The notes under the pieces: model-generated
Told to the model about the DNA's origin: nothing
Databases searched by the model: none
What the model saw: the letters and a program-made list of their open reading frames with translations, nothing else
Part shown: positions 1 through 11,193 of the stretch, one piece after another
Layout: the number at the start of each line of letters is the position of its first letter
How positions within the stretch are numbered: the first letter of the stretch is position 1
Translations under genes and position numbers: made by a program
Source: a virus
Virus genome (UHGV): UHGV-1649846
Strand: one strand, 5' to 3'
DNA length: 11,193 nt

Positions 1-144
1 GCACCGAGGCGTCGCATTCTTCAGATGGTTCAACCCTTAAGTTAGCGCTTATGGGAGAAATCCCCGCAACCTCTGATGTATTATGCATCCTCAACGCAGC
101 CACAGTTAACCTGATTGGCGGGTTTACTTCATCTGTAAATATTT

Positions 145-231
145 TTATAAAAATAATGCCCACGCACAGCATAAAACAAAAAGTATTACAGATAAAAAAG
201 GAACGTAATGTGCAGATTTGTTGTTTTCCAT
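145..231 (-). CDS. Candidate small hydrophobic peptide, 28 aa (MENNKSAHYVPFLSVILFVLCCAWALFL); below the size cutoff of the ORF track
   Basis: Minus-strand ATG at 231-229, stop TAA at 147-145. Shine-Dalgarno-like AAGGTGAG (complement of 237-244) lies 5 nt upstream of the ATG. Polar N-terminus followed by one ~19-residue hydrophobic segment. AT-rich context, so a chance ORF is not excluded. Confidence 0.25.
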   Translation of the reverse strand: MENNKSAHYVPFLSVILFVLCCAWALFL

Positions 232-253
232 ATTTACTCACCTTAATATGATT

Positions 254-268
254 AACCCTGATAGGGTT
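254..268. repeat. Perfect inverted repeat AACCCT-gat-AGGGTT
   Basis: 6-bp arms with a 3-nt spacer, read directly. It lies in what would be the 5' leader of the minus-strand small ORF, or could be an operator-like site. Confidence 0.5.
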
Positions 269-505
269 GTTATTTCAGCGGTTTTTAAATGAGATATTAT
301 GGTGATCTGACAAATTTGCATAACATTAAAATTTAATTTGTCTAACCGCTTTTAATAATAAGCGTTGTATTTTATCCCAGCAATCTATTGTTTGATTTTT
401 ATTCCATCAATGTGGGGGCTTTACACTGGAACCAGTTTATTTATACTTTATACGTCAGCCTGAACAACTGGCATCTGCTGCACTGCGCCATCGAGAGATT
501 GAGAA

Positions 506-1105
506 ATGGCGCATATACAACTGGTCAAACAAACTTCTTCTGGTTTACTTCTCCCGGCGACGCCGGAGAGTTGCGATTTTCTGCATCAAATCAAAATAGG
601 TGAGTGGATACACGGAGACTTTAAGCGTGTGCGTAACTACGCATTCCACAAGCGTTTTTTCAAACTCCTGCAACTGGGATTCGATTACTGGACTCCGGTC
701 GGTGGGGCGATCACGCCTCGCGAACGAGAACTGCTGTCTGGTTTCGTTGATTACCTGTGCGAATCAGTTGGTCGGGAACACACGCCAGCCCTGAGTGATG
801 CCGCAGAGCAATACCTTAACACCGTTGCGACTCGTAGAACCCGGGATACGGCGTTGCTAAAGTCGTTTGAGGCTTTCCGCGAGTGGGTAACCATTCAGGC
901 CGGATTTTACACCGAGCATATTTATCCGGACGGTAGCCGTGGGCGTCGGGCAAAATCCATCGCTTTTGCGAATATGGACGAAGTCGAGTTTCAGCAGGTT
1001 TATAAATCTGTACTGAATGTGCTGTGGAACTGGATTCTGTTCCGTAAATTCTCCTCTCAGGAGGAAGTTGAAAATGTGGCCGCACAACTACTGGAGTTTG
1101 CGTAA
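506..1105 (+). CDS. Lambdoid nin-region protein, DUF1367-like (~200-aa prophage family; assignment from memory)
   Basis: 199-aa ORF in the track; GAGA purine-rich stretch upstream of the ATG. Its stop overlaps the next start (TAATG at 1103-1107), indicating translational coupling. Position immediately upstream of the Q-like gene, as in lambdoid nin regions. Confidence 0.5.
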   Translation: MAHIQLVKQTSSGLLLPATPESCDFLHQIKIGEWIHGDFKRVRNYAFHKRFFKLLQLGFDYWTPVGGAITPRERELLSGFVDYLCESVGREHTPALSDAAEQYLNTVATRRTRDTALLKSFEAFREWVTIQAGFYTEHIYPDGSRGRRAKSIAFANMDEVEFQQVYKSVLNVLWNWILFRKFSSQEEVENVAAQLLEFA

Positions 1106-1395
1106 TGGTGAATTTACGTAAAGCGGCTAAAGGCCAGATGTGCCAGATCAGAATCCCTGGCTACTACAATCACAATCCCGAAACCTCTGTGCTGGCGCAT
1201 TACAGGCTGGCGGGGACGTGCGGAACAGCGACAAAACCACATGATATGCAGGCGGCGATAGCCTGTAGCTCATGCCACGATCTAATCGACGGGCGGGTAA
1301 AAACCAGCGATTACACCAAAGAAGAATTGCGCCTGATGCATGCTGAAGGGGTTTTTCGCACACAAGAAATCTGGAGAAAGAAAGGTCATTTATGA
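1105..1395 (+). CDS. Small Cys/His-rich nin-region protein, YbcO/DUF1364-like putative nuclease (assignment from memory)
   Basis: 96-aa ORF; start overlaps the upstream stop and its own stop overlaps the next start (ATGA at 1392-1395). Cys/His cluster (C..C..H, C..CH) suggests a metal-binding site. Confidence 0.5.
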   Translation: MVNLRKAAKGQMCQIRIPGYYNHNPETSVLAHYRLAGTCGTATKPHDMQAAIACSSCHDLIDGRVKTSDYTKEELRLMHAEGVFRTQEIWRKKGHL

Positions 1396-1934
1396 TTTAC
1401 CCAACGAATACAGGAAAAAGCGGAGAACACCTTCGCCTCACCACGCTGGAAAGTGTCTGGATTCAGGGAAAACTACGTATGTGGGGGCGCTGGTCGTATA
1501 TTGGCGGTGGCAGGTCAGGGAATATGTTCAATCAGTTGTTGGCATCCAAAAAACTGACGAAAACAGCCATTAATGAAGCCCTGCGCAGAATGAAAAAAGC
1601 GGGAATAGAGAAAGCTGAGCTGGAAGCGTTTTTGCGAGAGATGATCAACGGCAAGCAAAAGAGCTGGCTGGCGCATTGTACTGATGCAGAGGCGTTATGT
1701 ATTGATCGAGTCATAAGTGAGGTGCTGGCAGAGCATCCAGGATTGATTTGCATTCTCCGGCAACGCTATGAAGGGCGGGGGATGACTAAGCGCAAAATGG
1801 CTGAATTGCTAAATGATGCACACCCAGAGTGGTGTTTTAGCACATGCGAAAAACGGATTGCTAATTGGTTAGCTGTTGCTGAGTATGCCCTACATATTCC
1901 CATGCGTGAATCATTTGCTGAGAAAATGGCTTGA
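1392..1934 (+). CDS. Late-gene antiterminator Q-like protein
   Basis: 180-aa ORF, last gene of a coupled three-gene unit, followed at once by a strong intrinsic terminator and then a cargo/lysis region, which is the canonical position of Q. Trp-rich N-terminal motif (LRMWGRWSY) resembles the small Q family of E. coli prophages; C-terminal helix-turn-helix-like segment. Confidence 0.5.
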   Translation: MIYPTNTGKSGEHLRLTTLESVWIQGKLRMWGRWSYIGGGRSGNMFNQLLASKKLTKTAINEALRRMKKAGIEKAELEAFLREMINGKQKSWLAHCTDAEALCIDRVISEVLAEHPGLICILRQRYEGRGMTKRKMAELLNDAHPEWCFSTCEKRIANWLAVAEYALHIPMRESFAEKMA

Positions 1935-2013
1935 TTTCTTACGTATAAACTGCTTCAATTTTGCTATGCTTCGCAAAGCTGTATCGCGAGGCGGATTGCA
2001 GACATGGACATCG
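1935..2013 (+). promoter_or_regulatory. Expected location of a PR'-like late promoter and Q-utilisation site (not resolved at base level)
   Basis: Positional inference only: ~80 bp between the Q stop and the tR'-like terminator. Candidate -35/-10 hexamers (TTGCTA 1952-1957, TATCGC near 1981) are weak. Confidence 0.3.
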
Positions 2014-2042
2014 TAAAAAAACCGCTTAATGCGGTTTTTTTA
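2014..2042 (+). terminator. Intrinsic terminator, tR'-like (A-tract / hairpin / T-tract, potentially bidirectional)
   Basis: AAAAAAA (2014-2020), stem ACCGC (2021-2025), loop TTAAT, stem GCGGT (2031-2035), TTTTTTT (2036-2042). Confidence 0.7.
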
Positions 2043-2078
2043 CGTCAGGAAAGCAGGGGAGAATGCTGCTAGTTGGGC

Positions 2079-2117
2079 AACTGGTCTTTCTGCTCCAAAT
2101 TATAACAGAGACCAGTT
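2079..2117. repeat. Inverted repeat AACTGGTCT ... AGACCAGTT (9-bp arms, 21-nt spacer)
   Basis: Arms at 2079-2087 and 2109-2117 are exact reverse complements, read directly. Confidence 0.5.
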
Positions 2118-2361
2118 ATAGTTTCGGTGCTGTGTTTTTTTACAATATTGTGATAACACATTGCTGGCGGGAGTTTTGATATTTCTTGGCAGGGGCTGAT
2201 GATGCGTTATCCTGATGTCGTCAACTCATATAAAATGAGATGAGAGATCATTGCAGGGTGGTTTGTAATTCGCTGTTTAGCGGGACAATATGTTGTCTGA
2301 TACAAGACACCCGACGCCTCAGATTACTATAATAAAGACGAAGCATCCTTTGTATTGACCA

Positions 2362-2387
2362 ACCGCCTGTTTAGGCGGTTCTTTTTG
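2362..2387 (+). terminator. Intrinsic terminator
   Basis: Stem ACCGCCT (2362-2368), loop GTTT, stem AGGCGGT (2373-2379), followed by a T-rich run (TCTTTTT). Confidence 0.6.
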
Positions 2388-2918
2388 GGCTGGTTTATTG
2401 TATGCCAAATGATTATTAAAAAGGTTGTGTTAATAACAAAATCCGAAATAATATGCCTGCATATTTTTATCTTGCTTATATTCTGCATATTGTGCATAGC
2501 AGGCTCATCCCTGCAATCAAAACTGTATGATGAGTATTTTTTGTTTTCCTTTTTTCCAGTCATCTGATGATGACCTGCTTCTTTTTAATCCGGATCGACA
2601 TCAGTTTTTTAAGATAATTCCTGCGAGTTATATGCATAAATGCCACAAACTCCGCATTTTATGTGGTTGGGAGTTGCCGGGCGCGCAGTGAGTTTGCTAA
2701 GAAAACTCCTGCATGGTGAATCCCCCTGTGCGGTGGGGTGATACCATTAACCTTTTCTGTCGCCGACAGGTATCACGAACATTTTGTTCACCGGGAGGCA
2801 CCCGGCACCATGTACTTCAATAGATTCTCTCCACATTATGGATATTCTTTCAGAATATCCCACGCAGACTTTGTGTAAATGTTAACAAATGTGCGTTTTA
2901 TTTGATCTGATTCGCTGT

Positions 2919-2948
2919 TTGAGCGTCCAAAACAACGGTATATATAAT
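2919..2948 (+). promoter_or_regulatory. Sigma70-like promoter for the lipoprotein cassette
   Basis: -35 TTGAGC (2919-2924), 17-18 bp spacer, -10 ATATAA/TATAAT (2942-2948); about 30 bp upstream of the RBS GAGGAAAA and the ATG at 2978. Confidence 0.45.
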
Positions 2949-2977
2949 CCTTTACTATATGACATATGTGAGGAAAA

Positions 2978-3406
2978 ATGGGTTTTCGTAGCGCATCAAT
3001 TCTTACGTTGATTATTAGTGGGATTATTATCGGGTGCACTGATGCTGTATCGACAAATTATCATGACCGTACATCATATTACTCCGATAAAGCAATAGAG
3101 ACACAGTATGTGAGTTCATCTGAACGTACTTCTGATGTTAGTGAGGATATCCGTCTGTATGCCCATCAAATCAAGAGCGCCATCGAAAAACAGTTCGGGG
3201 ATGCGAGTAAGTATTCAGGAAAAGAGTGTACACTGAGAATGCATATGGCCCCGAATGGCCTTCTACTGGAGGTTAAAAGAGAAAGTGGAGACCTCGATTT
3301 ATGTCGTGAAGCGATGAATGCGATAAAGAATGCTGATATACCTGCCCCCCCTTCGCCGGAAGTATATAAAGTATTTCAAAATGGGGTGCTGGATTTTAAA
3401 CCCTGA
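2978..3406 (+). CDS. Lipoprotein with a TolA C-terminal domain (domain III)-like fold
   Basis: 142 aa. Signal peptide with lipobox IIGC (Cys20), then a ~50-residue Ser/Thr/Asp-rich linker, then ~85 residues that align closely with my recollection of the E. coli TolA C-terminus, including both conserved Cys and the terminal VLDFKP. RBS GAGGAAAA precedes the ATG. Confidence 0.8.
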   Translation: MGFRSASILTLIISGIIIGCTDAVSTNYHDRTSYYSDKAIETQYVSSSERTSDVSEDIRLYAHQIKSAIEKQFGDASKYSGKECTLRMHMAPNGLLLEVKRESGDLDLCREAMNAIKNADIPAPPSPEVYKVFQNGVLDFKP

Positions 3407-3469
3407 TATTTATTGTTTTGTAATAAACGGTTTCGGCTTAGGTTTGTTCTGACACAGCTACGGCACTGA

Positions 3470-3481
3470 GCTAAATTTAGC
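3470..3481. repeat. Perfect 12-bp palindrome GCTAAATTTAGC between the two lipoprotein genes
   Basis: Read directly. A second short palindrome GCTCTGAGC lies at 3491-3499. Confidence 0.5.
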
Positions 3482-3556
3482 GGATAGTCAGCTCTGAGCC
3501 AGTGGCGGACGTAACAACTACTATTGCTGAGATTTTAATGGATTGAGGAGCAAGAA

Positions 3557-3952
3557 GTGGGATTAAAGAAAATCGTTATGTTGACTTTTTGGGTCGGTTT
3601 TGTTGCGGGATGCACACCTTTACACCCTTCAGATTGCCACAAAACTACTGCTACAGGTAGTTGCAGTTCAGGACGCTGGGATGATCAGGATGAATGGGGG
3701 GCGCAAGCGCGGGGAATCAGAGCTGCAATTAATGCCAAACTTGATGAGCCGCATAACTGGAAAGGGAAAAAATGCAGGTTGCATATGGAATTCTCTCAGG
3801 ATGGCACGGCGTTAAAAATATCTACCAGTAACGGTGATAAAGCCTATTGCGAAGCGATAAAGTCCGCAGCTCATAAAGCCAAATTTCCGGCCTTCAACAA
3901 TCCGGAAGTCTACAGAGATTTTCAGAAATCTGGCTTTGACATGCGAGGTTAG
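3557..3952 (+). CDS. Second, more divergent TolA-domain-III-like lipoprotein (tandem paralogue)
   Basis: 131 aa from a GTG start 6 nt after a strong SD (GAGGAG 3545-3550). Lipobox VAGC (Cys19). C-terminal ~80 residues keep the TolA-III pattern GK.C.L...DG...G...C.A...A...P....VY..F with both Cys conserved. Confidence 0.7.
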   Translation: MGLKKIVMLTFWVGFVAGCTPLHPSDCHKTTATGSCSSGRWDDQDEWGAQARGIRAAINAKLDEPHNWKGKKCRLHMEFSQDGTALKISTSNGDKAYCEAIKSAAHKAKFPAFNNPEVYRDFQKSGFDMRG

Positions 3953-4077
3953 CTCTTCAATTACTATATCTCATTCATAGCAAACTGACAGATTTGATGA
4001 TGTTCTATATACGAAACCTGTGATGTCAAGTCTGAGCTAATACAAATAAACATAATATCAGAGAAATACATTTTATT

Positions 4078-4101
4078 AGCTCGCTACGGCGAGCTTTTTA
4101 T
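4078..4101 (+). terminator. Intrinsic terminator closing the lipoprotein cassette
   Basis: Stem AGCTCGC (4078-4084), loop TACG, stem GCGAGCT (4089-4095), then TTTTTA. Confidence 0.6.
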
Positions 4102-4203
4102 ATTGCATCGTCTCCAGCATATATATCAATTAAGGCTCTGATTGATGTGTCTGAAAGCCTACACATAATAACTATGCCATCCGTTCCGTGCGGAGGTGAG
4201 GCT

Positions 4204-4419
4204 ATGAAATCCATGGACAAAATTTCAACAGGCATTGCCTACGGCACCTCCGCAGGCAGTGCTGGCTACTGGTTTTTACAGTTGCTCGATAGAGTAACTC
4301 CGTCACAGTGGGCTGCAATCGGTGTGCTGGGTAGTCTGGTATTTGGCCTGCTGACGTACCTGACAAACCTTTATTTCAAGATTAAAGAAGATAAGCGCAA
4401 GGCTGCGAGAGGTGAATAA
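4204..4419 (+). CDS. Class II holin, phage 21 S-type pinholin with dual-start motif
   Basis: Begins [26 protein letters not shown]..., nearly the S21 sequence as I recall it. Met1 and Met4 give the antiholin/holin dual start. SD GGAGGTGAGG at 4191-4200. The track's longer ORF from 4147 lacks an RBS. Stop overlaps the endolysin start (TAATG). Confidence 0.85.
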
Positions 4420-4916
4420 TGCCTCCATCATTACGAAAAGTCGTTGCTGCTGCTATTGGTGGCGGAGCAATTGCTATAGCATCAGTGCTAATCACTGGCC
4501 CAAGTGGTAACGATGGTCTGGAAGGTGTCAGCTACATACCATACAAAGATATTGTTGGTGTATGGACTGTATGTCACGGGCATACAGGAAAAGACATCAT
4601 GCTCGGTAAAACGTATACCAAAGCAGAATGCAAAGCCCTCCTGAATAAAGACCTTGCCACGGTCGCCAGACAAATTAACCCGTACATCAAAGTCGATATA
4701 CCGGAAACAATGCGCGGCGCTCTTTACTCATTCGTTTACAACGTGGGTGCTGGCAATTTCAGAACATCGACGCTTCTTCGCAAAATAAACCAGGGCGATA
4801 TCAAAGGCGCATGTGATCAGCTACGTCGCTGGACATATGCTGGCGGTAAGCAATGGAAAGGTCTCATGACTCGTCGTGAGATTGAGCGTGAAATCTGTTT
4901 GTGGGGTCAGCAATGA
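4419..4916 (+). CDS. SAR endolysin (phage 21 R-type lysozyme)
   Basis: 165 aa. Gly/Ala-rich weakly hydrophobic N-terminal signal-arrest-release segment ([20 protein letters not shown]), then a lysozyme-like domain. Sits immediately after the holin and overlaps the Rz start (ATGA). Confidence 0.85.
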
Positions 4917-5377
4917 ACAGAGTAACCGCGATTATCTCCGCTCTGGTTATCTGCATCATCGTCTGCCTGTCATGGGCTGTTAATCATTACCGTGATAACG
5001 CCATTACCTACAAAGCCCAGCGCGACAAAAATGCCAGAGAACTGAAGCTGGCGAACGCGGCAATTACTGACATGCAGATGCGTCAGCGTGATGTTGCTGC
5101 GCTCGATGCAAAATACACGAAGGAGTTAGCTGATGCGAAAGCTGAAAATGATGCTCTGCGTGATGATGTTGCCGCTGGTCGTCGGCGGTTGCACATCAAA
5201 GCAGTCTGTCAGTCAGTGCGTGGAGCCACCACCGCCTCCGGCGTGGATAATGCAGCCTCCCCCCGACTGGCAGACACCGCTGAACGGGATTATTTCACCC
5301 TCCGGGAACGACTGGTAATGATGCAGGCCCAACTTGAAGGTGCTCAGCAATACATAACCGAGCAGTGTTTAAAGTAA
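4913..5377 (+). CDS. Rz-like i-spanin
   Basis: ATG at 4913 overlaps the endolysin stop. N-terminal transmembrane segment ([14 protein letters not shown]), then a coiled-coil-like charged region. Contains the Rz1 gene in the +1 frame. The track's GTG start at 4901 is rejected. Confidence 0.8.
5133..5318 (+). CDS. Rz1-like o-spanin, embedded in Rz in the +1 frame
   Basis: 61 aa. Signal peptide plus lipobox (LVVGGC), proline-rich mature part (PPPPPAW..PPPDW). SD AGGAG at 5121-5125, 7 nt before the ATG. Confidence 0.8.
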
Positions 5378-5514
5378 AATCTTAACTACAATATGATTCA
5401 TTTTGATGATTGTTTCATAAGGAACAGTGAAGTAAGATCTAAGAGGAGTTAAATTTTATACAGTATAATCATAATATTGCAGCAAGGTGGTTATAATTGA
5501 AAGAATATTTAGAT

Positions 5515-6972
5515 ATGAATACATCTCATGTAAGAGTTGTTACTCATATGTGTGGGTTCCTAGTTTGGCTCTATAGTCTTTCAATGTTGCCACCAATGGT
5601 TGTAGCATTGTTTTATAAAGAAAAAAGCCTGTTCGTTTTCTTTATAACTTTCGTTATATTTTTTTGCATTGGTGGCGGAGCGTGGTATACAACTAAGAAA
5701 TCTGGCATTCAATTACGTACCCGTGATGGGTTTATTATAATTGTAATGTTTTGGATTTTGTTTTCTGTTATTAGTGCATTCCCTTTATGGATTGACTCAG
5801 AACTTAATTTAACGTTCATTGATGCTCTGTTTGAAGGGGTTTCTGGAATAACAACAACAGGAGCAACTGTAATTGATGATGTTAGTTCATTACCTCGGGC
5901 ATATTTGTACTATCGGTCACAGTTAAATTTTATAGGTGGTTTAGGAGTTATTGTTCTAGCGGTTGCTGTATTGCCATTATTGGGTATTGGTGGTGCAAAG
6001 CTTTATCAGTCAGAAATGCCGGGGCCATTTAAGGATGACAAACTCACTCCCCGCCTGGCCGATACGTCACGGACACTGTGGATAACTTATTCTTTATTAG
6101 GTATTGCTTGTATTGTCTGTTATAGACTTGCAGGAATGCCTTTGTTTGATGCTATTTGTCACGGGATTTCCACAGTTTCGCTTGGTGGTTTCTCAACTCA
6201 TAGCGAGAGTATCGGATATTTTAATAACTATTTGGTTGAGCTGGTGGCTGGTTCTTTTTCCCTGCTATCGGCTTTCAACTTCACTCTTTGGTATATTGTT
6301 ATTAGCAGGAAAACGATAAAACCTTTAATCAGAGATATTGAACTTCGTTTCTTTCTGTTAATAGCCTTAGGGGTGATCATTGTTACCTCTTTCCAGGTCT
6401 GGCATATAGGTATGTATGACTTGCATGGAAGTTTTATTCATTCGTTTTTTCTTGCCAGCTCCATGCTCACTGATAATGGTTTAGCTACGCAGGATTATGC
6501 AAGTTGGCCCACGCACACGATAGTGTTTTTGCTGTTGTCAAGTTTCTTTGGGGGATGTATAGGTTCAACTTGTGGTGGAATTAAGTCACTTCGATTTCTT
6601 ATACTTTTCAAACAAAGCAAACACGAGATAAATCAGCTTTCTCATCCCAGAGCGTTGTTGAGTGTAAATGTAGGAGGGAAGATAGTTACAGATCGTGTAA
6701 TGAGGTCTGTATGGAGTTTCTTTTTTCTTTATACTCTCTTCACGGTGTTTTTTATACTGGTGTTAAATGGTATGGGATATGATTTTCTTACATCATTTGC
6801 AACAGTGGCTGCATGTATTAATAATATGGGATTAGGTTTTGGGGCTACTGCATCGTCATTCGGAGTGCTTAATGACATTGCAAAATGCTTAATGTGCATA
6901 GCTATGATTCTTGGTCGCCTTGAAATTTATCCTGTTATTATATTGTTTTCAGGTTTTTTTTGGCGCTCCTAA
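5515..6972 (+). CDS. trkG: TrkH/TrkG-family potassium uptake membrane protein
   Basis: 485 aa from the ATG at 5515 (MNTSHVRVV...), multi-pass membrane protein of the Trk K+ transporter family, matching my recollection of E. coli TrkG. Visibly AT-rich. An upstream in-frame TTG at 5497 preceded by SD AAGGTGG (5485-5490) would add 6 residues. Confidence 0.9.
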   Translation: MNTSHVRVVTHMCGFLVWLYSLSMLPPMVVALFYKEKSLFVFFITFVIFFCIGGGAWYTTKKSGIQLRTRDGFIIIVMFWILFSVISAFPLWIDSELNLTFIDALFEGVSGITTTGATVIDDVSSLPRAYLYYRSQLNFIGGLGVIVLAVAVLPLLGIGGAKLYQSEMPGPFKDDKLTPRLADTSRTLWITYSLLGIACIVCYRLAGMPLFDAICHGISTVSLGGFSTHSESIGYFNNYLVELVAGSFSLLSAFNFTLWYIVISRKTIKPLIRDIELRFFLLIALGVIIVTSFQVWHIGMYDLHGSFIHSFFLASSMLTDNGLATQDYASWPTHTIVFLLLSSFFGGCIGSTCGGIKSLRFLILFKQSKHEINQLSHPRALLSVNVGGKIVTDRVMRSVWSFFFLYTLFTVFFILVLNGMGYDFLTSFATVAACINNMGLGFGATASSFGVLNDIAKCLMCIAMILGRLEIYPVIILFSGFFWRS

Positions 6973-7058
6973 TATATGGCTGATTTATAATTGTGAGTTT
7001 AATATTATGTTGACTCACTCATTGATCCAATACCTAACTTTACCAGCAACACCTCCGT

Positions 7059-7090
7059 CCCCAGTAGCACTGGCTGCTGGGGTGCGTTTT
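7059..7090 (+). terminator. Possible terminator after trkG
   Basis: Stem CCCCAG (7059-7064), 12-nt loop, stem CTGGGG (7077-7082), then TGCGTTTT. The T-tract is offset, so weak. Confidence 0.35.
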
Positions 7091-7109
7091 ATTCATAAAG
7101 CAAGGCTGT

Positions 7110-8435
7110 ATGAGCGAGAAATTAAAGATAGTCTATCGCCCATTACAAGAATTGTCACCGTATGCGCACAACGCCAGGACGCACAGTACTGAGCAGGTGG
7201 CACAACTGGTAGAAAGTATTAAGCAATTCGGCTGGACTAATCCGGTGCTGATTGACGAAAAGGGCGAAATTATTGCGGGTCACGGTCGTGTTATGGCGGC
7301 TGAAATGCTCAAAATGGATTCTGTTCCGGTCATTGTTCTGTCTGGCCTGACGGATGAGCAGAAAAAGGCGTACCGCCTGGCAGATAATCGCCTGCCGATG
7401 AATGCTGGCTGGGATGAAGATCTGTTGCGGATGGAGCTGTCGGACCTAATCAATGCTGATTTTGATGTCTCCCTGACAGGCTTCATCCCGACAGAAATTG
7501 ATGAACTGTTGACGGATGTTTTGCCCGGTACCGGACGTTGCGTCGTGCTGGCTATACCGGGAAAATTTTTATCGTTGTTGATGATGAAGATAAGACACGG
7601 CATCAGTACATGGCTGAATTTGGTGAACAGGTGCTGGTGTTTTCCAAAGCCGATATCGCCAGTCGTTTTGACGAAGCCGATAATTTCTGTGACCGCCGCT
7701 CAATTTTTTACGCCCGTAATGCCTGTTTCGACCTGGCAAAACTGGTCGGGTGTAAATACTTCATTCAGCTCGATGATGATTATCACGAGTTCCAGTTTCG
7801 GGTGGATCGCAACTATGACCAGGCCTATTTTCCGATAAGGAAACTGGATGCGATCCTTTCTGAAATGCTGGCGTACTACGAATCAATACCTGCTCTTTCC
7901 ATCGCTATGTCGCAGGGCGGGGATTTTCTTGGTGACAATGGCGGCCATGCTTCGTGGGTGAAACGCAAGGCAATGAACAGCTTTATCTGTTCGGTTGATC
8001 GACCGTTCTCATTCATGGGGCGCATTAACGAGGATGTGAATACGTACACGAATCTCGGTCGCTGTGGTGAATTGTTTATGACGATCGGTGCTGTCCAGTT
8101 AGGGCAGAAACAGACGCAGAAAAACAGCGGCGGAATGACCGAGCTGTATCTGGATTCCGGAATCAGCGAAGGAACTGGGTATTGATGTTCGCGATATTTC
8201 CCCGGCTGAGCGGGCCAGCATGGATGGCGTGGTGGCCGGAGATACAACCTACAGGGAATGGTTTTTGCGTCAGCCTTACACCAGACAAAAACAGATTGTG
8301 GGGGAAACCCGAGCAAAGCTGATTCGGGATGGTGGTATGTCGCCAGATGAATTTTACACCGATAAAGGCGAATGGCTGACGCTGAAGCAGCTCCGTGAGC
8401 GTGATGCACAGGTATTCAGAAAAGCAGGGATTTAA
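7110..8435 (+). pseudogene. ParB/sulfiredoxin-like N-terminal domain gene, apparently disrupted by two frameshifts
   Basis: Frame 0 from the ATG at 7110 gives ~140 aa of plausible ParB-like sequence (..IIAGHGRVMAA..) and then degenerates. A second frame is open from 7505 to 8185 (DxD-containing segment) and the first frame reopens from 8139 to 8435. Three collinear overlapping segments with one terminator at the end suggest a single decayed gene of roughly 440 codons. Confidence 0.5.
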
Positions 8436-8454
8436 ATAAATCATTTATTACAAC

Positions 8455-8482
8455 AGGCTACCTTCGGGTGGCCTTTTTTATT
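8455..8482 (+). terminator. Strong intrinsic terminator (UUCG tetraloop)
   Basis: Stem AGGCTACC (8455-8462), loop TTCG, stem GGTGGCCT (8467-8474, one G-U pair), then TTTTTTATT. Confidence 0.7.
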
Positions 8483-8539
8483 GCTGCGATCCGGATGGTG
8501 AGCAGCGTAACTGTCGGAAGAATTAAACCAGGTACTAAT

Positions 8540-9304
8540 ATGAAACTGAAAACGGTCGAGATTAACGGAAAACAATACGCAGAAATTGATACTGCTGGCC
8601 TGCCAGTTTATGTGCACGACGATGGTAAAGAAATTGGCTTCGATGCACCGCTGGCGACAAAAAAAATTACAGAGCTTAATGGCGAGGCAAAAAATCATCG
8701 CCTGGCTAAAGAAGCTGCAGAGGAAAAACTGGCTAAGTTTGCCGCTATCGAAGACCCGAAGAAGGCGATCGAGGCACTGGAAATGCTGTCAAAAATCGAC
8801 CAGAAAAAGCTGCTCGATACGGGACAGGTTGACCAGGTTAAGGCAGAAATTACGAAAAATTTTCAGCAGCAATTAGATGAAGAAAAGCAACGCTCTCAGA
8901 TGCTGGAGAAGCAGCTTTACGATTCTATGATTGGCGGTAGTTTTGCGGGTTCAAAATATATTGCCGATAAAATTGCGATCCCGGCAGATTTATTACAAGC
9001 CCGCTTCGGGCAGGCATTCAAAGTGGAAGAAGGGAGGATCGTTGCTTATGACGCTTCCGGCAACAAAATTTATTCCCGCGCGAAGCCTGGCGAACTGGCG
9101 CAGTTTGATGAGGCGCTGGAGTTCCTTGTCGAAAATTACCCTCAGAAAGACTACATCCTGAAAGCCAGTGGCAACAATGGCGGCGGCTCCCGTCCGACAC
9201 AGCATGATATTGGTCAGAAAACGATGAAACGCTCTGCTTTTGATGCACTGGATGTTGCAGGTAAGCAAAACGCATTGAAAGACGGTATCACAATCGTTGA
9301 TTAA
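8540..9304 (+). CDS. Hypothetical phage protein, K/E-rich with predicted coiled-coil; possibly scaffolding or head-assembly-like
   Basis: 254 aa from the ATG at 8540 (MKLKTVEINGK...), preceded by AGGT. The track's earlier start at 8468 lies inside the terminator hairpin. Central segment rich in K/E/Q/A heptad-like sequence. No confident family assignment. Confidence 0.45.
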   Translation: MKLKTVEINGKQYAEIDTAGLPVYVHDDGKEIGFDAPLATKKITELNGEAKNHRLAKEAAEEKLAKFAAIEDPKKAIEALEMLSKIDQKKLLDTGQVDQVKAEITKNFQQQLDEEKQRSQMLEKQLYDSMIGGSFAGSKYIADKIAIPADLLQARFGQAFKVEEGRIVAYDASGNKIYSRAKPGELAQFDEALEFLVENYPQKDYILKASGNNGGGSRPTQHDIGQKTMKRSAFDALDVAGKQNALKDGITIVD

Positions 9305-9350
9305 CACATTTGTCAGCTTCCGGATGGGAGCTGGTGTCAGGGCTGGATAG

Positions 9351-11193
9351 CTCATTACTCCATCTAAGGGACGCTTCCTGAACAACATTAACGCGGTCAG
9401 TAAAACAGACTTTGCTGATAAGCGTGGTATGCGTTATGTGCGGGTTAACGCTCCTGCAGGTGCAACATCTGGAAAATATTACCCTGTTGTTGTTATGCGT
9501 TCTGCTGGCTCAGTAAGCGAACTGGCATCAAGGGTCATTATCACCACGGCAACGCGAACCGCAGGCGATCCGATGAATAACTGCGAGTTTAACGGATTTG
9601 TTATGCCTGGTGGCTGGACTGACAGGGGGCGTTATGCTTATGGAATGTTCTGGCAATATCAAAACAATGAACGAGCCATCCACTCAATAATGATGAGTAA
9701 TAAGGGCGATGATTTGCGCTCTGTGTTCTATGTTGATGGCGCTGCTTTCCCTGTTTTTGCGTTTATCGAAGATGGCCTGTCAATATCCGCACCTGGTGCT
9801 GATCTCGTTGTTAATGATACGACCTATAAGTTTGGGGCAACAAATCCGGCGACTGAATGTATCGCGGCGGACGTTATCCTTGATTTTAAGAGTGGGCGTG
9901 GTTTTTATGAGTCTCATTCGTTAATCGTTAACGATAACTTGTCGTGCAAAAAACTTTTTGCCACAGACGAAATTGTAGCGCGTGGTGGTAATCAGATTCG
10001 AATGATAGGTGGGGAGTATGGGGCATTATGGCGTAATGATGGCGCTAAAACTTACCTGCTGCTTACCAATCAAGGTGATGTTTATGGTGGCTGGAATACA
10101 TTAAGACCGTTTGCTATTGATAACGCAACCGGCGAACTGGTTATTGGAACCAAACTGTCCGCAAGTCTGAACGGTAATGCATTAACAGCAACAAAGCTGC
10201 AAACGCCAAGACTGGTTTCTGGTGTTGAGTTTGATGGTTCCAAAGATATTACTTTAACCGCCGCGCATGTGGCTGCTTTTGCCAGAAGGGCAACGGATAC
10301 ATATGCCGATGCGGATGGTGGCGTTCCCTGGAATGCCGAATCAGGCGCTTACAATGTCACCCGCTCTGGCGACAGCTATATTCTGGTTAACTTCTATACC
10401 GGAGTCGGAAGTTGCCGGACCCTGCAGATGAAGGCGCATTACAGAAATGGTGGTCTGTTCTACCGTTCTTCAAGAGATGGCTATGGTTTTGAGGAAGACT
10501 GGGCAGAAGTTTATACCTCGAAAAATCTTCCACCAGAAAGCTACCCAGTCGGCGCACCAATCCCGTGGCCATCAGATACCGTTCCGTCTGGTTATGCCCT
10601 GATGCAGGGGCAGACTTTTGACAAATCTGCCTACCCGAAACTTGCTGCCGCTTATCCGTCAGGCGTGATCCCTGATTTGCGTGGCTGGACGATTAAGGGC
10701 AAGCCCGCCAGTGGTCGTGCCGTATTGTCTCAGGAACAGGATGGCATTAAATCGCATACCCACAGCGCCAGCGCATCCAGTACGGATTTGGGGACGAAAA
10801 CCACATCGTCGTTTGATTACGGCACTAAATCCACGAATAACACTGGTGCGCATACCCATAGTTTAAGTGGCAGCACGAATGCAGCTGGTAATCACAGCCA
10901 TAGAGATGGCCGTCGATTTAACCCCAGTGTTTTTAAAGATACTTATCAATATGGTTATACAAGCTCAGGTCAAAATACCTGGGGTGTACAAGGCTCAGTA
11001 GGTATGTCTACGGGGTGGTTAGCGAATACCAGTACAGATGGTAATCATAGCCATTCACTGTCCGGCACAGCAGCATCTGCAGGTGCACACGCGCATACTG
11101 TCGGTATTGGTGCTCATACGCACTCCGTTGCGATTGGTTCACATGGACACACCATCACCGTTAACGCTGCTGGTAACGCGGAAAACACCGTCA
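9351..11193 (+). CDS. stf: Side tail fibre protein, 5'-incomplete and running off the right edge of the window
   Basis: Frame 0 is open from the stop at 9348-9350 to the window end, with no RBS-supported start (first ATG at 9429). The last ~210 residues match the lambda Stf C-terminal region as I recall it ([58 protein letters not shown].. with GAHTHS/GNHSHS repeats ..[15 protein letters not shown]). It is absent from the ORF track because no stop codon falls inside the window. Confidence 0.85.

What the first reader, a model, noticed from the sequence alone, without database searches (positions are those of the whole stretch)
145..268. Hidden minus-strand 28-aa hydrophobic ORF with a good Shine-Dalgarno and a hairpin in its leader
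The only minus-strand element in the window with translation signals. It encodes a polar N-terminus and a single transmembrane-length hydrophobic segment with a CC pair, which is the size and shape of type I toxin or small membrane-peptide genes. Those genes are known cargo of lambdoid prophages (the hok-type gene of Qin is the precedent). The palindrome AACCCTgatAGGGTT (254-268) would fold in its 5' leader. It could also be chance in AT-rich DNA.
Basis: seen in the sequence. Interest (0 to 1): 0.5.

Follow-up and report, generated by a model that had tools for sequence, protein, structure and literature searches.

The report
Unannotated 28-residue prophage membrane peptide gene
The 28-codon reading frame is a real gene for a tiny membrane peptide, kept intact by selection. 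It sits in a 220-bp cassette carried by lambda-like prophages in about a fifth of E. coli genomes, and annotation misses it, probably because it is so short; whether it is a toxin is not shown.

Summary
Window 145..231 (-) encodes MENNKSAHYVPFLSVILFVLCCAWALFL. An AGGTGA ribosome-binding site lies 6 nt upstream, and a small hairpin lies at 254-268.

It is not a chance ORF:
- The DNA is in 1178 of 5426 complete E. coli genomes and is not annotated in any of the 60 hit rows listed or the 8 loci inspected.
- All 283 copies collected keep exactly 28 codons. That includes 117 of 117 chosen without reference to the ORF.
- Substitutions are enriched for synonymous changes in this frame only (P about 0.001-0.007; dN/dS about 0.35).
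- In the most divergent lineages, homology shrinks to a roughly 220-bp cassette (window about 145-362). It holds an invariant AT-rich block, a -10-like TAnnAT at fixed spacing, a 60-67 nt leader, the ribosome-binding site and the ORF.

The cassette sits on the opposite strand at the edge of a variable cargo region, next to hokD, IteA/S8 peptidase, Sll1717-type ATPases or DUF1971. It lies upstream of the DUF1367/Q-type genes. It is absent from K-12 Qin and phage Rac-SA53.

Best reading: a moron-type gene for a single-pass membrane peptide of a new sequence family. The type I toxin idea is neither proven nor excluded. I found no antisense RNA and no structured leader, and the 254-268 hairpin is not conserved.

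The parts
145..231 (-). 28-codon ORF plus its TAA stop (145-147). It encodes MENNKSAHYVPFLSVILFVLCCAWALFL: a polar N-terminus (residues 1-9), Pro11, then a hydrophobic segment that runs to the C-terminus.
   Evidence: One search lists the ORF. It is intact in all 283 copies. Synonymous changes are in excess in this frame only. Hydropathy is, and the conserved helix face.
237..244 (-). Ribosome-binding site AAGGTGAG (core AGGTGA), 6 nt before the ATG.
   Evidence: Read from the sequence. AAGGTG occurs in 93 of 128 distinct neighbourhoods. Weaker forms are AAAGTG in 27, AAGGTA in 5 and AAAGCG in 3.
254..268 (-). Leader hairpin AACCCUaucAGGGUU (6 bp, -6.2 kcal/mol). It is specific to one lineage and is not a core part of the cassette.
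   Evidence: Folding. Some compensatory variants exist within the window's lineage (AACCC/GGGTT to AATCC/GGATT). The hairpin is absent in the L008-, L066- and L081-type lineages. On the + strand the scan flags it as a weak terminator-like site.
294..299 (-). Putative -10 element TAATAT. The predicted transcription start is near window 287, giving a leader of about 55 nt. This is inferred, not shown.
   Evidence: A hexamer TA[AG][TC]AT lies exactly 19 nt after the conserved block in 126 of 128 distinct neighbourhoods. It lies 60-67 nt before the ATG, although the spacer sequences differ between lineages. The stricter consensus scan does not call it, because the -35 is weak.
319..362 (-). Invariant AT-rich block CTTATTATTAAAAGCGGTTAGACAAATTAAATTTTAATGTTATG. 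It marks the distal edge of the cassette. I propose it is the UP-element/-35 region or a regulator-binding site.
   Evidence: It is nearly identical in all lineages, including the non-E. coli one, whose homology begins here. All 117 evaluable viral contigs found by this block alone carry the intact ORF downstream. It contains a 5-bp inverted repeat at 347-364.
53..135 (+). Neighbouring element: the 3' UTR and degenerate terminator hairpin (109-125) of a convergent hokD-type mRNA. The small ORF's transcript would run into its complement.
   Evidence: It matches the region just after the hokD or MokW CDS in K-12 Qin and in many phages. The hairpin folds at -8.2 kcal/mol on the + strand but only -4.0 (z about 0) on the - strand.
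1..52 (+). Neighbouring element: the terminal 52 bp of an IS421 (IS4-family) copy, inserted between the hok CDS (outside the window) and its 3' UTR.
   Evidence: The annotated IS421 transposase lies immediately upstream in L001 and L002. An inverted copy of this end is found on the other side of the IS, and hok homology starts at window 53.

Best explanation
Window about 145-362 (- strand) is a self-contained, horizontally mobile 'moron'-type cassette of lambdoid (Qin-like) prophages. It encodes a 28-residue membrane peptide.

Shown:
- The ORF is maintained by purifying selection at the protein level.
- It travels together with an invariant upstream AT-rich block, a -10-like hexamer at fixed distance and a ribosome-binding site.
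- It is AT-rich relative to its neighbours.
- It is present or absent among otherwise related prophages.

Inferred:
- It is transcribed leftward, against the prophage's early-right/Q-region direction, from its own sigma-70-type promoter. That promoter has a weak -35, an AT-rich UP-like block and a TAATAT -10, with a start near window 287.
- The transcript would be a short monocistronic mRNA, presumably made in the lysogen.
- It is translated efficiently from AGGUGA.
- The product inserts as a single-pass helix. The short polar N-terminus (Glu2, Lys5, His8) would face the cytoplasm and the C-terminus would sit at the periplasmic face.
- The variable residues of the helix lie on one face. The invariant ones (Ser14, Cys21, Trp24, Ala25, Leu28, among others) lie on the other.
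- I therefore propose that the peptide acts by specific helix-helix contact, either with itself or with a host or phage membrane protein, rather than as a generic detergent-like peptide.

What that contact achieves is not determined. Candidates are membrane perturbation or toxicity, exclusion of incoming phage, and modulation of a transporter or sensor.
For: ORF and signals.

Abundance and lack of annotation:
- The DNA is in 1178 of 5426 complete E. coli genomes. No feature is annotated under the match in any of the 60 rows listed.
- It is also unannotated in the four phage records that carry it.
- Eleven peptide variants are absent from a 15-billion-protein collection.

Intactness:
- I collected 283 copies, giving 129 distinct neighbourhoods, 27 distinct ORF sequences and 21 peptides. 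All have 28 codons with the same start and stop.
- In a sample selected only by the upstream block, 117 of 117 are intact.

Selection:
- There are 55 inferred substitutions, of which 23-25 are synonymous against 14.3-14.8 expected (P = 0.0008-0.007).
- The probability that 55 random hits spare the start, the stop and the frame content is 0.009.
- The other five frames are not significant, apart from the wobble-matched antisense frame, which contains a stop.
- dN/dS is about 0.35.

Cassette boundaries:
- The roughly 80%-identity lineage matches only window 144-246 in blastn.
- A lineage from another enterobacterial species lies next to yebY/copD, whose core genes are 84.5% identical to E. coli. 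It shares only block-to-stop.
- There are 8 different 3'-side contexts and 6 promoter-side contexts.

Other evidence:
- Fixed promoter geometry.
- GC content is 29% in the cassette against 49% in the flanking genes.
- Present/absent polymorphism: K-12 Qin and phage Rac-SA53 have hok and the downstream genes but no cassette.
- Variable transmembrane positions cluster on one helix face (exact P = 0.029).
- It is not a fragment of a longer protein. A search of 5.8 billion clusters found only four aberrant longer forms of this same locus.
Against: - There is no direct evidence of transcription, translation or membrane location.
- The promoter is inferred from conservation only. The consensus scan finds no sigma-70 match on this strand.
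- The ORF has no convincing terminator of its own in this window (-4.0 kcal/mol, z about 0).
- The selection signal rests on only 55 substitutions in 87 nt. Recombination between lineages was not modelled.
- The ribosome-binding site is weakened (AAAGTG or AAAGCG) in about a quarter of distinct copies.
- Rare frameshifted or truncated copies exist (P0002-P0004; an IS1-truncated copy). Loss is therefore tolerated in decaying prophages.
- The helix-face statistic is modest (P about 0.03).
- The ORF is not among the Ribo-seq-supported small genes reported for E. coli O157 Sakai. I did not establish whether Sakai carries the cassette.
Confidence: 0.55

Rival explanations
1. It is a type I toxin-antitoxin locus. 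The peptide would be a membrane-depolarising toxin, and an antisense or divergently overlapping small RNA encoded within the same 220-bp cassette would hold its mRNA in check, as Sib does for Ibs or OhsC for ShoB.
For: - The size, hydrophobicity and single transmembrane segment fit.
- It is a tiny autonomous cassette in prophages, often right next to hokD.
- The opposite strand has a promoter-like site overlapping the start codon: TTTCCA-16-TATGAT at 225-252. Equivalents occur in the L168 and L068 lineages.
- Three of four lineages have a small hairpin followed by a T-run on that strand inside the leader, despite unrelated sequence.
- The hairpin at 254-268 folds in both senses, as kissing partners would.
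- The upstream block is conserved far more than a promoter usually needs.
Against: - There is no hit to Hok/Gef, Ldr, TisB, Ibs, Fst or any other toxin family in Pfam or NCBIfam, even at E up to 10.
- There is no Rfam hit in window 1-2000 at E up to 1.
- The antisense promoter-like sites occur at or near the frequency seen in shuffled sequence (2-3 found against shuffle means of 1.8-3.6). Their conservation is confounded by the start codon and ribosome-binding site on the other strand.
- The L081 lineage lacks that site under the scan's criteria.
- The terminator-like hairpin at 347-364 has no T-run in the non-E. coli lineage.
- The leader is short, is not more stable than shuffles (z -0.6 to +0.3), and leaves the ribosome-binding site about 25-50% unpaired. 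This is unlike tisB, zorO, dinQ or hok.
- There are no tandem copies.
Confidence: 0.25
2. The conserved thing is a non-coding element and the ORF rides on it. Two forms are possible. One is a + strand terminator or insulator (tR2-like) that stops read-through from cargo genes into the Q-type antiterminator operon. The other is a + strand small RNA.
For: - Two terminator-like sites lie on the + strand, at 253-269 and 347-364.
- The position is exactly where lambdoid phages keep nin-region terminators (own knowledge).
- The last 12 nt of the ORF and the CCTTTTTTATC stretch show almost no synonymous variation.
- In the 347-364 hairpin, the L004 (class D) substitutions are G-U-compatible only on the + strand.
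Against: - A non-coding element does not explain the frame-specific excess of synonymous changes, the absence of any stop or indel across 55 substitutions, or the conserved ATG and ribosome-binding site.
- It also does not explain why homology ends 2-3 nt after the stop codon.
- The region between the ribosome-binding site and the block, where the + strand hairpins lie, is the least conserved part.
- There is no Rfam match.
Confidence: 0.1
3. It is a chance ORF in AT-rich intergenic DNA, or the leftover N-terminal signal or anchor of a longer (lipo)protein gene truncated by cargo insertion.
For: - AT-rich DNA throws up short ORFs.
- Homology between lineages ends at the stop codon, as a truncation point might.
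- There are weak signal-peptide-like matches: NCBIfam Lp6.6 lipoprotein at 11.8-15.2 bits against a cutoff of 35, and a PHROG Rz-like spanin at E 0.24.
- One lineage has a lipobox-like FAGC.
Against: - Shuffles give such an ORF in only 0.5% of trials.
- All lineages share the same stop and the same last five residues, whatever lies downstream.
- Purifying selection acts on the 28-aa form itself.
- No longer relative exists among 5.8 billion protein clusters, within the limits of a word-seeded search.
- The residue before Cys21 is Leu, Phe or Cys in most variants, which breaks the lipobox rule.
Confidence: 0.04

Closest known systems
Enterobacterial type I toxins of 19-35 aa (IbsC/SibC, ShoB/OhsC, TisB/IstR-1, DinQ/AgrB, ZorO/OrzO, Ldr/Rdl). 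Comparison from my own knowledge of these systems.
   Same: Length class, a single hydrophobic helix and a compact intergenic cassette missed by gene callers. Some are prophage- or island-borne. ShoB likewise ends in ...LFL.
   Different: There is no sequence relationship and no demonstrated antitoxin RNA. The leader is short, unstructured and open, and there are no tandem duplications. Toxicity is untested.
HokD (RelF) of the Qin prophage and the Hok/Gef family
   Same: It is a prophage-borne small membrane peptide gene in the same cargo slot. A hokD-type locus is the convergent neighbour in about two thirds of the copies (170 of 264 3'-side contexts), and its 3' UTR is at window 53-135.
   Different: Hok proteins are about 50 aa. 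They have a conserved periplasmic Cys-containing tail, an overlapping mok frame and an mRNA of about 400 nt with fold-back elements. None of that is present here, and there is no Pfam Hok_Gef hit. The cassette also occurs without hok.
Small single-pass inner-membrane proteins of E. coli found by the Storz laboratory and others (for example YohP, YoaK, YkgR, MgtS, KdpF). From my own knowledge.
   Same: Under 50 aa, one helix, short polar end, strong ribosome-binding site and conservation as the main evidence. Several act by binding a larger membrane protein.
   Different: Those are core-genome genes. This one is mobile prophage cargo with no sequence similarity to them, and its translation has not been verified.
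Lambdoid-phage morons (for example lambda bor and lom, HK97 gp15). From my own knowledge.
   Same: An extra gene unit dropped between conserved phage modules. It has deviant base composition, presumably its own promoter, and a present/absent pattern among related phages.
   Different: It is far smaller than described morons, at about 220 bp in total, and it is oriented against the early-right transcript. Its terminator is borrowed from the neighbour or is weak. Expression from the lysogen has not been shown.

Membership tests
Type I toxin-antitoxin system | Small (<60 aa) hydrophobic peptide with one predicted transmembrane segment | tested here: met
   28 aa. Residues 10-28 have a Kyte-Doolittle mean of +2.62.
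Type I toxin-antitoxin system | An antisense or divergently overlapping RNA antitoxin with its own promoter and terminator in the same locus | tested here: inconclusive
   Promoter-like sites on the opposite strand (225-252 and lineage equivalents) occur at about the frequency seen in shuffles. There is no Rfam hit. Terminator-like hairpins on that strand are weak and not homologous between lineages.
Type I toxin-antitoxin system | Toxin mRNA kept translationally inert by a structured leader or a sequestered ribosome-binding site | tested here: not met
   The predicted leader is 54-61 nt, with folding z-scores of -0.6 to +0.3 against shuffles. The ribosome-binding site has a mean unpaired probability of 0.25-0.51. 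This depends on the inferred transcription start.
Type I toxin-antitoxin system | Growth arrest or membrane damage on overexpression, relieved by the RNA | not testable with these tools
   Needs an experiment.
Known toxin sequence families (Hok/Gef, Ldr, TisB, Ibs, Fst and others) | Significant match to the family profile | tested here: not met
   There are no Pfam hits at E up to 10. NCBIfam gives only a sub-threshold lipoprotein signal match. PHROGs and PADLOC give nothing meaningful. There is no PDB sequence match.
Phage moron | A discrete unit inserted between conserved prophage modules, present in some related phages and absent in others | tested here: met
   The same cassette appears in 8 3'-side contexts and 6 promoter-side contexts. 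It is absent from K-12 Qin and Rac-SA53, which share the flanking genes.
Phage moron | Base composition different from neighbouring phage genes | tested here: met
   GC content is 29% in window 145-365 against 49% in 506-1934.
Phage moron | Own promoter and terminator | tested here: inconclusive
   A -10-like TAnnAT is conserved at fixed spacing from an invariant block in 126 of 128 distinct copies. However, there is no consensus sigma-70 call on this strand and no good terminator in this window. Copies with an intact hok neighbour have a perfect 7-bp hairpin 20 nt after the stop.
Phage moron | Expressed from the repressed prophage | not testable with these tools
   Needs transcript data from a lysogen.
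Small single-pass bacterial membrane proteins | Reading frame conserved under purifying selection across lineages | tested here: met
   23-25 synonymous changes out of 55, against 14-15 expected (P 0.0008-0.007). dN/dS is about 0.35, and the signal is frame-specific.
Small single-pass bacterial membrane proteins | Detected translation product in the membrane | not testable with these tools
   The ORF is not found in the supplements of the Sakai Ribo-seq study or the human-microbiome small-gene study. Full-text searches for the peptide returned nothing.
Bacterial lipoprotein signal peptide | Lipobox [LVI][ASTVI][GAS]C with a small residue before the Cys | tested here: not met
   Cys21 is invariant. 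The residue before it is Leu in 212 copies, Cys in 30, Phe in 28, Ser in 3 and Gly in 10, out of 283. The NCBIfam lipoprotein match scores 11.8-15.2 bits against a cutoff of 35.

The most novel reading that the evidence does not exclude
The cassette would be a new, widespread family of prophage-borne membrane-active peptide systems. It could be a new type I toxin-antitoxin family whose RNA partner lies in the invariant upstream block. Alternatively, it could be a minimal phage-exclusion or abortive-infection peptide stationed at the edge of a defence-gene hotspot. Annotation would have missed it, probably because 87 nt lies just under the usual 90-nt gene-caller minimum (my own knowledge).
Probability: 0.25. 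Interest if true: 0.6.

Novelty: new member of a known kind. Interest (0 to 1): 0.45.

Why it matters
About one in five complete E. coli genomes carries this gene, as do Shigella, E. ruysiae and another enterobacterial species. No annotation, protein database or family library I could query contains it.

It is a clean example of how a length cut-off hides selected genes in prophage cargo regions. It also gives a very small, well-delimited cassette (220 bp) that can be tested directly. The tests would look for toxicity, phage exclusion, or binding to a host membrane protein.

Its constant position is also practically useful. It sits at the border between variable defence or toxin cargo and the Q-antiterminator operon, so it can serve as a landmark for that hotspot.

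Tried and rejected
1. Family assignment. Pfam, NCBIfam, PHROGs, PADLOC and PDB sequence searches gave nothing above noise. The protein-homology and structure tools refuse 28 aa. A doubled 56-aa query found only four aberrant longer versions of the same locus.
2. Known RNA. Rfam on window 1-2000 at E up to 1 gave no hit.
3. K-12 counterpart. Qin has only the hok 3' UTR part (window 53-125), and DLP12 has no opposite-strand small gene in the equivalent slot.
4. Literature. Full-text searches for the peptide and its variants found nothing. The supplements of the Sakai Ribo-seq small-gene paper and the human-microbiome small-gene preprint also had no match.
5. The overlapping + strand 66-aa ORF at 51..251 and the 27-aa ORF at 238..321 (-). 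Neither is conserved in other lineages.
6. The hairpin at 254-268 as a defining leader element. It is rejected because three lineages lack it.
7. A lipoprotein reading. It is rejected on the lipobox.
8. An antisense promoter at the 3' end of the ORF (TATAAA/AATAAT). Its -35 would lie outside the cassette. The scan calls it only in the L081 lineage, and the -10 is destroyed in the L059 lineage.
9. tRNA genes in the window. None were found.

Full report
**What is in the window**

One search lists an ORF at 145..231 on the minus strand: ATG start, 28 codons, MENNKSAHYVPFLSVILFVLCCAWALFL. The sequence shows AAGGTGAG at 244->237, whose AGGTGA core lies 6 nt from the ATG. An in-frame TGA three codons upstream means the frame cannot be extended.

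Residues 1-9 are polar and residues 10-28 are strongly hydrophobic (Kyte-Doolittle means -1.78 and +2.62). The palindrome at 254-268 folds at -6.2 kcal/mol in the mRNA sense (z -2.7). Only 0.5% of dinucleotide shuffles of window 1-505 produce any ORF with an ATG, a ribosome-binding core and a hydrophobic stretch.

**Surroundings**

The window is the nin/Q-to-lysis part of a Qin-like lambdoid prophage. By comparison with a nearly identical annotated E. coli chromosome, it holds:
- DUF1367 (506..1105), DUF1364 and DUF1133 (a Q-type antiterminator);
- two TolA-like genes;
- essD and rrrD;
- trkG.

The left end is more informative.
- Window 1-52 is the terminal part of an IS421 copy.
- Window 53 to about 135 is the 3' UTR and terminator of a hokD-type mRNA. 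It matches the sequence immediately after hokD in K-12 Qin and after a MokW-like CDS in phage HannyBb.

The small ORF is therefore convergent with a hok locus whose CDS lies just outside the window and has been separated from its 3' UTR by the IS. K-12 Qin has the hok part but not the small ORF.

**Is it a gene?**

The 171 bp around it (window 130-300) occur in 1178 of 5426 complete E. coli genomes. No feature is annotated under the match in any of the 60 rows listed. None of the four phage records that carry the ORF annotates it.

Divergent copies are the key evidence. A lineage at about 80% identity matches only window 144-246, which is the stop codon through the ribosome-binding site. It nevertheless encodes a 28-residue peptide with the same start and stop, MENNNYAHLAPFLSVILFAGCFIWALFL.

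Scans of species-representative genomes, metagenomes and viral contigs added loci from E. ruysiae, Shigella flexneri and gut and food metagenomes. In total I collected 283 copies. They give 129 distinct 500-nt neighbourhoods, 27 distinct ORF sequences and 21 peptide variants. All have 28 codons.

Those copies were retrieved through the peptide, so I drew a second sample using only a conserved DNA block upstream of the ORF. Of 120 viral contigs, 117 were evaluable and all 117 had the intact ORF.

On a neighbour-joining tree with parsimony reconstruction there are 55 substitutions.
- 23-25 are synonymous, against 14.3-14.8 expected if the same changes were placed at random (P = 0.0008 to 0.007).
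- The probability that 55 random changes leave start, stop and frame undisrupted is 0.009.
- Of the other five frames, four show no excess. The fifth is the antisense frame that shares wobble positions (P = 0.014), and it contains a stop.
- dN/dS is about 0.35.

This is a modest data set, but the signal is frame-specific and agrees with the pattern of homology. Rare broken copies do exist: one truncated by IS1, and three frameshifted or rearranged forms that entered protein databases only because the damage made them longer than 30 aa.

**The unit that moves**

Aligning representatives of all lineages in the ORF's orientation shows what is shared:
- a nearly invariant 44-nt AT-rich block (window 362->319);
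- 19 nt of lineage-specific sequence;
- a hexamer TA[AG][TC]AT (window 299->294; present in 126 of 128 distinct copies);
- 60-67 nt of poorly conserved leader;
- the ribosome-binding site and the ORF.

Homology stops 2-3 nt after the stop codon.

One lineage (L066-L068) lies next to yebY/copD in a species whose core genes are only 84.5% identical to E. coli. It shares nothing but this unit of about 220 bp, with many synonymous differences in the ORF.

Contexts vary on both sides.
- On the 3' side I found 8 contexts. They include hokD, IS421 in both orientations, IteA plus an S8 peptidase, Sll1717-type ATPases and a DUF1971 gene.
- On the promoter side I found 6 contexts. They are mostly DUF1367, or a Rem-like gene plus DUF968.

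Phage Rac-SA53 has hok, rem and the same DUF1367-YbcO-Q genes but no cassette. The cassette is 29% GC against 49% for the adjacent genes. These are the hallmarks of a moron: a small autonomous gene unit dropped into a prophage, here at the border of a cargo and defence hotspot.

**How it probably works**

The following steps are inferred, not shown.

The fixed 19-nt spacing between the invariant block and a hexamer that always keeps T-12, A-11 and T-7 fits a sigma-70 promoter reading on the minus strand. It would have a weak -35 (TTATGC/TATGCA) and an AT-rich UP-like region. No reading of the same bases on the plus strand keeps these positions in all lineages. The start would be near window 287 and the leader about 55 nt. 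The stricter consensus scan does not call this promoter.

The leader is no more structured than shuffled sequence, and the ribosome-binding site is partly open in every lineage, so translation should be efficient. The product has the shape of a single-pass, N-in peptide.

Within the hydrophobic segment the variable positions (15, 19, 20, 22, 23, 26) fall on one helical face (exact P = 0.029). Ser14, Cys21, Trp24, Ala25 and Leu28 are invariant or nearly so, as are His8 and Pro11. That pattern suggests specific helix packing, either self-association or a partner protein.

In this window the ORF has no good terminator. The degenerate hok hairpin folds at only -4.0 kcal/mol in this sense. In copies with an intact hok neighbour, a perfect 7-bp hairpin follows the stop by 20 nt.

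**The type I toxin idea**

The idea fits the size, the hydrophobicity, the compact cassette and the company the ORF keeps. I could not substantiate it.
- There is no match to any toxin family and no Rfam match.
- The opposite strand has a promoter-like site overlapping the start codon (225-252, with equivalents in two other lineages). Several lineages also have a small hairpin plus T-run on that strand. These sites occur at or near the frequency seen in shuffled sequence and are confounded by coding constraints.
Three other lineages lack it.
- The open, short leader is unlike most type I toxin mRNAs.

I give this reading about one chance in four. It is a special case of the main explanation rather than a contradiction of it.

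**Other readings**

- A purely non-coding role, as a plus-strand terminator or insulator ahead of the Q operon or as a plus-strand small RNA. This would explain the two terminator-like sites at 253-269 and 347-364. It does not explain the frame-specific selection, the conserved start and ribosome-binding site, or the boundary at the stop codon.
- A truncated remnant of a longer gene. This is excluded as far as the tools reach, because a search of 5.8 billion protein clusters returned only damaged forms of this same locus.
- A lipoprotein signal. This fails on the lipobox.

**Novelty**

None of eleven peptide variants is in a 15-billion-sequence collection. No paper or supplement I could search contains the peptide.

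The probable reason is mechanical. At 87 nt including the stop, the gene is just under the 90-nt minimum used by common gene callers (my own knowledge; I did not verify the collection's own length limit).

The kind of thing is familiar: a small hydrophobic prophage-encoded peptide, or moron. The family is new and unusually widespread for something unannotated. I rate it as a new member of a known kind, of moderate interest. It becomes more interesting if toxicity or phage exclusion is shown.

Noticed in passing
window 1-135: An IS421 end (window 1-52) sits directly between a hokD-type CDS, which lies outside the window, and that gene's 3' UTR and terminator (window 53-135). The same insertion site occurs with the IS in either orientation in other strains (L001, L002). 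This echoes the old observation (own knowledge) that chromosomal hok loci are often interrupted by IS elements close to, but not inside, the reading frame.
   Followed up: partly
window 420-447 (+): A strong promoter-like site, TTTACA-16-TATACT (10 of 12), lies about 60 nt upstream of the DUF1367-DUF1364-DUF1133 (Q-type) operon. It is conserved in the L081 and L168 lineages even where the downstream gene differs. A constitutive promoter in front of an antiterminator gene in a prophage would need explaining.
   Followed up: no
window 347-364: This is a 5-bp inverted repeat (CGCTT...AAGCG) at the outer edge of the cassette. The non-E. coli lineage has a double compensatory change (CACTT...AAGTG). 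The L004 lineage has changes that keep pairing only as G-U on the + strand. Its role is unresolved: terminator, protein-binding site or nothing.
   Followed up: partly
cargo slot upstream of the cassette in L002, L003, L009, L006, L007, L291: The position immediately to the left of the cassette holds different cargo in different strains. I saw hokD, relBE-hokD, IteA plus an S8 peptidase, two Sll1717-type P-loop ATPases, AbiH, DUF1971 and QueH. This looks like a defence and toxin hotspot whose right border is the small ORF.
   Followed up: partly
window 2978-3406 and 3557-3952 (+): Two prophage genes are annotated in the near-identical chromosome as TolA and a TolA C-terminal-domain protein. 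They lie between the Q-type gene and the holin. Phage-borne TolA fragments could interfere with Tol-dependent uptake. I did not examine this.
   Followed up: no
window 6228-6380 (-): This is a 50-aa ORF (MITPKAINRKKRSSISLIKGFIVFLLITIYQRVKLKADSREKEPATSSTK) with an AAGAGGT ribosome-binding motif and a hydrophobic core. It lies antisense inside the trkG gene. It is probably spurious, and I did not test its conservation.
   Followed up: no
proteins P0001-P0004: The only database proteins related to the peptide are damaged or fused versions of this locus. One is a 58-aa fusion with the upstream 27-aa frame, two are frameshift extensions (58 and 36 aa), and one is a rearranged form. They were annotated only because the damage made them long enough for gene callers.
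   Followed up: yes
window 5192 and 8162 versus L289: The window lacks the IS3 insertion that interrupts the Rz/Rz1 region in strain EH10-18-47. It also diverges from that strain after window 8162. trkG, a Rac-prophage gene in K-12, is carried here at about window 5497-6972.
   Followed up: no

Follow-up and report, generated by a model that had tools for sequence, protein, structure and literature searches.

The interval from 2046 to 2387 of the window (the window being the whole stretch of 11,193 nucleotides analysed here, UHGV virus genome UHGV-1649846, a Rac-like lambdoid prophage of E. coli) is best read, from comparison with homologous loci, as an eroded, tRNA-less copy of a non-coding cassette of the Q-to-lysis moron region in a group of lambdoid phages. 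Intact relatives have its elements in the order tRNA-Thr or tRNA-Arg, tRNA-Gly, a segment U, an AU-rich hairpin (H1), a segment M with a T run, a long hairpin (H3), an sRNA of ~170 nt (helix P1, helices P2-P4 and an AU-rich linker) and a terminator; the window lineage has lost the tRNAs and U, and the module therefore abuts tR'. An earlier note, made from the sequence alone, had proposed a gene for a small RNA or a micro-protein. The small-RNA proposal was right in kind, as 2234-2386 is recognisably homologous to STnc100/PasD, but the copy is eroded; the micro-protein proposal finds no support in homologues. The features discussed below, all on the + strand, are:

1392-1934, +, Q-type late antiterminator gene (DUF1133/Phage_antitermQ; Pfam PF06576, 353 bits, and PF06530, 26.4 bits)
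2012-2044, +, tR'-like intrinsic terminator, a symmetric A-run/T-run hairpin with GC core 2021-2025/2031-2035
2042-2094, +, lineage-specific joint (about 54 nt) linking tR' to the conserved module and restricted to window-type copies
2097-2124, +, H1, AU-rich hairpin with a 10-bp stem (2097-2106/2115-2124) and loop AGAGACCA (2107-2114)
2125-2141, +, segment M (CGGTGCTG, 2125-2132) and T run (2135-2141)
2142-2221, +, H3, long hairpin (5' arm 2142-2168, apex 2169-2194, 3' arm 2195-2221)
2234-2386, +, eroded STnc100/PasD-like sRNA body (39.7 bits, E 5.5e-8, over the full length of covariance model R1)
2361-2386, +, intrinsic terminator of the cassette (pattern scan and fold; 96% identity with L002, the closest of the diverged relatives)
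2978-3406 and 3557-3952, +, a tandem pair of ORFs, each encoding a TolA C-terminal domain (PF06519, 82.6 and 54.6 bits)

Locus and bracketing terminators

Many E. coli chromosomes are 100% identical to the window stretch, and positions 2042-2400 are found at a minimum of 99% identity in 447 of 5,426 complete genomes (~8%). One carrier is E. coli SE11 (NC_011415, 1494525-1494884), with 99.4% identity. RefSeq annotation of one identical E. coli locus gives the order DUF1367, DUF1364, DUF1133, two TolA C-terminal-domain genes, essD/rrrD/rzpD, trkG and ynaK, with nothing annotated between the Q (DUF1133) gene and the TolA-like genes; the counterpart of Q in phage ON470595 is annotated 'antitermination protein Q'. 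The tandem TolA-domain ORFs sit between the sRNAs and the lysis cassette, and the first is a TolA pseudogene fragment according to RefSeq. The potassium transporter gene trkG, known from the Rac prophage, lies 3' of the lysis genes (5497-6972, + strand), as it does in phage vB_EcoS-683R6, and on the basis of this position the prophage is placed in the Rac-like group.

Both of the intrinsic terminators that the earlier note had described as bracketing the interval are present, each consisting of a GC-rich hairpin and a T run on the transcribed strand. The first (AAAAAAACCGC-TTAAT-GCGGTTTTTTT, a 14-bp stem formed by 2012-2025 and 2031-2044) folds with -19.7 kcal/mol (z -5.3); because the hairpin is symmetric it resembles a terminator on both strands, and it was missed by the terminator pattern scan, apparently because the A/T extension of the stem consumes the T run. 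The conserved PR' region (1935-1996) stops just short of this hairpin. A weak isrK-like Rfam match (21.6 bits, E 0.36) spans 1968-2041 on the + strand, from the conserved PR' region to tR', which is where a short terminated RNA of the StxS/IsrK/lambda 6S type would arise; its mirror on the minus strand is explained by the symmetry of tR'. The second terminator (stem 2361-2368/2373-2380, loop GTTT, tail TTCTTTTT to 2386) was recovered by the pattern scan and is kept in every relative, with a compensatory change from U-A to C-G at the loop-closing pair. It is the predicted terminator of the STnc100/PasD-like sRNA gene.

A conserved module downstream of tRNA genes

Neither ARAGORN nor Rfam detects a tRNA in the window, in agreement with the earlier note, and the same note's remark that phages of Stx type carry tRNA genes at this position proved apt: sister phages have tRNA-Thr/Gly or tRNA-Arg/Gly exactly here, and the interval corresponds to the conserved sequence that follows them. 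A sensitive search yielded a few dozen diverged copies, with extra copies contributed by pattern scans of IMG/VR, metagenomes and one genome per species. In the relatives the homologous sequence lies ~85 bp 3' of a phage tRNA-Gly, which tRNA-Thr or tRNA-Arg usually precedes, and in the diverged relatives it ends at the same terminator as in the window. When the phage collection was queried with the window only the PR' region was matched, and a query of type B reached vB_EcoS-683R6 and SerU-LTIIb. The former, decisive for the history of the locus, shares the backbone of the window (91.5% identity over 118-1996 and 98.7% over 4193-6813), and its Q-to-holin interval contains tR', tRNA-Thr, tRNA-Gly and the module; SerU-LTIIb has two units, each between a tRNA-Gly and a holin gene. 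Given these relatives, and a phage of the same backbone in which the tRNAs are present, the window lineage is taken to have kept the post-tRNA module and to lack the tRNAs themselves.

All diverged relatives are matched by BLAST from 2095-2098 onwards, and the sequence between tR' and this point is the lineage-specific joint. The inverted repeat reported in the earlier note is indeed exact (AACTGGTCT at 2079-2087 and AGACCAGTT at 2109-2117) and is mildly unusual, an arm of at least 9 bp occurring in 33 of 1000 dinucleotide-preserving shuffles of 2046-2387. Its left arm, however, falls outside the conserved module and is restricted to the window lineage, and its right arm overlaps the loop and 3' arm of H1, so that the inverted repeat and H1 are mutually exclusive. 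The repeat was also considered as a conserved alternative or pseudoknot pairing with the H1 loop, and this was rejected, relatives having only chance-level complements of 6-7 nt with G-U allowed. With a lineage-restricted left arm and complements at chance level in relatives, the inverted repeat is, as far as the alignments indicate, a local peculiarity in competition with conserved H1.

The structure of the module was derived with RNAalifold on eight sequences followed by explicit counts of pairs. All H1 pairs (RNAalifold columns 5-32) are retained in the window, where the hairpin folds with -8.8 kcal/mol (z -4.9). In all tRNA-linked lineages M is complementary to the segment U immediately 3' of tRNA-Gly, and in lineage C both sides have changed (GCGCTG/CAGCGC). 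In these relatives U and M flank H1, and M is followed by the T run; U (xGCACTG) and M (CAGTGCT) lie at 2459-2466 and 2530-2537 in L003, with equivalents in L002, L004, L005, L088, L210 and L211. The U-M pairing may represent either a branched terminator for the tRNA cluster or an inverted repeat at the level of DNA. Segment U is absent from the window, M thus having lost its 5' partner; the long-range helix that RNAalifold proposes between M and 2343-2349 is uncertain and weaker than the U-M pairing of the tRNA-linked relatives.

Structural covariation among homologues is found in H3 and in the body helices of the relatives. For H3, 27 pairs were counted in 13 sequences from 8 lineages: 89.7% of cells are paired, compared with 26-55% in controls in which the partner was slid, and 7 pairs are altered on both sides (21 cells). 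The pairing or covariation score was matched by none of 500 shuffles. Each H3 sequence contains 1-8 G-U pairs, which become mismatches if read on the opposite strand, and this strand specificity indicates that the + strand is the RNA. In relatives H3 comprises 19-24 contiguous base pairs and is very stable (-44.6 kcal/mol, z -8.45 in L005; z -3.3 to -3.8 in L003 and L088). The window H3, with 16 Watson-Crick pairs, 7 G-U pairs and 4 mismatches, is together with that of L002 the weakest of the set, and the minimum-energy fold of the segment taken by itself does not contain it (z -0.95). A tiny ORF in the 3' arm (MMRYPDVVNSYKMR) was rejected as coding: its seemingly synonymous changes are H3 pairing partners, its R-to-H change is a double compensatory change, and its length varies from 8 to 34 codons.

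These properties bear on a possible cis role, in which H1 and H3 would act on the late transcript as an RNase III/RNase E processing or stability element, or as a leader modulating readthrough into the STnc100, TolA-like and lysis genes. Such a role would account for a covarying, strand-specific helix of this length in relatives, for the placement of the module directly 5' of holin genes in vB_EcoS-683R6 and SerU-LTIIb, and for the better conservation of H1, M and H3 than of the sRNA body. It is nevertheless judged improbable, considering the mismatched and unformed H3 of the window, the separability of the parts (E. coli M8 has a body with half of H3, as described below), and the fact that neither a ligand- or protein-binding motif nor an Rfam match was recognised.

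The sRNA body, its family and its erosion

The sRNA body was analysed in a seven-sequence alignment drawn from four lineages (B, E, F and G), with P1-P4 and the terminator annotated. In these relatives 99% of cells in the five helices are paired (97.6% for P1) and 6 pairs are doubly changed, values of pairing and covariation that were matched by 0 or 1 of 500 shuffles. The Rfam STnc100 model aligns over its full length to type-B bodies with sub-threshold scores of 27.6-30.4 bits (gathering score 47), the best being 30.4 bits with E 6.8e-5 in a local search; type-B bodies and STnc100 have in common the motifs GGUGAA-CCCC...GGGG and CGGGAGGCACCCG(A/G)CACC. In the reverse direction a covariance model (R1) was built from the same seven bodies, without window-type, L002-type or canonical STnc100 sequences, and gave the following scores:

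Training members: 156-203 bits
Independent intact copy, E. coli M8 (L006): 116.5 bits
Second intact copy in L066: 96.7 bits
L002: 40.1 bits
Window, 2234-2386: 39.7 bits, E 5.5e-8
Canonical STnc100-like copy of E2348/69: 39.6 bits
Lineage C: 28.6 bits
Canonical STnc100 of L002: 24.3 bits
Canonical STnc100 of the window, 2710-2850: 14.6 bits

In a search of 570 kb that included dozens of unrelated contigs, R1 matched only module-bearing or STnc100-adjacent loci and gave no match in the unrelated contigs; the metagenome pattern scan had yielded mostly chance matches, and these were used as negative controls. On 2040-2420 itself Rfam returns noise only, with no STnc100 match even at E<=10 and nothing reaching the gathering score of 47; for this reason the assignment of the window copy rests on the custom model R1 and on intermediates. 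By this reciprocal covariance-model search the window body is recognisably homologous to the STnc100/PasD family. PasD and STnc100 have been reported to share an ancestor, and STnc100 matches to be frequent around Pas sRNAs in prophages (Zhu, Shabalina and Storz, bioRxiv 10.64898/2026.05.13.724894). Identity with PasA, PasB, PasC or PasD themselves was rejected, as BLAST of the E2348/69 sequences against the window gave no match in 2046-2387.

A full-length, unannotated STnc100 gene (RF02076, 83.4 bits) lies ~300 nt 3' of the interval, at 2681-2867 on the + strand of the window, and the prophage therefore holds one intact and one eroded family member in tandem. In E. coli M8 (NZ_CP019953; L006 2415-2582) an intact body with the window-type 3' linker and terminator is located between iraM and a tolA-like gene, accompanied by only the apex and 3' arm of H3, from which it follows that body and H3 are separable by recombination. 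Further STnc100-like copies occur in the Q-to-lysis region of some relatives (L003 3592-3783 and L066 6968-7134), one of them directly 5' of a second tRNA-Gly. The sRNA-like units seem to be repeated and shuffled inside single prophages.

Relative to intact copies, which score 97-203 bits with R1, the window copy at 39.7 bits is much reduced. Its P1 (GAGATG at 2237-2242 with CGCCTC at 2315-2320) pairs at 5 of 6 positions (one of them G-U), the sixth being an A-C mismatch, and the AU-rich linker (2321-2360) and the terminator with its U tail (2361-2386) are kept. The internal helices P2 (CCCC/GGGG), P3 and P4 (CGGG-AGGCA-CCCG) are lost: when the window is aligned to R1, P2 is mismatched and there are gaps in place of P3 and P4. 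By comparison with type B the window is short of 17 nt, and of P4 only the CACCCGAC half is left. The fold of 2240-2388 is unexceptional (z -1.9). Identities of individual segments to L002, the nearest diverged relative, are:

H1: 96%
M and T run: 94%
H3: 89%
Body: 74%
Terminator: 96%
Downstream spacer: 84%
Canonical STnc100: 94%

Divergence is fastest in the body, which fits relaxed constraint on the sRNA, with hairpins and terminator persisting.

The 22-codon ORF of the earlier note (MLSDTRHPTPQITIIKTKHPLY) is present, with an ATG start, at 2290-2358 on the + strand. It ends 2 nt before the terminator stem at 2361, and no ORF of at least 60 aa lies wholly within the interval, although two reach into it near the second terminator (2327-2563 on the - strand and 2355-2567 on the + strand). 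A micro-protein gene with a terminator just behind its stop codon is the arrangement that this layout would suggest, yet start codon, frame and amino-acid sequence are all unconserved in homologues. The ATG at 2290 aligns with ACA in L002 (ACA, CAG or TCG across relatives), where an in-frame TAG is followed by no ATG, GTG or TTG in that frame; in types B and C the ORF is interrupted by 17 inserted nt; and in L006 its 5' half is replaced by intact P3 and P4. Besides loss of the start codon, the codon changes relative to L002 are 3 synonymous and 4 non-synonymous, no clear Shine-Dalgarno sequence precedes the ORF, and the sequence aligns with non-coding parts of the sRNA family. A micro-protein gene is accordingly regarded as exceedingly improbable, and the ORF is judged on this comparative evidence to be a chance frame inside sRNA-derived sequence and not a gene. 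The minus-strand 78-aa ORF at 2327-2563 was likewise set aside, being dissimilar to the annotated 93-aa ORF at the equivalent place in L003; both look non-coding.

The body could instead be a compact STnc100/PasD variant that still works, transcribed from a sigma-70-like promoter at 2186-2213 with a start near 2220 and ending at the terminator at 2386. Under this alternative the product would be an Hfq-dependent base-pairing RNA acting through the AU-rich linker and single-stranded stretch at 2321-2360. The promoter-like site (TTGGCA-16-TATCCT) matches at 9 of 12 positions, has TTGACA in L002 and could drive an RNA of ~165 nt; however, the region has no enrichment of promoter-like sites (11 against an expected 7.0 +/- 2.5). 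A sigma-54 promoter in the TGGCAGGGG motif was rejected, its spacing being a misfit by eye and the motif not conserved. Retention of P1, linker and U-tailed terminator is consistent with a compact sRNA, as is an alternative local fold common to the window and L002 (GGGUG/CACCC enclosing UUGU/ACAA, with one compensatory change to UUAU/AUAA) that would replace the lost helices. The near-identity of the stretch in 447 genomes points the same way, but may reflect just the recent spread of one prophage. Set against these points are the loss of three of the four family helices, a body that is the least conserved segment relative to L002, and the unexceptional fold of 2240-2388. A compact functional sRNA is therefore possible, if unlikely.

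Proposed role and related systems

The reading preferred here is that the sRNA cassette is decaying and that its terminator continues to act as a second barrier behind tR'. We consider it probable, the homology and erosion being drawn from sequence comparison and the barrier role from position. Late transcription from PR' would halt at tR' unless Q is present; in the lysogen, polymerase that leaks past tR' or starts at a weak internal promoter would be halted at 2386, and Q-modified polymerase would read through. The rating given to this reading follows from that expected behaviour. The barrier would be placed 5' of the STnc100 gene, the TolA-like genes and the lysis cassette, and any RNA made would be a remnant, ~165-345 nt in length, of an Hfq-type sRNA. 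Points against regarding the copy as a relic are the alternative fold common to the window and L002, the sigma-70-like site, and the conservation of H1, M and H3 without a nameable function.

In the intact relatives no promoter is conserved across lineages 5' of the body, and for that reason the sRNA is probably excised from the late transcript or from a transcript shared with the tRNAs; H3 is a plausible RNase III site for its release. A more radical proposal is that H1, M, H3 and the divergent STnc100-like body together form one undescribed structured phage RNA of ~290 nt, the 3' trailer of a tRNA-Gly cluster matured by RNase III at H3, of which the window version would be remodelled and active without tRNAs; we regard this as doubtful.

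Of known systems, STnc100 (RF02076) and PasD1-PasD2 are closest to the decaying cassette. Like it, they are found in the Q-to-lysis region of lambdoid prophages, on the strand of the late operon, and are of the ~170-nt size class, with an AU-rich linker and an intrinsic terminator; their closing helix and motifs are present in intact relatives, and covariance models detect the two reciprocally. They differ in that the window copy has no P2, P3 or P4 and no Rfam match, and in that this branch has H1, M and H3 in front of it and a link to tRNA-Gly, unlike canonical copies (including that at 2681-2867).

The sRNA 3'ETS-leuZ derives from a tRNA trailer, that of the E. coli glyW-cysT-leuZ operon. 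In relatives the cassette is similarly placed as a putative 3' trailer behind a tRNA cluster, with its end at the operon-distal terminator, so that by analogy its RNA could be freed by tRNA processing; however, there is no sequence relationship to 3'ETS-leuZ, and the window has no tRNA at all. Short RNAs of the PR'-tR' type (lambda 6S; StxS, PMC7547250; IsrK, PMC4825925) resemble what tR' at 2012-2044 would generate, but such an RNA would lie upstream of the interval, 2046-2387 being a separate module. PasA and PasC (EcOnc51/52) are encoded in this prophage region too, in the vicinity of tRNAs, TerB and holin genes, and PasA is cut from a longer transcript (bioRxiv 10.64898/2026.05.13.724894; PMC8550237); unlike the cassette, PasA and PasC are on the strand opposite to their neighbours, and their E2348/69 sequences have no BLAST similarity to the window. 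Neither the H3 hairpin nor the tRNA-trailer architecture is in Rfam, and no description of them was found in the published work searched.

The interval is thus a tRNA-linked, partly degraded version of a known prophage sRNA type, and as such fairly ordinary. A stretch that is unannotated in about 8% of complete E. coli genomes is explained as non-coding and prophage-derived, and a candidate micro-protein is removed; the STnc100/PasD family is extended to a tRNA-linked branch that the Rfam model misses; and the covarying H3 may mark the excision of such sRNAs from longer transcripts. The window copy offers an example of the shuffling and decay of sRNAs in the moron region, with tRNAs lost, helices deleted and the terminator retained.

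Follow-up and report, generated by a model that had tools for sequence, protein, structure and literature searches.

The window analysed here is a stretch of 11,193 nucleotides from the virus genome UHGV-1649846, in which a 1.4 kb block of cargo DNA (2813-4177) occupies the Q-to-lysis interval of a lambdoid prophage. The surrounding element is a defective E. coli prophage. The block encodes two genes, ORF1 and ORF2, in tandem between an STnc100 sRNA element and the holin gene, both reading in the direction of the late operon (all stranded features described below lie on the plus strand). Its limits were set by comparison: on the left, the alignment to canonical STnc100 copies stops at 2812, and on the right other prophages with an S21-type holin, K-12 essD included, rejoin the window at 4166-4189. 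The GC content is 0.37-0.48 in the block versus 0.44-0.53 in the Q and lysis genes, a small gap. The initial annotation had described a self-contained cassette at this site, comprising two lipoprotein genes, a promoter-like site, an intergenic palindrome and a terminator, inserted between a Q-like gene and a holin. All of these features are present in the DNA and the placement of the cargo is correct; among the features listed, the two genes and the terminator alone are above chance.

Modules flanking the block

The Q-like late antiterminator gene (1392-1934) belongs to the DUF1133 family (Pfam E 3e-106). It also matches PHROG 753, 'anti-termination protein Q-like' (E 3e-78), and, weakly, Phage_antitermQ. 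Adjoining it is a segment, 1925-1995, that is nearly invariant in three otherwise different prophages (the window, L096 and L087), and which, from its position, is a putative late promoter and Q-utilisation block (PR'/qut). A strong intrinsic terminator follows the leader at 2016-2045 (ΔG −19.7 kcal/mol, z −5.8), and is the candidate tR'; the same three prophages have differing stems at this place, each followed by a T-run. The STnc100 element is assigned to 2681-2867, where Rfam RF02076 scores 83 bits and its gathering score is 47. When aligned with canonical copies its canonical sequence reaches only to ∼2812, and an AT-rich hairpin without a U-tract stands in place of the GC-rich terminator. 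No convincing promoter for STnc100 was found within the window, and mosaic breakpoints that define the left side of exchanged segments map to this region, at 2649, 2690 and 2787. On the other side of the block the first lysis gene (4204-4419) encodes an S21-type holin with the dual start MKSM (Pfam Phage_holin_2_1, E 5e-35), annotated as essD in an identical genome, and is followed by genes for lysozyme and then Rz/Rz1.

The block had been proposed to fill the exact slot that holds stx in Stx phages. The two share the Q-to-holin interval, but their positions within it differ. In Stx phages stx is upstream of STnc100, between Q/tR' with the tRNA genes and the sRNA element, while nanS-p, DUF1378 and DUF826 are downstream. 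The block is downstream of STnc100, a location that corresponds to that of the nanS-p esterase gene; no tRNA genes were found in the Q-to-cargo gap of the window. Diverged ORF1 alleles in two other prophages, L087 and L101, do fill the true stx position, directly after the tRNA genes. The comparison of Q-to-holin junctions recommended at the outset did uncover alternative cargo, namely nanS-p, DUF826, a methyltransferase, AraC and PmrD.

Two lipoproteins with a TolA domain III

ORF1 (2978-3406; 142 aa) is preceded by the Shine-Dalgarno sequence GAGG at 2970-2973. Its signal sequence, MGFRSASILTLIISGIIIG-C-TD, ends in the lipobox IIIG-C20, which places the lipid-site cysteine at position 20 and Thr at +2. 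A disordered tether (residues 21-53) leads into a TolA domain III (residues 54-142) with the C-terminal end LDFKP. This domain matches the Pfam TolA C-terminal family PF06519 with an E value of 2e-23 (82.6 bits, cut-off 25), is 57% identical to residues 334-421 of E. coli TolA and, in the AF2 model (pLDDT about 90), superimposes on 2x9a_B with an rmsd of 0.6 Å. ORF2 (3557-3952; 131 aa) starts with GTG and has the Shine-Dalgarno sequence GAGGAG at 3545-3550. The signal sequence VGLKKIVMLTFWVGFVAG-C-TP contains the lipobox VAG-C19, again with Thr at +2. The mature protein has a conserved Cys-containing N-terminal segment, nearly invariant across genera yet predicted to be disordered, and its residues 46-131 form a TolA domain III (PF06519, E 1e-14, 54.6 bits, cut-off 25; about 33% identity to TolA-III; AF2 model within 1.1 Å rmsd of 3qdp).

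Lipoproteins were recognized by a positive n-region, a hydrophobic core, the lipobox [LVI][ASTVI][GAS]C and the absence of Asp at +2. By this sequence-based prediction both proteins are lipoproteins, the PROSITE-type lipobox pattern included. The lipid-site cysteine is invariant in 29 homologues, and the two disulfide cysteines are invariant too. With Thr at +2 and no Asp retention signal, the prediction for both proteins is a lipid anchor in the outer membrane, on its inner leaflet. The dN/dS values are 0.26-0.39 for ORF1 and 0.07-0.16 for ORF2. As this range of 0.07-0.39 reflects purifying selection, the open reading frames are real genes; the Shine-Dalgarno sequences, lipoboxes and Pfam matches likewise bear out their earlier description as two lipoprotein genes.

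The initial annotation did not mention that TolA domain III is copied in both lipoproteins. The matches extend across Pfam, NCBIfam and the PDB, and Foldseek returns the TolA-III fold for both with a probability of 1.0 and rmsd values of 0.6-1.3 Å. Each protein thus consists of a signal peptide, a lipobox, a tether of roughly 30 residues and the domain. Neither is TolA proper, as represented by the full-length NCBIfam equivalogs NF007065 and TIGR02794: only positions 293-386 of the 387 in NF007065 are matched, the scores of 108 and 54 bits fall short of its cut-off of 213, and ahead of the domain there is only the signal peptide and the low-confidence tether. Host TolA has the same fold, disulfide and C-terminal β-strand, but is built on a transmembrane domain I and a long helical domain II, in place of which ORF1 and ORF2 carry a lipoprotein signal. 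As domains I and II are absent, the two proteins have no coupling to TolQR or the proton-motive force. The PADLOC defence-system models gave no match to either protein at E ≤ 0.1, the phage family that they match (PHROG 5772) is labelled 'unknown function', and our literature search turned up no publication on TolA-like lipoproteins of prophages or plasmids. A recent capture of ORF1 from a sequenced tolA is unsupported, since a word-based protein search returned short proteins only, and a gene annotated 'tolA', which seemed to match at 82% on the nucleotide level, proved to be another prophage ORF1 allele.

Transcription signals in the block

The site that had been called the block's own σ70-like promoter, TTGAGC-18-TATAAT at 2919-2948, matches the consensus at 10 of 12 positions and has a predicted start near 2955. 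It is no commoner than expected, sites of equal quality numbering 3 in the window compared with 3.5 ± 1.9 in dinucleotide shuffles. Its placement is mildly notable (roughly 1-2% by chance), as the −10 element is 30 nt before the ORF1 ATG. The −10 element is intact in all 79 loci, out of 80 on viral contigs, in which the region was recovered. These sequences are near-identical, and because all copies of the block are at least 99% identical this conservation is uninformative. In a 91%-identical ORF1 allele the element reads TGTAAT rather than TATAAT, which alters a key base, and more distant alleles have unrelated upstream DNA, in which each diverged allele has an AT-rich −10-like element of its own. 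Promoter-like elements found upstream of stand-alone ORF2 homologues are decayed in the window. An apparent recombination breakpoint at 2936 was traced to an IS1 insertion, between the −35 and −10 elements, in prophage L076. Activity of the site in the lysogen is putative.

The intrinsic terminator of the block is at 4078-4101 (hairpin 4078-4095, T-run to 4101), 103 nt upstream of the holin start. In the predicted hairpin, 5 of the 7 bp of the stem are GC pairs, and T5 follows (ΔG −13 kcal/mol, z −2.9). The region was recovered from 77 related loci, and in 71 of these the terminator is intact; stem, stability and conservation all agree with the earlier prediction of a terminator. No terminator was found between ORF1 and ORF2, and the intergenic region showed no unusual RNA structure (z −0.8). 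The cassette first described is therefore accessory cargo with a good intrinsic terminator, but its promoter is a consensus match at chance frequency.

A perfect 12-bp palindrome, GCTAAATTTAGC, does lie between the two genes (3470-3481, without strand), although nothing points to the operator role suggested for it. Perfect palindromes of this length number 4 in the window, with 3.4 expected, and this one occurs there as a single copy. It is broken in 2 of 77 copies, there is no palindrome at the corresponding place in ORF2 homologues, and it bears no resemblance to the Fur, LexA, CRP, lambda-operator, PhoP or OmpR consensus. The palindrome is the target of an IS5 element in prophage L053 (insertion at 3477-3480), which accounts for an apparent recombination breakpoint at 3480.

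Distribution and modularity

The block is present at 99% identity or more in 768 of 5,426 complete E. coli genomes (about 14%). It is also found in phage mEp460, beside a different Q and a different endolysin, and has thus moved between phages that differ in their Q and lysis modules. Its presence or absence at the same junction in close relatives is the behaviour expected of a moron. The mosaic unit, however, never runs from promoter to terminator: the 3' half of STnc100 is always included and the holin usually.

The two genes also occur apart. ORF1 was found only in prophages of E. coli and Shigella, where elsewhere it also occurs without ORF2; in L096 it is alone and homology stops at its stop codon, and diverged alleles occupy other Q-to-holin contexts. 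It falls into four allele classes, all of which keep the full architecture. Without ORF1, ORF2 follows nikB on about 600 IncI/B/O/K/Z plasmids, and it is likewise a lone gene on pO157. Homologues with 78-89% identity are found in many Enterobacterales, and in Enterobacter, Serratia and Citrobacter ORF2 homologues are single chromosomal genes, the Serratia homologue adjoining GmrSD/HEPN genes. More broadly, 599 clusters at 50% identity match the family profile; among the best 150 matches, 54 of 76 short representatives have a lipobox, and part of the family consists of lone chromosomal genes whose surroundings are unremarkable and non-mobile. Judged from these sequence comparisons, the block is a composite cargo, or moron, of the late operon in which two once separate one-gene modules stand in tandem, so that what the initial annotation treated as one cassette is two independently mobile modules.

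Taken purely as sequence, the block is a prophage moron of a common and well-behaved sort. Like lambda bor and lom, HK97 gp15, stx and nanS-p, it adds variably present genes between conserved modules, in late-operon sense orientation and with its own terminator, and it shares the Q-to-holin interval with the stx and nanS-p of Stx phages. It differs from these morons in comprising two independent modules in tandem and in having an own promoter that is only putative, and, unlike stx and nanS-p, its content is a copied host receptor domain rather than a toxin or an esterase.

A possible role as receptor decoys

Binding to TolA-III, a component of the host Tol-Pal system, is an obligatory periplasmic step for group A colicins and for the g3p/pIII of filamentous phages. 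We infer that ORF1 and ORF2, held at the outer membrane, may bind the same ligands, and propose that they would act as dead-end decoys directly beneath that membrane, catching colicin translocation domains or phage g3p ahead of the real TolA; the lysogen or plasmid host would thereby become tolerant. Without TolA domains I and II, such decoys could not be energised by TolQR. For the lysogen, the model envisages low-level transcription from 2919-2948, in which ORF2 would be co-transcribed and which would halt at 4078-4101, keeping the holin silent. After induction, polymerase modified by Q would start at the promoter beside the Q gene and pass all the terminators. A strong predicted terminator directly before the holin, with none between ORF1 and ORF2, would fit this regulation, as would the decay in the window of the promoter-like elements that precede stand-alone ORF2 homologues. 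Taken as a whole, the view that the region is a composite block of TolA-III decoy lipoproteins directed against Tol-dependent colicins and filamentous phages, regulated in the way proposed, has in our judgement an even chance of being correct.

TolB, colicin N and g3p all bind TolA at D418 and K420 of its LDFKP strand (PMC4339652), and ORF1 keeps this C-terminal strand. Most of the colicin A site (PMC3365938) is also kept in ORF1 (LLEVKR vs LLDIKP; K379 and K396 retained). In ORF2 the site is altered (ALKIST), with K368 replaced by E and K396 by H, and the two diverged paralogues would probably serve different ligands. TolA-III binds colicin N at 1 µM and TolB at 40 µM (PMC4339652), so that a decoy would trap invaders in preference to TolB. 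The late-operon placement of the genes suits a role at induction equally well.

Precedents for tolerance of this kind come from several systems. Free periplasmic TolA-III reportedly made cells colicin tolerant in work by Levengood-Freyermuth et al. in 1993 (J Bacteriol 175:222). That domain was a laboratory construct titrating the ligand, while ORF1 and ORF2 are natural and lipid-anchored and would titrate it likewise. Boeke, Model and Zinder are said to have found in 1982 that g3p/pIII from a resident filamentous phage confers tolerance to Tol-dependent colicins and phage. There the phage ligand blocks TolA; ORF1 and ORF2 instead copy the receptor side. Llp of T5, Cor of phi80, N15 and HK022, and TraT of F are small phage- or plasmid-encoded outer-membrane lipoproteins that protect the carrier cell against incoming phages and colicins using the same entry route. 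They have no sequence relationship to ORF1 and ORF2, and Llp and Cor act on FhuA, binding and blocking this receptor itself, whereas ORF1 and ORF2 would imitate a periplasmic receptor and bind the invader.

Alternative explanations

Several observations could be read against a decoy. Besides the lack of a PADLOC match, the chance frequency of the promoter match and the −10 element spoiled in the 91% allele, ORF1 keeps the TolB-binding strand and could perturb Tol-Pal rather than stay neutral. This last point is the core of a different proposal, that the Q-dependent late transcript is the main source of the proteins and that they disable Tol-Pal shortly before lysis by binding the TolB N-terminus, perhaps also Pal or CpoB, such that a looser outer membrane with more blebbing would aid the release or spread of progeny. 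The block does stand in the late operon immediately before holin, endolysin and spanin, its autonomous promoter is only putative, and ORF1 has the exact TolB-binding strand LDFKP, the blocking of which gives a full tol phenotype with leakage (PMC4339652); tol-pal defects, moreover, lead to heavy vesiculation (PMC7391070). We consider such sabotage unlikely, however, as the TolA-TolB affinity is weak (40 µM), spanins are already encoded, and a terminator isolating the block from the holin is better suited to expression in the lysogen. In addition, ORF2 homologues reside on conjugative plasmids and chromosomes without nearby lysis genes, which means that the family has to serve growing cells. 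The single chromosomal members in non-mobile neighbourhoods could point to a housekeeping envelope role, in which the proteins would be mobile fitness factors that dock a Tol-Pal component or another periplasmic protein at the outer membrane. The size of the family, its frequent lipobox, the stable chromosomal setting of some members and the near-invariant N-terminal segment of ORF2, which hints at a partner, are consistent with this role. The enrichment on prophages and conjugative plasmids and the one GmrSD/HEPN neighbourhood suit a conflict function better, and we regard a role of this type as quite improbable.

Two further alternatives concern the integrity of the block itself. Its genes may be expressed solely as passengers of the late transcript, or be reached by read-through from STnc100, with 2919-2948 a chance AT-rich motif. 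The number of equal-quality sites in the shuffles and the TGTAAT of the 91% allele argue for this view, as do the mosaic unit, which always takes in the STnc100 3' half and usually the holin, and the replacement of the canonical STnc100 terminator by a hairpin without a U-tract. Set against these are a perfect TATAAT 30 nt before the gene start with a plausible −35 element, the −10-like elements that each diverged ORF1 allele has for itself, the ORF2 relatives that stand alone and so must have their own promoters, and the terminator before the holin, which suggests a need to halt transcription in the lysogen; on balance we think it somewhat unlikely that the block is not self-contained. Decay into functionless remnants, with ORF1 a fragment of a tolA pseudogene, is highly improbable and is already contradicted by the selection and architecture data. 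Although PGAP labels ORF1 in an identical genome as 'tolA, incomplete, missing N-terminus', and the surrounding prophage is defective, ORF1 is a complete open reading frame with a Shine-Dalgarno sequence, signal peptide and lipobox, dN/dS is well below 1, an identical copy is present in the sequenced phage mEp460 and the architecture is preserved in full across the four allele classes.

Implications

A wider form of the decoy interpretation can be advanced tentatively, at rather less than even confidence. Lipid-anchored, stand-alone TolA-III proteins may constitute a large, uncharacterised family of periplasmic receptor decoys conferring passive immunity to Tol-dependent bacteriocins and filamentous phages, disseminated on prophages and IncI-type conjugative plasmids and also as orphan genes in chromosomes. 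On this view the tandem diverged copies would widen the range of invaders trapped, and recombination at repeated STnc100 elements would reshuffle the Q-to-holin cargo. The plasmid distribution can be set beside the biology of filamentous phage IF1, which uses IncI plasmid pili and whose g3p binds TolA-III (PDB 2x9a); the pili of IncI plasmids thus attract TolA-dependent filamentous phages. If the decoy interpretation is true, an unrecognised determinant of tolerance to colicins and filamentous phages would be carried by roughly one sequenced E. coli in seven, as well as by pO157 and hundreds of plasmids of the IncI type. This would bear on bacteriocin-based competition in the gut, on therapeutics built on colicins or phages, and on attempts to combat resistance plasmids with pilus-specific filamentous phages. 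It would also represent a new way for mobile elements to protect their host, in which a host receptor domain is copied and tethered at the point of entry.

Two lipoproteins carrying TolA domain III

ORF1 (2978-3406, plus strand) and ORF2 (3557-3952, plus strand) are real lipoprotein genes, as proposed in the initial annotation, which located every feature correctly; both have good Shine-Dalgarno (SD) sequences, lipobox signal peptides, Pfam TolA C-terminal domains and low dN/dS against diverged alleles (0.26-0.39 for ORF1, 0.07-0.16 for ORF2). The TolA domain III (TolA-III) content of the genes had been missed. In ORF1 the signal peptide extends to the lipobox Cys20, with Thr at +2; residues 21-53 form a tether modelled with low confidence, and residues 54-142 a domain displaying 57% identity to E. 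coli TolA 334-421 through the common C-terminus LDFKP. The ORF1 model superposes on TolA-III from g3p complexes at 0.6-0.7 Å. ORF2 comprises Cys19, an N-terminal segment with two more cysteines and a TolA-III domain with about 33% identity and an rmsd of 1.0-1.3 Å. The mature ORF2 N-terminus, PLHPSxCHKTTATGSCSSGRWDDQDEWG (residues 20-47, window 3614-3697), houses these two cysteines and hardly varies across the range from E. coli to Serratia, with an AlphaFold pLDDT below 50. TolA domains I and II are absent from both proteins, which leaves neither able to couple to TolQR.

In 29 homologues, neither the lipid-site Cys nor the Cys pair of the TolA disulfide varies. When 1.84 billion representatives were searched with a profile, 599 clusters matched (E ≤ 0.001); among the best 150 matches a lipobox is predicted in 54 of the 76 short proteins (105-165 aa), many ending in LDFK/R-P/L. 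The lipobox plus TolA-III architecture defines a large family, listed in PHROGs as of unknown function.

The GTG start of ORF2 at 3557 is supported by the MG/VG-(x)-KKIV N-terminus conserved among homologues and by the SD sequence GAGGAG; the shorter ATG start in the PGAP annotation would cost the protein its positive n-region. In the RefSeq annotation of comparison locus L001, ORF1 appears as a truncated tolA pseudogene (10247-10507 of that locus, window 3146-3406) and ORF2 begins at an internal ATG (10679-11053, window 3578-3952), removing the lipoprotein signal peptide from both. ORF1 belongs to Pfam PF06519 and is no TolA orthologue; the label 'tolA, incomplete' that PGAP gives it is an annotation artefact.

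The block is prophage cargo

The window belongs to a defective E. coli prophage of lambdoid (Rac/Qin-like) type. Several complete chromosomes are 100% identical to it over 1900-4200; on one of them the block has hokD, DUF1367, YbcO and DUF1133 to one side and essD, rrrD, Rz, trkG, ynaK and pinR to the other. The window itself encodes DUF1367 (506-1105), a YbcO nuclease (1105-1395), a Q-like antiterminator (DUF1133, 1392-1934), an S21-type holin (4204-4419) and a lysozyme (4419-4916), followed by Rz/Rz1 and trkG; a search of the 1-kb gap between the Q-like gene and ORF1 found no convincing genes and no tRNAs. The potassium-transporter gene trkG (5497-6972) has a low GC content (0.32-0.42) and follows Rz/Rz1 directly, an arrangement shared with the Rac prophage; it is a second cargo gene in the window. 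Further downstream, an ORF with a ParB-N domain (7110-7838) is overlapped in another frame by one encoding a TET-associated glycosyltransferase domain (7538-8185); the pair looks like the frameshifted remnant of a phage DNA-modification module.

ORF1 and ORF2 form a cargo block that is at least 99% identical in 768 of 5,426 complete E. coli genomes (a match over at least 80% of window 2600-4450 being required) and was present in each of the 80 viral-contig loci retrieved from IMG/VR by an ORF1 protein query. Among these loci the left limit of similarity to the window falls at 2649, 2690 or 2787, each inside the STnc100 element, and the right limit at the holin end (4420) or within Rz. Judging from alignment with canonical STnc100 copies, block-specific DNA starts at about 2813. 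Prophages whose holins are related but whose cargo differs, K-12 DLP12 (essD) among them, define a right junction at 4166-4189. The sequenced temperate phage mEp460 carries the block beside a different Q (an Antiterm-type protein) and a different endolysin region. Two apparent breakpoints inside the block proved to be IS1 and IS5 insertions. The initial annotation thus correctly identified accessory cargo at this junction, an ordinary prophage moron that works in the manner of classical ones.

The block does not, however, occupy the exact stx slot, as had been suggested. Stx1 and Stx2 phages have the order Q, (tRNAs), stxAB, STnc100, nanS-p esterase, DUF1378, DUF826 and holin, and the block, downstream of STnc100 (2681-2867), lies where those phages have nanS-p; in the window the interval equivalent to that of stx (2046-2680) is empty. 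The true stx position, immediately after the tRNA genes, is taken by diverged ORF1 alleles in two other loci, L087 and L101. Within the gap, at 2304-2390, a promoter-like AAGACA-18-TATAAT (10/12) is followed about 30 nt on by a terminator (2361-2380 plus T-run), a possible small RNA of ~45 nt that gave no Rfam match. STnc100 recurs within the Q-to-holin interval: in related prophages three to four copies bracket individual cargo genes (L087 4468-7148; L095/L096 4704-6061; L095 also 2589-2802), and the element may act as a recombination linker in cargo shuffling.

Two separable modules

Two modules make up the block. L095 and L096 carry a 91% identical ORF1 allele whose homology with the window spans 2601-3407 and ends at the ORF1 stop codon, after which further STnc100 copies follow. 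ORF1-type genes, in several allele classes, were found only in E. coli/Shigella, in every case with a Q gene on one side and a holin or its remnants on the other. ORF2-type genes are found alone, with homology confined to 3520-3955. About 600 IncI1/B/O/K/Z plasmids carry one directly after the relaxase gene nikB (87% identical, 67 nt downstream), and on pO157 it adjoins a nikB remnant (L003 4995-5426; L004 3079-3510; L103 3995-4426 in these plasmid loci). Filamentous phages that depend on TolA use IncI pili as receptors. Single chromosomal ORF2-type genes occur in Enterobacter kobei, at a prophage end in Citrobacter freundii, and in Serratia marcescens, where the neighbourhood, with GmrSD_N and HEPN genes (L089/L090 5001-7736), resembles a defence island.

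Transcription of the block

The cassette had been described as self-contained, with its own promoter, terminator and operator. The terminator (4078-4101) is a good intrinsic one (ΔG −13 kcal/mol, z −2.9). The promoter-like TTGAGC-18-TATAAT (2919-2948) is present, although the window holds three such 10/12 matches against 3.5 in shuffled sequence, and its position ahead of ORF1 is the sole suggestive aspect. The perfect 12-bp palindrome (3470-3481) is unsupported as an operator, as the window contains four perfect 12-mers against 3.4 expected. Some block copies, such as L053, have IS5 inserted in the palindrome (window 3477-3480, TTAG target), and in one copy, L076, IS1 separates the −35 of the promoter-like site from its −10 (window 2936).

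Three different prophages share an almost invariant stretch of roughly 70 bp straight after the DUF1133 Q gene, and in each a terminator with a different stem lies 3' of it at the same position (2016-2045 in the window, ΔG −19.7 kcal/mol). This matches the expected layout of late promoter, leader and tR', and 1925-2045 probably represents the Q-dependent late promoter, qut and tR' of a little-studied Q family. There is a weak isrK-like Rfam match at 1968-2041. Further terminators, 2361-2380 and that of the block, lie between the tR'-like site and the holin. The GC-rich terminator of STnc100 is missing from the window copy, which has in its place an AT-rich hairpin lacking a U-tract, making read-through from STnc100 a possible second source of block transcripts. 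No terminator was found between ORF1 and ORF2, and the promoter-like elements 5' of stand-alone ORF2 homologues (TTGAAA-17-AAGAAT and similar) occur in the window in degenerate form, so that co-transcription of ORF2 with ORF1 is probable. Autonomy, resting on a putative promoter, is a question separate from the function of the proteins; the alternative, that the block is not transcriptionally autonomous, we consider rather unlikely.

Function of the lipoproteins

In the periplasm, TolA-III acts as the receptor for filamentous-phage g3p, colicins A and N and the TolB N-terminus, and free periplasmic TolA-III reportedly confers colicin tolerance (Levengood-Freyermuth, 1993). The TolA C-terminal strand (D418, K420) serves TolB, colicin N and g3p alike as binding site, with colicin N binding 40-fold tighter than TolB (PMC4339652), and the colicin A site comprises L375-P380 with K368, K379 and K396 (PMC3365938). 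In ORF1, LDFKP is unchanged and the colicin A site largely preserved (LLEVKR, with K379 and K396 retained and H replacing K368). In ORF2 the character of the C-terminal strand is kept (FDMRG) and the colicin A site is rewritten (ALKIST; K368 to E, K396 to H). Given the colicin N affinity, an unenergised TolA-III copy tethered under the outer membrane should preferentially trap invaders. Site conservation, this affinity and the reported TolA-III tolerance favour a decoy function in the lysogen or plasmid host, to which we assign an even chance. Deliberate inactivation of Tol-Pal in the late phase, the main rival, would fit the position of the block in the late operon; it is nevertheless improbable, as many family members reside on plasmids or chromosomes without lysis genes nearby. 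As decoys, ORF1 and ORF2 would be functionally akin to the protective lipoproteins Llp, Cor and TraT; that class, however, blocks an outer-membrane receptor, whereas ORF1 and ORF2 would mimic a periplasmic one. Such a decoy strategy is plausible and testable, apparently undescribed, and would be widely distributed.

Follow-up and report, generated by a model that had tools for sequence, protein, structure and literature searches.

Tandem lipoproteins carrying TolA domain III in a defective lambdoid prophage of Escherichia coli, candidate decoys for Tol-dependent bacteriocins and filamentous phages

Two TolA-like lipoprotein genes stand between a Q-like gene and the holin gene

The window, by which we mean the whole 11,193-nt stretch of DNA that was analysed, carries two tandem genes for small lipoproteins with a TolA domain III (TolA-III), here called gene 1 and gene 2. 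Both stand between a Q-like gene and the holin gene, in the following arrangement.

1392..1934, Q-like DUF1133 gene
2304..2333, + strand, promoter-like site AAGACA-18-TATAAT (10/12 in a consensus scan), candidate late promoter 3' of the Q-like gene
2361..2380, + strand, terminator-like hairpin with a T-run, candidate tR' (putative Q antitermination target)
2681..2867, + strand, match to Rfam STnc100, a gammaproteobacterial sRNA (83.4 bits, gathering score 47, E = 4.5e-17)
2787..4420, mosaic module with both TolA-like genes and the holin, 99% identical to phage mEp460 (blastn)
2919..2948, + strand, promoter-like site TTGAGC-18-TATAAT (10/12 consensus matches; a consensus match only)
2978..3406, + strand, gene 1, a complete ORF with ATG start for a 142-aa lipoprotein precursor with a C-terminal TolA domain III
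2978..3037, + strand, lipoprotein signal peptide of gene 1 (residues 1-20) with lipobox I-I-G-C20, read from the sequence
3038..3127, + strand, tether of gene 1 (residues 21-50), Ser/Thr/Tyr-rich, predicted to be disordered (pLDDT) and fast-evolving (dN/dS)
3128..3403, + strand, TolA domain III of gene 1 (residues 51-142), alpha-beta-beta-alpha-alpha-beta (pLDDT, Foldseek)
3345..3351, + strand, C7 homopolymer within the P-A-P-P-S-P codons of gene 1
3557..3952, + strand, gene 2, a 131-aa paralogous lipoprotein with GTG start and lipobox V-A-G-C19 (Pfam TolA_C, 1.3e-14)
4078..4095, + strand, terminator-like hairpin AGCTCGC-TACG-GCGAGCT followed by TTTTAT in the interval between gene 2 and the holin (consensus match only)
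4147..5377, + strand, lysis cassette directly downstream (Pfam Phage_holin_2_1, Phage_lysozyme, Phage_lysis and Rz1)
4147..4419, + strand, holin
4419..4916, + strand, lysozyme
4901..5377, + strand, Rz
5133..5318, + strand, embedded Rz1

The promoter-like site at 2304..2333 may be pR', since it is positioned after the Q-like gene, and the hairpin about 30 nt after it has an 8-pair stem with 5 GC pairs followed by CTTTTTGG. The STnc100 match adjoins gene 1 on its upstream side, as it does in phage mEp460 (114 bits). The second promoter-like site is 29 nt upstream of the ATG of gene 1, which is preceded by a GAGGA ribosome-binding site. Around the shared module the backbone is otherwise unlike mEp460, with different Q genes and endolysin according to the mEp460 annotation. 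The host prophage has lost most of its morphogenesis genes, and both TolA-III genes are intact. A divergent allele is found in an EHEC-type prophage in the slot Q-tRNA-(cargo)-nanS-p-holin, which is the place of stx in Stx phages; a tRNA scan of the 11,193-nt window found none. Taken together, the gene pair is best explained as an accessory cassette ('moron') in a Rac-like defective lambdoid E. coli prophage, with a candidate promoter and terminator of its own.

Gene 1 encodes a lipoprotein precursor with a complete TolA domain III

The original prediction described a prophage lipoprotein that is a lipid-anchored copy of TolA domain III. Its ORF was recovered exactly, in coordinates, + strand, ATG start, length of 142 aa and quoted sequence, and the E. 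coli TolA C-terminus given there agrees letter for letter with the K-12 tolA translation. The N-terminus of gene 1 consists of MGFR (positive n-region), the hydrophobic core SASILTLIISGIII and G-C20, and the lipobox Cys is followed by Thr21 at +2 and Asp22 at +3. BLASTP against K-12 TolA, over TolA residues 336-421, gave 52/86 identical positions (60%, where about 55-60% had been estimated), 74% positives and 0 gaps (E = 7e-31). The protein scored 82.6 bits against Pfam TolA_C PF06519 (cut-off 25, E = 2.4e-23), and phmmer against the PDB TolA-III chains 1s62, 3qdp, 2x9a and 1tol gave E = 5e-28 to 3e-27. This similarity is far beyond chance. Both cysteines and the terminal DFKP are conserved as predicted: C84/C109 correspond to TolA C363/C388, and the terminal beta3 strand L138-D-F-K-P142 is identical to TolA L417-D418-F419-K420-P421, where beta3 spans A415-K420.

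An AlphaFold model was built from a 42-sequence alignment, since the single-sequence model was poor (pLDDT 56). The pLDDT was below 50 over residues 19-46 and 94-98 over residues 51-142, with a helix at 49-72, strands at 84-90 and 96-104, helices at 106-118 and 127-133 and a strand at 135-140. When the model was superposed with Foldseek on E. coli TolA-III 2x9a_B, the kind of check proposed with the prediction, the TM score was 0.96 (rmsd 0.6 Å, 88 columns); other TolA-III entries gave TM 0.84 (3qdp) and 0.82 (3qdr_A). Of the two paralogues, the structure-based fold assignment covers gene 1 alone. These results confirm that gene 1 encodes a lipoprotein-type precursor bearing a complete TolA domain III. 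It resembles domain III of E. coli TolA (approximately 314-421; 1TOL, 1S62, 3QDP/3QDR, 2X9A) in fold, in sequence, in its disulfide pair and beta3 strand and in most colicin A contacts. Unlike TolA, it has no transmembrane domain I, so that it is uncoupled from TolQR and the proton-motive force; a disordered tether, about 30 residues long, takes the place of the Ala/Lys/Glu-rich helical domain II with which TolA spans the periplasm, and the protein is prophage-encoded, outside the tol-pal operon (ybgC-tolQRA-tolB-pal-cpoB).

The original prediction placed a single gene in the prophage; gene 1 is indeed there, but a divergent paralogue, gene 2, follows it in tandem after a gap of 150 bp and was missed. 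Gene 2 begins with VGLKK, IVMLTFWVGFVA and G-C19, again with Thr at +2, and the lipoboxes of both proteins fit the pattern [LVI][ASTVI][GAS]C. RefSeq calls it as 375 nt; the start at 3557 is favoured because a plasmid orthologue has an ATG at the equivalent codon. It scored 54.6 bits against PF06519 (cut-off 25), and its TolA domain III is divergent, with 27/86 positions identical to TolA and 29% identity to gene 1. Its equivalents of the TolA Cys pair and beta3 are C73/C98 and F-D-M-R-G. It differs from TolA at most mapped ligand-contact positions, the colicin A site is gone, and an extra, strongly conserved N-terminal segment contains Cys. Since both proteins carry Thr at +2, the +2 rule predicts outer-membrane sorting for both, as the original prediction had read from Thr21, and they would be located at the outer membrane.

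Both genes are under purifying selection

RefSeq/PGAP labels gene 1 as a tolA pseudogene ('incomplete; missing N-terminus') in genomes that match the window at 100% identity. NCBIfam PRK09510 matches it with 107.8 bits, under the cut-off of 213 (model positions 293-386 of 387), and TIGR02794 with 75.6 bits, nominally over 59.45 (positions 265-362 of 362), so that TIGR02794 is probably the source of the 'tolA' label. The pseudogene flag, the low PRK09510 score and a few frameshifted variants would fit a decaying fragment of a captured tolA, a reading that we hold to be very improbable and that is already contradicted by the present evidence. The ORF is complete, with its own ribosome-binding site, its own ATG and a lipoprotein signal peptide foreign to tolA. 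Against a 66%-identical allele, dN/dS of gene 1 was 0.36 overall, 0.245 in the domain and 0.57 in the linker (residues 21-55). The lipobox Cys is invariant in 18/18 family members, G19 of gene 1 is kept in all or nearly all of them, and at least 60 of 97 short representatives have the same lipoprotein plus TolA-III architecture. For gene 2, dN/dS was 0.08-0.13 against plasmid, Enterobacter and Serratia orthologues, and the constraint on its N-terminal segment exceeds that on its TolA domain. Purifying selection acts on both genes.

Gene 1 is carried by 776 of 5426 complete E. coli genomes (14%), and about 4000 of the 5426 gave no match. A frameshift at the C7 run, by which the beta3 strand is lost, occurs in a minority of database variants (P0009, P0010, P0011 and P0015), and 729 of the 776 genomes (94%) are at least 99% identical over 3318-3380, the region of this slippery run, which is the only one prone to frameshifts. 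Phase variation at the run was therefore rejected as a major feature. A further short E. coli type, P0400, proved to be a fragment of true tolA in broken assemblies and was discarded.

Stand-alone TolA-III lipoproteins form a large unnamed family

Stand-alone TolA-III lipoproteins were found in prophages, chromosomes and 1307 plasmids. They are a large unnamed family, with 591 representatives, that is not prophage-specific; the description as a prophage lipoprotein holds for the copy in the window but is too narrow for its relatives. A BFVD viral structure search gave nothing significant. Among 50,697 phage records searched with tblastn, mEp460 was the one match, so isolated phages provide no useful comparison set. 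In a neighbour-joining tree, gene 1 does not group with the enterobacterial clade of genuine TolA-III domains. Beyond a modest preference of gene 1 for Escherichia, there is no clear correspondence between the stand-alone lineages and the TolA of their hosts; host-tracking mimicry, or repeated recent capture, was considered and rejected, since the signal in the identity matrix and the tree was weak for gene 1 and absent for Serratia.

Chromosomal relatives occur in fixed synteny in Enterobacter and Serratia, many of them with no obvious link to a mobile element or bacteriocin. Serratia copies lie beside icd, a lambdoid integration site, and one of these abuts a prophage. One Serratia chromosomal copy adjoins a GmrSD and HEPN pair.

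Both proteins of the window match one PHROG, phrog_5772, of 'unknown function', and neither had a defence-model match in PADLOC-DB v2 at E values up to 1. The original prediction knew of no characterised system of this type, and we likewise found no characterised stand-alone phage- or plasmid-borne TolA-III in the full-text literature, PADLOC, PHROGs or NCBIfam names; a 2025 survey of TolA/TonB evolution in MBE makes no mention of stand-alone TolA-III lipoproteins. Four literature leads, namely the phage name 'Tolavirus', a 'putative TolA box' of a colicin, a paper on Salmonella Hadar and a microarray paper on O157 in soil, were false. Members are systematically annotated under misleading labels, either 'tolA' or tolA pseudogene or a GO term for 'bacteriocin transport', so that surveys based on function do not see the family.

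Plasmid relatives adjoin Tol-dependent bacteriocins and mobilisation genes

In about 370 Klebsiella ColRNAI plasmids, a gene for a 123-aa TolA-III lipoprotein lies beside cloacin/ColE3-type bacteriocin, immunity and lysis genes, and it is overlapped by a gene for a TonB_C protein with a signal peptide for secretion. This pair would amount to free copies of both bacteriocin import hubs, TolA and TonB. On an unrelated Enterobacter plasmid, a 140-aa TolA-III lipoprotein is encoded beside a colicin with ColA_N and pore-forming domains, between mobilisation and exclusion genes. A Tol-dependent bacteriocin is thus the neighbour on two unrelated plasmid types. About 600 IncI1/IncK/IncB-O plasmids, as well as pO157 (EDL933), carry an orthologue of gene 2, and on the IncI-type plasmids the gene directly follows the nikB relaxase gene. 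Pili of the IncI and F types serve as receptors for filamentous phages that depend on TolA, and one of the TolA-III structures used above, PDB 2x9a, is the If1 g3p-TolA complex.

These neighbourhoods bear on two readings of the family. Given that relatives are found on conjugative and on bacteriocin plasmids, the copies probably act as decoys that keep out colicins and filamentous phages, for which the tip of TolA is the periplasmic handle used in entry. The idea is supported, with real comparative weight, by the Tol-dependent bacteriocin neighbours and the TonB_C pairing; the gene 2 orthologues on IncI-type plasmids and pO157 and the Serratia copy beside GmrSD and HEPN are further associations in its favour. 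A physiological envelope factor is an unlikely alternative on our estimate; here a tethered TolA-III would modulate Tol-Pal, TolB-Pal or another partner for host or plasmid, in envelope homeostasis, conjugation or entry exclusion, and would not be aimed at invaders. The plain Enterobacter and Serratia chromosomal copies with their fixed synteny count against the decoy idea, as they would also fit such a housekeeping role; the positions after nikB and between mobilisation and exclusion genes point the same way, and the stronger constraint on the N-terminal segment of gene 2 than on its TolA domain implies an additional specific partner. However, the family is patchy and accessory, as the 14% of E. 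coli genomes and the single match among the phage records show, and its spread over phages, plasmids and islands is typical of conflict genes. The icd-linked Serratia copies, one of them abutting a prophage, also argue against an envelope factor, and we know of no envelope pathway that requires a second TolA-III.

Ligand-binding edges of TolA-III are retained in gene 1

The original prediction counted Pal, TolB and CpoB among the established contacts of TolA domain III. CpoB is a partner of domain II. Direct binding of Pal to TolA-III was not reproduced with purified proteins (2020 Tol-Pal review, PMC7391070). TolB does bind, but weakly, with a Kd of 40-200 µM (PMC7391070) compared with about 1 µM for g3p, ColN and ColA (PMC3365938, PMC4339652, PMC7391070), which bears on the weight of the alternative that the copy perturbs Tol-Pal. 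Replacement of D418 or K420 in TolA by proline abolishes binding of g3p, ColN and TolB (PMC4339652), and by contact mapping gene 1 retains the equivalents of both residues. When the colicin A contacts (PMC3365938) were mapped, L375, L376, K379 and K396 were identical in gene 1, with the conservative changes D377E and I378V.

A non-energised decoy is proposed

We propose that the gene pair encodes non-energised decoys that intercept group A bacteriocins and filamentous-phage g3p; we infer membrane location, ligand binding and tolerance, and give the proposal an even chance. A Lol-sorted lipid anchor would place each stand-alone domain III, via its tether, on the inner leaflet of the outer membrane, and since TolA domains I and II are absent from both proteins there would be no connection to the TolQ-TolR motor. 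The anchored domain would offer the same edges for beta-strand augmentation as real TolA-III, namely the beta3 edge, which is the site for g3p-N1 (Ff/If1), colicin N and the TolB N-terminus, and, in gene 1, the beta2 edge, which is the colicin A site. Translocation domains of group A bacteriocins and filamentous-phage g3p would bind the copy with roughly micromolar affinity and, because the copy is not energised, would be held in a dead-end complex and not pulled in, which would leave the cell tolerant. As the affinity of TolA-III for TolB is 40-200 times lower, a modest level of the copy could stop invaders and still leave Tol-Pal in working order. The paralogues would probably have different ligand sets, gene 2 being without the colicin A site and with the Cys-loop segment. 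Several points count against a protective role. The late-operon position could confine the main expression of the cassette to lytic growth, a phase in which tolerance would bring little benefit. Gene 2 has diverged at most of the mapped contacts, PADLOC contains no matching model, and the stand-alone lineages show no clear correspondence to host TolA.

When TolA-III is exported artificially, E. coli becomes leaky, and the method is employed to this end (PMC6195910, which cites Levengood-Freyermuth 1993 and Wan & Baneyx 1998). The genes of the window resemble these constructs in that TolA-III would be free in the periplasm, with no link to the motor. The constructs, however, are soluble, artificial products made by overexpression, whereas the genes found here occur naturally, encode a predicted lipid anchor and a tether, have diverged from host TolA, are under selection and are duplicated. 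Exported TolA-III reportedly also gives colicin and phage tolerance, a result said to be that of Levengood-Freyermuth, Click and Webster in 1993. As a functional precedent, the constructs bear directly on an effect of the dominant-negative or decoy kind.

The main alternative is an outer-membrane destabiliser or release helper, which we consider rather unlikely. Free TolA-III would compete with TolA for the TolB N-terminus and cause a partial tol phenotype, and the leaky outer membrane and hypervesiculation would speed phage lysis and the release of progeny or, on Col plasmids, of bacteriocin. The association with bacteriocin plasmids, where the copies adjoin bacteriocin and lysis genes, could equally mean such help with toxin release, which counts against the decoy. 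The position between the Q-like gene and the holin, the inclusion of the holin in the module shared with mEp460, the laboratory use of exported TolA-III and the fully kept TolB-binding beta3 strand of gene 1 are consistent with a release helper as well. On the other side, a terminator-like hairpin separates the cassette from the holin, the prophage already has an Rz/Rz1 spanin pair, and strongly selected orthologues occur on conjugative plasmids and chromosomes where lysis genes are absent from the neighbourhood. The TonB_C partner on the Klebsiella plasmids fits an import block and is not known to have a role in leakiness. Gene 1 is intact in 14% of E. coli genomes, in a decayed prophage that is hardly able to lyse productively. 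Given the weak affinity of TolB, a destabiliser would also need high expression.

Extending the decoy proposal, we suggest tentatively, at somewhat less than even probability, that mobile elements of Enterobacterales, among them lambdoid prophages, bacteriocin plasmids, IncI/IncF conjugative plasmids and chromosomal islands, carry a widespread class of 'import-hub decoys' that has gone unrecognised. The class would consist of free copies, without energy coupling, of the ligand-binding tip of TolA, held by a lipid anchor, and, on some plasmids, of that of TonB, in secreted form. In the periplasm these would catch bacteriocin translocation domains as well as g3p from filamentous phages that are pilus-specific. 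The outcome would be a broad tolerance, independent of the toxin domain, as a layer of protection different in kind from immunity proteins, from loss of a receptor and from lipoproteins that mask one.

Comparison with known protection systems

Cor (phi80/N15/HK022) and Llp (T5) are superinfection-exclusion lipoproteins that inactivate FhuA. Like them, the TolA-III copies are small phage accessory lipoproteins; the inner leaflet of the outer membrane is their predicted location, and keeping competitors from entering is their proposed role. Unlike Cor and Llp, which bind and plug a host receptor, a TolA-III copy would mimic a co-receptor and soak up the ligand of the invader. A PHROGs search, which returned phrog_5772 only, gave no sequence kinship to Cor/Llp or to exclusion-protein families. 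Llp is described in a preprint (bioRxiv 10.64898/2026.03.26.714494).

In g3p-mediated immunity the same TolA-III/ligand interface is targeted and the Tol import route is shut; there, however, the ligand blocks the receptor and Tol-Pal is disturbed. A decoy would work the other way round, with a copy of the receptor titrating the ligand, and would not require Tol-Pal to be disturbed. According to Boeke, Model and Zinder in 1982, host-made Ff g3p is said to occupy TolA and so to give tolerance to colicins and superinfection. A periplasmic C-terminal fragment of TonB is dominant-negative on TonB-dependent uptake, and the secreted TonB_C protein beside the Klebsiella TolA-III lipoprotein is a natural protein of the same kind. 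As with colicin immunity proteins, the TolA-III copies are proposed to protect the cell from bacteriocins; immunity proteins each act on one cognate toxic domain, whereas a hub decoy would act upstream and broadly, on any toxin using the route.

If the decoy proposal is true, a host co-receptor domain has been copied, cut from its motor and used as bait, which would be a new logic of protection in a niche between specific immunity proteins and outright receptor loss. It could help to account for the high level of natural insensitivity to Tol-dependent bacteriocins among E. coli and Klebsiella isolates; colicin insensitivity matters for bacteriocin and phage therapeutics. It could also show by what means plasmids that bear pili keep down the cost that male-specific filamentous phages impose, as a decoy on a conjugative plasmid would offset the vulnerability to phage that comes from the plasmid's own pili. 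The diversified natural TolA-III variants are also a resource for dissecting the specificity of beta-strand augmentation.

Gene 1 encodes a predicted lipoprotein with the fold of TolA domain III

The open reading frame proposed at 2978..3406 (+), hereafter gene 1, was found at exactly these coordinates, and its translation is identical to the proposed 142 residues. As predicted, the protein has a textbook lipoprotein N-terminus (MGFR, a hydrophobic core and I-I-G-C20) with Thr at position +2 after the lipobox Cys. The E. coli TolA C-terminus, as quoted in the original prediction, is identical in every letter to the K-12 tolA translation, and BLASTP showed 52 of 86 residues (60%) to be shared without gaps with TolA 336-421 (E 7e-31), in the C-terminal periplasmic domain III (TolA-III). 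Gene 1 also matched Pfam TolA_C (PF06519; E 2.4e-23) and TolA-III chains in the PDB (E 5e-28 to 3e-27). AlphaFold produced a poor model from the single sequence, and the model used was built with a 42-sequence alignment. In this model, residues 51-142 form an alpha-beta-beta-alpha-alpha-beta domain (pLDDT 94-98) and residues 19-46 are disordered. Superposition with Foldseek gave as top match 2x9a_B, the E. coli TolA-III taken from its complex with If1 g3p (TM 0.96, rmsd 0.6 Å), followed by 3qdr (colicin A complex), 3qdp (free TolA-III) and 1tol (M13 g3p fusion).

Gene 2 is a tandem paralogue of gene 1

The original prediction described a single gene; that gene is present, but its tandem partner had been overlooked:
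3557..3952 (+), gene 2, a 131-aa protein with its own lipobox (V-A-G-C19), starting 150 bp past gene 1
Its TolA-III domain is more divergent (Pfam TolA_C 1.3e-14), with 29% identity to gene 1 and 27 of 86 residues shared with TolA. In RefSeq/PGAP, gene 2 is shortened to 375 nt by a start placed at an internal ATG (9879-10253 in L002, a RefSeq genome near-identical to the window), so that the positively charged n-region is lost. The GTG at 3557 is preceded by a GAGGAG ribosome-binding site, and in the alignment it coincides with the ATG from which the plasmid orthologue starts. The N-terminal segment, C-x-PLHPS-x-C-HKTTATGS-C-SSGRWDDQDEWG, contains two extra Cys, and between E. coli and Serratia it is better conserved than the TolA domain of gene 2. 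Since this segment is under constraint, it is more than a spacer, and its conservation implies a separate binding function. The family phrog_5772 ('unknown function') includes both proteins, and neither had a match in PADLOC.

Both genes are under purifying constraint

RefSeq/PGAP calls gene 1 a partial tolA pseudogene 'missing N-terminus' (L002 9447-9707), a label also given where a genome is identical to the window. This label is contradicted, and a pseudogene all but excluded, by three observations. Between gene 1 alleles, dN/dS was 0.245 for the domain and 0.57 for the tether; every compared family member has the lipobox Cys; and the only slippery element of the gene, a C7 run at 3345-3351 within P-A-P-P-S-P codons, is unchanged in 729 of the 776 genomes that carry gene 1 (among 5426 complete E. 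coli genomes). In a few database variants a frameshift falls exactly at C7, so that they lose the beta3 ligand-binding strand and continue into the ORF 3330..3452. At most about 6% of the complete genomes differ at this stretch, and the run is therefore no prominent on/off switch. Gene 2 is more constrained (dN/dS 0.08-0.13), its N-terminal segment included. Taken together, the substitution patterns indicate that gene 1 and gene 2 are functional genes. The automatic GO term 'bacteriocin transport' was rejected as a domain-derived artefact.

The pair forms a mobile cassette in a decayed prophage

The predicted prophage location was borne out: the prophage is lambdoid, Rac-like and defective, and the two genes lie in its late region. 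DUF1367, YbcO and Q-like DUF1133 genes lie upstream, and holin, lysozyme and Rz/Rz1 genes downstream, followed by trkG, broken ParB-like genes and stfR. The signals around the pair are:
2304-2380, promoter-like site and, within about 30 nt, a strong terminator-like hairpin, 3' of the DUF1133 Q-like gene
2681-2867, clear match to the Rfam STnc100 sRNA family, directly 5' of gene 1
2919-2948, second promoter-like site, 29 nt 5' of the gene 1 ATG
4078-4095, terminator-like hairpin between gene 2 and the holin gene
The first is a candidate pR'/tR' unit whose leader would be very short. The STnc100 element, which also directly precedes gene 1 in phage mEp460 (L001 5891-6081), may form the leader of the TolA-like transcript, belong to the late operon or act as an sRNA of its own. 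As consensus matches, these signals would correspond to the classical layout of a moron, an autonomous accessory cassette in a prophage. The pair is intact although its prophage is heavily decayed: past trkG, the ParB/Srx-like region (7110-8435) is split into ORFs 7110..7838, 7538..8185 and 8220..8435, which overlap in different frames, and an IS3 lies within it in the near-identical genome (L002 13852-15014).

Window positions 2787-4420 match mEp460 at 99% identity, and the Q genes and endolysin of mEp460 differ, which points to the cassette being a mobile module. The mosaic junction (2787) falls inside the STnc100 match. EHEC-type prophages carry a single gene 1 allele, 66% identical, without gene 2, in the order Q, two tRNAs, gene 1 allele, nanS-p, DUF1378 and holin (L017 7566-8429; likewise L016); this is the slot that stxAB occupies in Stx phages. 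Closely 5' of the divergent allele there are also an AraC-type regulator and a TfpB-like gene.

Stand-alone TolA-III lipoproteins are a broad family

When 1.84 billion representatives were searched exhaustively with a profile, 591 relatives reached E 1e-3 or better. Among the best 150, 97 have at most 190 aa, at least 60 of these with a clear lipobox, and most end in the strand F-K-N-A-x-L-D-F-K-P/L. In the source records they bear only generic names ('TolA protein', 'colicin import membrane protein', 'TolA C-terminal domain-containing protein'). Orthologues of gene 2, at 78-99% identity, make up 368 clusters from E. coli, Shigella, Citrobacter, Enterobacter, Klebsiella, Raoultella and Serratia. 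By identity matrix and NJ tree, one tight clade (56-98% identical) holds the genuine enterobacterial TolA-III domains. Outside it, each stand-alone lineage has a long branch of its own and is closer to genuine TolA-III (44-63%) than to any other stand-alone lineage. The TolA closest to gene 1 is that of Escherichia (60%; other genera 41-55%). Rather than recent debris, these lineages are old, fast-evolving offshoots.

Stand-alone genes accompany conjugation and bacteriocin genes

The Enterobacter chromosomal copy is solitary with fixed synteny. In Serratia marcescens, a gene 2-type homologue (L011 8001-10736) lies between nrdDG and a GmrSD_N (DUF262) plus HEPN pair, a defence-island-like setting; other Serratia copies adjoin icd, a lambdoid attachment site, and one abuts a prophage.

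By tblastn, the TolA-III domain is found on 1307 plasmids. On IncI1, IncK and IncB/O plasmids, gene 2 orthologues come directly after the relaxase genes nikA/nikB (L003/L004/L005, about 6995-7431), and pO157 EDL933 has one in its psiB-psiA-hok region, upstream of toxB (L029 5815-6246). Filamentous phage If1, which uses TolA-III, has IncI pili as its receptor. On Klebsiella IncF plasmids, a 144-aa lipoprotein version adjoins a thioredoxin-fold gene.

The most telling company is that of bacteriocin plasmids. About 370 small Klebsiella ColRNAI plasmids carry a cloacin/ColE3-type bacteriocin (PF03515 + PF11570 + PF09000) with immunity and lysis genes and, divergently adjacent to this operon, a 123-aa TolA-III lipoprotein (…LLLTAC-KHS…, end FKNAPLDFRP). 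Its gene overlaps (ATGA) that of a 121-aa TonB_C protein with a cleavable signal peptide, so that these plasmids encode free copies of both bacteriocin import hubs side by side. The pair is at 9206-9939 of a 10,060-bp plasmid (L027), and likewise in L028. On the unrelated ColE1-like plasmid CP123604.1 of Enterobacter hormaechei, a 140-aa TolA-III lipoprotein (L031 2276-2698) adjoins a colicin with ColA_N (residues 52-94) and a pore-forming domain, and lies between mbeD and the exclusion gene exc1. CP123604.1 is assembled as a head-to-tail dimer.

Gene 1 keeps most of the ligand-binding surfaces of TolA

Contact residues were mapped onto both proteins from the colicin A-TolA-III structure (PMC3365938) and from the ColN/g3p/TolB competition study (PMC4339652). 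The beta3 strand of TolA undergoes beta-augmentation with g3p-N1, ColN and the TolB N-terminus, and D418P or K420P abolishes all three (PMC4339652). Gene 1 keeps L417-D418-F419-K420-P421 exactly, which confirms the predicted conservation of the terminal DFKP. Its colicin A edge retains L375, L376, K379 and K396; the exchanges D377E and I378V are conservative, and K368H, P380R and L392M are altered. In gene 2 this site is mostly lost (K368E, L375A, D377K, K379S, P380T, L392K, K396H), and the C-terminal end, F-D-M-R-G, is beta-former-rich and keeps D418. Because their contact residues differ, the paralogues probably differ in ligand range.

A proposed decoy of the import hub

Import requires full-length TolA energised by TolQR, and 1993 work by Levengood-Freyermuth reportedly found that exported TolA-III, besides making cells leaky, confers colicin tolerance. 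The leakiness on artificial export is documented (PMC6195910). TolA-III binds g3p-N1, ColN and ColA at about 1 μM and TolB at 40-200 μM (PMC3365938, PMC4339652, PMC7391070). A TolA-III tethered beneath the outer membrane and uncoupled from the motor would trap incoming TolA-binding epitopes in a dead-end complex, and at modest levels would spare the weak TolB interaction. We give such a decoy about an even chance of explaining the TolA-III lipoproteins. That bacteriocin plasmids pair TolA-III with a secreted TonB_C fits a decoy better than leakiness, as does the occurrence on plasmids with pili to which TolA-dependent filamentous phages are attracted. Lysis genes adjoin TolA-III genes in phage and Col plasmids alike, as would be expected if these proteins destabilised the outer membrane to aid release; we regard this as unlikely. 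A physiological role in the envelope or in conjugation is about as unlikely.

Mobile-element lipoproteins that block competitor entry are already known; a captured, uncoupled copy of a host periplasmic co-receptor is new, with a laboratory precedent and no described natural counterpart. The original prediction knew of no characterised system of this type, and none was found in the full-text literature (most subscription journals lie outside it, and an older description is possible), a 2025 TolA/TonB evolutionary survey, PADLOC or PHROGs. The survey does not describe a stand-alone mobile TolA-III, and 'prophage' and 'plasmid-encoded' each occur zero times in the Tol-Pal review PMC7391070.

Two of the ligands originally listed need correction. 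CpoB is a partner of TolA domain II. The Pal contact, given as established, does not appear when purified proteins are used, and the residues ascribed to Pal are the TolB site (2020 Tol-Pal review, PMC7391070). Neither correction changes the core decoy idea.

Follow-up and report, generated by a model that had tools for sequence, protein, structure and literature searches.

The open reading frame orf2, which is the second of two lipoprotein genes lying side by side in an 11,193-nt stretch of viral DNA (UHGV-1649846; hereafter referred to as the window), represents a functional, that is intact and conserved, and autonomous gene. As a member of an old Enterobacterales family that moves horizontally, it has here been placed beside orf1, which was derived from tolA more recently. 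The original prediction had regarded orf2 as a paralogue of orf1 that arose by duplication and diverged under target-driven diversification, a view from which most of the evidence presented below leads away. What was already known is the TolA_C domain and the annotation by this domain; what is left is an uncharacterised family on mobile elements that is widespread and strongly conserved. With regard to its function we favour, at slightly less than even odds (a probability of roughly 0.45), the reading that orf2 is an outer-membrane-tethered TolA-III decoy, uncoupled from TolQR, which intercepts Tol-dependent colicins, the g3p protein of filamentous phages and possibly also TolB.

The window belongs to a defective lambdoid prophage of E. 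coli, of the Rac type, and the features discussed in the following are collected in Table 1. An element of the STnc100 family of prophage sRNAs is located directly 5' of the orf1-orf2 cassette. The promoter- and terminator-like sites in the table are consensus matches only and are given as candidates; a sequence scan found no terminator-like site between orf1 and orf2. Judged from these signals, the layout of promoter, genes and terminator within the late region would fit a moron-type cassette. The block from 2690 to 4420 is common to phage mEp460_ev081, the Q gene of which differs, and this phage is the only record in the GenBank phage collection that contains the orf1-orf2 module.

Table 1. 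Features of the window, in order of position (nt, counted from its first base)
Feature	Position	Strand	Basis or remark
DUF1367, DUF1364, DUF1133 Q-like gene	506-1934		First block of the window gene order
STnc100-family prophage sRNA element	2681..2867	+	Rfam RF02076, 83.4 bits (gathering score 47)
Sigma-70-like promoter candidate TTGAGC-18-TATAAT	2919..2948	+	5' of orf1; 10/12 consensus matches
Cargo region (orf1 + orf2)	Between Q-like gene and lysis genes		Two same-strand ORFs
orf1, upstream TolA-III lipoprotein, 142 aa	2978..3406	+	ORF list, Pfam, BLASTP
Weaker promoter-like site CTGACA-17-TAAATT	3449..3477	+	orf1-orf2 spacer; consensus scan
Shine-Dalgarno GAGGAG	3545..3550	+	6 nt 5' of the GTG start
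orf2, lipoprotein with TolA-III domain, 131 aa + stop	3557..3952	+	ORF list, Pfam PF06519
Signal peptide (residues 1-18, KK n-region) and lipobox V-A-G-C	3557..3613	+	Translation
Cys19 codon, predicted lipidation site	3611-3613	+	Lipobox FVAG-C19
Linker, residues 20-39 (TPLHPSDCHKTTATGSCSSG)	3614..3673	+	Alignment of 128 cluster representatives
Cys27 and Cys36 codons in the linker	3635-3637 and 3662-3664	+	Invariant
TolA-III domain (predicted), residues 40-131	3674..3949	+	AF2, Foldseek, HMMER alignment to PDB TolA chains
Cys73-Cys98 pair	3773-3775 and 3848-3850	+	Positions of TolA C363 and C388 (+290 offset)
C-terminal strand β3, S125-R130 (SGFDMR)	Within 3674..3949	+	Residue mapping to TolA
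Intrinsic-terminator-like hairpin AGCTCGC-TACG-GCGAGCT + T-run	4078..4103 (hairpin 4078-4095)	+	Between orf2 and the holin gene
Holin, lysozyme, Rz/Rz1	About 4204-5377		3' of the cargo region
trkG, ParB-like ynaK			3' of the holin/lysozyme/Rz/Rz1 block

The start codon of orf2 is the GTG at 3557, and since the plasmid homologue carries an ATG at exactly the same codon, we prefer this start over the ATG at 3578, where RefSeq/PGAP lets the gene begin and by which the basic n-region of the signal peptide is lost. Translation from the GTG yields a proper signal peptide (MGLKKIVMLTFWVGFVAG followed by Cys), the n-region of which is basic. Among the contexts that were compared, namely those of the plasmid, Enterobacter, Citrobacter and Serratia homologues, DNA homology extends from about 30 nt 5' of the start, including the Shine-Dalgarno sequence, to the stop codon. 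RefSeq/PGAP further labels orf1 as an 'incomplete tolA pseudogene', and both this call and the shifted start of orf2 look like annotation artefacts.

One could take these two annotations, together with the frameshifted or truncated database entries P0067, P0079, P0081 and P0088, to mean that orf2 is an untranslated or decaying pseudocopy, a possibility that the original prediction had itself named. We consider its probability to be negligible. The aberrant entries represent clusters of one to three sequences, as opposed to 696 in the main cluster, and nearly all homologues have an undisrupted reading frame: of 138 cluster representatives, about 97% are full length and 128 passed a strict intactness filter, while the other ten are mostly full-length C-terminal variants with about three to four truncated or frameshifted sequences. 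The Shine-Dalgarno sequence and the start codon are conserved, the fold is predicted with confidence (see below), and synonymous changes far exceed non-synonymous ones, with dN/dS values (Nei-Gojobori, mature coding region) of 0.04-0.12 at dS of 0.5-1.1 between orf2 and its plasmid, Enterobacter, Citrobacter and Serratia homologues. The mature part is nearly invariant across genera in the orf2 lineage. In 80 IMG/VR contigs of E. coli prophages, a tblastn survey found orf2 to be full length and present as one single protein variant in all of them (80/80), and orf1 to occur in 12 variants and to be interrupted in two contigs. orf2 is under strong purifying and not diversifying selection, and both the dN/dS analysis and the prophage survey thereby speak against the diversification that had been proposed.

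What did hold from the original prediction is that beside one lipoprotein gene lies a second, orf2, which is intact and encodes a TolA-III core, and every peptide string quoted in its support is found in the translation. The Pfam profile PF06519 (TolA C-terminal) matches orf2 with an E value of 1.3e-14 (54.6 bits at a gathering threshold of 25), whereby residues 44-125 align to profile positions 10-92 of 96, and matches orf1 with an E value of 2.4e-23; besides TolA, the Pfam scan gave only one sub-threshold match, But2, and nothing else above the cut-off. A sequence search of the PDB returned TolA-III chains only (1S62, 3QDP, 2X9A and 1TOL; E around 5e-9). The AlphaFold2 (AF2) model of orf2 has a pLDDT >90 over residues 41-131 with the element order α-β-β-α-α-β, and its top match in a Foldseek search against the PDB is E. 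coli TolAIII (3QDP; rmsd 1.1 Å, 85 columns, target TM 0.91). The next matches, 2X9A and 1TOL among them, are TolAIII complexed with IF1 g3p, colicin A and M13 g3p, so that the top matches are all TolAIII structures. The absence of a TolA-like fold, to which the original prediction had tied its own failure, is thus not what the structure prediction indicates. On the basis of this model orf2 is predicted, with high confidence, to carry the TolA-III fold with the conserved Cys pair, of which C73 is invariant and C98 is kept in 99% of 128 homologues. The C-terminus GFDMRG, pointed out earlier as differing from DFKP, is real and is found family-wide in the orf2 lineage. In strand β3, where TolA reads A-P-L-D-F-K and orf2 S-G-F-D-M-R, the succession of hydrophobic residue, Asp, hydrophobic residue and basic residue is kept.

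Despite source names like 'tolA family protein', orf2 is by its sequence a member of the TolA_C domain family and not an orthologue of TolA, since it scores below the full-length TolA models TIGR02794 and NF007065 (47.2 vs 59.45 bits and 53.7 vs 213, respectively) and since it comprises 131 aa as compared to 421 aa. These models match orf2 over their last ~80 profile positions only, and orf1 likewise remains below them. Both proteins match the profile of PHROG 5772 (orf2: E 6.7e-65, residues 4-131; orf1: E 1.6e-62), which is listed as 'unknown function', and in RefSeq the orf2 family is annotated by domain only. The defence-system models of PADLOC-DB v2 gave zero matches at E values up to 0.1 for orf1 and orf2, and full-text searches of the literature found neither an experiment nor a functional study on the orf2 family.

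The two genes have the signal peptide, lipobox, linker, TolA-III domain, PHROG and cargo slot in common, and they are adjacent on the same strand, about 150 nt apart. On E. coli chromosomes one is rarely seen without the other: the two-gene module is present at at least 99% identity in 773 of 5426 complete genomes (14%), and in 78 of 80 prophage contigs orf1 precedes orf2 at a distance of about 150 nt (150-154). From this, one could imagine that orf2 arose from orf1 by local tandem duplication, diverges under arms-race selection and works with it as a pair. Such a scenario is very improbable, however, and we regard it as largely refuted. In BLASTP comparisons, orf1 is 60% identical to residues 336-421 of E. 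coli TolA, whereas orf2 shows 34% identity to TolA-III and only about 28-29% to orf1 (E 2e-18, which is far beyond chance), and because orf1 is that much closer to the host TolA-III than to orf2, the two must stem from different lineages. The low dN/dS and the single protein variant of orf2 described above do not agree with arms-race selection either, and the closest relatives of orf2 are plasmid and chromosomal genes of 78-89% identity that have no orf1 as a neighbour.

Judging from its sequence, orf1 looks like a fairly recent capture of the 3' end of an enterobacterial tolA gene that was joined to a lipoprotein leader: most of the contact positions in helix α2 of E. coli TolA are kept in it, as is most of β3, and it ends in an identical LDFKP. 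In orf2 only the β3 pattern is kept, and α2 is changed at Y340→Q, G342→R and N338/N339→G/A. Since the α2 surface is TolA-like in orf1 and substituted in orf2, it is plausible that the two proteins recognise different ligands, as had originally been suggested. Unlike orf2, orf1 further has an acidic, Cys-free linker, is polymorphic and is sometimes disrupted.

That both genes act as a pair is not required by their distribution. A homologue of orf2 is present in 1269 of the 5426 complete E. coli genomes (23%), and an approximately 88% identical homologue occurs alone at 536 plasmid places in these genomes. On IncK2/Z (I-complex) plasmids it lies, without orf1, between the relaxase gene nikB and trbC. 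As the standard IncI1 plasmid pESBL has only about 37 bp and no gene between nikB and trbC, the orf2 homologue is accessory cargo on the I-complex plasmids as well. On pO157 it is found beside a nikB remnant, near toxB. Chromosomal homologues without orf1 are known from Enterobacter (a solitary copy between a glutathione peroxidase gene and a RidA-family gene), Citrobacter (near an ars operon and a prophage), Serratia (adjoining a GmrSD/HEPN pair) and at least a dozen (about 15) other genera. Scanning species-representative genomes brought up Pluralibacter, Pantoea, Buttiauxella, Lelliottia, Dryocola, Rouxiella, Yokenella and Leclercia. Conversely, a variant of orf1 (80% identical) occurs alone in a Stx-like prophage, at the usual stx position (Q, tRNA-Ile/Arg, gene), from which it follows that the orf1-orf2 pair is not obligate. 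Across 28 genome loci, no conserved neighbour gene of orf2 homologues was found; it is generic LysR and SDR families that recur.

A search of 5.8 billion proteins with orf2 returned 370 clusters, the best 120 of which are 78-99% identical to orf2 and come from Citrobacter, Enterobacter, Serratia, Raoultella, Klebsiella and Shigella. When cluster representatives were searched exhaustively, more distant members of the orf2 subfamily (37-59% identity) were found in Erwinia, Klebsiella and Enterobacter cloacae, several of which keep a C-x-P-L-x-P-x-x-C...C signature, together with a considerably broader group of small TolA-III proteins (120-150 aa) that bear a lipobox. Two long multi-repeat matches (P0159 and P0170) were discarded as low-complexity or repeat proteins. 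A profile-based homologue search mostly recovered the same close orf2 subfamily and added little diversity.

The N-terminal part of orf2 conforms to the lipoprotein pattern of a positive n-region, a hydrophobic core and a lipobox of the type [LVI][ASTVI][GAS]C. Across the family, G18 is kept in at least 90% and C19 is invariant, while the remaining signal peptide varies. According to the +2 rule of Lol-dependent sorting, lipoproteins without Asp at position +2 are directed to the outer membrane. The residue following Cys19 is Thr in orf2 and Ala, Ser or Gly in the homologues, which predicts sorting to the outer membrane, and lipidation is predicted from the lipobox. The linker behind the lipobox had been described as distinct and as containing extra Cys residues, and C19, C27 and C36 are indeed real; as a sign of divergence it was misread, since residues 19-39 form the most conserved segment of orf2 (mean entropy of 0.22 bits among the 128 cluster representatives, compared to 0.35 bits for the TolA-III core and 1.0 bits for the signal peptide). 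All five Cys residues (19, 27, 36, 73 and 98) are invariant or nearly so, and the Cys-containing linker is a signature of the orf2 family. C27 and C36 probably form a disulfide loop, and an invariant short tether with such a loop suggests a specific role, such as positioning of the domain or a second binding site. In both AF2 models of orf2 the pLDDT of the linker is below 60; in the rerun with a subfamily-specific alignment it stayed below 50, without confident structure or docking on β3. The motif SGRWDDQDEWG was considered as a mimic of the TolB-binding epitope of E colicins (DGSGW...W) and rejected, because in both AF2 models these residues extend helix α1 (H40-60) N-terminally instead of being a disordered epitope, and because the Trp spacing differs.

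A segment that is most conserved and yet predicted to be unstructured is typical of a short binding motif, and one could speculate that the disulfide-looped N-terminal segment is a second binding module, with the TolA-III fold as a scaffold, and that orf2 binds a ligand unrelated to the partners of TolA, for example a porin or another envelope protein, a metal, or a component of plasmid transfer. The difference of the α2 surface from that of TolA would be in line with this, and so would the location of the orf2 homologue inside the transfer region of I-complex plasmids; the gene-free nikB-trbC gap of pESBL, however, puts the homologue outside the core transfer machinery. Considering also that there is no conserved gene neighbour that would point to a partner and that the β3 strand pattern is kept in orf2, we regard this explanation as clearly on the unlikely side.

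In the decoy reading that we favour, orf2 would be anchored at the inner face of the outer membrane without a link to the TolQR motor, and its periplasmic part would consist of the short, invariant, disulfide-looped tether followed by the TolA-III domain. It is this lack of a connection to TolQR that suggests the role of a decoy or competitor. The domain would meet the translocation domains of colicins and the g3p of phages before the real TolA does, and would capture them by β-strand addition on its C-terminal strand. Targets of this capture could be the N1 domain of filamentous-phage g3p as well as the translocation domains of group A (Tol-dependent) colicins and of bacteriocins related to them, and as the outcome, the lysogen or plasmid host would be tolerant to Tol-dependent invaders. 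Our preference is based on the ligand binding by β3 of TolAIII, the effects of periplasmic TolAIII and the predicted position at the outer membrane. The outer-membrane location, the disulfides, the ligand binding and the protective phenotype of orf2 are all features that we infer.

It has been demonstrated that g3p-N1, ColN and the TolB N-terminus bind TolAIII by β-strand addition to β3, while colicin A binds at β2 on the opposite side (PMC4339652; PMC7391070). At β3, strand propensity outweighs side-chain identity, so that the addition to the backbone imposes weak sequence constraints (PMC4339652; PMC7391070). As described in PMC6195910, export of TolAIII alone to the periplasm renders E. coli leaky and has been used as a tool, for which Wan & Baneyx 1998 is cited there and which is traced to Levengood-Freyermuth 1993. 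Both the recombinant periplasmic TolAIII and orf2 represent a TolA-III domain that is exported without the rest of TolA; the former, which brings about a dominant tol-like phenotype, is artificial, soluble and overexpressed, whereas orf2 is natural, divergent, predicted to be lipid-anchored and equipped with its own putative expression signals. In the 1993 work of Levengood-Freyermuth, colicin tolerance has reportedly been observed with periplasmic TolAIII as well. As observations on the side of a decoy, both Cys residues of the TolA-III disulfide and the β3 pattern are kept in orf2.

The plasmid distribution adds a further aspect. Phage IF1 is specific for I-pili, and the pili of I-complex plasmids serve as its receptor. 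The complex of IF1 g3p with TolA-C is PDB entry 2X9A, which is among the PDB and Foldseek matches of orf2. The presence of orf2 on I-complex plasmids would fit a decoy, because the pili of these plasmids serve a phage whose g3p binds TolA-C.

Several observations can be held against a decoy. Of the α2 surface through which E. coli TolA touches g3p, little is retained in orf2, for which reason it is not assured that orf2 binds the ligands of E. coli TolA. For a protein that has to keep up with colicins or phages in an arms race, near-invariance across genera is unusual, a simple decoy model leaves the invariant linker without a role, and the conserved chromosomal contexts in Enterobacter, which do not look mobile, fit a housekeeping role in the envelope at least as well.

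Such a role could consist in a modulation of the Tol-Pal system. In this case the tethered TolA-III would, at the outer membrane, bind TolB by its N-terminus (or else Pal or porins) and would thereby adjust the cycling of TolB-Pal, the stability of the outer membrane, vesiculation or lipid homeostasis, and in the prophage it might aid envelope breakdown once the late operon is switched on. TolB uses the same β3 strand as ColN and g3p, but its interaction with TolA is weak, at 40 µM (PMC4339652). The cassette is located in the late region, 3' of the Q-like gene and just 5' of the holin, lysozyme and Rz/Rz1 genes; however, a terminator-like site precedes the lysis genes, and the promoter-like sites suggest that orf2 is expressed outside the lytic cycle. 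A stable, non-mobile context as in Enterobacter would be expected of a physiological role, and the strong purifying selection fits a conserved host partner. The leakage that periplasmic TolAIII alone causes (cited in PMC6195910) points to Tol-Pal as well, yet a constitutive antagonist should be costly to the cell, and the gene is found on successful plasmids and the module in 14% of the complete E. coli genomes. Taken together, we consider a Tol-Pal modulator somewhat unlikely.

Should the decoy reading be correct, it could be extended to the elements that carry the gene, although we regard this extension as doubtful: Rac-type prophages, I-complex plasmids and pO157 would carry a dedicated co-receptor mimic that protects broadly, whatever the receptor, against Tol-dependent colicins and pilus-specific filamentous phages such as IF1. 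The N-terminal module would then position the TolA-III domain, for example at porins or at TolB-Pal, and the protein would define a new class of entry exclusion, one that works by imitating a host factor of the periplasm and not by masking a receptor at the surface. In the present prophage, it would be stacked with a second mimic of different specificity, the E. coli-TolA-like orf1. TolA-III is the periplasmic handle for group A colicins and filamentous phages as well as for TolB in envelope maintenance, and a motor-less version of it, predicted to be lipid-anchored, is carried by the virulence plasmid pO157, by IncK/Z resistance plasmids and by many enterobacteria. As a decoy, it would provide a simple and widespread route to tolerance of bacteriocins and pilus-specific phages, or else to a retuning of the outer membrane. 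Either role would bear on colicin ecology in the gut, on phage strategies against plasmids and on the 'tolA' annotations in prophages and plasmids.

Compared to known systems, the orf2 model has the fold, disulfide positions and element order of E. coli TolAIII (residues ~330-421; 3QDP, 1S62, 1TOL, 2X9A). It differs from TolA in that it is 34% identical, has neither the inner-membrane anchor (domain I) nor the long helical domain II and therefore no coupling to TolQR, is tethered by its lipobox, as predicted, at the outer membrane, has a substituted α2 surface and possesses an additional invariant Cys-x8-Cys segment. The closest analogues in function are small outer-membrane lipoproteins of mobile elements that are produced in the carrier cell and deny entry to competitors, represented by Llp of T5, Cor of phi80/N15/mEp167 and TraT, which mask an outer-membrane receptor (FhuA, OmpA). 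orf2 is likened to these proteins by its proposed function only and has no sequence relationship to them; whereas Llp, Cor and TraT mask receptors at the surface, orf2 would mimic a co-receptor in the periplasm.

The database records of the two TolA-III lipoprotein genes, orf1 and orf2, depart from the reading frames found in the window. For orf1 (9347-9607 in strain HKUOPY1), RefSeq/PGAP gives 'incomplete tolA pseudogene, missing N-terminus'; for orf2 (9779-10153 in the same strain), it takes an ATG within the gene, at 3578, as the start codon instead of 3557, by which the basic n-region of the orf2 signal peptide is lost. From our point of view, both the pseudogene label and the shortened start appear to be annotation artefacts that stem from the full-length TolA model. 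Among 80 prophage contigs from IMG/VR, orf2 is intact in every one, including the two (L064 and L094) in which orf1 is interrupted; in L094, about 1.2 kb of additional DNA, probably an insertion element, separates the two genes.

The best-conserved part of the orf2 family is the N-terminal tether (residues 20-39; entropy 0.22 bits), which is predicted to be unstructured despite this conservation. It holds the motif H-x3-C-H-x7-C, which could either close a loop through a disulfide or bind a metal.

Features of the window discussed here, with positions in nucleotides
Feature	Position	Strand	Remark
STnc100, prophage-associated sRNA	2681-2867	+	Rfam RF02076, 83.4 bits (gathering score 47)
orf1	2978-3406	+	TolA-III lipoprotein
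orf2	3557-3952	+	TolA-III lipoprotein
orf2 N-terminal tether	3614-3673		
trkG	5497-6972		potassium transporter gene, inside the prophage
ynaK region, ParB-like	7110-8185		downstream of trkG; ORFs 7110-7838 and 7538-8185 lie in different frames and overlap

Relatives of both genes were found elsewhere. A solitary orf1 variant (80% identity) lies in a Stx-like prophage on the chromosome of E. coli 2014C-3097 (L017, 4947-5375), where it takes the usual position of stx after Q, a methyltransferase gene, tRNA-Ile and tRNA-Arg; its homology to the window is confined to the mature coding part (3032-3406) and leaves the signal peptide outside. On two MAG contigs of 8 kb, assigned to Lachnospiraceae and Treponemataceae (L100 and L101), a homologue with 89% identity to orf2 comes after a NikB-type relaxase; both contigs are almost certainly mis-binned pieces of enterobacterial I-complex plasmids. 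More distantly, the Klebsiella pneumoniae IncR plasmid pINF319.3 (L016, 4217-5246) encodes a 144-aa TolA-III protein with 35% identity to orf2, whose gene has a thioredoxin-fold gene directly upstream and, as further neighbours, a toxin-antitoxin pair and a gene with a TIR domain; this relative occurs on about 300 Klebsiella plasmids.

The cargo cassette formed by orf1 and orf2 follows directly 3' of the STnc100 match, a portion of which (approximately 2690-2812) matches five places in the Stx-like prophage of 2014C-3097 (5495, 7726, 7996 and 8253, and over a short stretch of 25-26 nt at 5613 and 7840). As to expression, EDL933_2012, a gene in prophage CP-933O of E. coli EDL933 whose product is described as a TolA-type membrane protein, was 32-fold up-regulated upon ciprofloxacin treatment (PMC11125564). 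Should it belong to the orf1/orf2 family, the result would demonstrate that genes of this kind undergo SOS/late-operon induction.

Further downstream, the overlapping ORFs of the ynaK region suggest a frameshift or a gene fusion, and in HKUOPY1 ynaK is split by an IS3 element. The placement of trkG after Rz/Rz1 is the same as in the Rac prophage of K-12.

Follow-up and report, generated by a model that had tools for sequence, protein, structure and literature searches.

A Rac-type lambdoid prophage of Escherichia coli whose head-and-tail gene module is reduced to fragments by three deletions

Introduction

How does a lambdoid prophage come to carry a lysis cassette close to the 3′ part of a side tail fibre gene, with only remnants of head genes in between? 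The question is raised by UHGV virus genome UHGV-1649846, a stretch of 11,193 nt that was analysed whole and is referred to here as the window; the segment 7110-11193 was analysed in detail. The reference for comparison is the Rac-type prophage of E. coli EH10-18-47 (L002), which has kept the whole morphogenesis module, its annotated genes running complete from terS to stfR. Apart from the joints, all features described in the window lie on the + strand. Coordinates preceded by "reference" are those of L002.

The segment 7110-11193 is very probably (probability about 0.9) what three illegitimate deletions have left of the head and tail genes in a lambdoid E. coli prophage of the Rac type. Joints, genes present, reading frames and degrees of identity to relatives are read directly in the window. 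The kind of element is well known and the decay of such a prophage region is ordinary in kind; the window is a new, private deletion derivative.

Deletions and joints

The window is made of four blocks that are collinear with the reference, at 99.5-100% identity and with base-exact joints. Segments of the reference prophage account collinearly for every base of 31-9366, and stfR does so for 9365-11193; the window starts within an IS element. Nucleotide collinearity with the backbone formed by trkG, ynaK and stfR places the segment in the late region of a Rac-type element, and the window is 99.5-100% identical to Rac-type prophages found at the ttcA locus of other strains; the ends of its own prophage fall outside the window. 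For each remnant, the Pfam and PHROG assignments are consistent with this reference-based map.

Joint 1 (7529-7531, crossover TAC) results from the deletion of 425 bp (reference 23763-24187). Its left end lies on a recurrent breakpoint, HS1 (…GCCCGGTA/C; the slash gives the position of the break). Joint 2 (8161-8162, crossover AA) results from the deletion of 5,038 bp (reference 24819-29856), with its left end on a second recurrent breakpoint, HS2 (…TTCCGGAA/CC). This deletion removes the 3′ end of the TAGT gene (TAGT, TET-associated glycosyltransferase, "GREB1-related"), a 70-codon ORF, terS, terL, the portal gene and codons 1-280 of the minor head gene. Joint 3 (9365-9366, crossover TA) results from the deletion of 16,198 bp, which begin shortly before the major capsid gene and extend to nucleotide 1532 of stfR, and connects the scaffold-capsid intergenic region with stfR nucleotide 1533 (codon 512 of 1116). 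The intact relative has its capsid ATG 37 nt beyond this break. All three joints show a microhomology of 2-3 nt, as in illegitimate deletions, and IS sequence is found at none of the three.

In total, 21,661 bp (about 21.7 kb) are lost, carrying terS, terL, the portal, major capsid, connector, tail tube, tape measure and tail tip genes, J, lom and codons 1-511 of stfR. All the genes required for a functional morphogenesis module fall inside the three deleted intervals. Particles presumably cannot be made from the window locus, because both terminase genes and those for portal, capsid, tail tube, tape measure and tip are lost together with J. The missing genes could sit elsewhere in the source genome, for example in another prophage acting as a helper. 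The initial annotation had described a morphogenesis module cut to fragments by deletion, with a single deletion or recombination joint near 9305-9430, just 5′ of the truncated fibre gene, and had listed terminase, portal, capsid, tape-measure and J genes as absent. Comparison with the reference upholds the fragmentation and places that joint at 9365/9366, as one of three. The absences hold for the window: no terminase, portal, major capsid, tape-measure or J gene is found in it, and no part of its sequence is left unaccounted for.

None of the three joints is contiguous in 5,426 complete E. coli genomes. Joint 3 also has no match in species-representative genomes, JGI metagenomes and IMG/VR. 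Joint 1 is found in three independent SRA assemblies (L006-L008; short contigs), each of which has a different joint at HS2. Joints 2 and 3 match no other sequence searched and are supported by this one assembly. The deletions probably arose in the chromosome, at least partly at separate times; elsewhere, joint 1 is found in the absence of the other two.

Remnants and intact genes

Between trkG and the fibre gene, five pieces of the late region remain. The ParB/Srx-like gene is reduced to codons 1-141 of 263 (7110-7531, collinear with reference 23341-23762; Pfam ParB_N; PHROG 620, 1.9e-71). An internal fragment of the TAGT gene follows, codons 22-231 of 310 (7532-8162, reference 24188-24818; Pfam TAGT, 3.4e-27; PHROG 842, 3.8e-73). 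The ParB-like frame crosses joint 1 into this fragment out of frame and stops at 7836-7838. The gene had been read as frameshifted in the initial annotation; it is in fact fused, by the 425-bp deletion, from ParB codon 141 out of frame to TAGT codon 22. The last 90 codons and the stop of a MuF-like minor head (head morphogenesis) gene are found at 8163-8435 (reference 29857-30129; PHROG 241 "head morphogenesis", 3.9e-44). A terminator-like hairpin with a T-run (8455-8484) separates this remnant from a head-scaffold-like gene of the DUF6651 type, intact and encoding 254 aa (8540-9304, reference 30234-30998; Pfam DUF6651, 1.1e-60; PHROG 784; PHROG 206 "head scaffolding protein", 3.1e-22). The last piece is the scaffold-capsid intergenic remnant (9305-9366). 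The earlier inventory, limited to trkG, a ParB-like gene and one hypothetical gene, had missed the 90-codon MuF-like fragment; its hypothetical gene is present and is now identified, from Pfam and PHROG, as the scaffold-like gene. The ParB 5′ part, the TAGT middle part and the minor head 3′ end are non-functional fragments, and the scaffold-like gene, although intact, is orphaned.

Upstream, the lambdoid lysis cassette (4204-5377) is complete. It includes a P21-type holin gene (4204-4419), a lysozyme (endolysin) gene (4419-4916), Rz (4913-5377) and an embedded Rz1 (5133-5318), all being open frames; Phage_holin_2_1, Phage_lysozyme, Phage_lysis and Rz1 are all detected above the curated Pfam cut-offs, and the coordinates match the essD/rrrD/rzpD annotation of locus L001. 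The proposal that the prophage can probably lyse is partly supported: these four genes and a Q-like antiterminator gene are intact in the window, but the window starts within an IS element and the late operon may no longer be open to activation. The cassette is followed by an intact trkG (5515-6972), a moron encoding a potassium transporter (Pfam TrkH, 5e-145) and 99.5% identical to trkG of the K-12 Rac prophage. The G+C content of the trkG region is low (0.35-0.40).

Downstream of joint 3, stfR is retained from codon 512 (9366-11193), that is, its 3′ 54%; the gene ends 38 nt past the window. The fragment is 91% identical to residues 510-1104 of full-length StfR and includes the Gp34_trimer, gp37_C, Collar and Phage_fiber domains (Pfam), which are those of a C-terminal Stf part. 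It is a pseudogene with neither the N-terminal domain of Stf nor a supported start. The lambda-Stf-like N-terminal region presumably attaches the fibre to the tail. This region of full-length StfR is 79% identical to lambda orf-401 and is missing in the window. The fibre frame opens after the TAG stop at 9348-9350, in the intergenic remnant. Over its first 650 nt, no in-frame start has a Shine-Dalgarno match better than 4/6, and no promoter-like site was found ahead of the fragment. Residues 397-614 of the frame (the C-terminal 218) are 69% identical to lambda orf-314; the first 396 or so have no match in lambda Stf and nothing matches orf-401. The initial annotation had likewise seen a frame opening at this stop without an RBS-supported start, and about 380 first residues unlike the lambda Stf N-terminus; both observations stand.

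It had also suggested that the fibre C-terminus could be exchanged by recombination with incoming phages. Across all 1,829 nt, the fragment matches the Stf genes of phages PhiR34_1 and Kati at 99.0-99.2% identity; the Stf gene of PhiR34_1 starts 1,538 nt upstream of the matching part. Such an exchange is plausible, because the 1.8-kb fragment shares 99% identity with Stf genes from lambdoid phages that are viable, and because recombination of lambda with Rac stf/tfa has been demonstrated experimentally (PMC3945230). The 3′ part of the fibre gene probably persists as a substrate for recombination rather than as an expressed gene.

Recurrent breakpoints in Rac-type prophages

Two of the three breaks in the window fall on sites that are also broken in many related prophages, a result that was unexpected. 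About 50 distinct deletions, with a microhomology of 0-7 nt, have been mapped in the module of K-12 Rac and of many other strains. Most defective copies carry 2-5 deletions, the fragments being collinear and in the same orientation, and multi-deletion copies are also found in finished genomes. In nearly all defective copies, the last deletion ends within J, stfR or tfaR; none of the mapped ones has a deletion that removes pinR.

HS1 (…CCGGTA/C) is located in the ParB-like gene and has at least 10 distinct partners across other Rac-type prophages. HS2 (…CCGGAA/C; reference 24818-24828) is located in the TAGT gene, with terS 430 bp downstream, and has at least 13. The continuations at HS2 include deletions into the minor head gene, connector genes, J (two), stfR (three), tfaR and a foreign tail gene, and also a terS inversion. 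Of the 50 first non-IS breakpoints met when reading from an anchor placed on the ParB start, 16 lie within 18 bp of the 8,960 bp. Among complete genomes, broken copies, in counts that include clonal descent, amount to 108 of 1099 at HS1, 36 of 907 at HS2 and 3 of 936 in a control window; some of the HS1 excess may stem from diverged ParB homologues. On this strand, CCGG[AT]AC is found in 11 kb only at HS1 and HS2. From partner to partner, the microhomology shifts stepwise over the last bases of a left end that itself stays fixed. HS1 and HS2 were never seen as right-hand breakpoints; the loci had been collected through anchors placed left of the sites, and leftward deletions are therefore incompletely sampled. 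Other breakpoints favour a different motif, GGTTAT(C), and more than one cause may therefore act. That HS2 has terS 430 bp downstream of it, and that the deletions run to the right only, could point to a pac or cos site.

Several causes of the breaks were considered and rejected. Most of the 167 CCGG sites of the module are not breakpoints, and to our knowledge no CCGG-containing restriction site fits both hot spots. Recombination by PinR or a Pin-type enzyme does not fit: no pix-like site with up to 3 mismatches is found in the window, and the hot spots are unlike the published pix repeats. The att core of K-12 Rac, TTGTTCAGGTTGTATTGTTCTTTCTT (integration adjoining ttcA), has no similarity to the hot spots, which speaks against integrase action at secondary sites. 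Single-strand folding of ±45 nt, on both strands, gives no better hairpin or cruciform than shuffled sequences (z -0.2 to -1.7). Escape from self-targeting by a type I-E CRISPR system appears unfit from the sequences, several HS2 joints retaining the would-be PAM and protospacer. Ten deposited records of related phages show no virion ends there and span the hot spots internally; this is uninformative for headful phages. An intact HS2 variant with T after GGAA was apparent in only one case (EC24), which is itself rearranged at that base. For DNA gyrase, scission mapped with quinolones reportedly precedes G (PMC6379681), whereas the breaks here precede C or T.

Origin of the deletions

The recurrence of HS1 and HS2 suggests, tentatively and at somewhat less than even odds, that the two sites have been used independently, at least 10 and at least 13 times, the lost DNA lying in every case on the side of the packaging and head genes, and that a site-specific nick or cut repeatedly starts a directional, microhomology-mediated erosion of the morphogenesis module. 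The deletions might then not be random decay: a recurrent nick, cut or replication block would leave a fixed 3′ end, to be rejoined or re-primed downstream through 1-5 nt of homology. Candidate agents are the phage packaging machinery, the ParB-like nuclease, a restriction-type or other host enzyme and fork collapse at a bound protein. The number of continuations, the clustering of first breakpoints, the excess of broken copies over the control window, the confinement of the motif, the fixed left ends never met on the right-hand side and the position of HS2 relative to terS all speak for such breaks. Against them stand the preference of other breakpoints for GGTTAT(C), the clonal descent and, perhaps, diverged homologues included in the counts, and the incomplete sampling of leftward deletions; moreover, no enzyme or recognition site matches the motif, and deposited phage records do not begin at HS1 or HS2. 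A single event of serial template switching (microhomology-mediated break-induced replication) is an unlikely source of all three joints of the window. It would explain the preserved order and orientation of the fragments, here and in the other copies with 2-5 deletions, and microhomologies of 2-3 nt fit the published model (PMC2621351), but the three assemblies that have joint 1 with a different HS2 joint, and not joint 2, indicate separate events there.

Retention of the pieces for their usefulness is quite improbable. The C-terminal, receptor-binding part of Stf, together with tfaR and pinR (located downstream of stfR in relatives) and perhaps the scaffold-like gene, would be kept, for example, to block phage adsorption. 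The chimeric Stf protein of the cryptic prophage e14 does block T2 adsorption (PMC12529663), and both the usual end of the last deletion in J, stfR or tfaR and the persistence of pinR would fit. However, the fibre fragment has neither an RBS-backed start codon nor a promoter-like site, no pix-type inversion site is found in the window, and the joints are private and recent, so that retention needs no selection. Least probable is that the joints are artefacts in the assembly of a draft or metagenome contig. Joints 2 and 3 do occur in no other sequence searched, but microhomologies of 2-3 nt are far below any assembler k-mer, joint 1 was assembled independently three times and finished genomes show multi-deletion copies of the same kind.

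Significance

The single locus is of small importance: it is one more defective Rac-type prophage, with joints mapped to the base and remnants correctly named. It is a clean example of a prophage that retains its lysis genes, the moron trkG and the 3′ half of a tail fibre gene that may still donate host-range sequence to incoming phages. If a defined sequence does repeatedly start deletions that take away packaging and structural genes, prophage decay in this common E. coli family would be mechanistically biased, which would affect the dating and interpretation of defective prophages. "Domestication" in the Rac-type family would then be partly driven by mechanism and not just by random deletion plus selection.

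Comparison with known systems

M13 and pC194 reportedly have deletion hot spots at origin nicks. HS1 and HS2 resemble these hot spots, and break-induced replication (PMC2621351), in having one fixed endpoint, many variable partners, 1-5 nt of homology and, in some Rac-type copies, several jumps at the same locus. The likeness is one of pattern only, HS1 and HS2 having no known nicking enzyme or origin.

Complete Rac-type prophages (EH10-18-47, SE11; the induced phages vB_EcoS-666R9 and relatives) have the same gene order as the window and 99.5-100% identity over each retained block. They keep the 21.7 kb that the window lacks: the ParB 3′ end, the full TAGT gene, terS (Terminase_2), terL (Terminase_6N/6C), the DUF4055 portal gene, the genes for the MuF-like head protein and the P22-type capsid, the tail genes, J, lom and the 5′ half of stfR. 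The Stf proteins of lambda (orf-401 + orf-314), PhiR34_1 and Kati have their C-terminal part in common with the window, which lacks residues 1-511.

The cryptic Rac prophage of E. coli K-12 (b1345-b1375) shares its backbone with the window: Rz/Rz1, trkG and ynaK (ParB-like), then stfR, tfaR and pinR. Nucleotide identity is 99.5% over 4933-7363 (2,431 nt) and 98.3% over 9365-10862 (1,498 nt). K-12 Rac has likewise lost its morphogenesis genes through internal deletions, but these are different ones: ynaK-ydaY (11.6 kb) and the 5′ part of the tape-measure gene to lom (8.4 kb), with an IS5 in lomR and a full-length stfR. For lysis, it has only rzpR/rzoR remnants, whereas the cassette of the window is intact and of the DLP12/Qin type.

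Deletion joints

The joints were mapped by local blastn and base-by-base comparison with EH10-18-47 (L002 and L003), which was read in detail together with a second relative, LR-03 (L001). In EH10-18-47, ttcA is adjoined by a Rac-type prophage whose late region is complete. The genes run as follows: lysis genes, trkG, ParB/Srx gene, 310-codon "hypothetical" gene, 70-codon ORF, terS, terL; DUF4055 portal, minor head protein, DUF6651 protein, P22-type major capsid; then connector and tail genes, tape measure, tip genes, J, lom, stfR, tfaR and pinR.

The window consists of four blocks collinear with this reference: 31-7531 (L002 15001-23762, with an IS3 in between in L002 only), 7529-8162 (L002 24185-24818), 8161-9366 (L002 29855-31060) and 9365-11193 (stfR from nucleotide 1533). 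They meet at joint 1 (7529-7531; shared bases TAC; 425 bp deleted), joint 2 (8161-8162; AA; 5,038 bp) and joint 3 (9365-9366; TA; 16,198 bp). The three deletions sum to 21,661 bp, and none of the three joints carries an insertion sequence. The joint that the initial annotation predicted near 9305-9430 is real: alignment to EH10-18-47 places it at 9365/9366, as the third of three. Strains 13C1079T and 3036 have their right breakpoint 38 nt away from the one in the window (stfR nucleotide 1533).

At the other extremity, the window starts inside an IS4-family element, IS421 (1-56). Its terminal repeat is matched by bases 31-56. Bases 1-30 match the end that lies on the other side of the element in L001 and L002, so either the IS or the sequence past it is inverted compared with these two relatives.

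Gene content

The P21-type holin, lysozyme, Rz, Rz1 and trkG genes are all intact and lie upstream of the remnants. Two genes encoding TolA C-terminal domains (2978-3406 and 3557-3952), located between the Q-like antiterminator gene (DUF1133, 1392-1934) and the holin gene, may be morons affecting Tol-dependent entry of colicins or phages.

The stretch from trkG to the fibre contains codons 1-141 of the ParB/Srx gene (7110-7531), codons 22-231 of the TAGT gene (7532-8162; Pfam TET-associated glycosyltransferases, PHROGs glucosyltransferase family), the 3'-terminal 90 codons of a MuF-like head morphogenesis gene (8163-8435), a hairpin resembling a terminator (8455-8484), an intact DUF6651 gene of 254 codons (8540-9304) with a further match to a head scaffolding PHROG, and a 62-nt scaffold-capsid intergenic remnant that holds the TAG at 9348-9350. 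The ParB-like gene, initially annotated as frameshifted, is an out-of-frame fusion of codons 1-141 to the next fragment, which gives a 242-codon ORF. The gene inventory is thus corrected; the initial observation of a lysis cassette adjoining a 5'-truncated fibre gene was otherwise essentially right, and its interpretation, a prophage probably able to lyse but not to form particles, is supported overall, the ability to lyse only partly. In intact relatives (L002 23341-25057), the ParB/Srx-like and TAGT genes lie in this order directly upstream of terS and could be a DNA-modification pair; both are disrupted in the window (7110-8162).

The fibre fragment

The StfR of EH10-18-47 has 1,116 residues, and its residues 510-1104 share 91% identity with the frame open from 9351. 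All 1,829 nt of the fibre DNA are 99.2% identical to the PhiR34_1 phage Stf gene (3,405 nt), which begins 1,538 nt before the match and runs on for 38 nt past the window. The match to lambda is confined to residues 397-614 (69% to orf-314). The first 352 residues of full-length StfR, 79% identical to lambda orf-401, are deleted, which explains the earlier remark that the first ~380 residues do not resemble lambda Stf. The absence of an RBS-supported start was also confirmed: the Shine-Dalgarno match of every in-frame ATG, GTG or TTG over the frame's first 650 nt is 4/6 at most. Since, in addition, no promoter-like site was found before it and the lambda-like N-terminal part is deleted, the fibre piece is a pseudogene fragment. 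The proposed exchange of this fragment with incoming phages is reasonable, since viable phages carry nearly identical fibre genes and lambda has been shown to take up Rac stf/tfa sequence through homologous recombination (PMC3945230). The His-rich distal part of the fibre contains a mosaic patch (10863-11045) that differs from K-12, LR-03 and EH10-18-47 and has 99% matches in phages PhiR34_1 and Kati.

Recurrent breakpoints in related prophages

The joint-1 fusion protein was found in three SRA assemblies (L006-L008: SRR26969280, SRR21143471, SRR21142344). These contigs share joint 1 with the window and carry a different sequence past window position 8162: …TTCCGGAA is followed by a gp53-like tail protein gene foreign to the Rac reference. 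HS2, the recurrent breakpoint in the TAGT gene, has therefore been hit twice in the lineage carrying joint 1. As this divergence falls exactly at the position of joint 2, ~200 related loci were gathered with two exact anchors (the 22 nt ending at …TTCCGGAA; the ParB start) and mapped to a composite intact reference. They contain ~50 distinct internal deletions with 0-7 nt of microhomology. Defective copies mostly have 2-5 deletions and keep the fragments in their original order. In nearly every defective copy, the final deletion ends in J, lom, stfR or tfaR (composite reference 41762-49431); among these many loci, no deletion removing pinR was seen.

The breakpoints are far from random. At HS2 (window 8152-8172; L002 24818-24828; L001, L006-L011, L032, L033, L070, L085, L091, L107, L118, L130, L146), 13 different continuations occur in 11 bp after …GGATTCCGGAA (window 8162). 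All are rightward deletions except one, an inversion of the terS segment in EC24 (L010 1560-2790; L002 25150-26306; 331 bp lost), whose second break, at 25150, is the left breakpoint of a deletion in another strain (L103). At HS1, in the ParB-like gene (window 7520-7540; L002 23761-23767; L033, L172, L176, L188, L189, L201, L206, L214, L222), 10 different continuations follow …TTTTGCCCGGTA (reference 23761; window 7530); a second cluster lies at L002 23773-23788. The HS1 partners mostly also have TA at the crossover, and the inverted motif TACCGG (L002 24185 and 24211) is the partner in the window and L033. With the ParB-start anchor, HS1 and HS2, 18 bp of the 8,960 bp scanned, account for 16 of 50 non-IS first breakpoints. 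Complete genomes, scored as an independent set with 160-nt probes, have interrupted copies at HS2 (36/907) and HS1 (108/1,099); for a control probe 260 bp away the figure is 3/936.

Other breakpoints favour GGTTAT(C) (5/23 such sites; for GGTTATC, 4 of the 7 sites in 26.5 kb are deletion left ends). The left ends at GGTTAT(C) come from five independent deletions (composite reference 29305, 29696, 31790, 37495 and 39296; L174, L178, L180, L206). A terminal A or TA is also favoured: 57% of crossovers have A as their last shared base (26% expected).

Origin of the hot spots

Pin-type sites, the Rac att core, hairpins, gyrase preference and a coincidence of HS1 and HS2 with ends of deposited phage records were each tested as explanations and not supported. 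In 11 kb, the heptamer CCGG[AT]AC occurs on this strand at HS1 and HS2 only. Among the mapped loci, both sites were seen exclusively as left-hand ends, and the partner microhomologies are the last bases of this fixed left end. The best-fitting reading is a fixed 3' end that a site-specific nick or cut, or the collapse of a fork, could leave and that would then be rejoined or re-primed downstream. The ~65 nt after HS1 (L002 23774-23845) and HS2 (24814-24880) are mutual best matches in the 37-kb reference; this match is weak (local score 41, background 17±5, shuffle p about 0.01), and the two stretches may share a protein-binding element or be alike by chance. Taken alone, the locus has little significance; what raises it is that two of its joints sit on recurrent breakpoints.

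Relation to known Rac prophages

The object is a defective Rac-type prophage, an already known kind of element. With the whole window as megablast query against 5,426 complete E. coli genomes, Rac-type prophages match at 99.3-99.9% identity; no record holds it contiguously, the best match covering 87% in four pieces, and none of joints 1, 2 and 3 occurs there as contiguous sequence. Joint 3 was not found in species-representative genomes, JGI metagenomes or IMG/VR. K-12 Rac has its own pair of deletions, different from those of the window, and a full-length stfR. Because no joint occurs contiguously in the complete genomes, joint 3 is absent from the other databases, the SRA contigs with joint 1 continue differently and the K-12 deletions differ, the window represents a private deletion derivative of an element that is itself well known.

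Follow-up and report, generated by a model that had tools for sequence, protein, structure and literature searches.

We found that the gene at positions 8540..9304 (+) of the DNA analysed here, a stretch of 11,193 nucleotides that we call the window, is most likely an intact, partnerless procapsid scaffolding gene of a Rac-type lambdoid siphophage prophage that has been stripped by deletion. We put the probability of this reading at about 0.8. The initial annotation had left the choice between a scaffolding or assembly gene that outlived a deleted structural module and an unrelated cargo gene. The first of these is supported by the gene order in intact relatives and by three deletions that we mapped in the window. 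The second is rejected in view of a fixed place in the head modules of phages of many hosts, of the lack of a predicted promoter and of a frequency in complete E. coli genomes that is about that of the capsid gene.

The reading frame runs unbroken from the ATG at 8540 through the TAA at 9304 and encodes 254 amino acids, with K at 11.8%, A at 11.8%, E at 8.3% and D at 7.9%, no Cys, no Trp and a pI of 5.6. MKLK at the N-terminus varies hardly at all among 36 aligned homologues, and ATG 8540 was therefore taken as the start. A longer frame of 278 amino acids from GTG 8468, which is used in some records, was rejected, as the extension overlaps a terminator and is not conserved. With its unbroken frame and its conserved start, the K/E-rich ORF described in the initial annotation is a real and intact gene, and its coordinates were given correctly.

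An intrinsic-terminator-like hairpin with a run of T, AGGCTACC-TTCG-GGTGGCCT, lies at 8455..8480 (+), between a remnant of a MuF-type gene and the scaffolding gene. The hairpin itself (8455-8474) has 8 pairs and a TTCG loop and is followed by TTTTTT. This stretch is also present in the intact relatives, and a terminator is annotated at the equivalent site in HK639 and in the Mannheimia phage 1152AP2. Together with the tail-fibre remnant, which begins at 9366, the hairpin confirms the surroundings described earlier, a terminator upstream and a tail-fibre fragment downstream of the gene. We found no sigma-70-like promoter between the terminator and ATG 8540, and the sole Shine-Dalgarno-like element for the gene is a weak AGG, located about 9-11 nt upstream. 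Hence, of the start and signals of its own with which the gene had been credited, the start codon holds, the promoter does not, and the AGG is the one further signal that was seen.

The position downstream of a terminator in a heavily deleted prophage, along with the weak Shine-Dalgarno-like element, may raise the question of whether the ORF is a chance or decaying frame that yields no protein product. We regard this as extremely improbable. The dN/dS against the diverged copies of intact phages is about 0.08, which marks a real gene under purifying selection, and the GC content of the three codon positions (59%, 33% and 47%) is typical of coding DNA. Moreover, the frame is intact and exactly the same protein is also encoded in intact prophages. 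A word-indexed search returned 2342 DUF6651-type proteins at E <= 1e-5, and an exhaustive profile search 2045 cluster representatives at 50% identity; the homologues are mostly about 245-290 amino acids long among the 150 matches listed.

It had been suggested that the protein has no recognisable family, which is wrong. The protein matches Pfam PF20356 (DUF6651) with 203.9 bits (E 8.8e-61), well above the curated gathering cut-off of 27 bits, where residues 116-226 align to profile positions 3-113 of 113, and all 36 aligned relatives match DUF6651 likewise. Residues 1-253 align to positions 1-249 of 250 of PHROG 784, a full-length match (E 1.4e-125) to a family that carries a label of unknown function. 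Secondary to PHROG 784 is a match to PHROG 206, 'head scaffolding protein' (E 3.1e-22, residues 37-235 against positions 38-238 of 263). The RefSeq name of the window protein is 'DUF6651 domain-containing protein' (WP_000770042.1), and an NCBIfam search gave nothing meaningful. No match to a protease family was found for the protein in Pfam, NCBIfam or PHROGs. A fusion of prohead protease and scaffold, of the HK97 or lambda C-Nu3 type (S49, S77, S78, U9/U35), was rejected on this result and on the intact relatives, where the genes from portal to capsid include none annotated as a protease.

Our literature search found no paper that mentions DUF6651, nothing on scaffolding in HK639 or on the scaffold or capsid of the Rac prophage with trkG, and no experimental, proteomic or genetic data on any member of DUF6651 or PHROG 784. 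The papers that mention the phage Me-ZS1 hold only a BLAST-based annotation of a 'scaffold protein' in another phage, AXL3.

The synteny in complete relatives, which the initial annotation had proposed as a check, places the homologue between the MuF and the capsid genes. In the intact Rac-type order, the genes for the small and the large terminase subunit, the portal protein (DUF4055) and the MuF protein are followed by the DUF6651 gene and a capsid gene of the P22 family, and beyond the capsid gene by those for the connectors, the tail tube, YdaY and the tape measure protein. We examined 13 phage records for the position of the homologue. In 11 of them the capsid gene follows it immediately, namely in HK639 (E. 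coli), Me-ZS1 (Microcystis), Ftm (Acinetobacter), SSU5 (Salmonella), DMCA (Caulobacter), Ssp-JY42 (Synechococcus), PS-1 and D14H (both Pseudomonas), 1152AP2 (Mannheimia), CGphi29 (Salicola) and Mcat6 (Moraxella). The remaining two are Rhizobium phages, where a few small ORFs lie between the homologue and the downstream capsid gene. The upstream ORF of Mcat6 that is annotated as 'coat protein' is the MuF gene, and the true, Gp13-like capsid gene of this phage lies downstream. Upstream of the capsid gene is where the homologue was found in every examined relative that has enough downstream sequence, the intact E. coli prophages among them. In the IMG/VR contigs with close relatives, a MuF homologue precedes the scaffold homologue in 77 of 80 cases and a capsid-gene homologue comes next on the same strand in every case, at a median gap of 97 nt. 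The place directly upstream of the capsid gene is the canonical one for a scaffolding gene, as in SPP1 and P22.

A place adjoining the capsid gene would suit a decoration protein too, and the homologue is labelled 'minor structural protein GP20' in the Me-ZS1 record. The same name is carried by one match among the predicted viral structures of BFVD; with E limited to about 0.4, the other named matches there are called 'Scaffolding protein'. However, it seems improbable that the protein stays in the mature head, as decoration, cement or minor capsid proteins do, instead of acting as a transient scaffold. Decoration genes usually come after the capsid gene, whereas the gene studied here comes before it in every phage record and in 80/80 of the IMG/VR loci. 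No other scaffold candidate was found in these head modules, and in the relatives examined the stretch from portal to capsid gene has no annotated prohead protease. PHROG 206 carries a head scaffolding label, and the old GP20 family is now listed in Pfam as Phage_scaffold ('Phage capsid assembly scaffolding protein'). The label in the Me-ZS1 record would not fit a protein that leaves the capsid, but appears to be derived from this old family name.

The predicted fold also argues for a scaffold. An AlphaFold2 model was built on an alignment of 33 sequences, with three rows from phage records left out, and reached a mean pLDDT of 74.5; the arrangement of the domains is undefined in this model, because the pTM is only 0.37, a value to be expected for domains that are not fixed relative to one another. 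The overall shape is predicted to be elongated and helical, with a flexible linker and a small C-terminal helix-turn-helix. Such a shape, which the structure prediction proposed in the initial annotation thus brought out, is typical of scaffolds and speaks against a mature-head component. Conservation and the model delimit an N-terminal beta-hairpin region at residues 1-33 (MKLK...PVYVHDDGKE; 8540..8638 (+)), with strands predicted at residues 5-8, 11-14, 22-25 and 31-33 at a pLDDT of about 80. Three long helices, rich in K, E and A, follow within residues 36-136 (8645..8947 (+)), at 36-65, 73-93 and 96-136, which agrees with the coiled-coil-like central region noticed at the outset. The DUF6651 match (8885..9217 (+)) includes a small alpha/beta domain at residues 139-205, which is the core of DUF6651 and the best-predicted part of the protein (pLDDT 81-88 over residues 131-200). 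Residues ~206-226 (9155..9217 (+)) form a Gly-rich linker (SGNNGGGS...) that is predicted to be disordered, with a pLDDT below 50 at residues 211-216 and 220-224, and its sequence differs among the homologues. The protein ends in a tail, residues 227-254 (KTMKRSAFDALDVAGKQNALKDGITIVD; 9218..9301 (+)), which may be a coat-binding module. It is predicted as a mini helix-turn-helix, a compact strand-helix-helix-strand unit at residues 228-254 with helices at 231-235 and 239-247 (pLDDT 78-86). When the PDB was searched with either the protein or the profile, only chance-level matches came up, to ribosomal protein uL11 (E 0.015) and to a designed protein (E 6.6), and no similar solved structure was found.

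Using tblastn, we observed that some phage homologues align over their whole length and others only to about residue 207-210. This split led to the prediction that it tracks the family of the capsid protein, which was then borne out. The full-length aligners (Rac, HK639, Me-ZS1, DMCA and CGphi29) are paired with capsids of the Pfam family P22_CoatProtein, the partial aligners (Ftm, PS-1, D14H, Mannheimia 1152AP2 and Mcat6) with Gp13-like capsids, and SSU5 with a third capsid type (SrpI/GP7-like). The capsid of Ssp-JY42 is P22-type by the annotation of the record only, with no Pfam match at E 0.01. In the alignment, the conserved body ends at YPxKDxILK and is followed by the Gly-rich linker and then by the tail. 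The tails with a P22-type partner share the pattern K-T-x-x-R-x-x-F-x-x-L...G-x-x-I-V-D, from enterobacterial to cyanobacterial and alphaproteobacterial phages. Among the phage records and the window, the tail type matches the capsid family in all 14 scaffold homologues compared.

We then made the same comparison for 160 IMG/VR loci with 113 distinct scaffold sequences between them, and the tail type matches the capsid family in 113/113. All 60 distinct homologues with a P22-type capsid gene next to them have the K-T-x-x-R-x-x-F...IVD tail, and all 53 with a Gp13-like capsid gene next to them have unrelated tails. The latter are of two types, KGNFGGxKExRLAAIK... or KxLxDCKTxAEKVAY.... Five loci (L180 and L187-L190) have a body that is 69-77% identical to that of PS-1, which has a Gp13-like partner, and 57-64% identical to that of Rac; nonetheless, they carry a P22-type tail and a P22-type capsid gene. 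The tail thus goes with the type of capsid rather than with the descent of the body. From this pattern, we infer that residues 227-254 may be a module for coat binding and for specificity towards capsids of the P22 family. The link between tail and capsid is one of co-inheritance, and a swap of the tail together with the adjacent capsid gene as one recombination block would give an identical pattern, also in the absence of contact between the two.

Among the known systems, the gp004-type protein of SSU5 is related to the window protein. It matches both PHROG 206 (7e-56) and DUF6651 (5.9e-9) and is encoded directly upstream of the capsid gene, but it differs in its N-terminus, its tail and the family of its capsid. 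The scaffolding label of PHROG 206 rests on annotation and apparently not on experiment. In SPP1 the module is alike, with portal, MuF-type minor head protein (gp7), scaffold and capsid genes, and the scaffold gp11 (PF06810, PHROG 194), with 214 amino acids compared with 254 in the window protein, is helical as well. A subset of the DUF6651 proteins have SPP1 gp13-like capsids as partners, whereas the partner of the window protein is a capsid of the P22 family. The window protein gave no match to Phage_scaffold (PF06810, the SPP1 gp11 family) at E up to 1, and 3 of the 36 relatives match it below the threshold (best 1.7e-6; P0113 is the top one, with 28.5 bits against a cut-off of 35). Aligning the family profile to SPP1 gp11 with hhalign gave a probability of 1.9%.

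The scaffold gp8 of P22 shares more with the window protein in its partner and in its predicted shape. The capsid partner is in both cases a member of Pfam P22_CoatProtein, the annotation of both head modules lacks a protease gene, and both scaffolds have an elongated helical body with a small C-terminal helix-turn-helix, which in the window protein is predicted. In P22 gp8, this helix-turn-helix is described as the essential coat-binding element (bioRxiv 10.1101/2022.12.13.520362; PMC12005531). By contrast, there is no detectable sequence relationship between the two scaffolds (hhalign probability 0.06%), and gp8 lacks both the N-terminal beta region and the DUF6651 alpha/beta domain. The capsid proteins of P22 and of the Rac-type phages are only marginally similar (BLASTP E 0.011), and P22 has no MuF-type gene between the portal and scaffold genes, where Rac-type modules have one. 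On the negative hhalign results, membership of the SPP1 gp11 or the P22 gp8 family, to which the scaffolds studied best belong, was rejected. The window protein probably works like both of them, although it stands outside their families.

The gene content identifies the window as the degraded remains of a lambdoid E. coli prophage of the Rac type. Its Pfam matches include DUF1367, YbcO, a DUF1133/Q-like antiterminator and two genes with a TolA C-terminal domain, further a holin, a lysozyme and Rz, and then TrkG at 5497-6972. A ParB-N (ynaK) gene is fused to a fragment of a TAGT-type glycosyltransferase gene (Pfam ParB_N and TAGT). The landmarks of the cryptic Rac prophage of K-12 are trkG, ynaK, ydaY, stfR, tfaR and pinR, and the backbone that it has in common with the window comprises the DUF1133/Q-like gene, the TolA-like genes, the lysis genes essD/rrrD/Rz, trkG, ynaK and an stfR-type fibre gene. 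The Rac prophage of K-12 is not known to retain a DUF6651 gene. The window is a separate deletion derivative, one that still carries this gene, and the whole structural module is present in intact relatives, for instance in the phage vB_EcoS-666R9 and in the PapM-32-1 prophage, whose P22-family capsid protein (WP_001599781.1) has 379 amino acids.

Using blastn against these two intact relatives, we found three blocks of the window that align to them (4913-7535, 7529-8162 and 8154-9366), with identities of about 99.5-99.8% and of about 99.6% for the last block. The overlaps of adjacent blocks mark two deletion junctions. At the first (7529..7535), which lies inside the ParB/TAGT region and joins the ParB-like ynaK to a TAGT-like gene, about 0.4 kb is gone (positions 2920-3337 of vB_EcoS-666R9). 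At the second (8154..8162), about 5 kb is gone relative to the same phage (its positions 3972-9000), and with it the end of the TAGT glycosyltransferase gene, a small ORF, the genes for both terminases and the portal protein (DUF4055) and most of the MuF gene. What is left of the latter is an ORF at 8220..8435 (+) for the last 71 amino acids of the protein. This ORF aligns with the 3' end of the minor head gene in the intact relatives and matches PHROG 241, 'head morphogenesis' (1.5e-36, profile positions 295-365 of 679).

The third junction lies at 9365/9366, where 'TA' is common to both parent sequences. Of the spacer between the scaffolding and capsid genes, 62 nt are left (9305..9366 (+)), and the capsid gene is wholly absent from the window, including its ATG and ribosome-binding site, as judged by the start that RefSeq annotates in relatives. 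The deletion also took the genes for the head-tail connectors and the tail, along with half of the tail-fibre gene. The remaining 3' part of this stfR-type side tail-fibre gene (9366..11193 (+)) is joined at about codon 511 of 1117; its ORF opens at 9429, runs past the end of the window and matches Gp34_trimer, Collar and gp37_C. Hence, the statement that the gene has no neighbouring morphogenesis genes was nearly right: the capsid gene is indeed gone, but the remnant of the MuF gene is still present. Only 2-3 bases are common to the parent sequences at each junction, which points to illegitimate recombination.

Whether the orphan gene has been kept because it benefits the host or the prophage, either as a decoy scaffold against superinfecting Rac-type phages or through an unrelated cargo function, was also considered. 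At least two prophages that underwent separate deletions, that of the window and that of strain 11PC, still have the gene in intact form, and the breakpoints in 11PC differ from those of the window. The arrangement seen in the window also recurs, as a human gut metagenome contig and an NCBI assembly (GCA_028436425.1) are 100% identical to window positions 2540-11193, and fusions of the scaffold with Lom or tail-fibre sequence are found in the protein collection (P0002 and P0004). However, we consider such a benefit very unlikely. Among 5426 complete E. coli genomes, the DUF6651 gene is present in 758 and the capsid gene in 748 when at least 80% of the gene has to be covered, and some sequence of the capsid gene is present in 791 compared with 762 for the DUF6651 gene. 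Because the numbers of 758 and 748 genomes are so close, preferential retention was rejected, and with it domestication or selective keeping of the orphan gene. The third junction was not found in any complete E. coli genome of the collection searched, and a terminator and no promoter-like site precede the gene. Moreover, the window protein is identical to copies from intact prophages; the deletions must therefore be recent, and the intactness of the gene is uninformative on selection. The prophage of 11PC and the Lom and tail-fibre fusions indicate repeated loss of the structural modules of Rac prophages and not a favouring of the scaffold. The orphan gene is thus most probably a functionless passenger of recent deletions.

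In an intact phage, we propose that the scaffolding gene would be transcribed within the late operon, from a late promoter under antitermination by Q. The scaffold would co-assemble with the major capsid protein, of the P22 family and the HK97 fold, into a procapsid and would exit the shell upon DNA packaging. Its release would probably occur without cleavage, as in P22 and SPP1, because no prohead protease gene is annotated from portal to capsid gene in the relatives examined. The N-terminal beta region, the long helices and the DUF6651 alpha/beta domain may together form a self-associating core, to which the disordered Gly linker would tether the C-terminal helix-turn-helix. This tail would then dock on the capsid protein and set which capsid-protein family is recognised. 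In the window, three deletions, probably by illegitimate recombination, have left the scaffolding gene intact but partnerless.

The locus itself is ordinary, a piece of debris from prophage decay that is explained by alignment to intact relatives. The family reaches further. DUF6651 / PHROG 784 occurs in about 14% of the complete E. coli genomes and also in phages of Acinetobacter, Pseudomonas, Klebsiella, Caulobacter, Rhizobium and cyanobacteria. We lean towards the view that DUF6651, with about 2000 clusters at 50% identity, is a large family of phage scaffolds that has yet to be named as such. Its members would be built from a conserved assembly core, a Gly linker and an exchangeable tail of about 25-40 residues, where the tail alone would set which capsid family is recruited (P22-, SPP1 gp13- or SSU5-type). 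Exchange of the tail would let one core serve HK97-fold capsids that look unrelated, and the orphan of the window would be a member with a P22 tail. A scaffolding reading of DUF6651, with an exchangeable tail for coat recognition, is plausible and has so far been absent from Pfam, from the product names in RefSeq and from the label of PHROG 784, and the family can reasonably be renamed head scaffolding protein. The strict link between tail and capsid makes the recognition of a coat protein by its scaffold open to simple tests. Moreover, a conserved core with swappable tails would be a convenient tool from nature to redirect cargo to capsids of the P22-like or SPP1-like kind.

The putative scaffolding gene survives independent deletions in further Rac derivatives. 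For the derivative in E. coli 11PC (L002 6432-8289), we found that the breakpoints fall at positions 2932 and 8425 of L001, the intact phage vB_EcoS-666R9, with the right-hand junction at window position 9324. Moreover, some assemblies encode a protein in which the scaffold is fused to tail-fibre repeats (P0002, 434 aa), and some encode a fusion of the scaffold to Lom/OMP beta-barrel sequence (P0004, 421 aa).

Just 5' of the scaffolding gene, in the interval that separates it from the minor head gene, lies a rho-independent terminator (window 8455-8480). Such a terminator is also present between these two genes in Rac-type phages, and terminators are annotated in the records of HK639 (L003 4898-4919) and Mannheimia phage 1152AP2 (L023 1430-1462). 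The placement is odd, since the terminator precedes the head proteins that are needed in greatest abundance. Possible explanations are that Q antitermination allows readthrough, or that the structure serves as an mRNA-stabilising or processing hairpin.

The DUF6651 family and its neighbouring genes are wrongly annotated in public records; the genes concerned in vB_EcoS-666R9 are L001 9315-10151 and 10181-11389. The scaffolding gene is labelled 'coat protein' in the public record, with a GTG start placed 72 nt too early, and in Moraxella phage Mcat6 the same label has been given to the MuF protein (L025 456-1430). Among the Acinetobacter phage matches concerned (H63, H69, H71, H73 and H75), the homologue appears as 'telomere regulation protein' in several records and as 'tail length tape measure protein' in one. 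The capsid protein of Synechococcus phage Ssp-JY42 (L020 2408-3541), encoded next to a scaffold homologue, is annotated as a member of the P22 coat family. It had no Pfam match at E <= 0.01; despite this negative result, Ssp-JY42 was placed with the P22-type set by the tail motif, the C-terminal pattern of the scaffold homologues that tracks the capsid-protein family.

Elsewhere in the window, the Rfam sRNA family STnc100 has a match at 2681-2867 (+ strand; 83.4 bits against a gathering score of 47), in the ORF-poor interval that separates the Q-like gene from the first TolA-like gene. Two small genes for TolA C-terminal domains (2978-3406, Pfam TolA 2.4e-23, and 3557-3952, 1.3e-14; both + strand) adjoin each other in the late region of the prophage, 5' of the lysis genes. 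As possible cargo, the pair may interfere with the entry of colicins or phages that depend on TolA.

Further downstream, the ParB-N (ynaK) gene and part of a gene for a TET-associated glycosyltransferase (TAGT) have been fused by a 0.4-kb deletion (window 7110-8185, + strand); the TAGT part matches PHROG 842, 'beta-glucosyl-HMC-alpha-glucosyltransferase'. In intact relatives, a ParB gene and then a gene for a 310-aa TAGT protein stand immediately 5' of the terminase genes, an arrangement that hints at DNA hypermodification in Rac-type phages.
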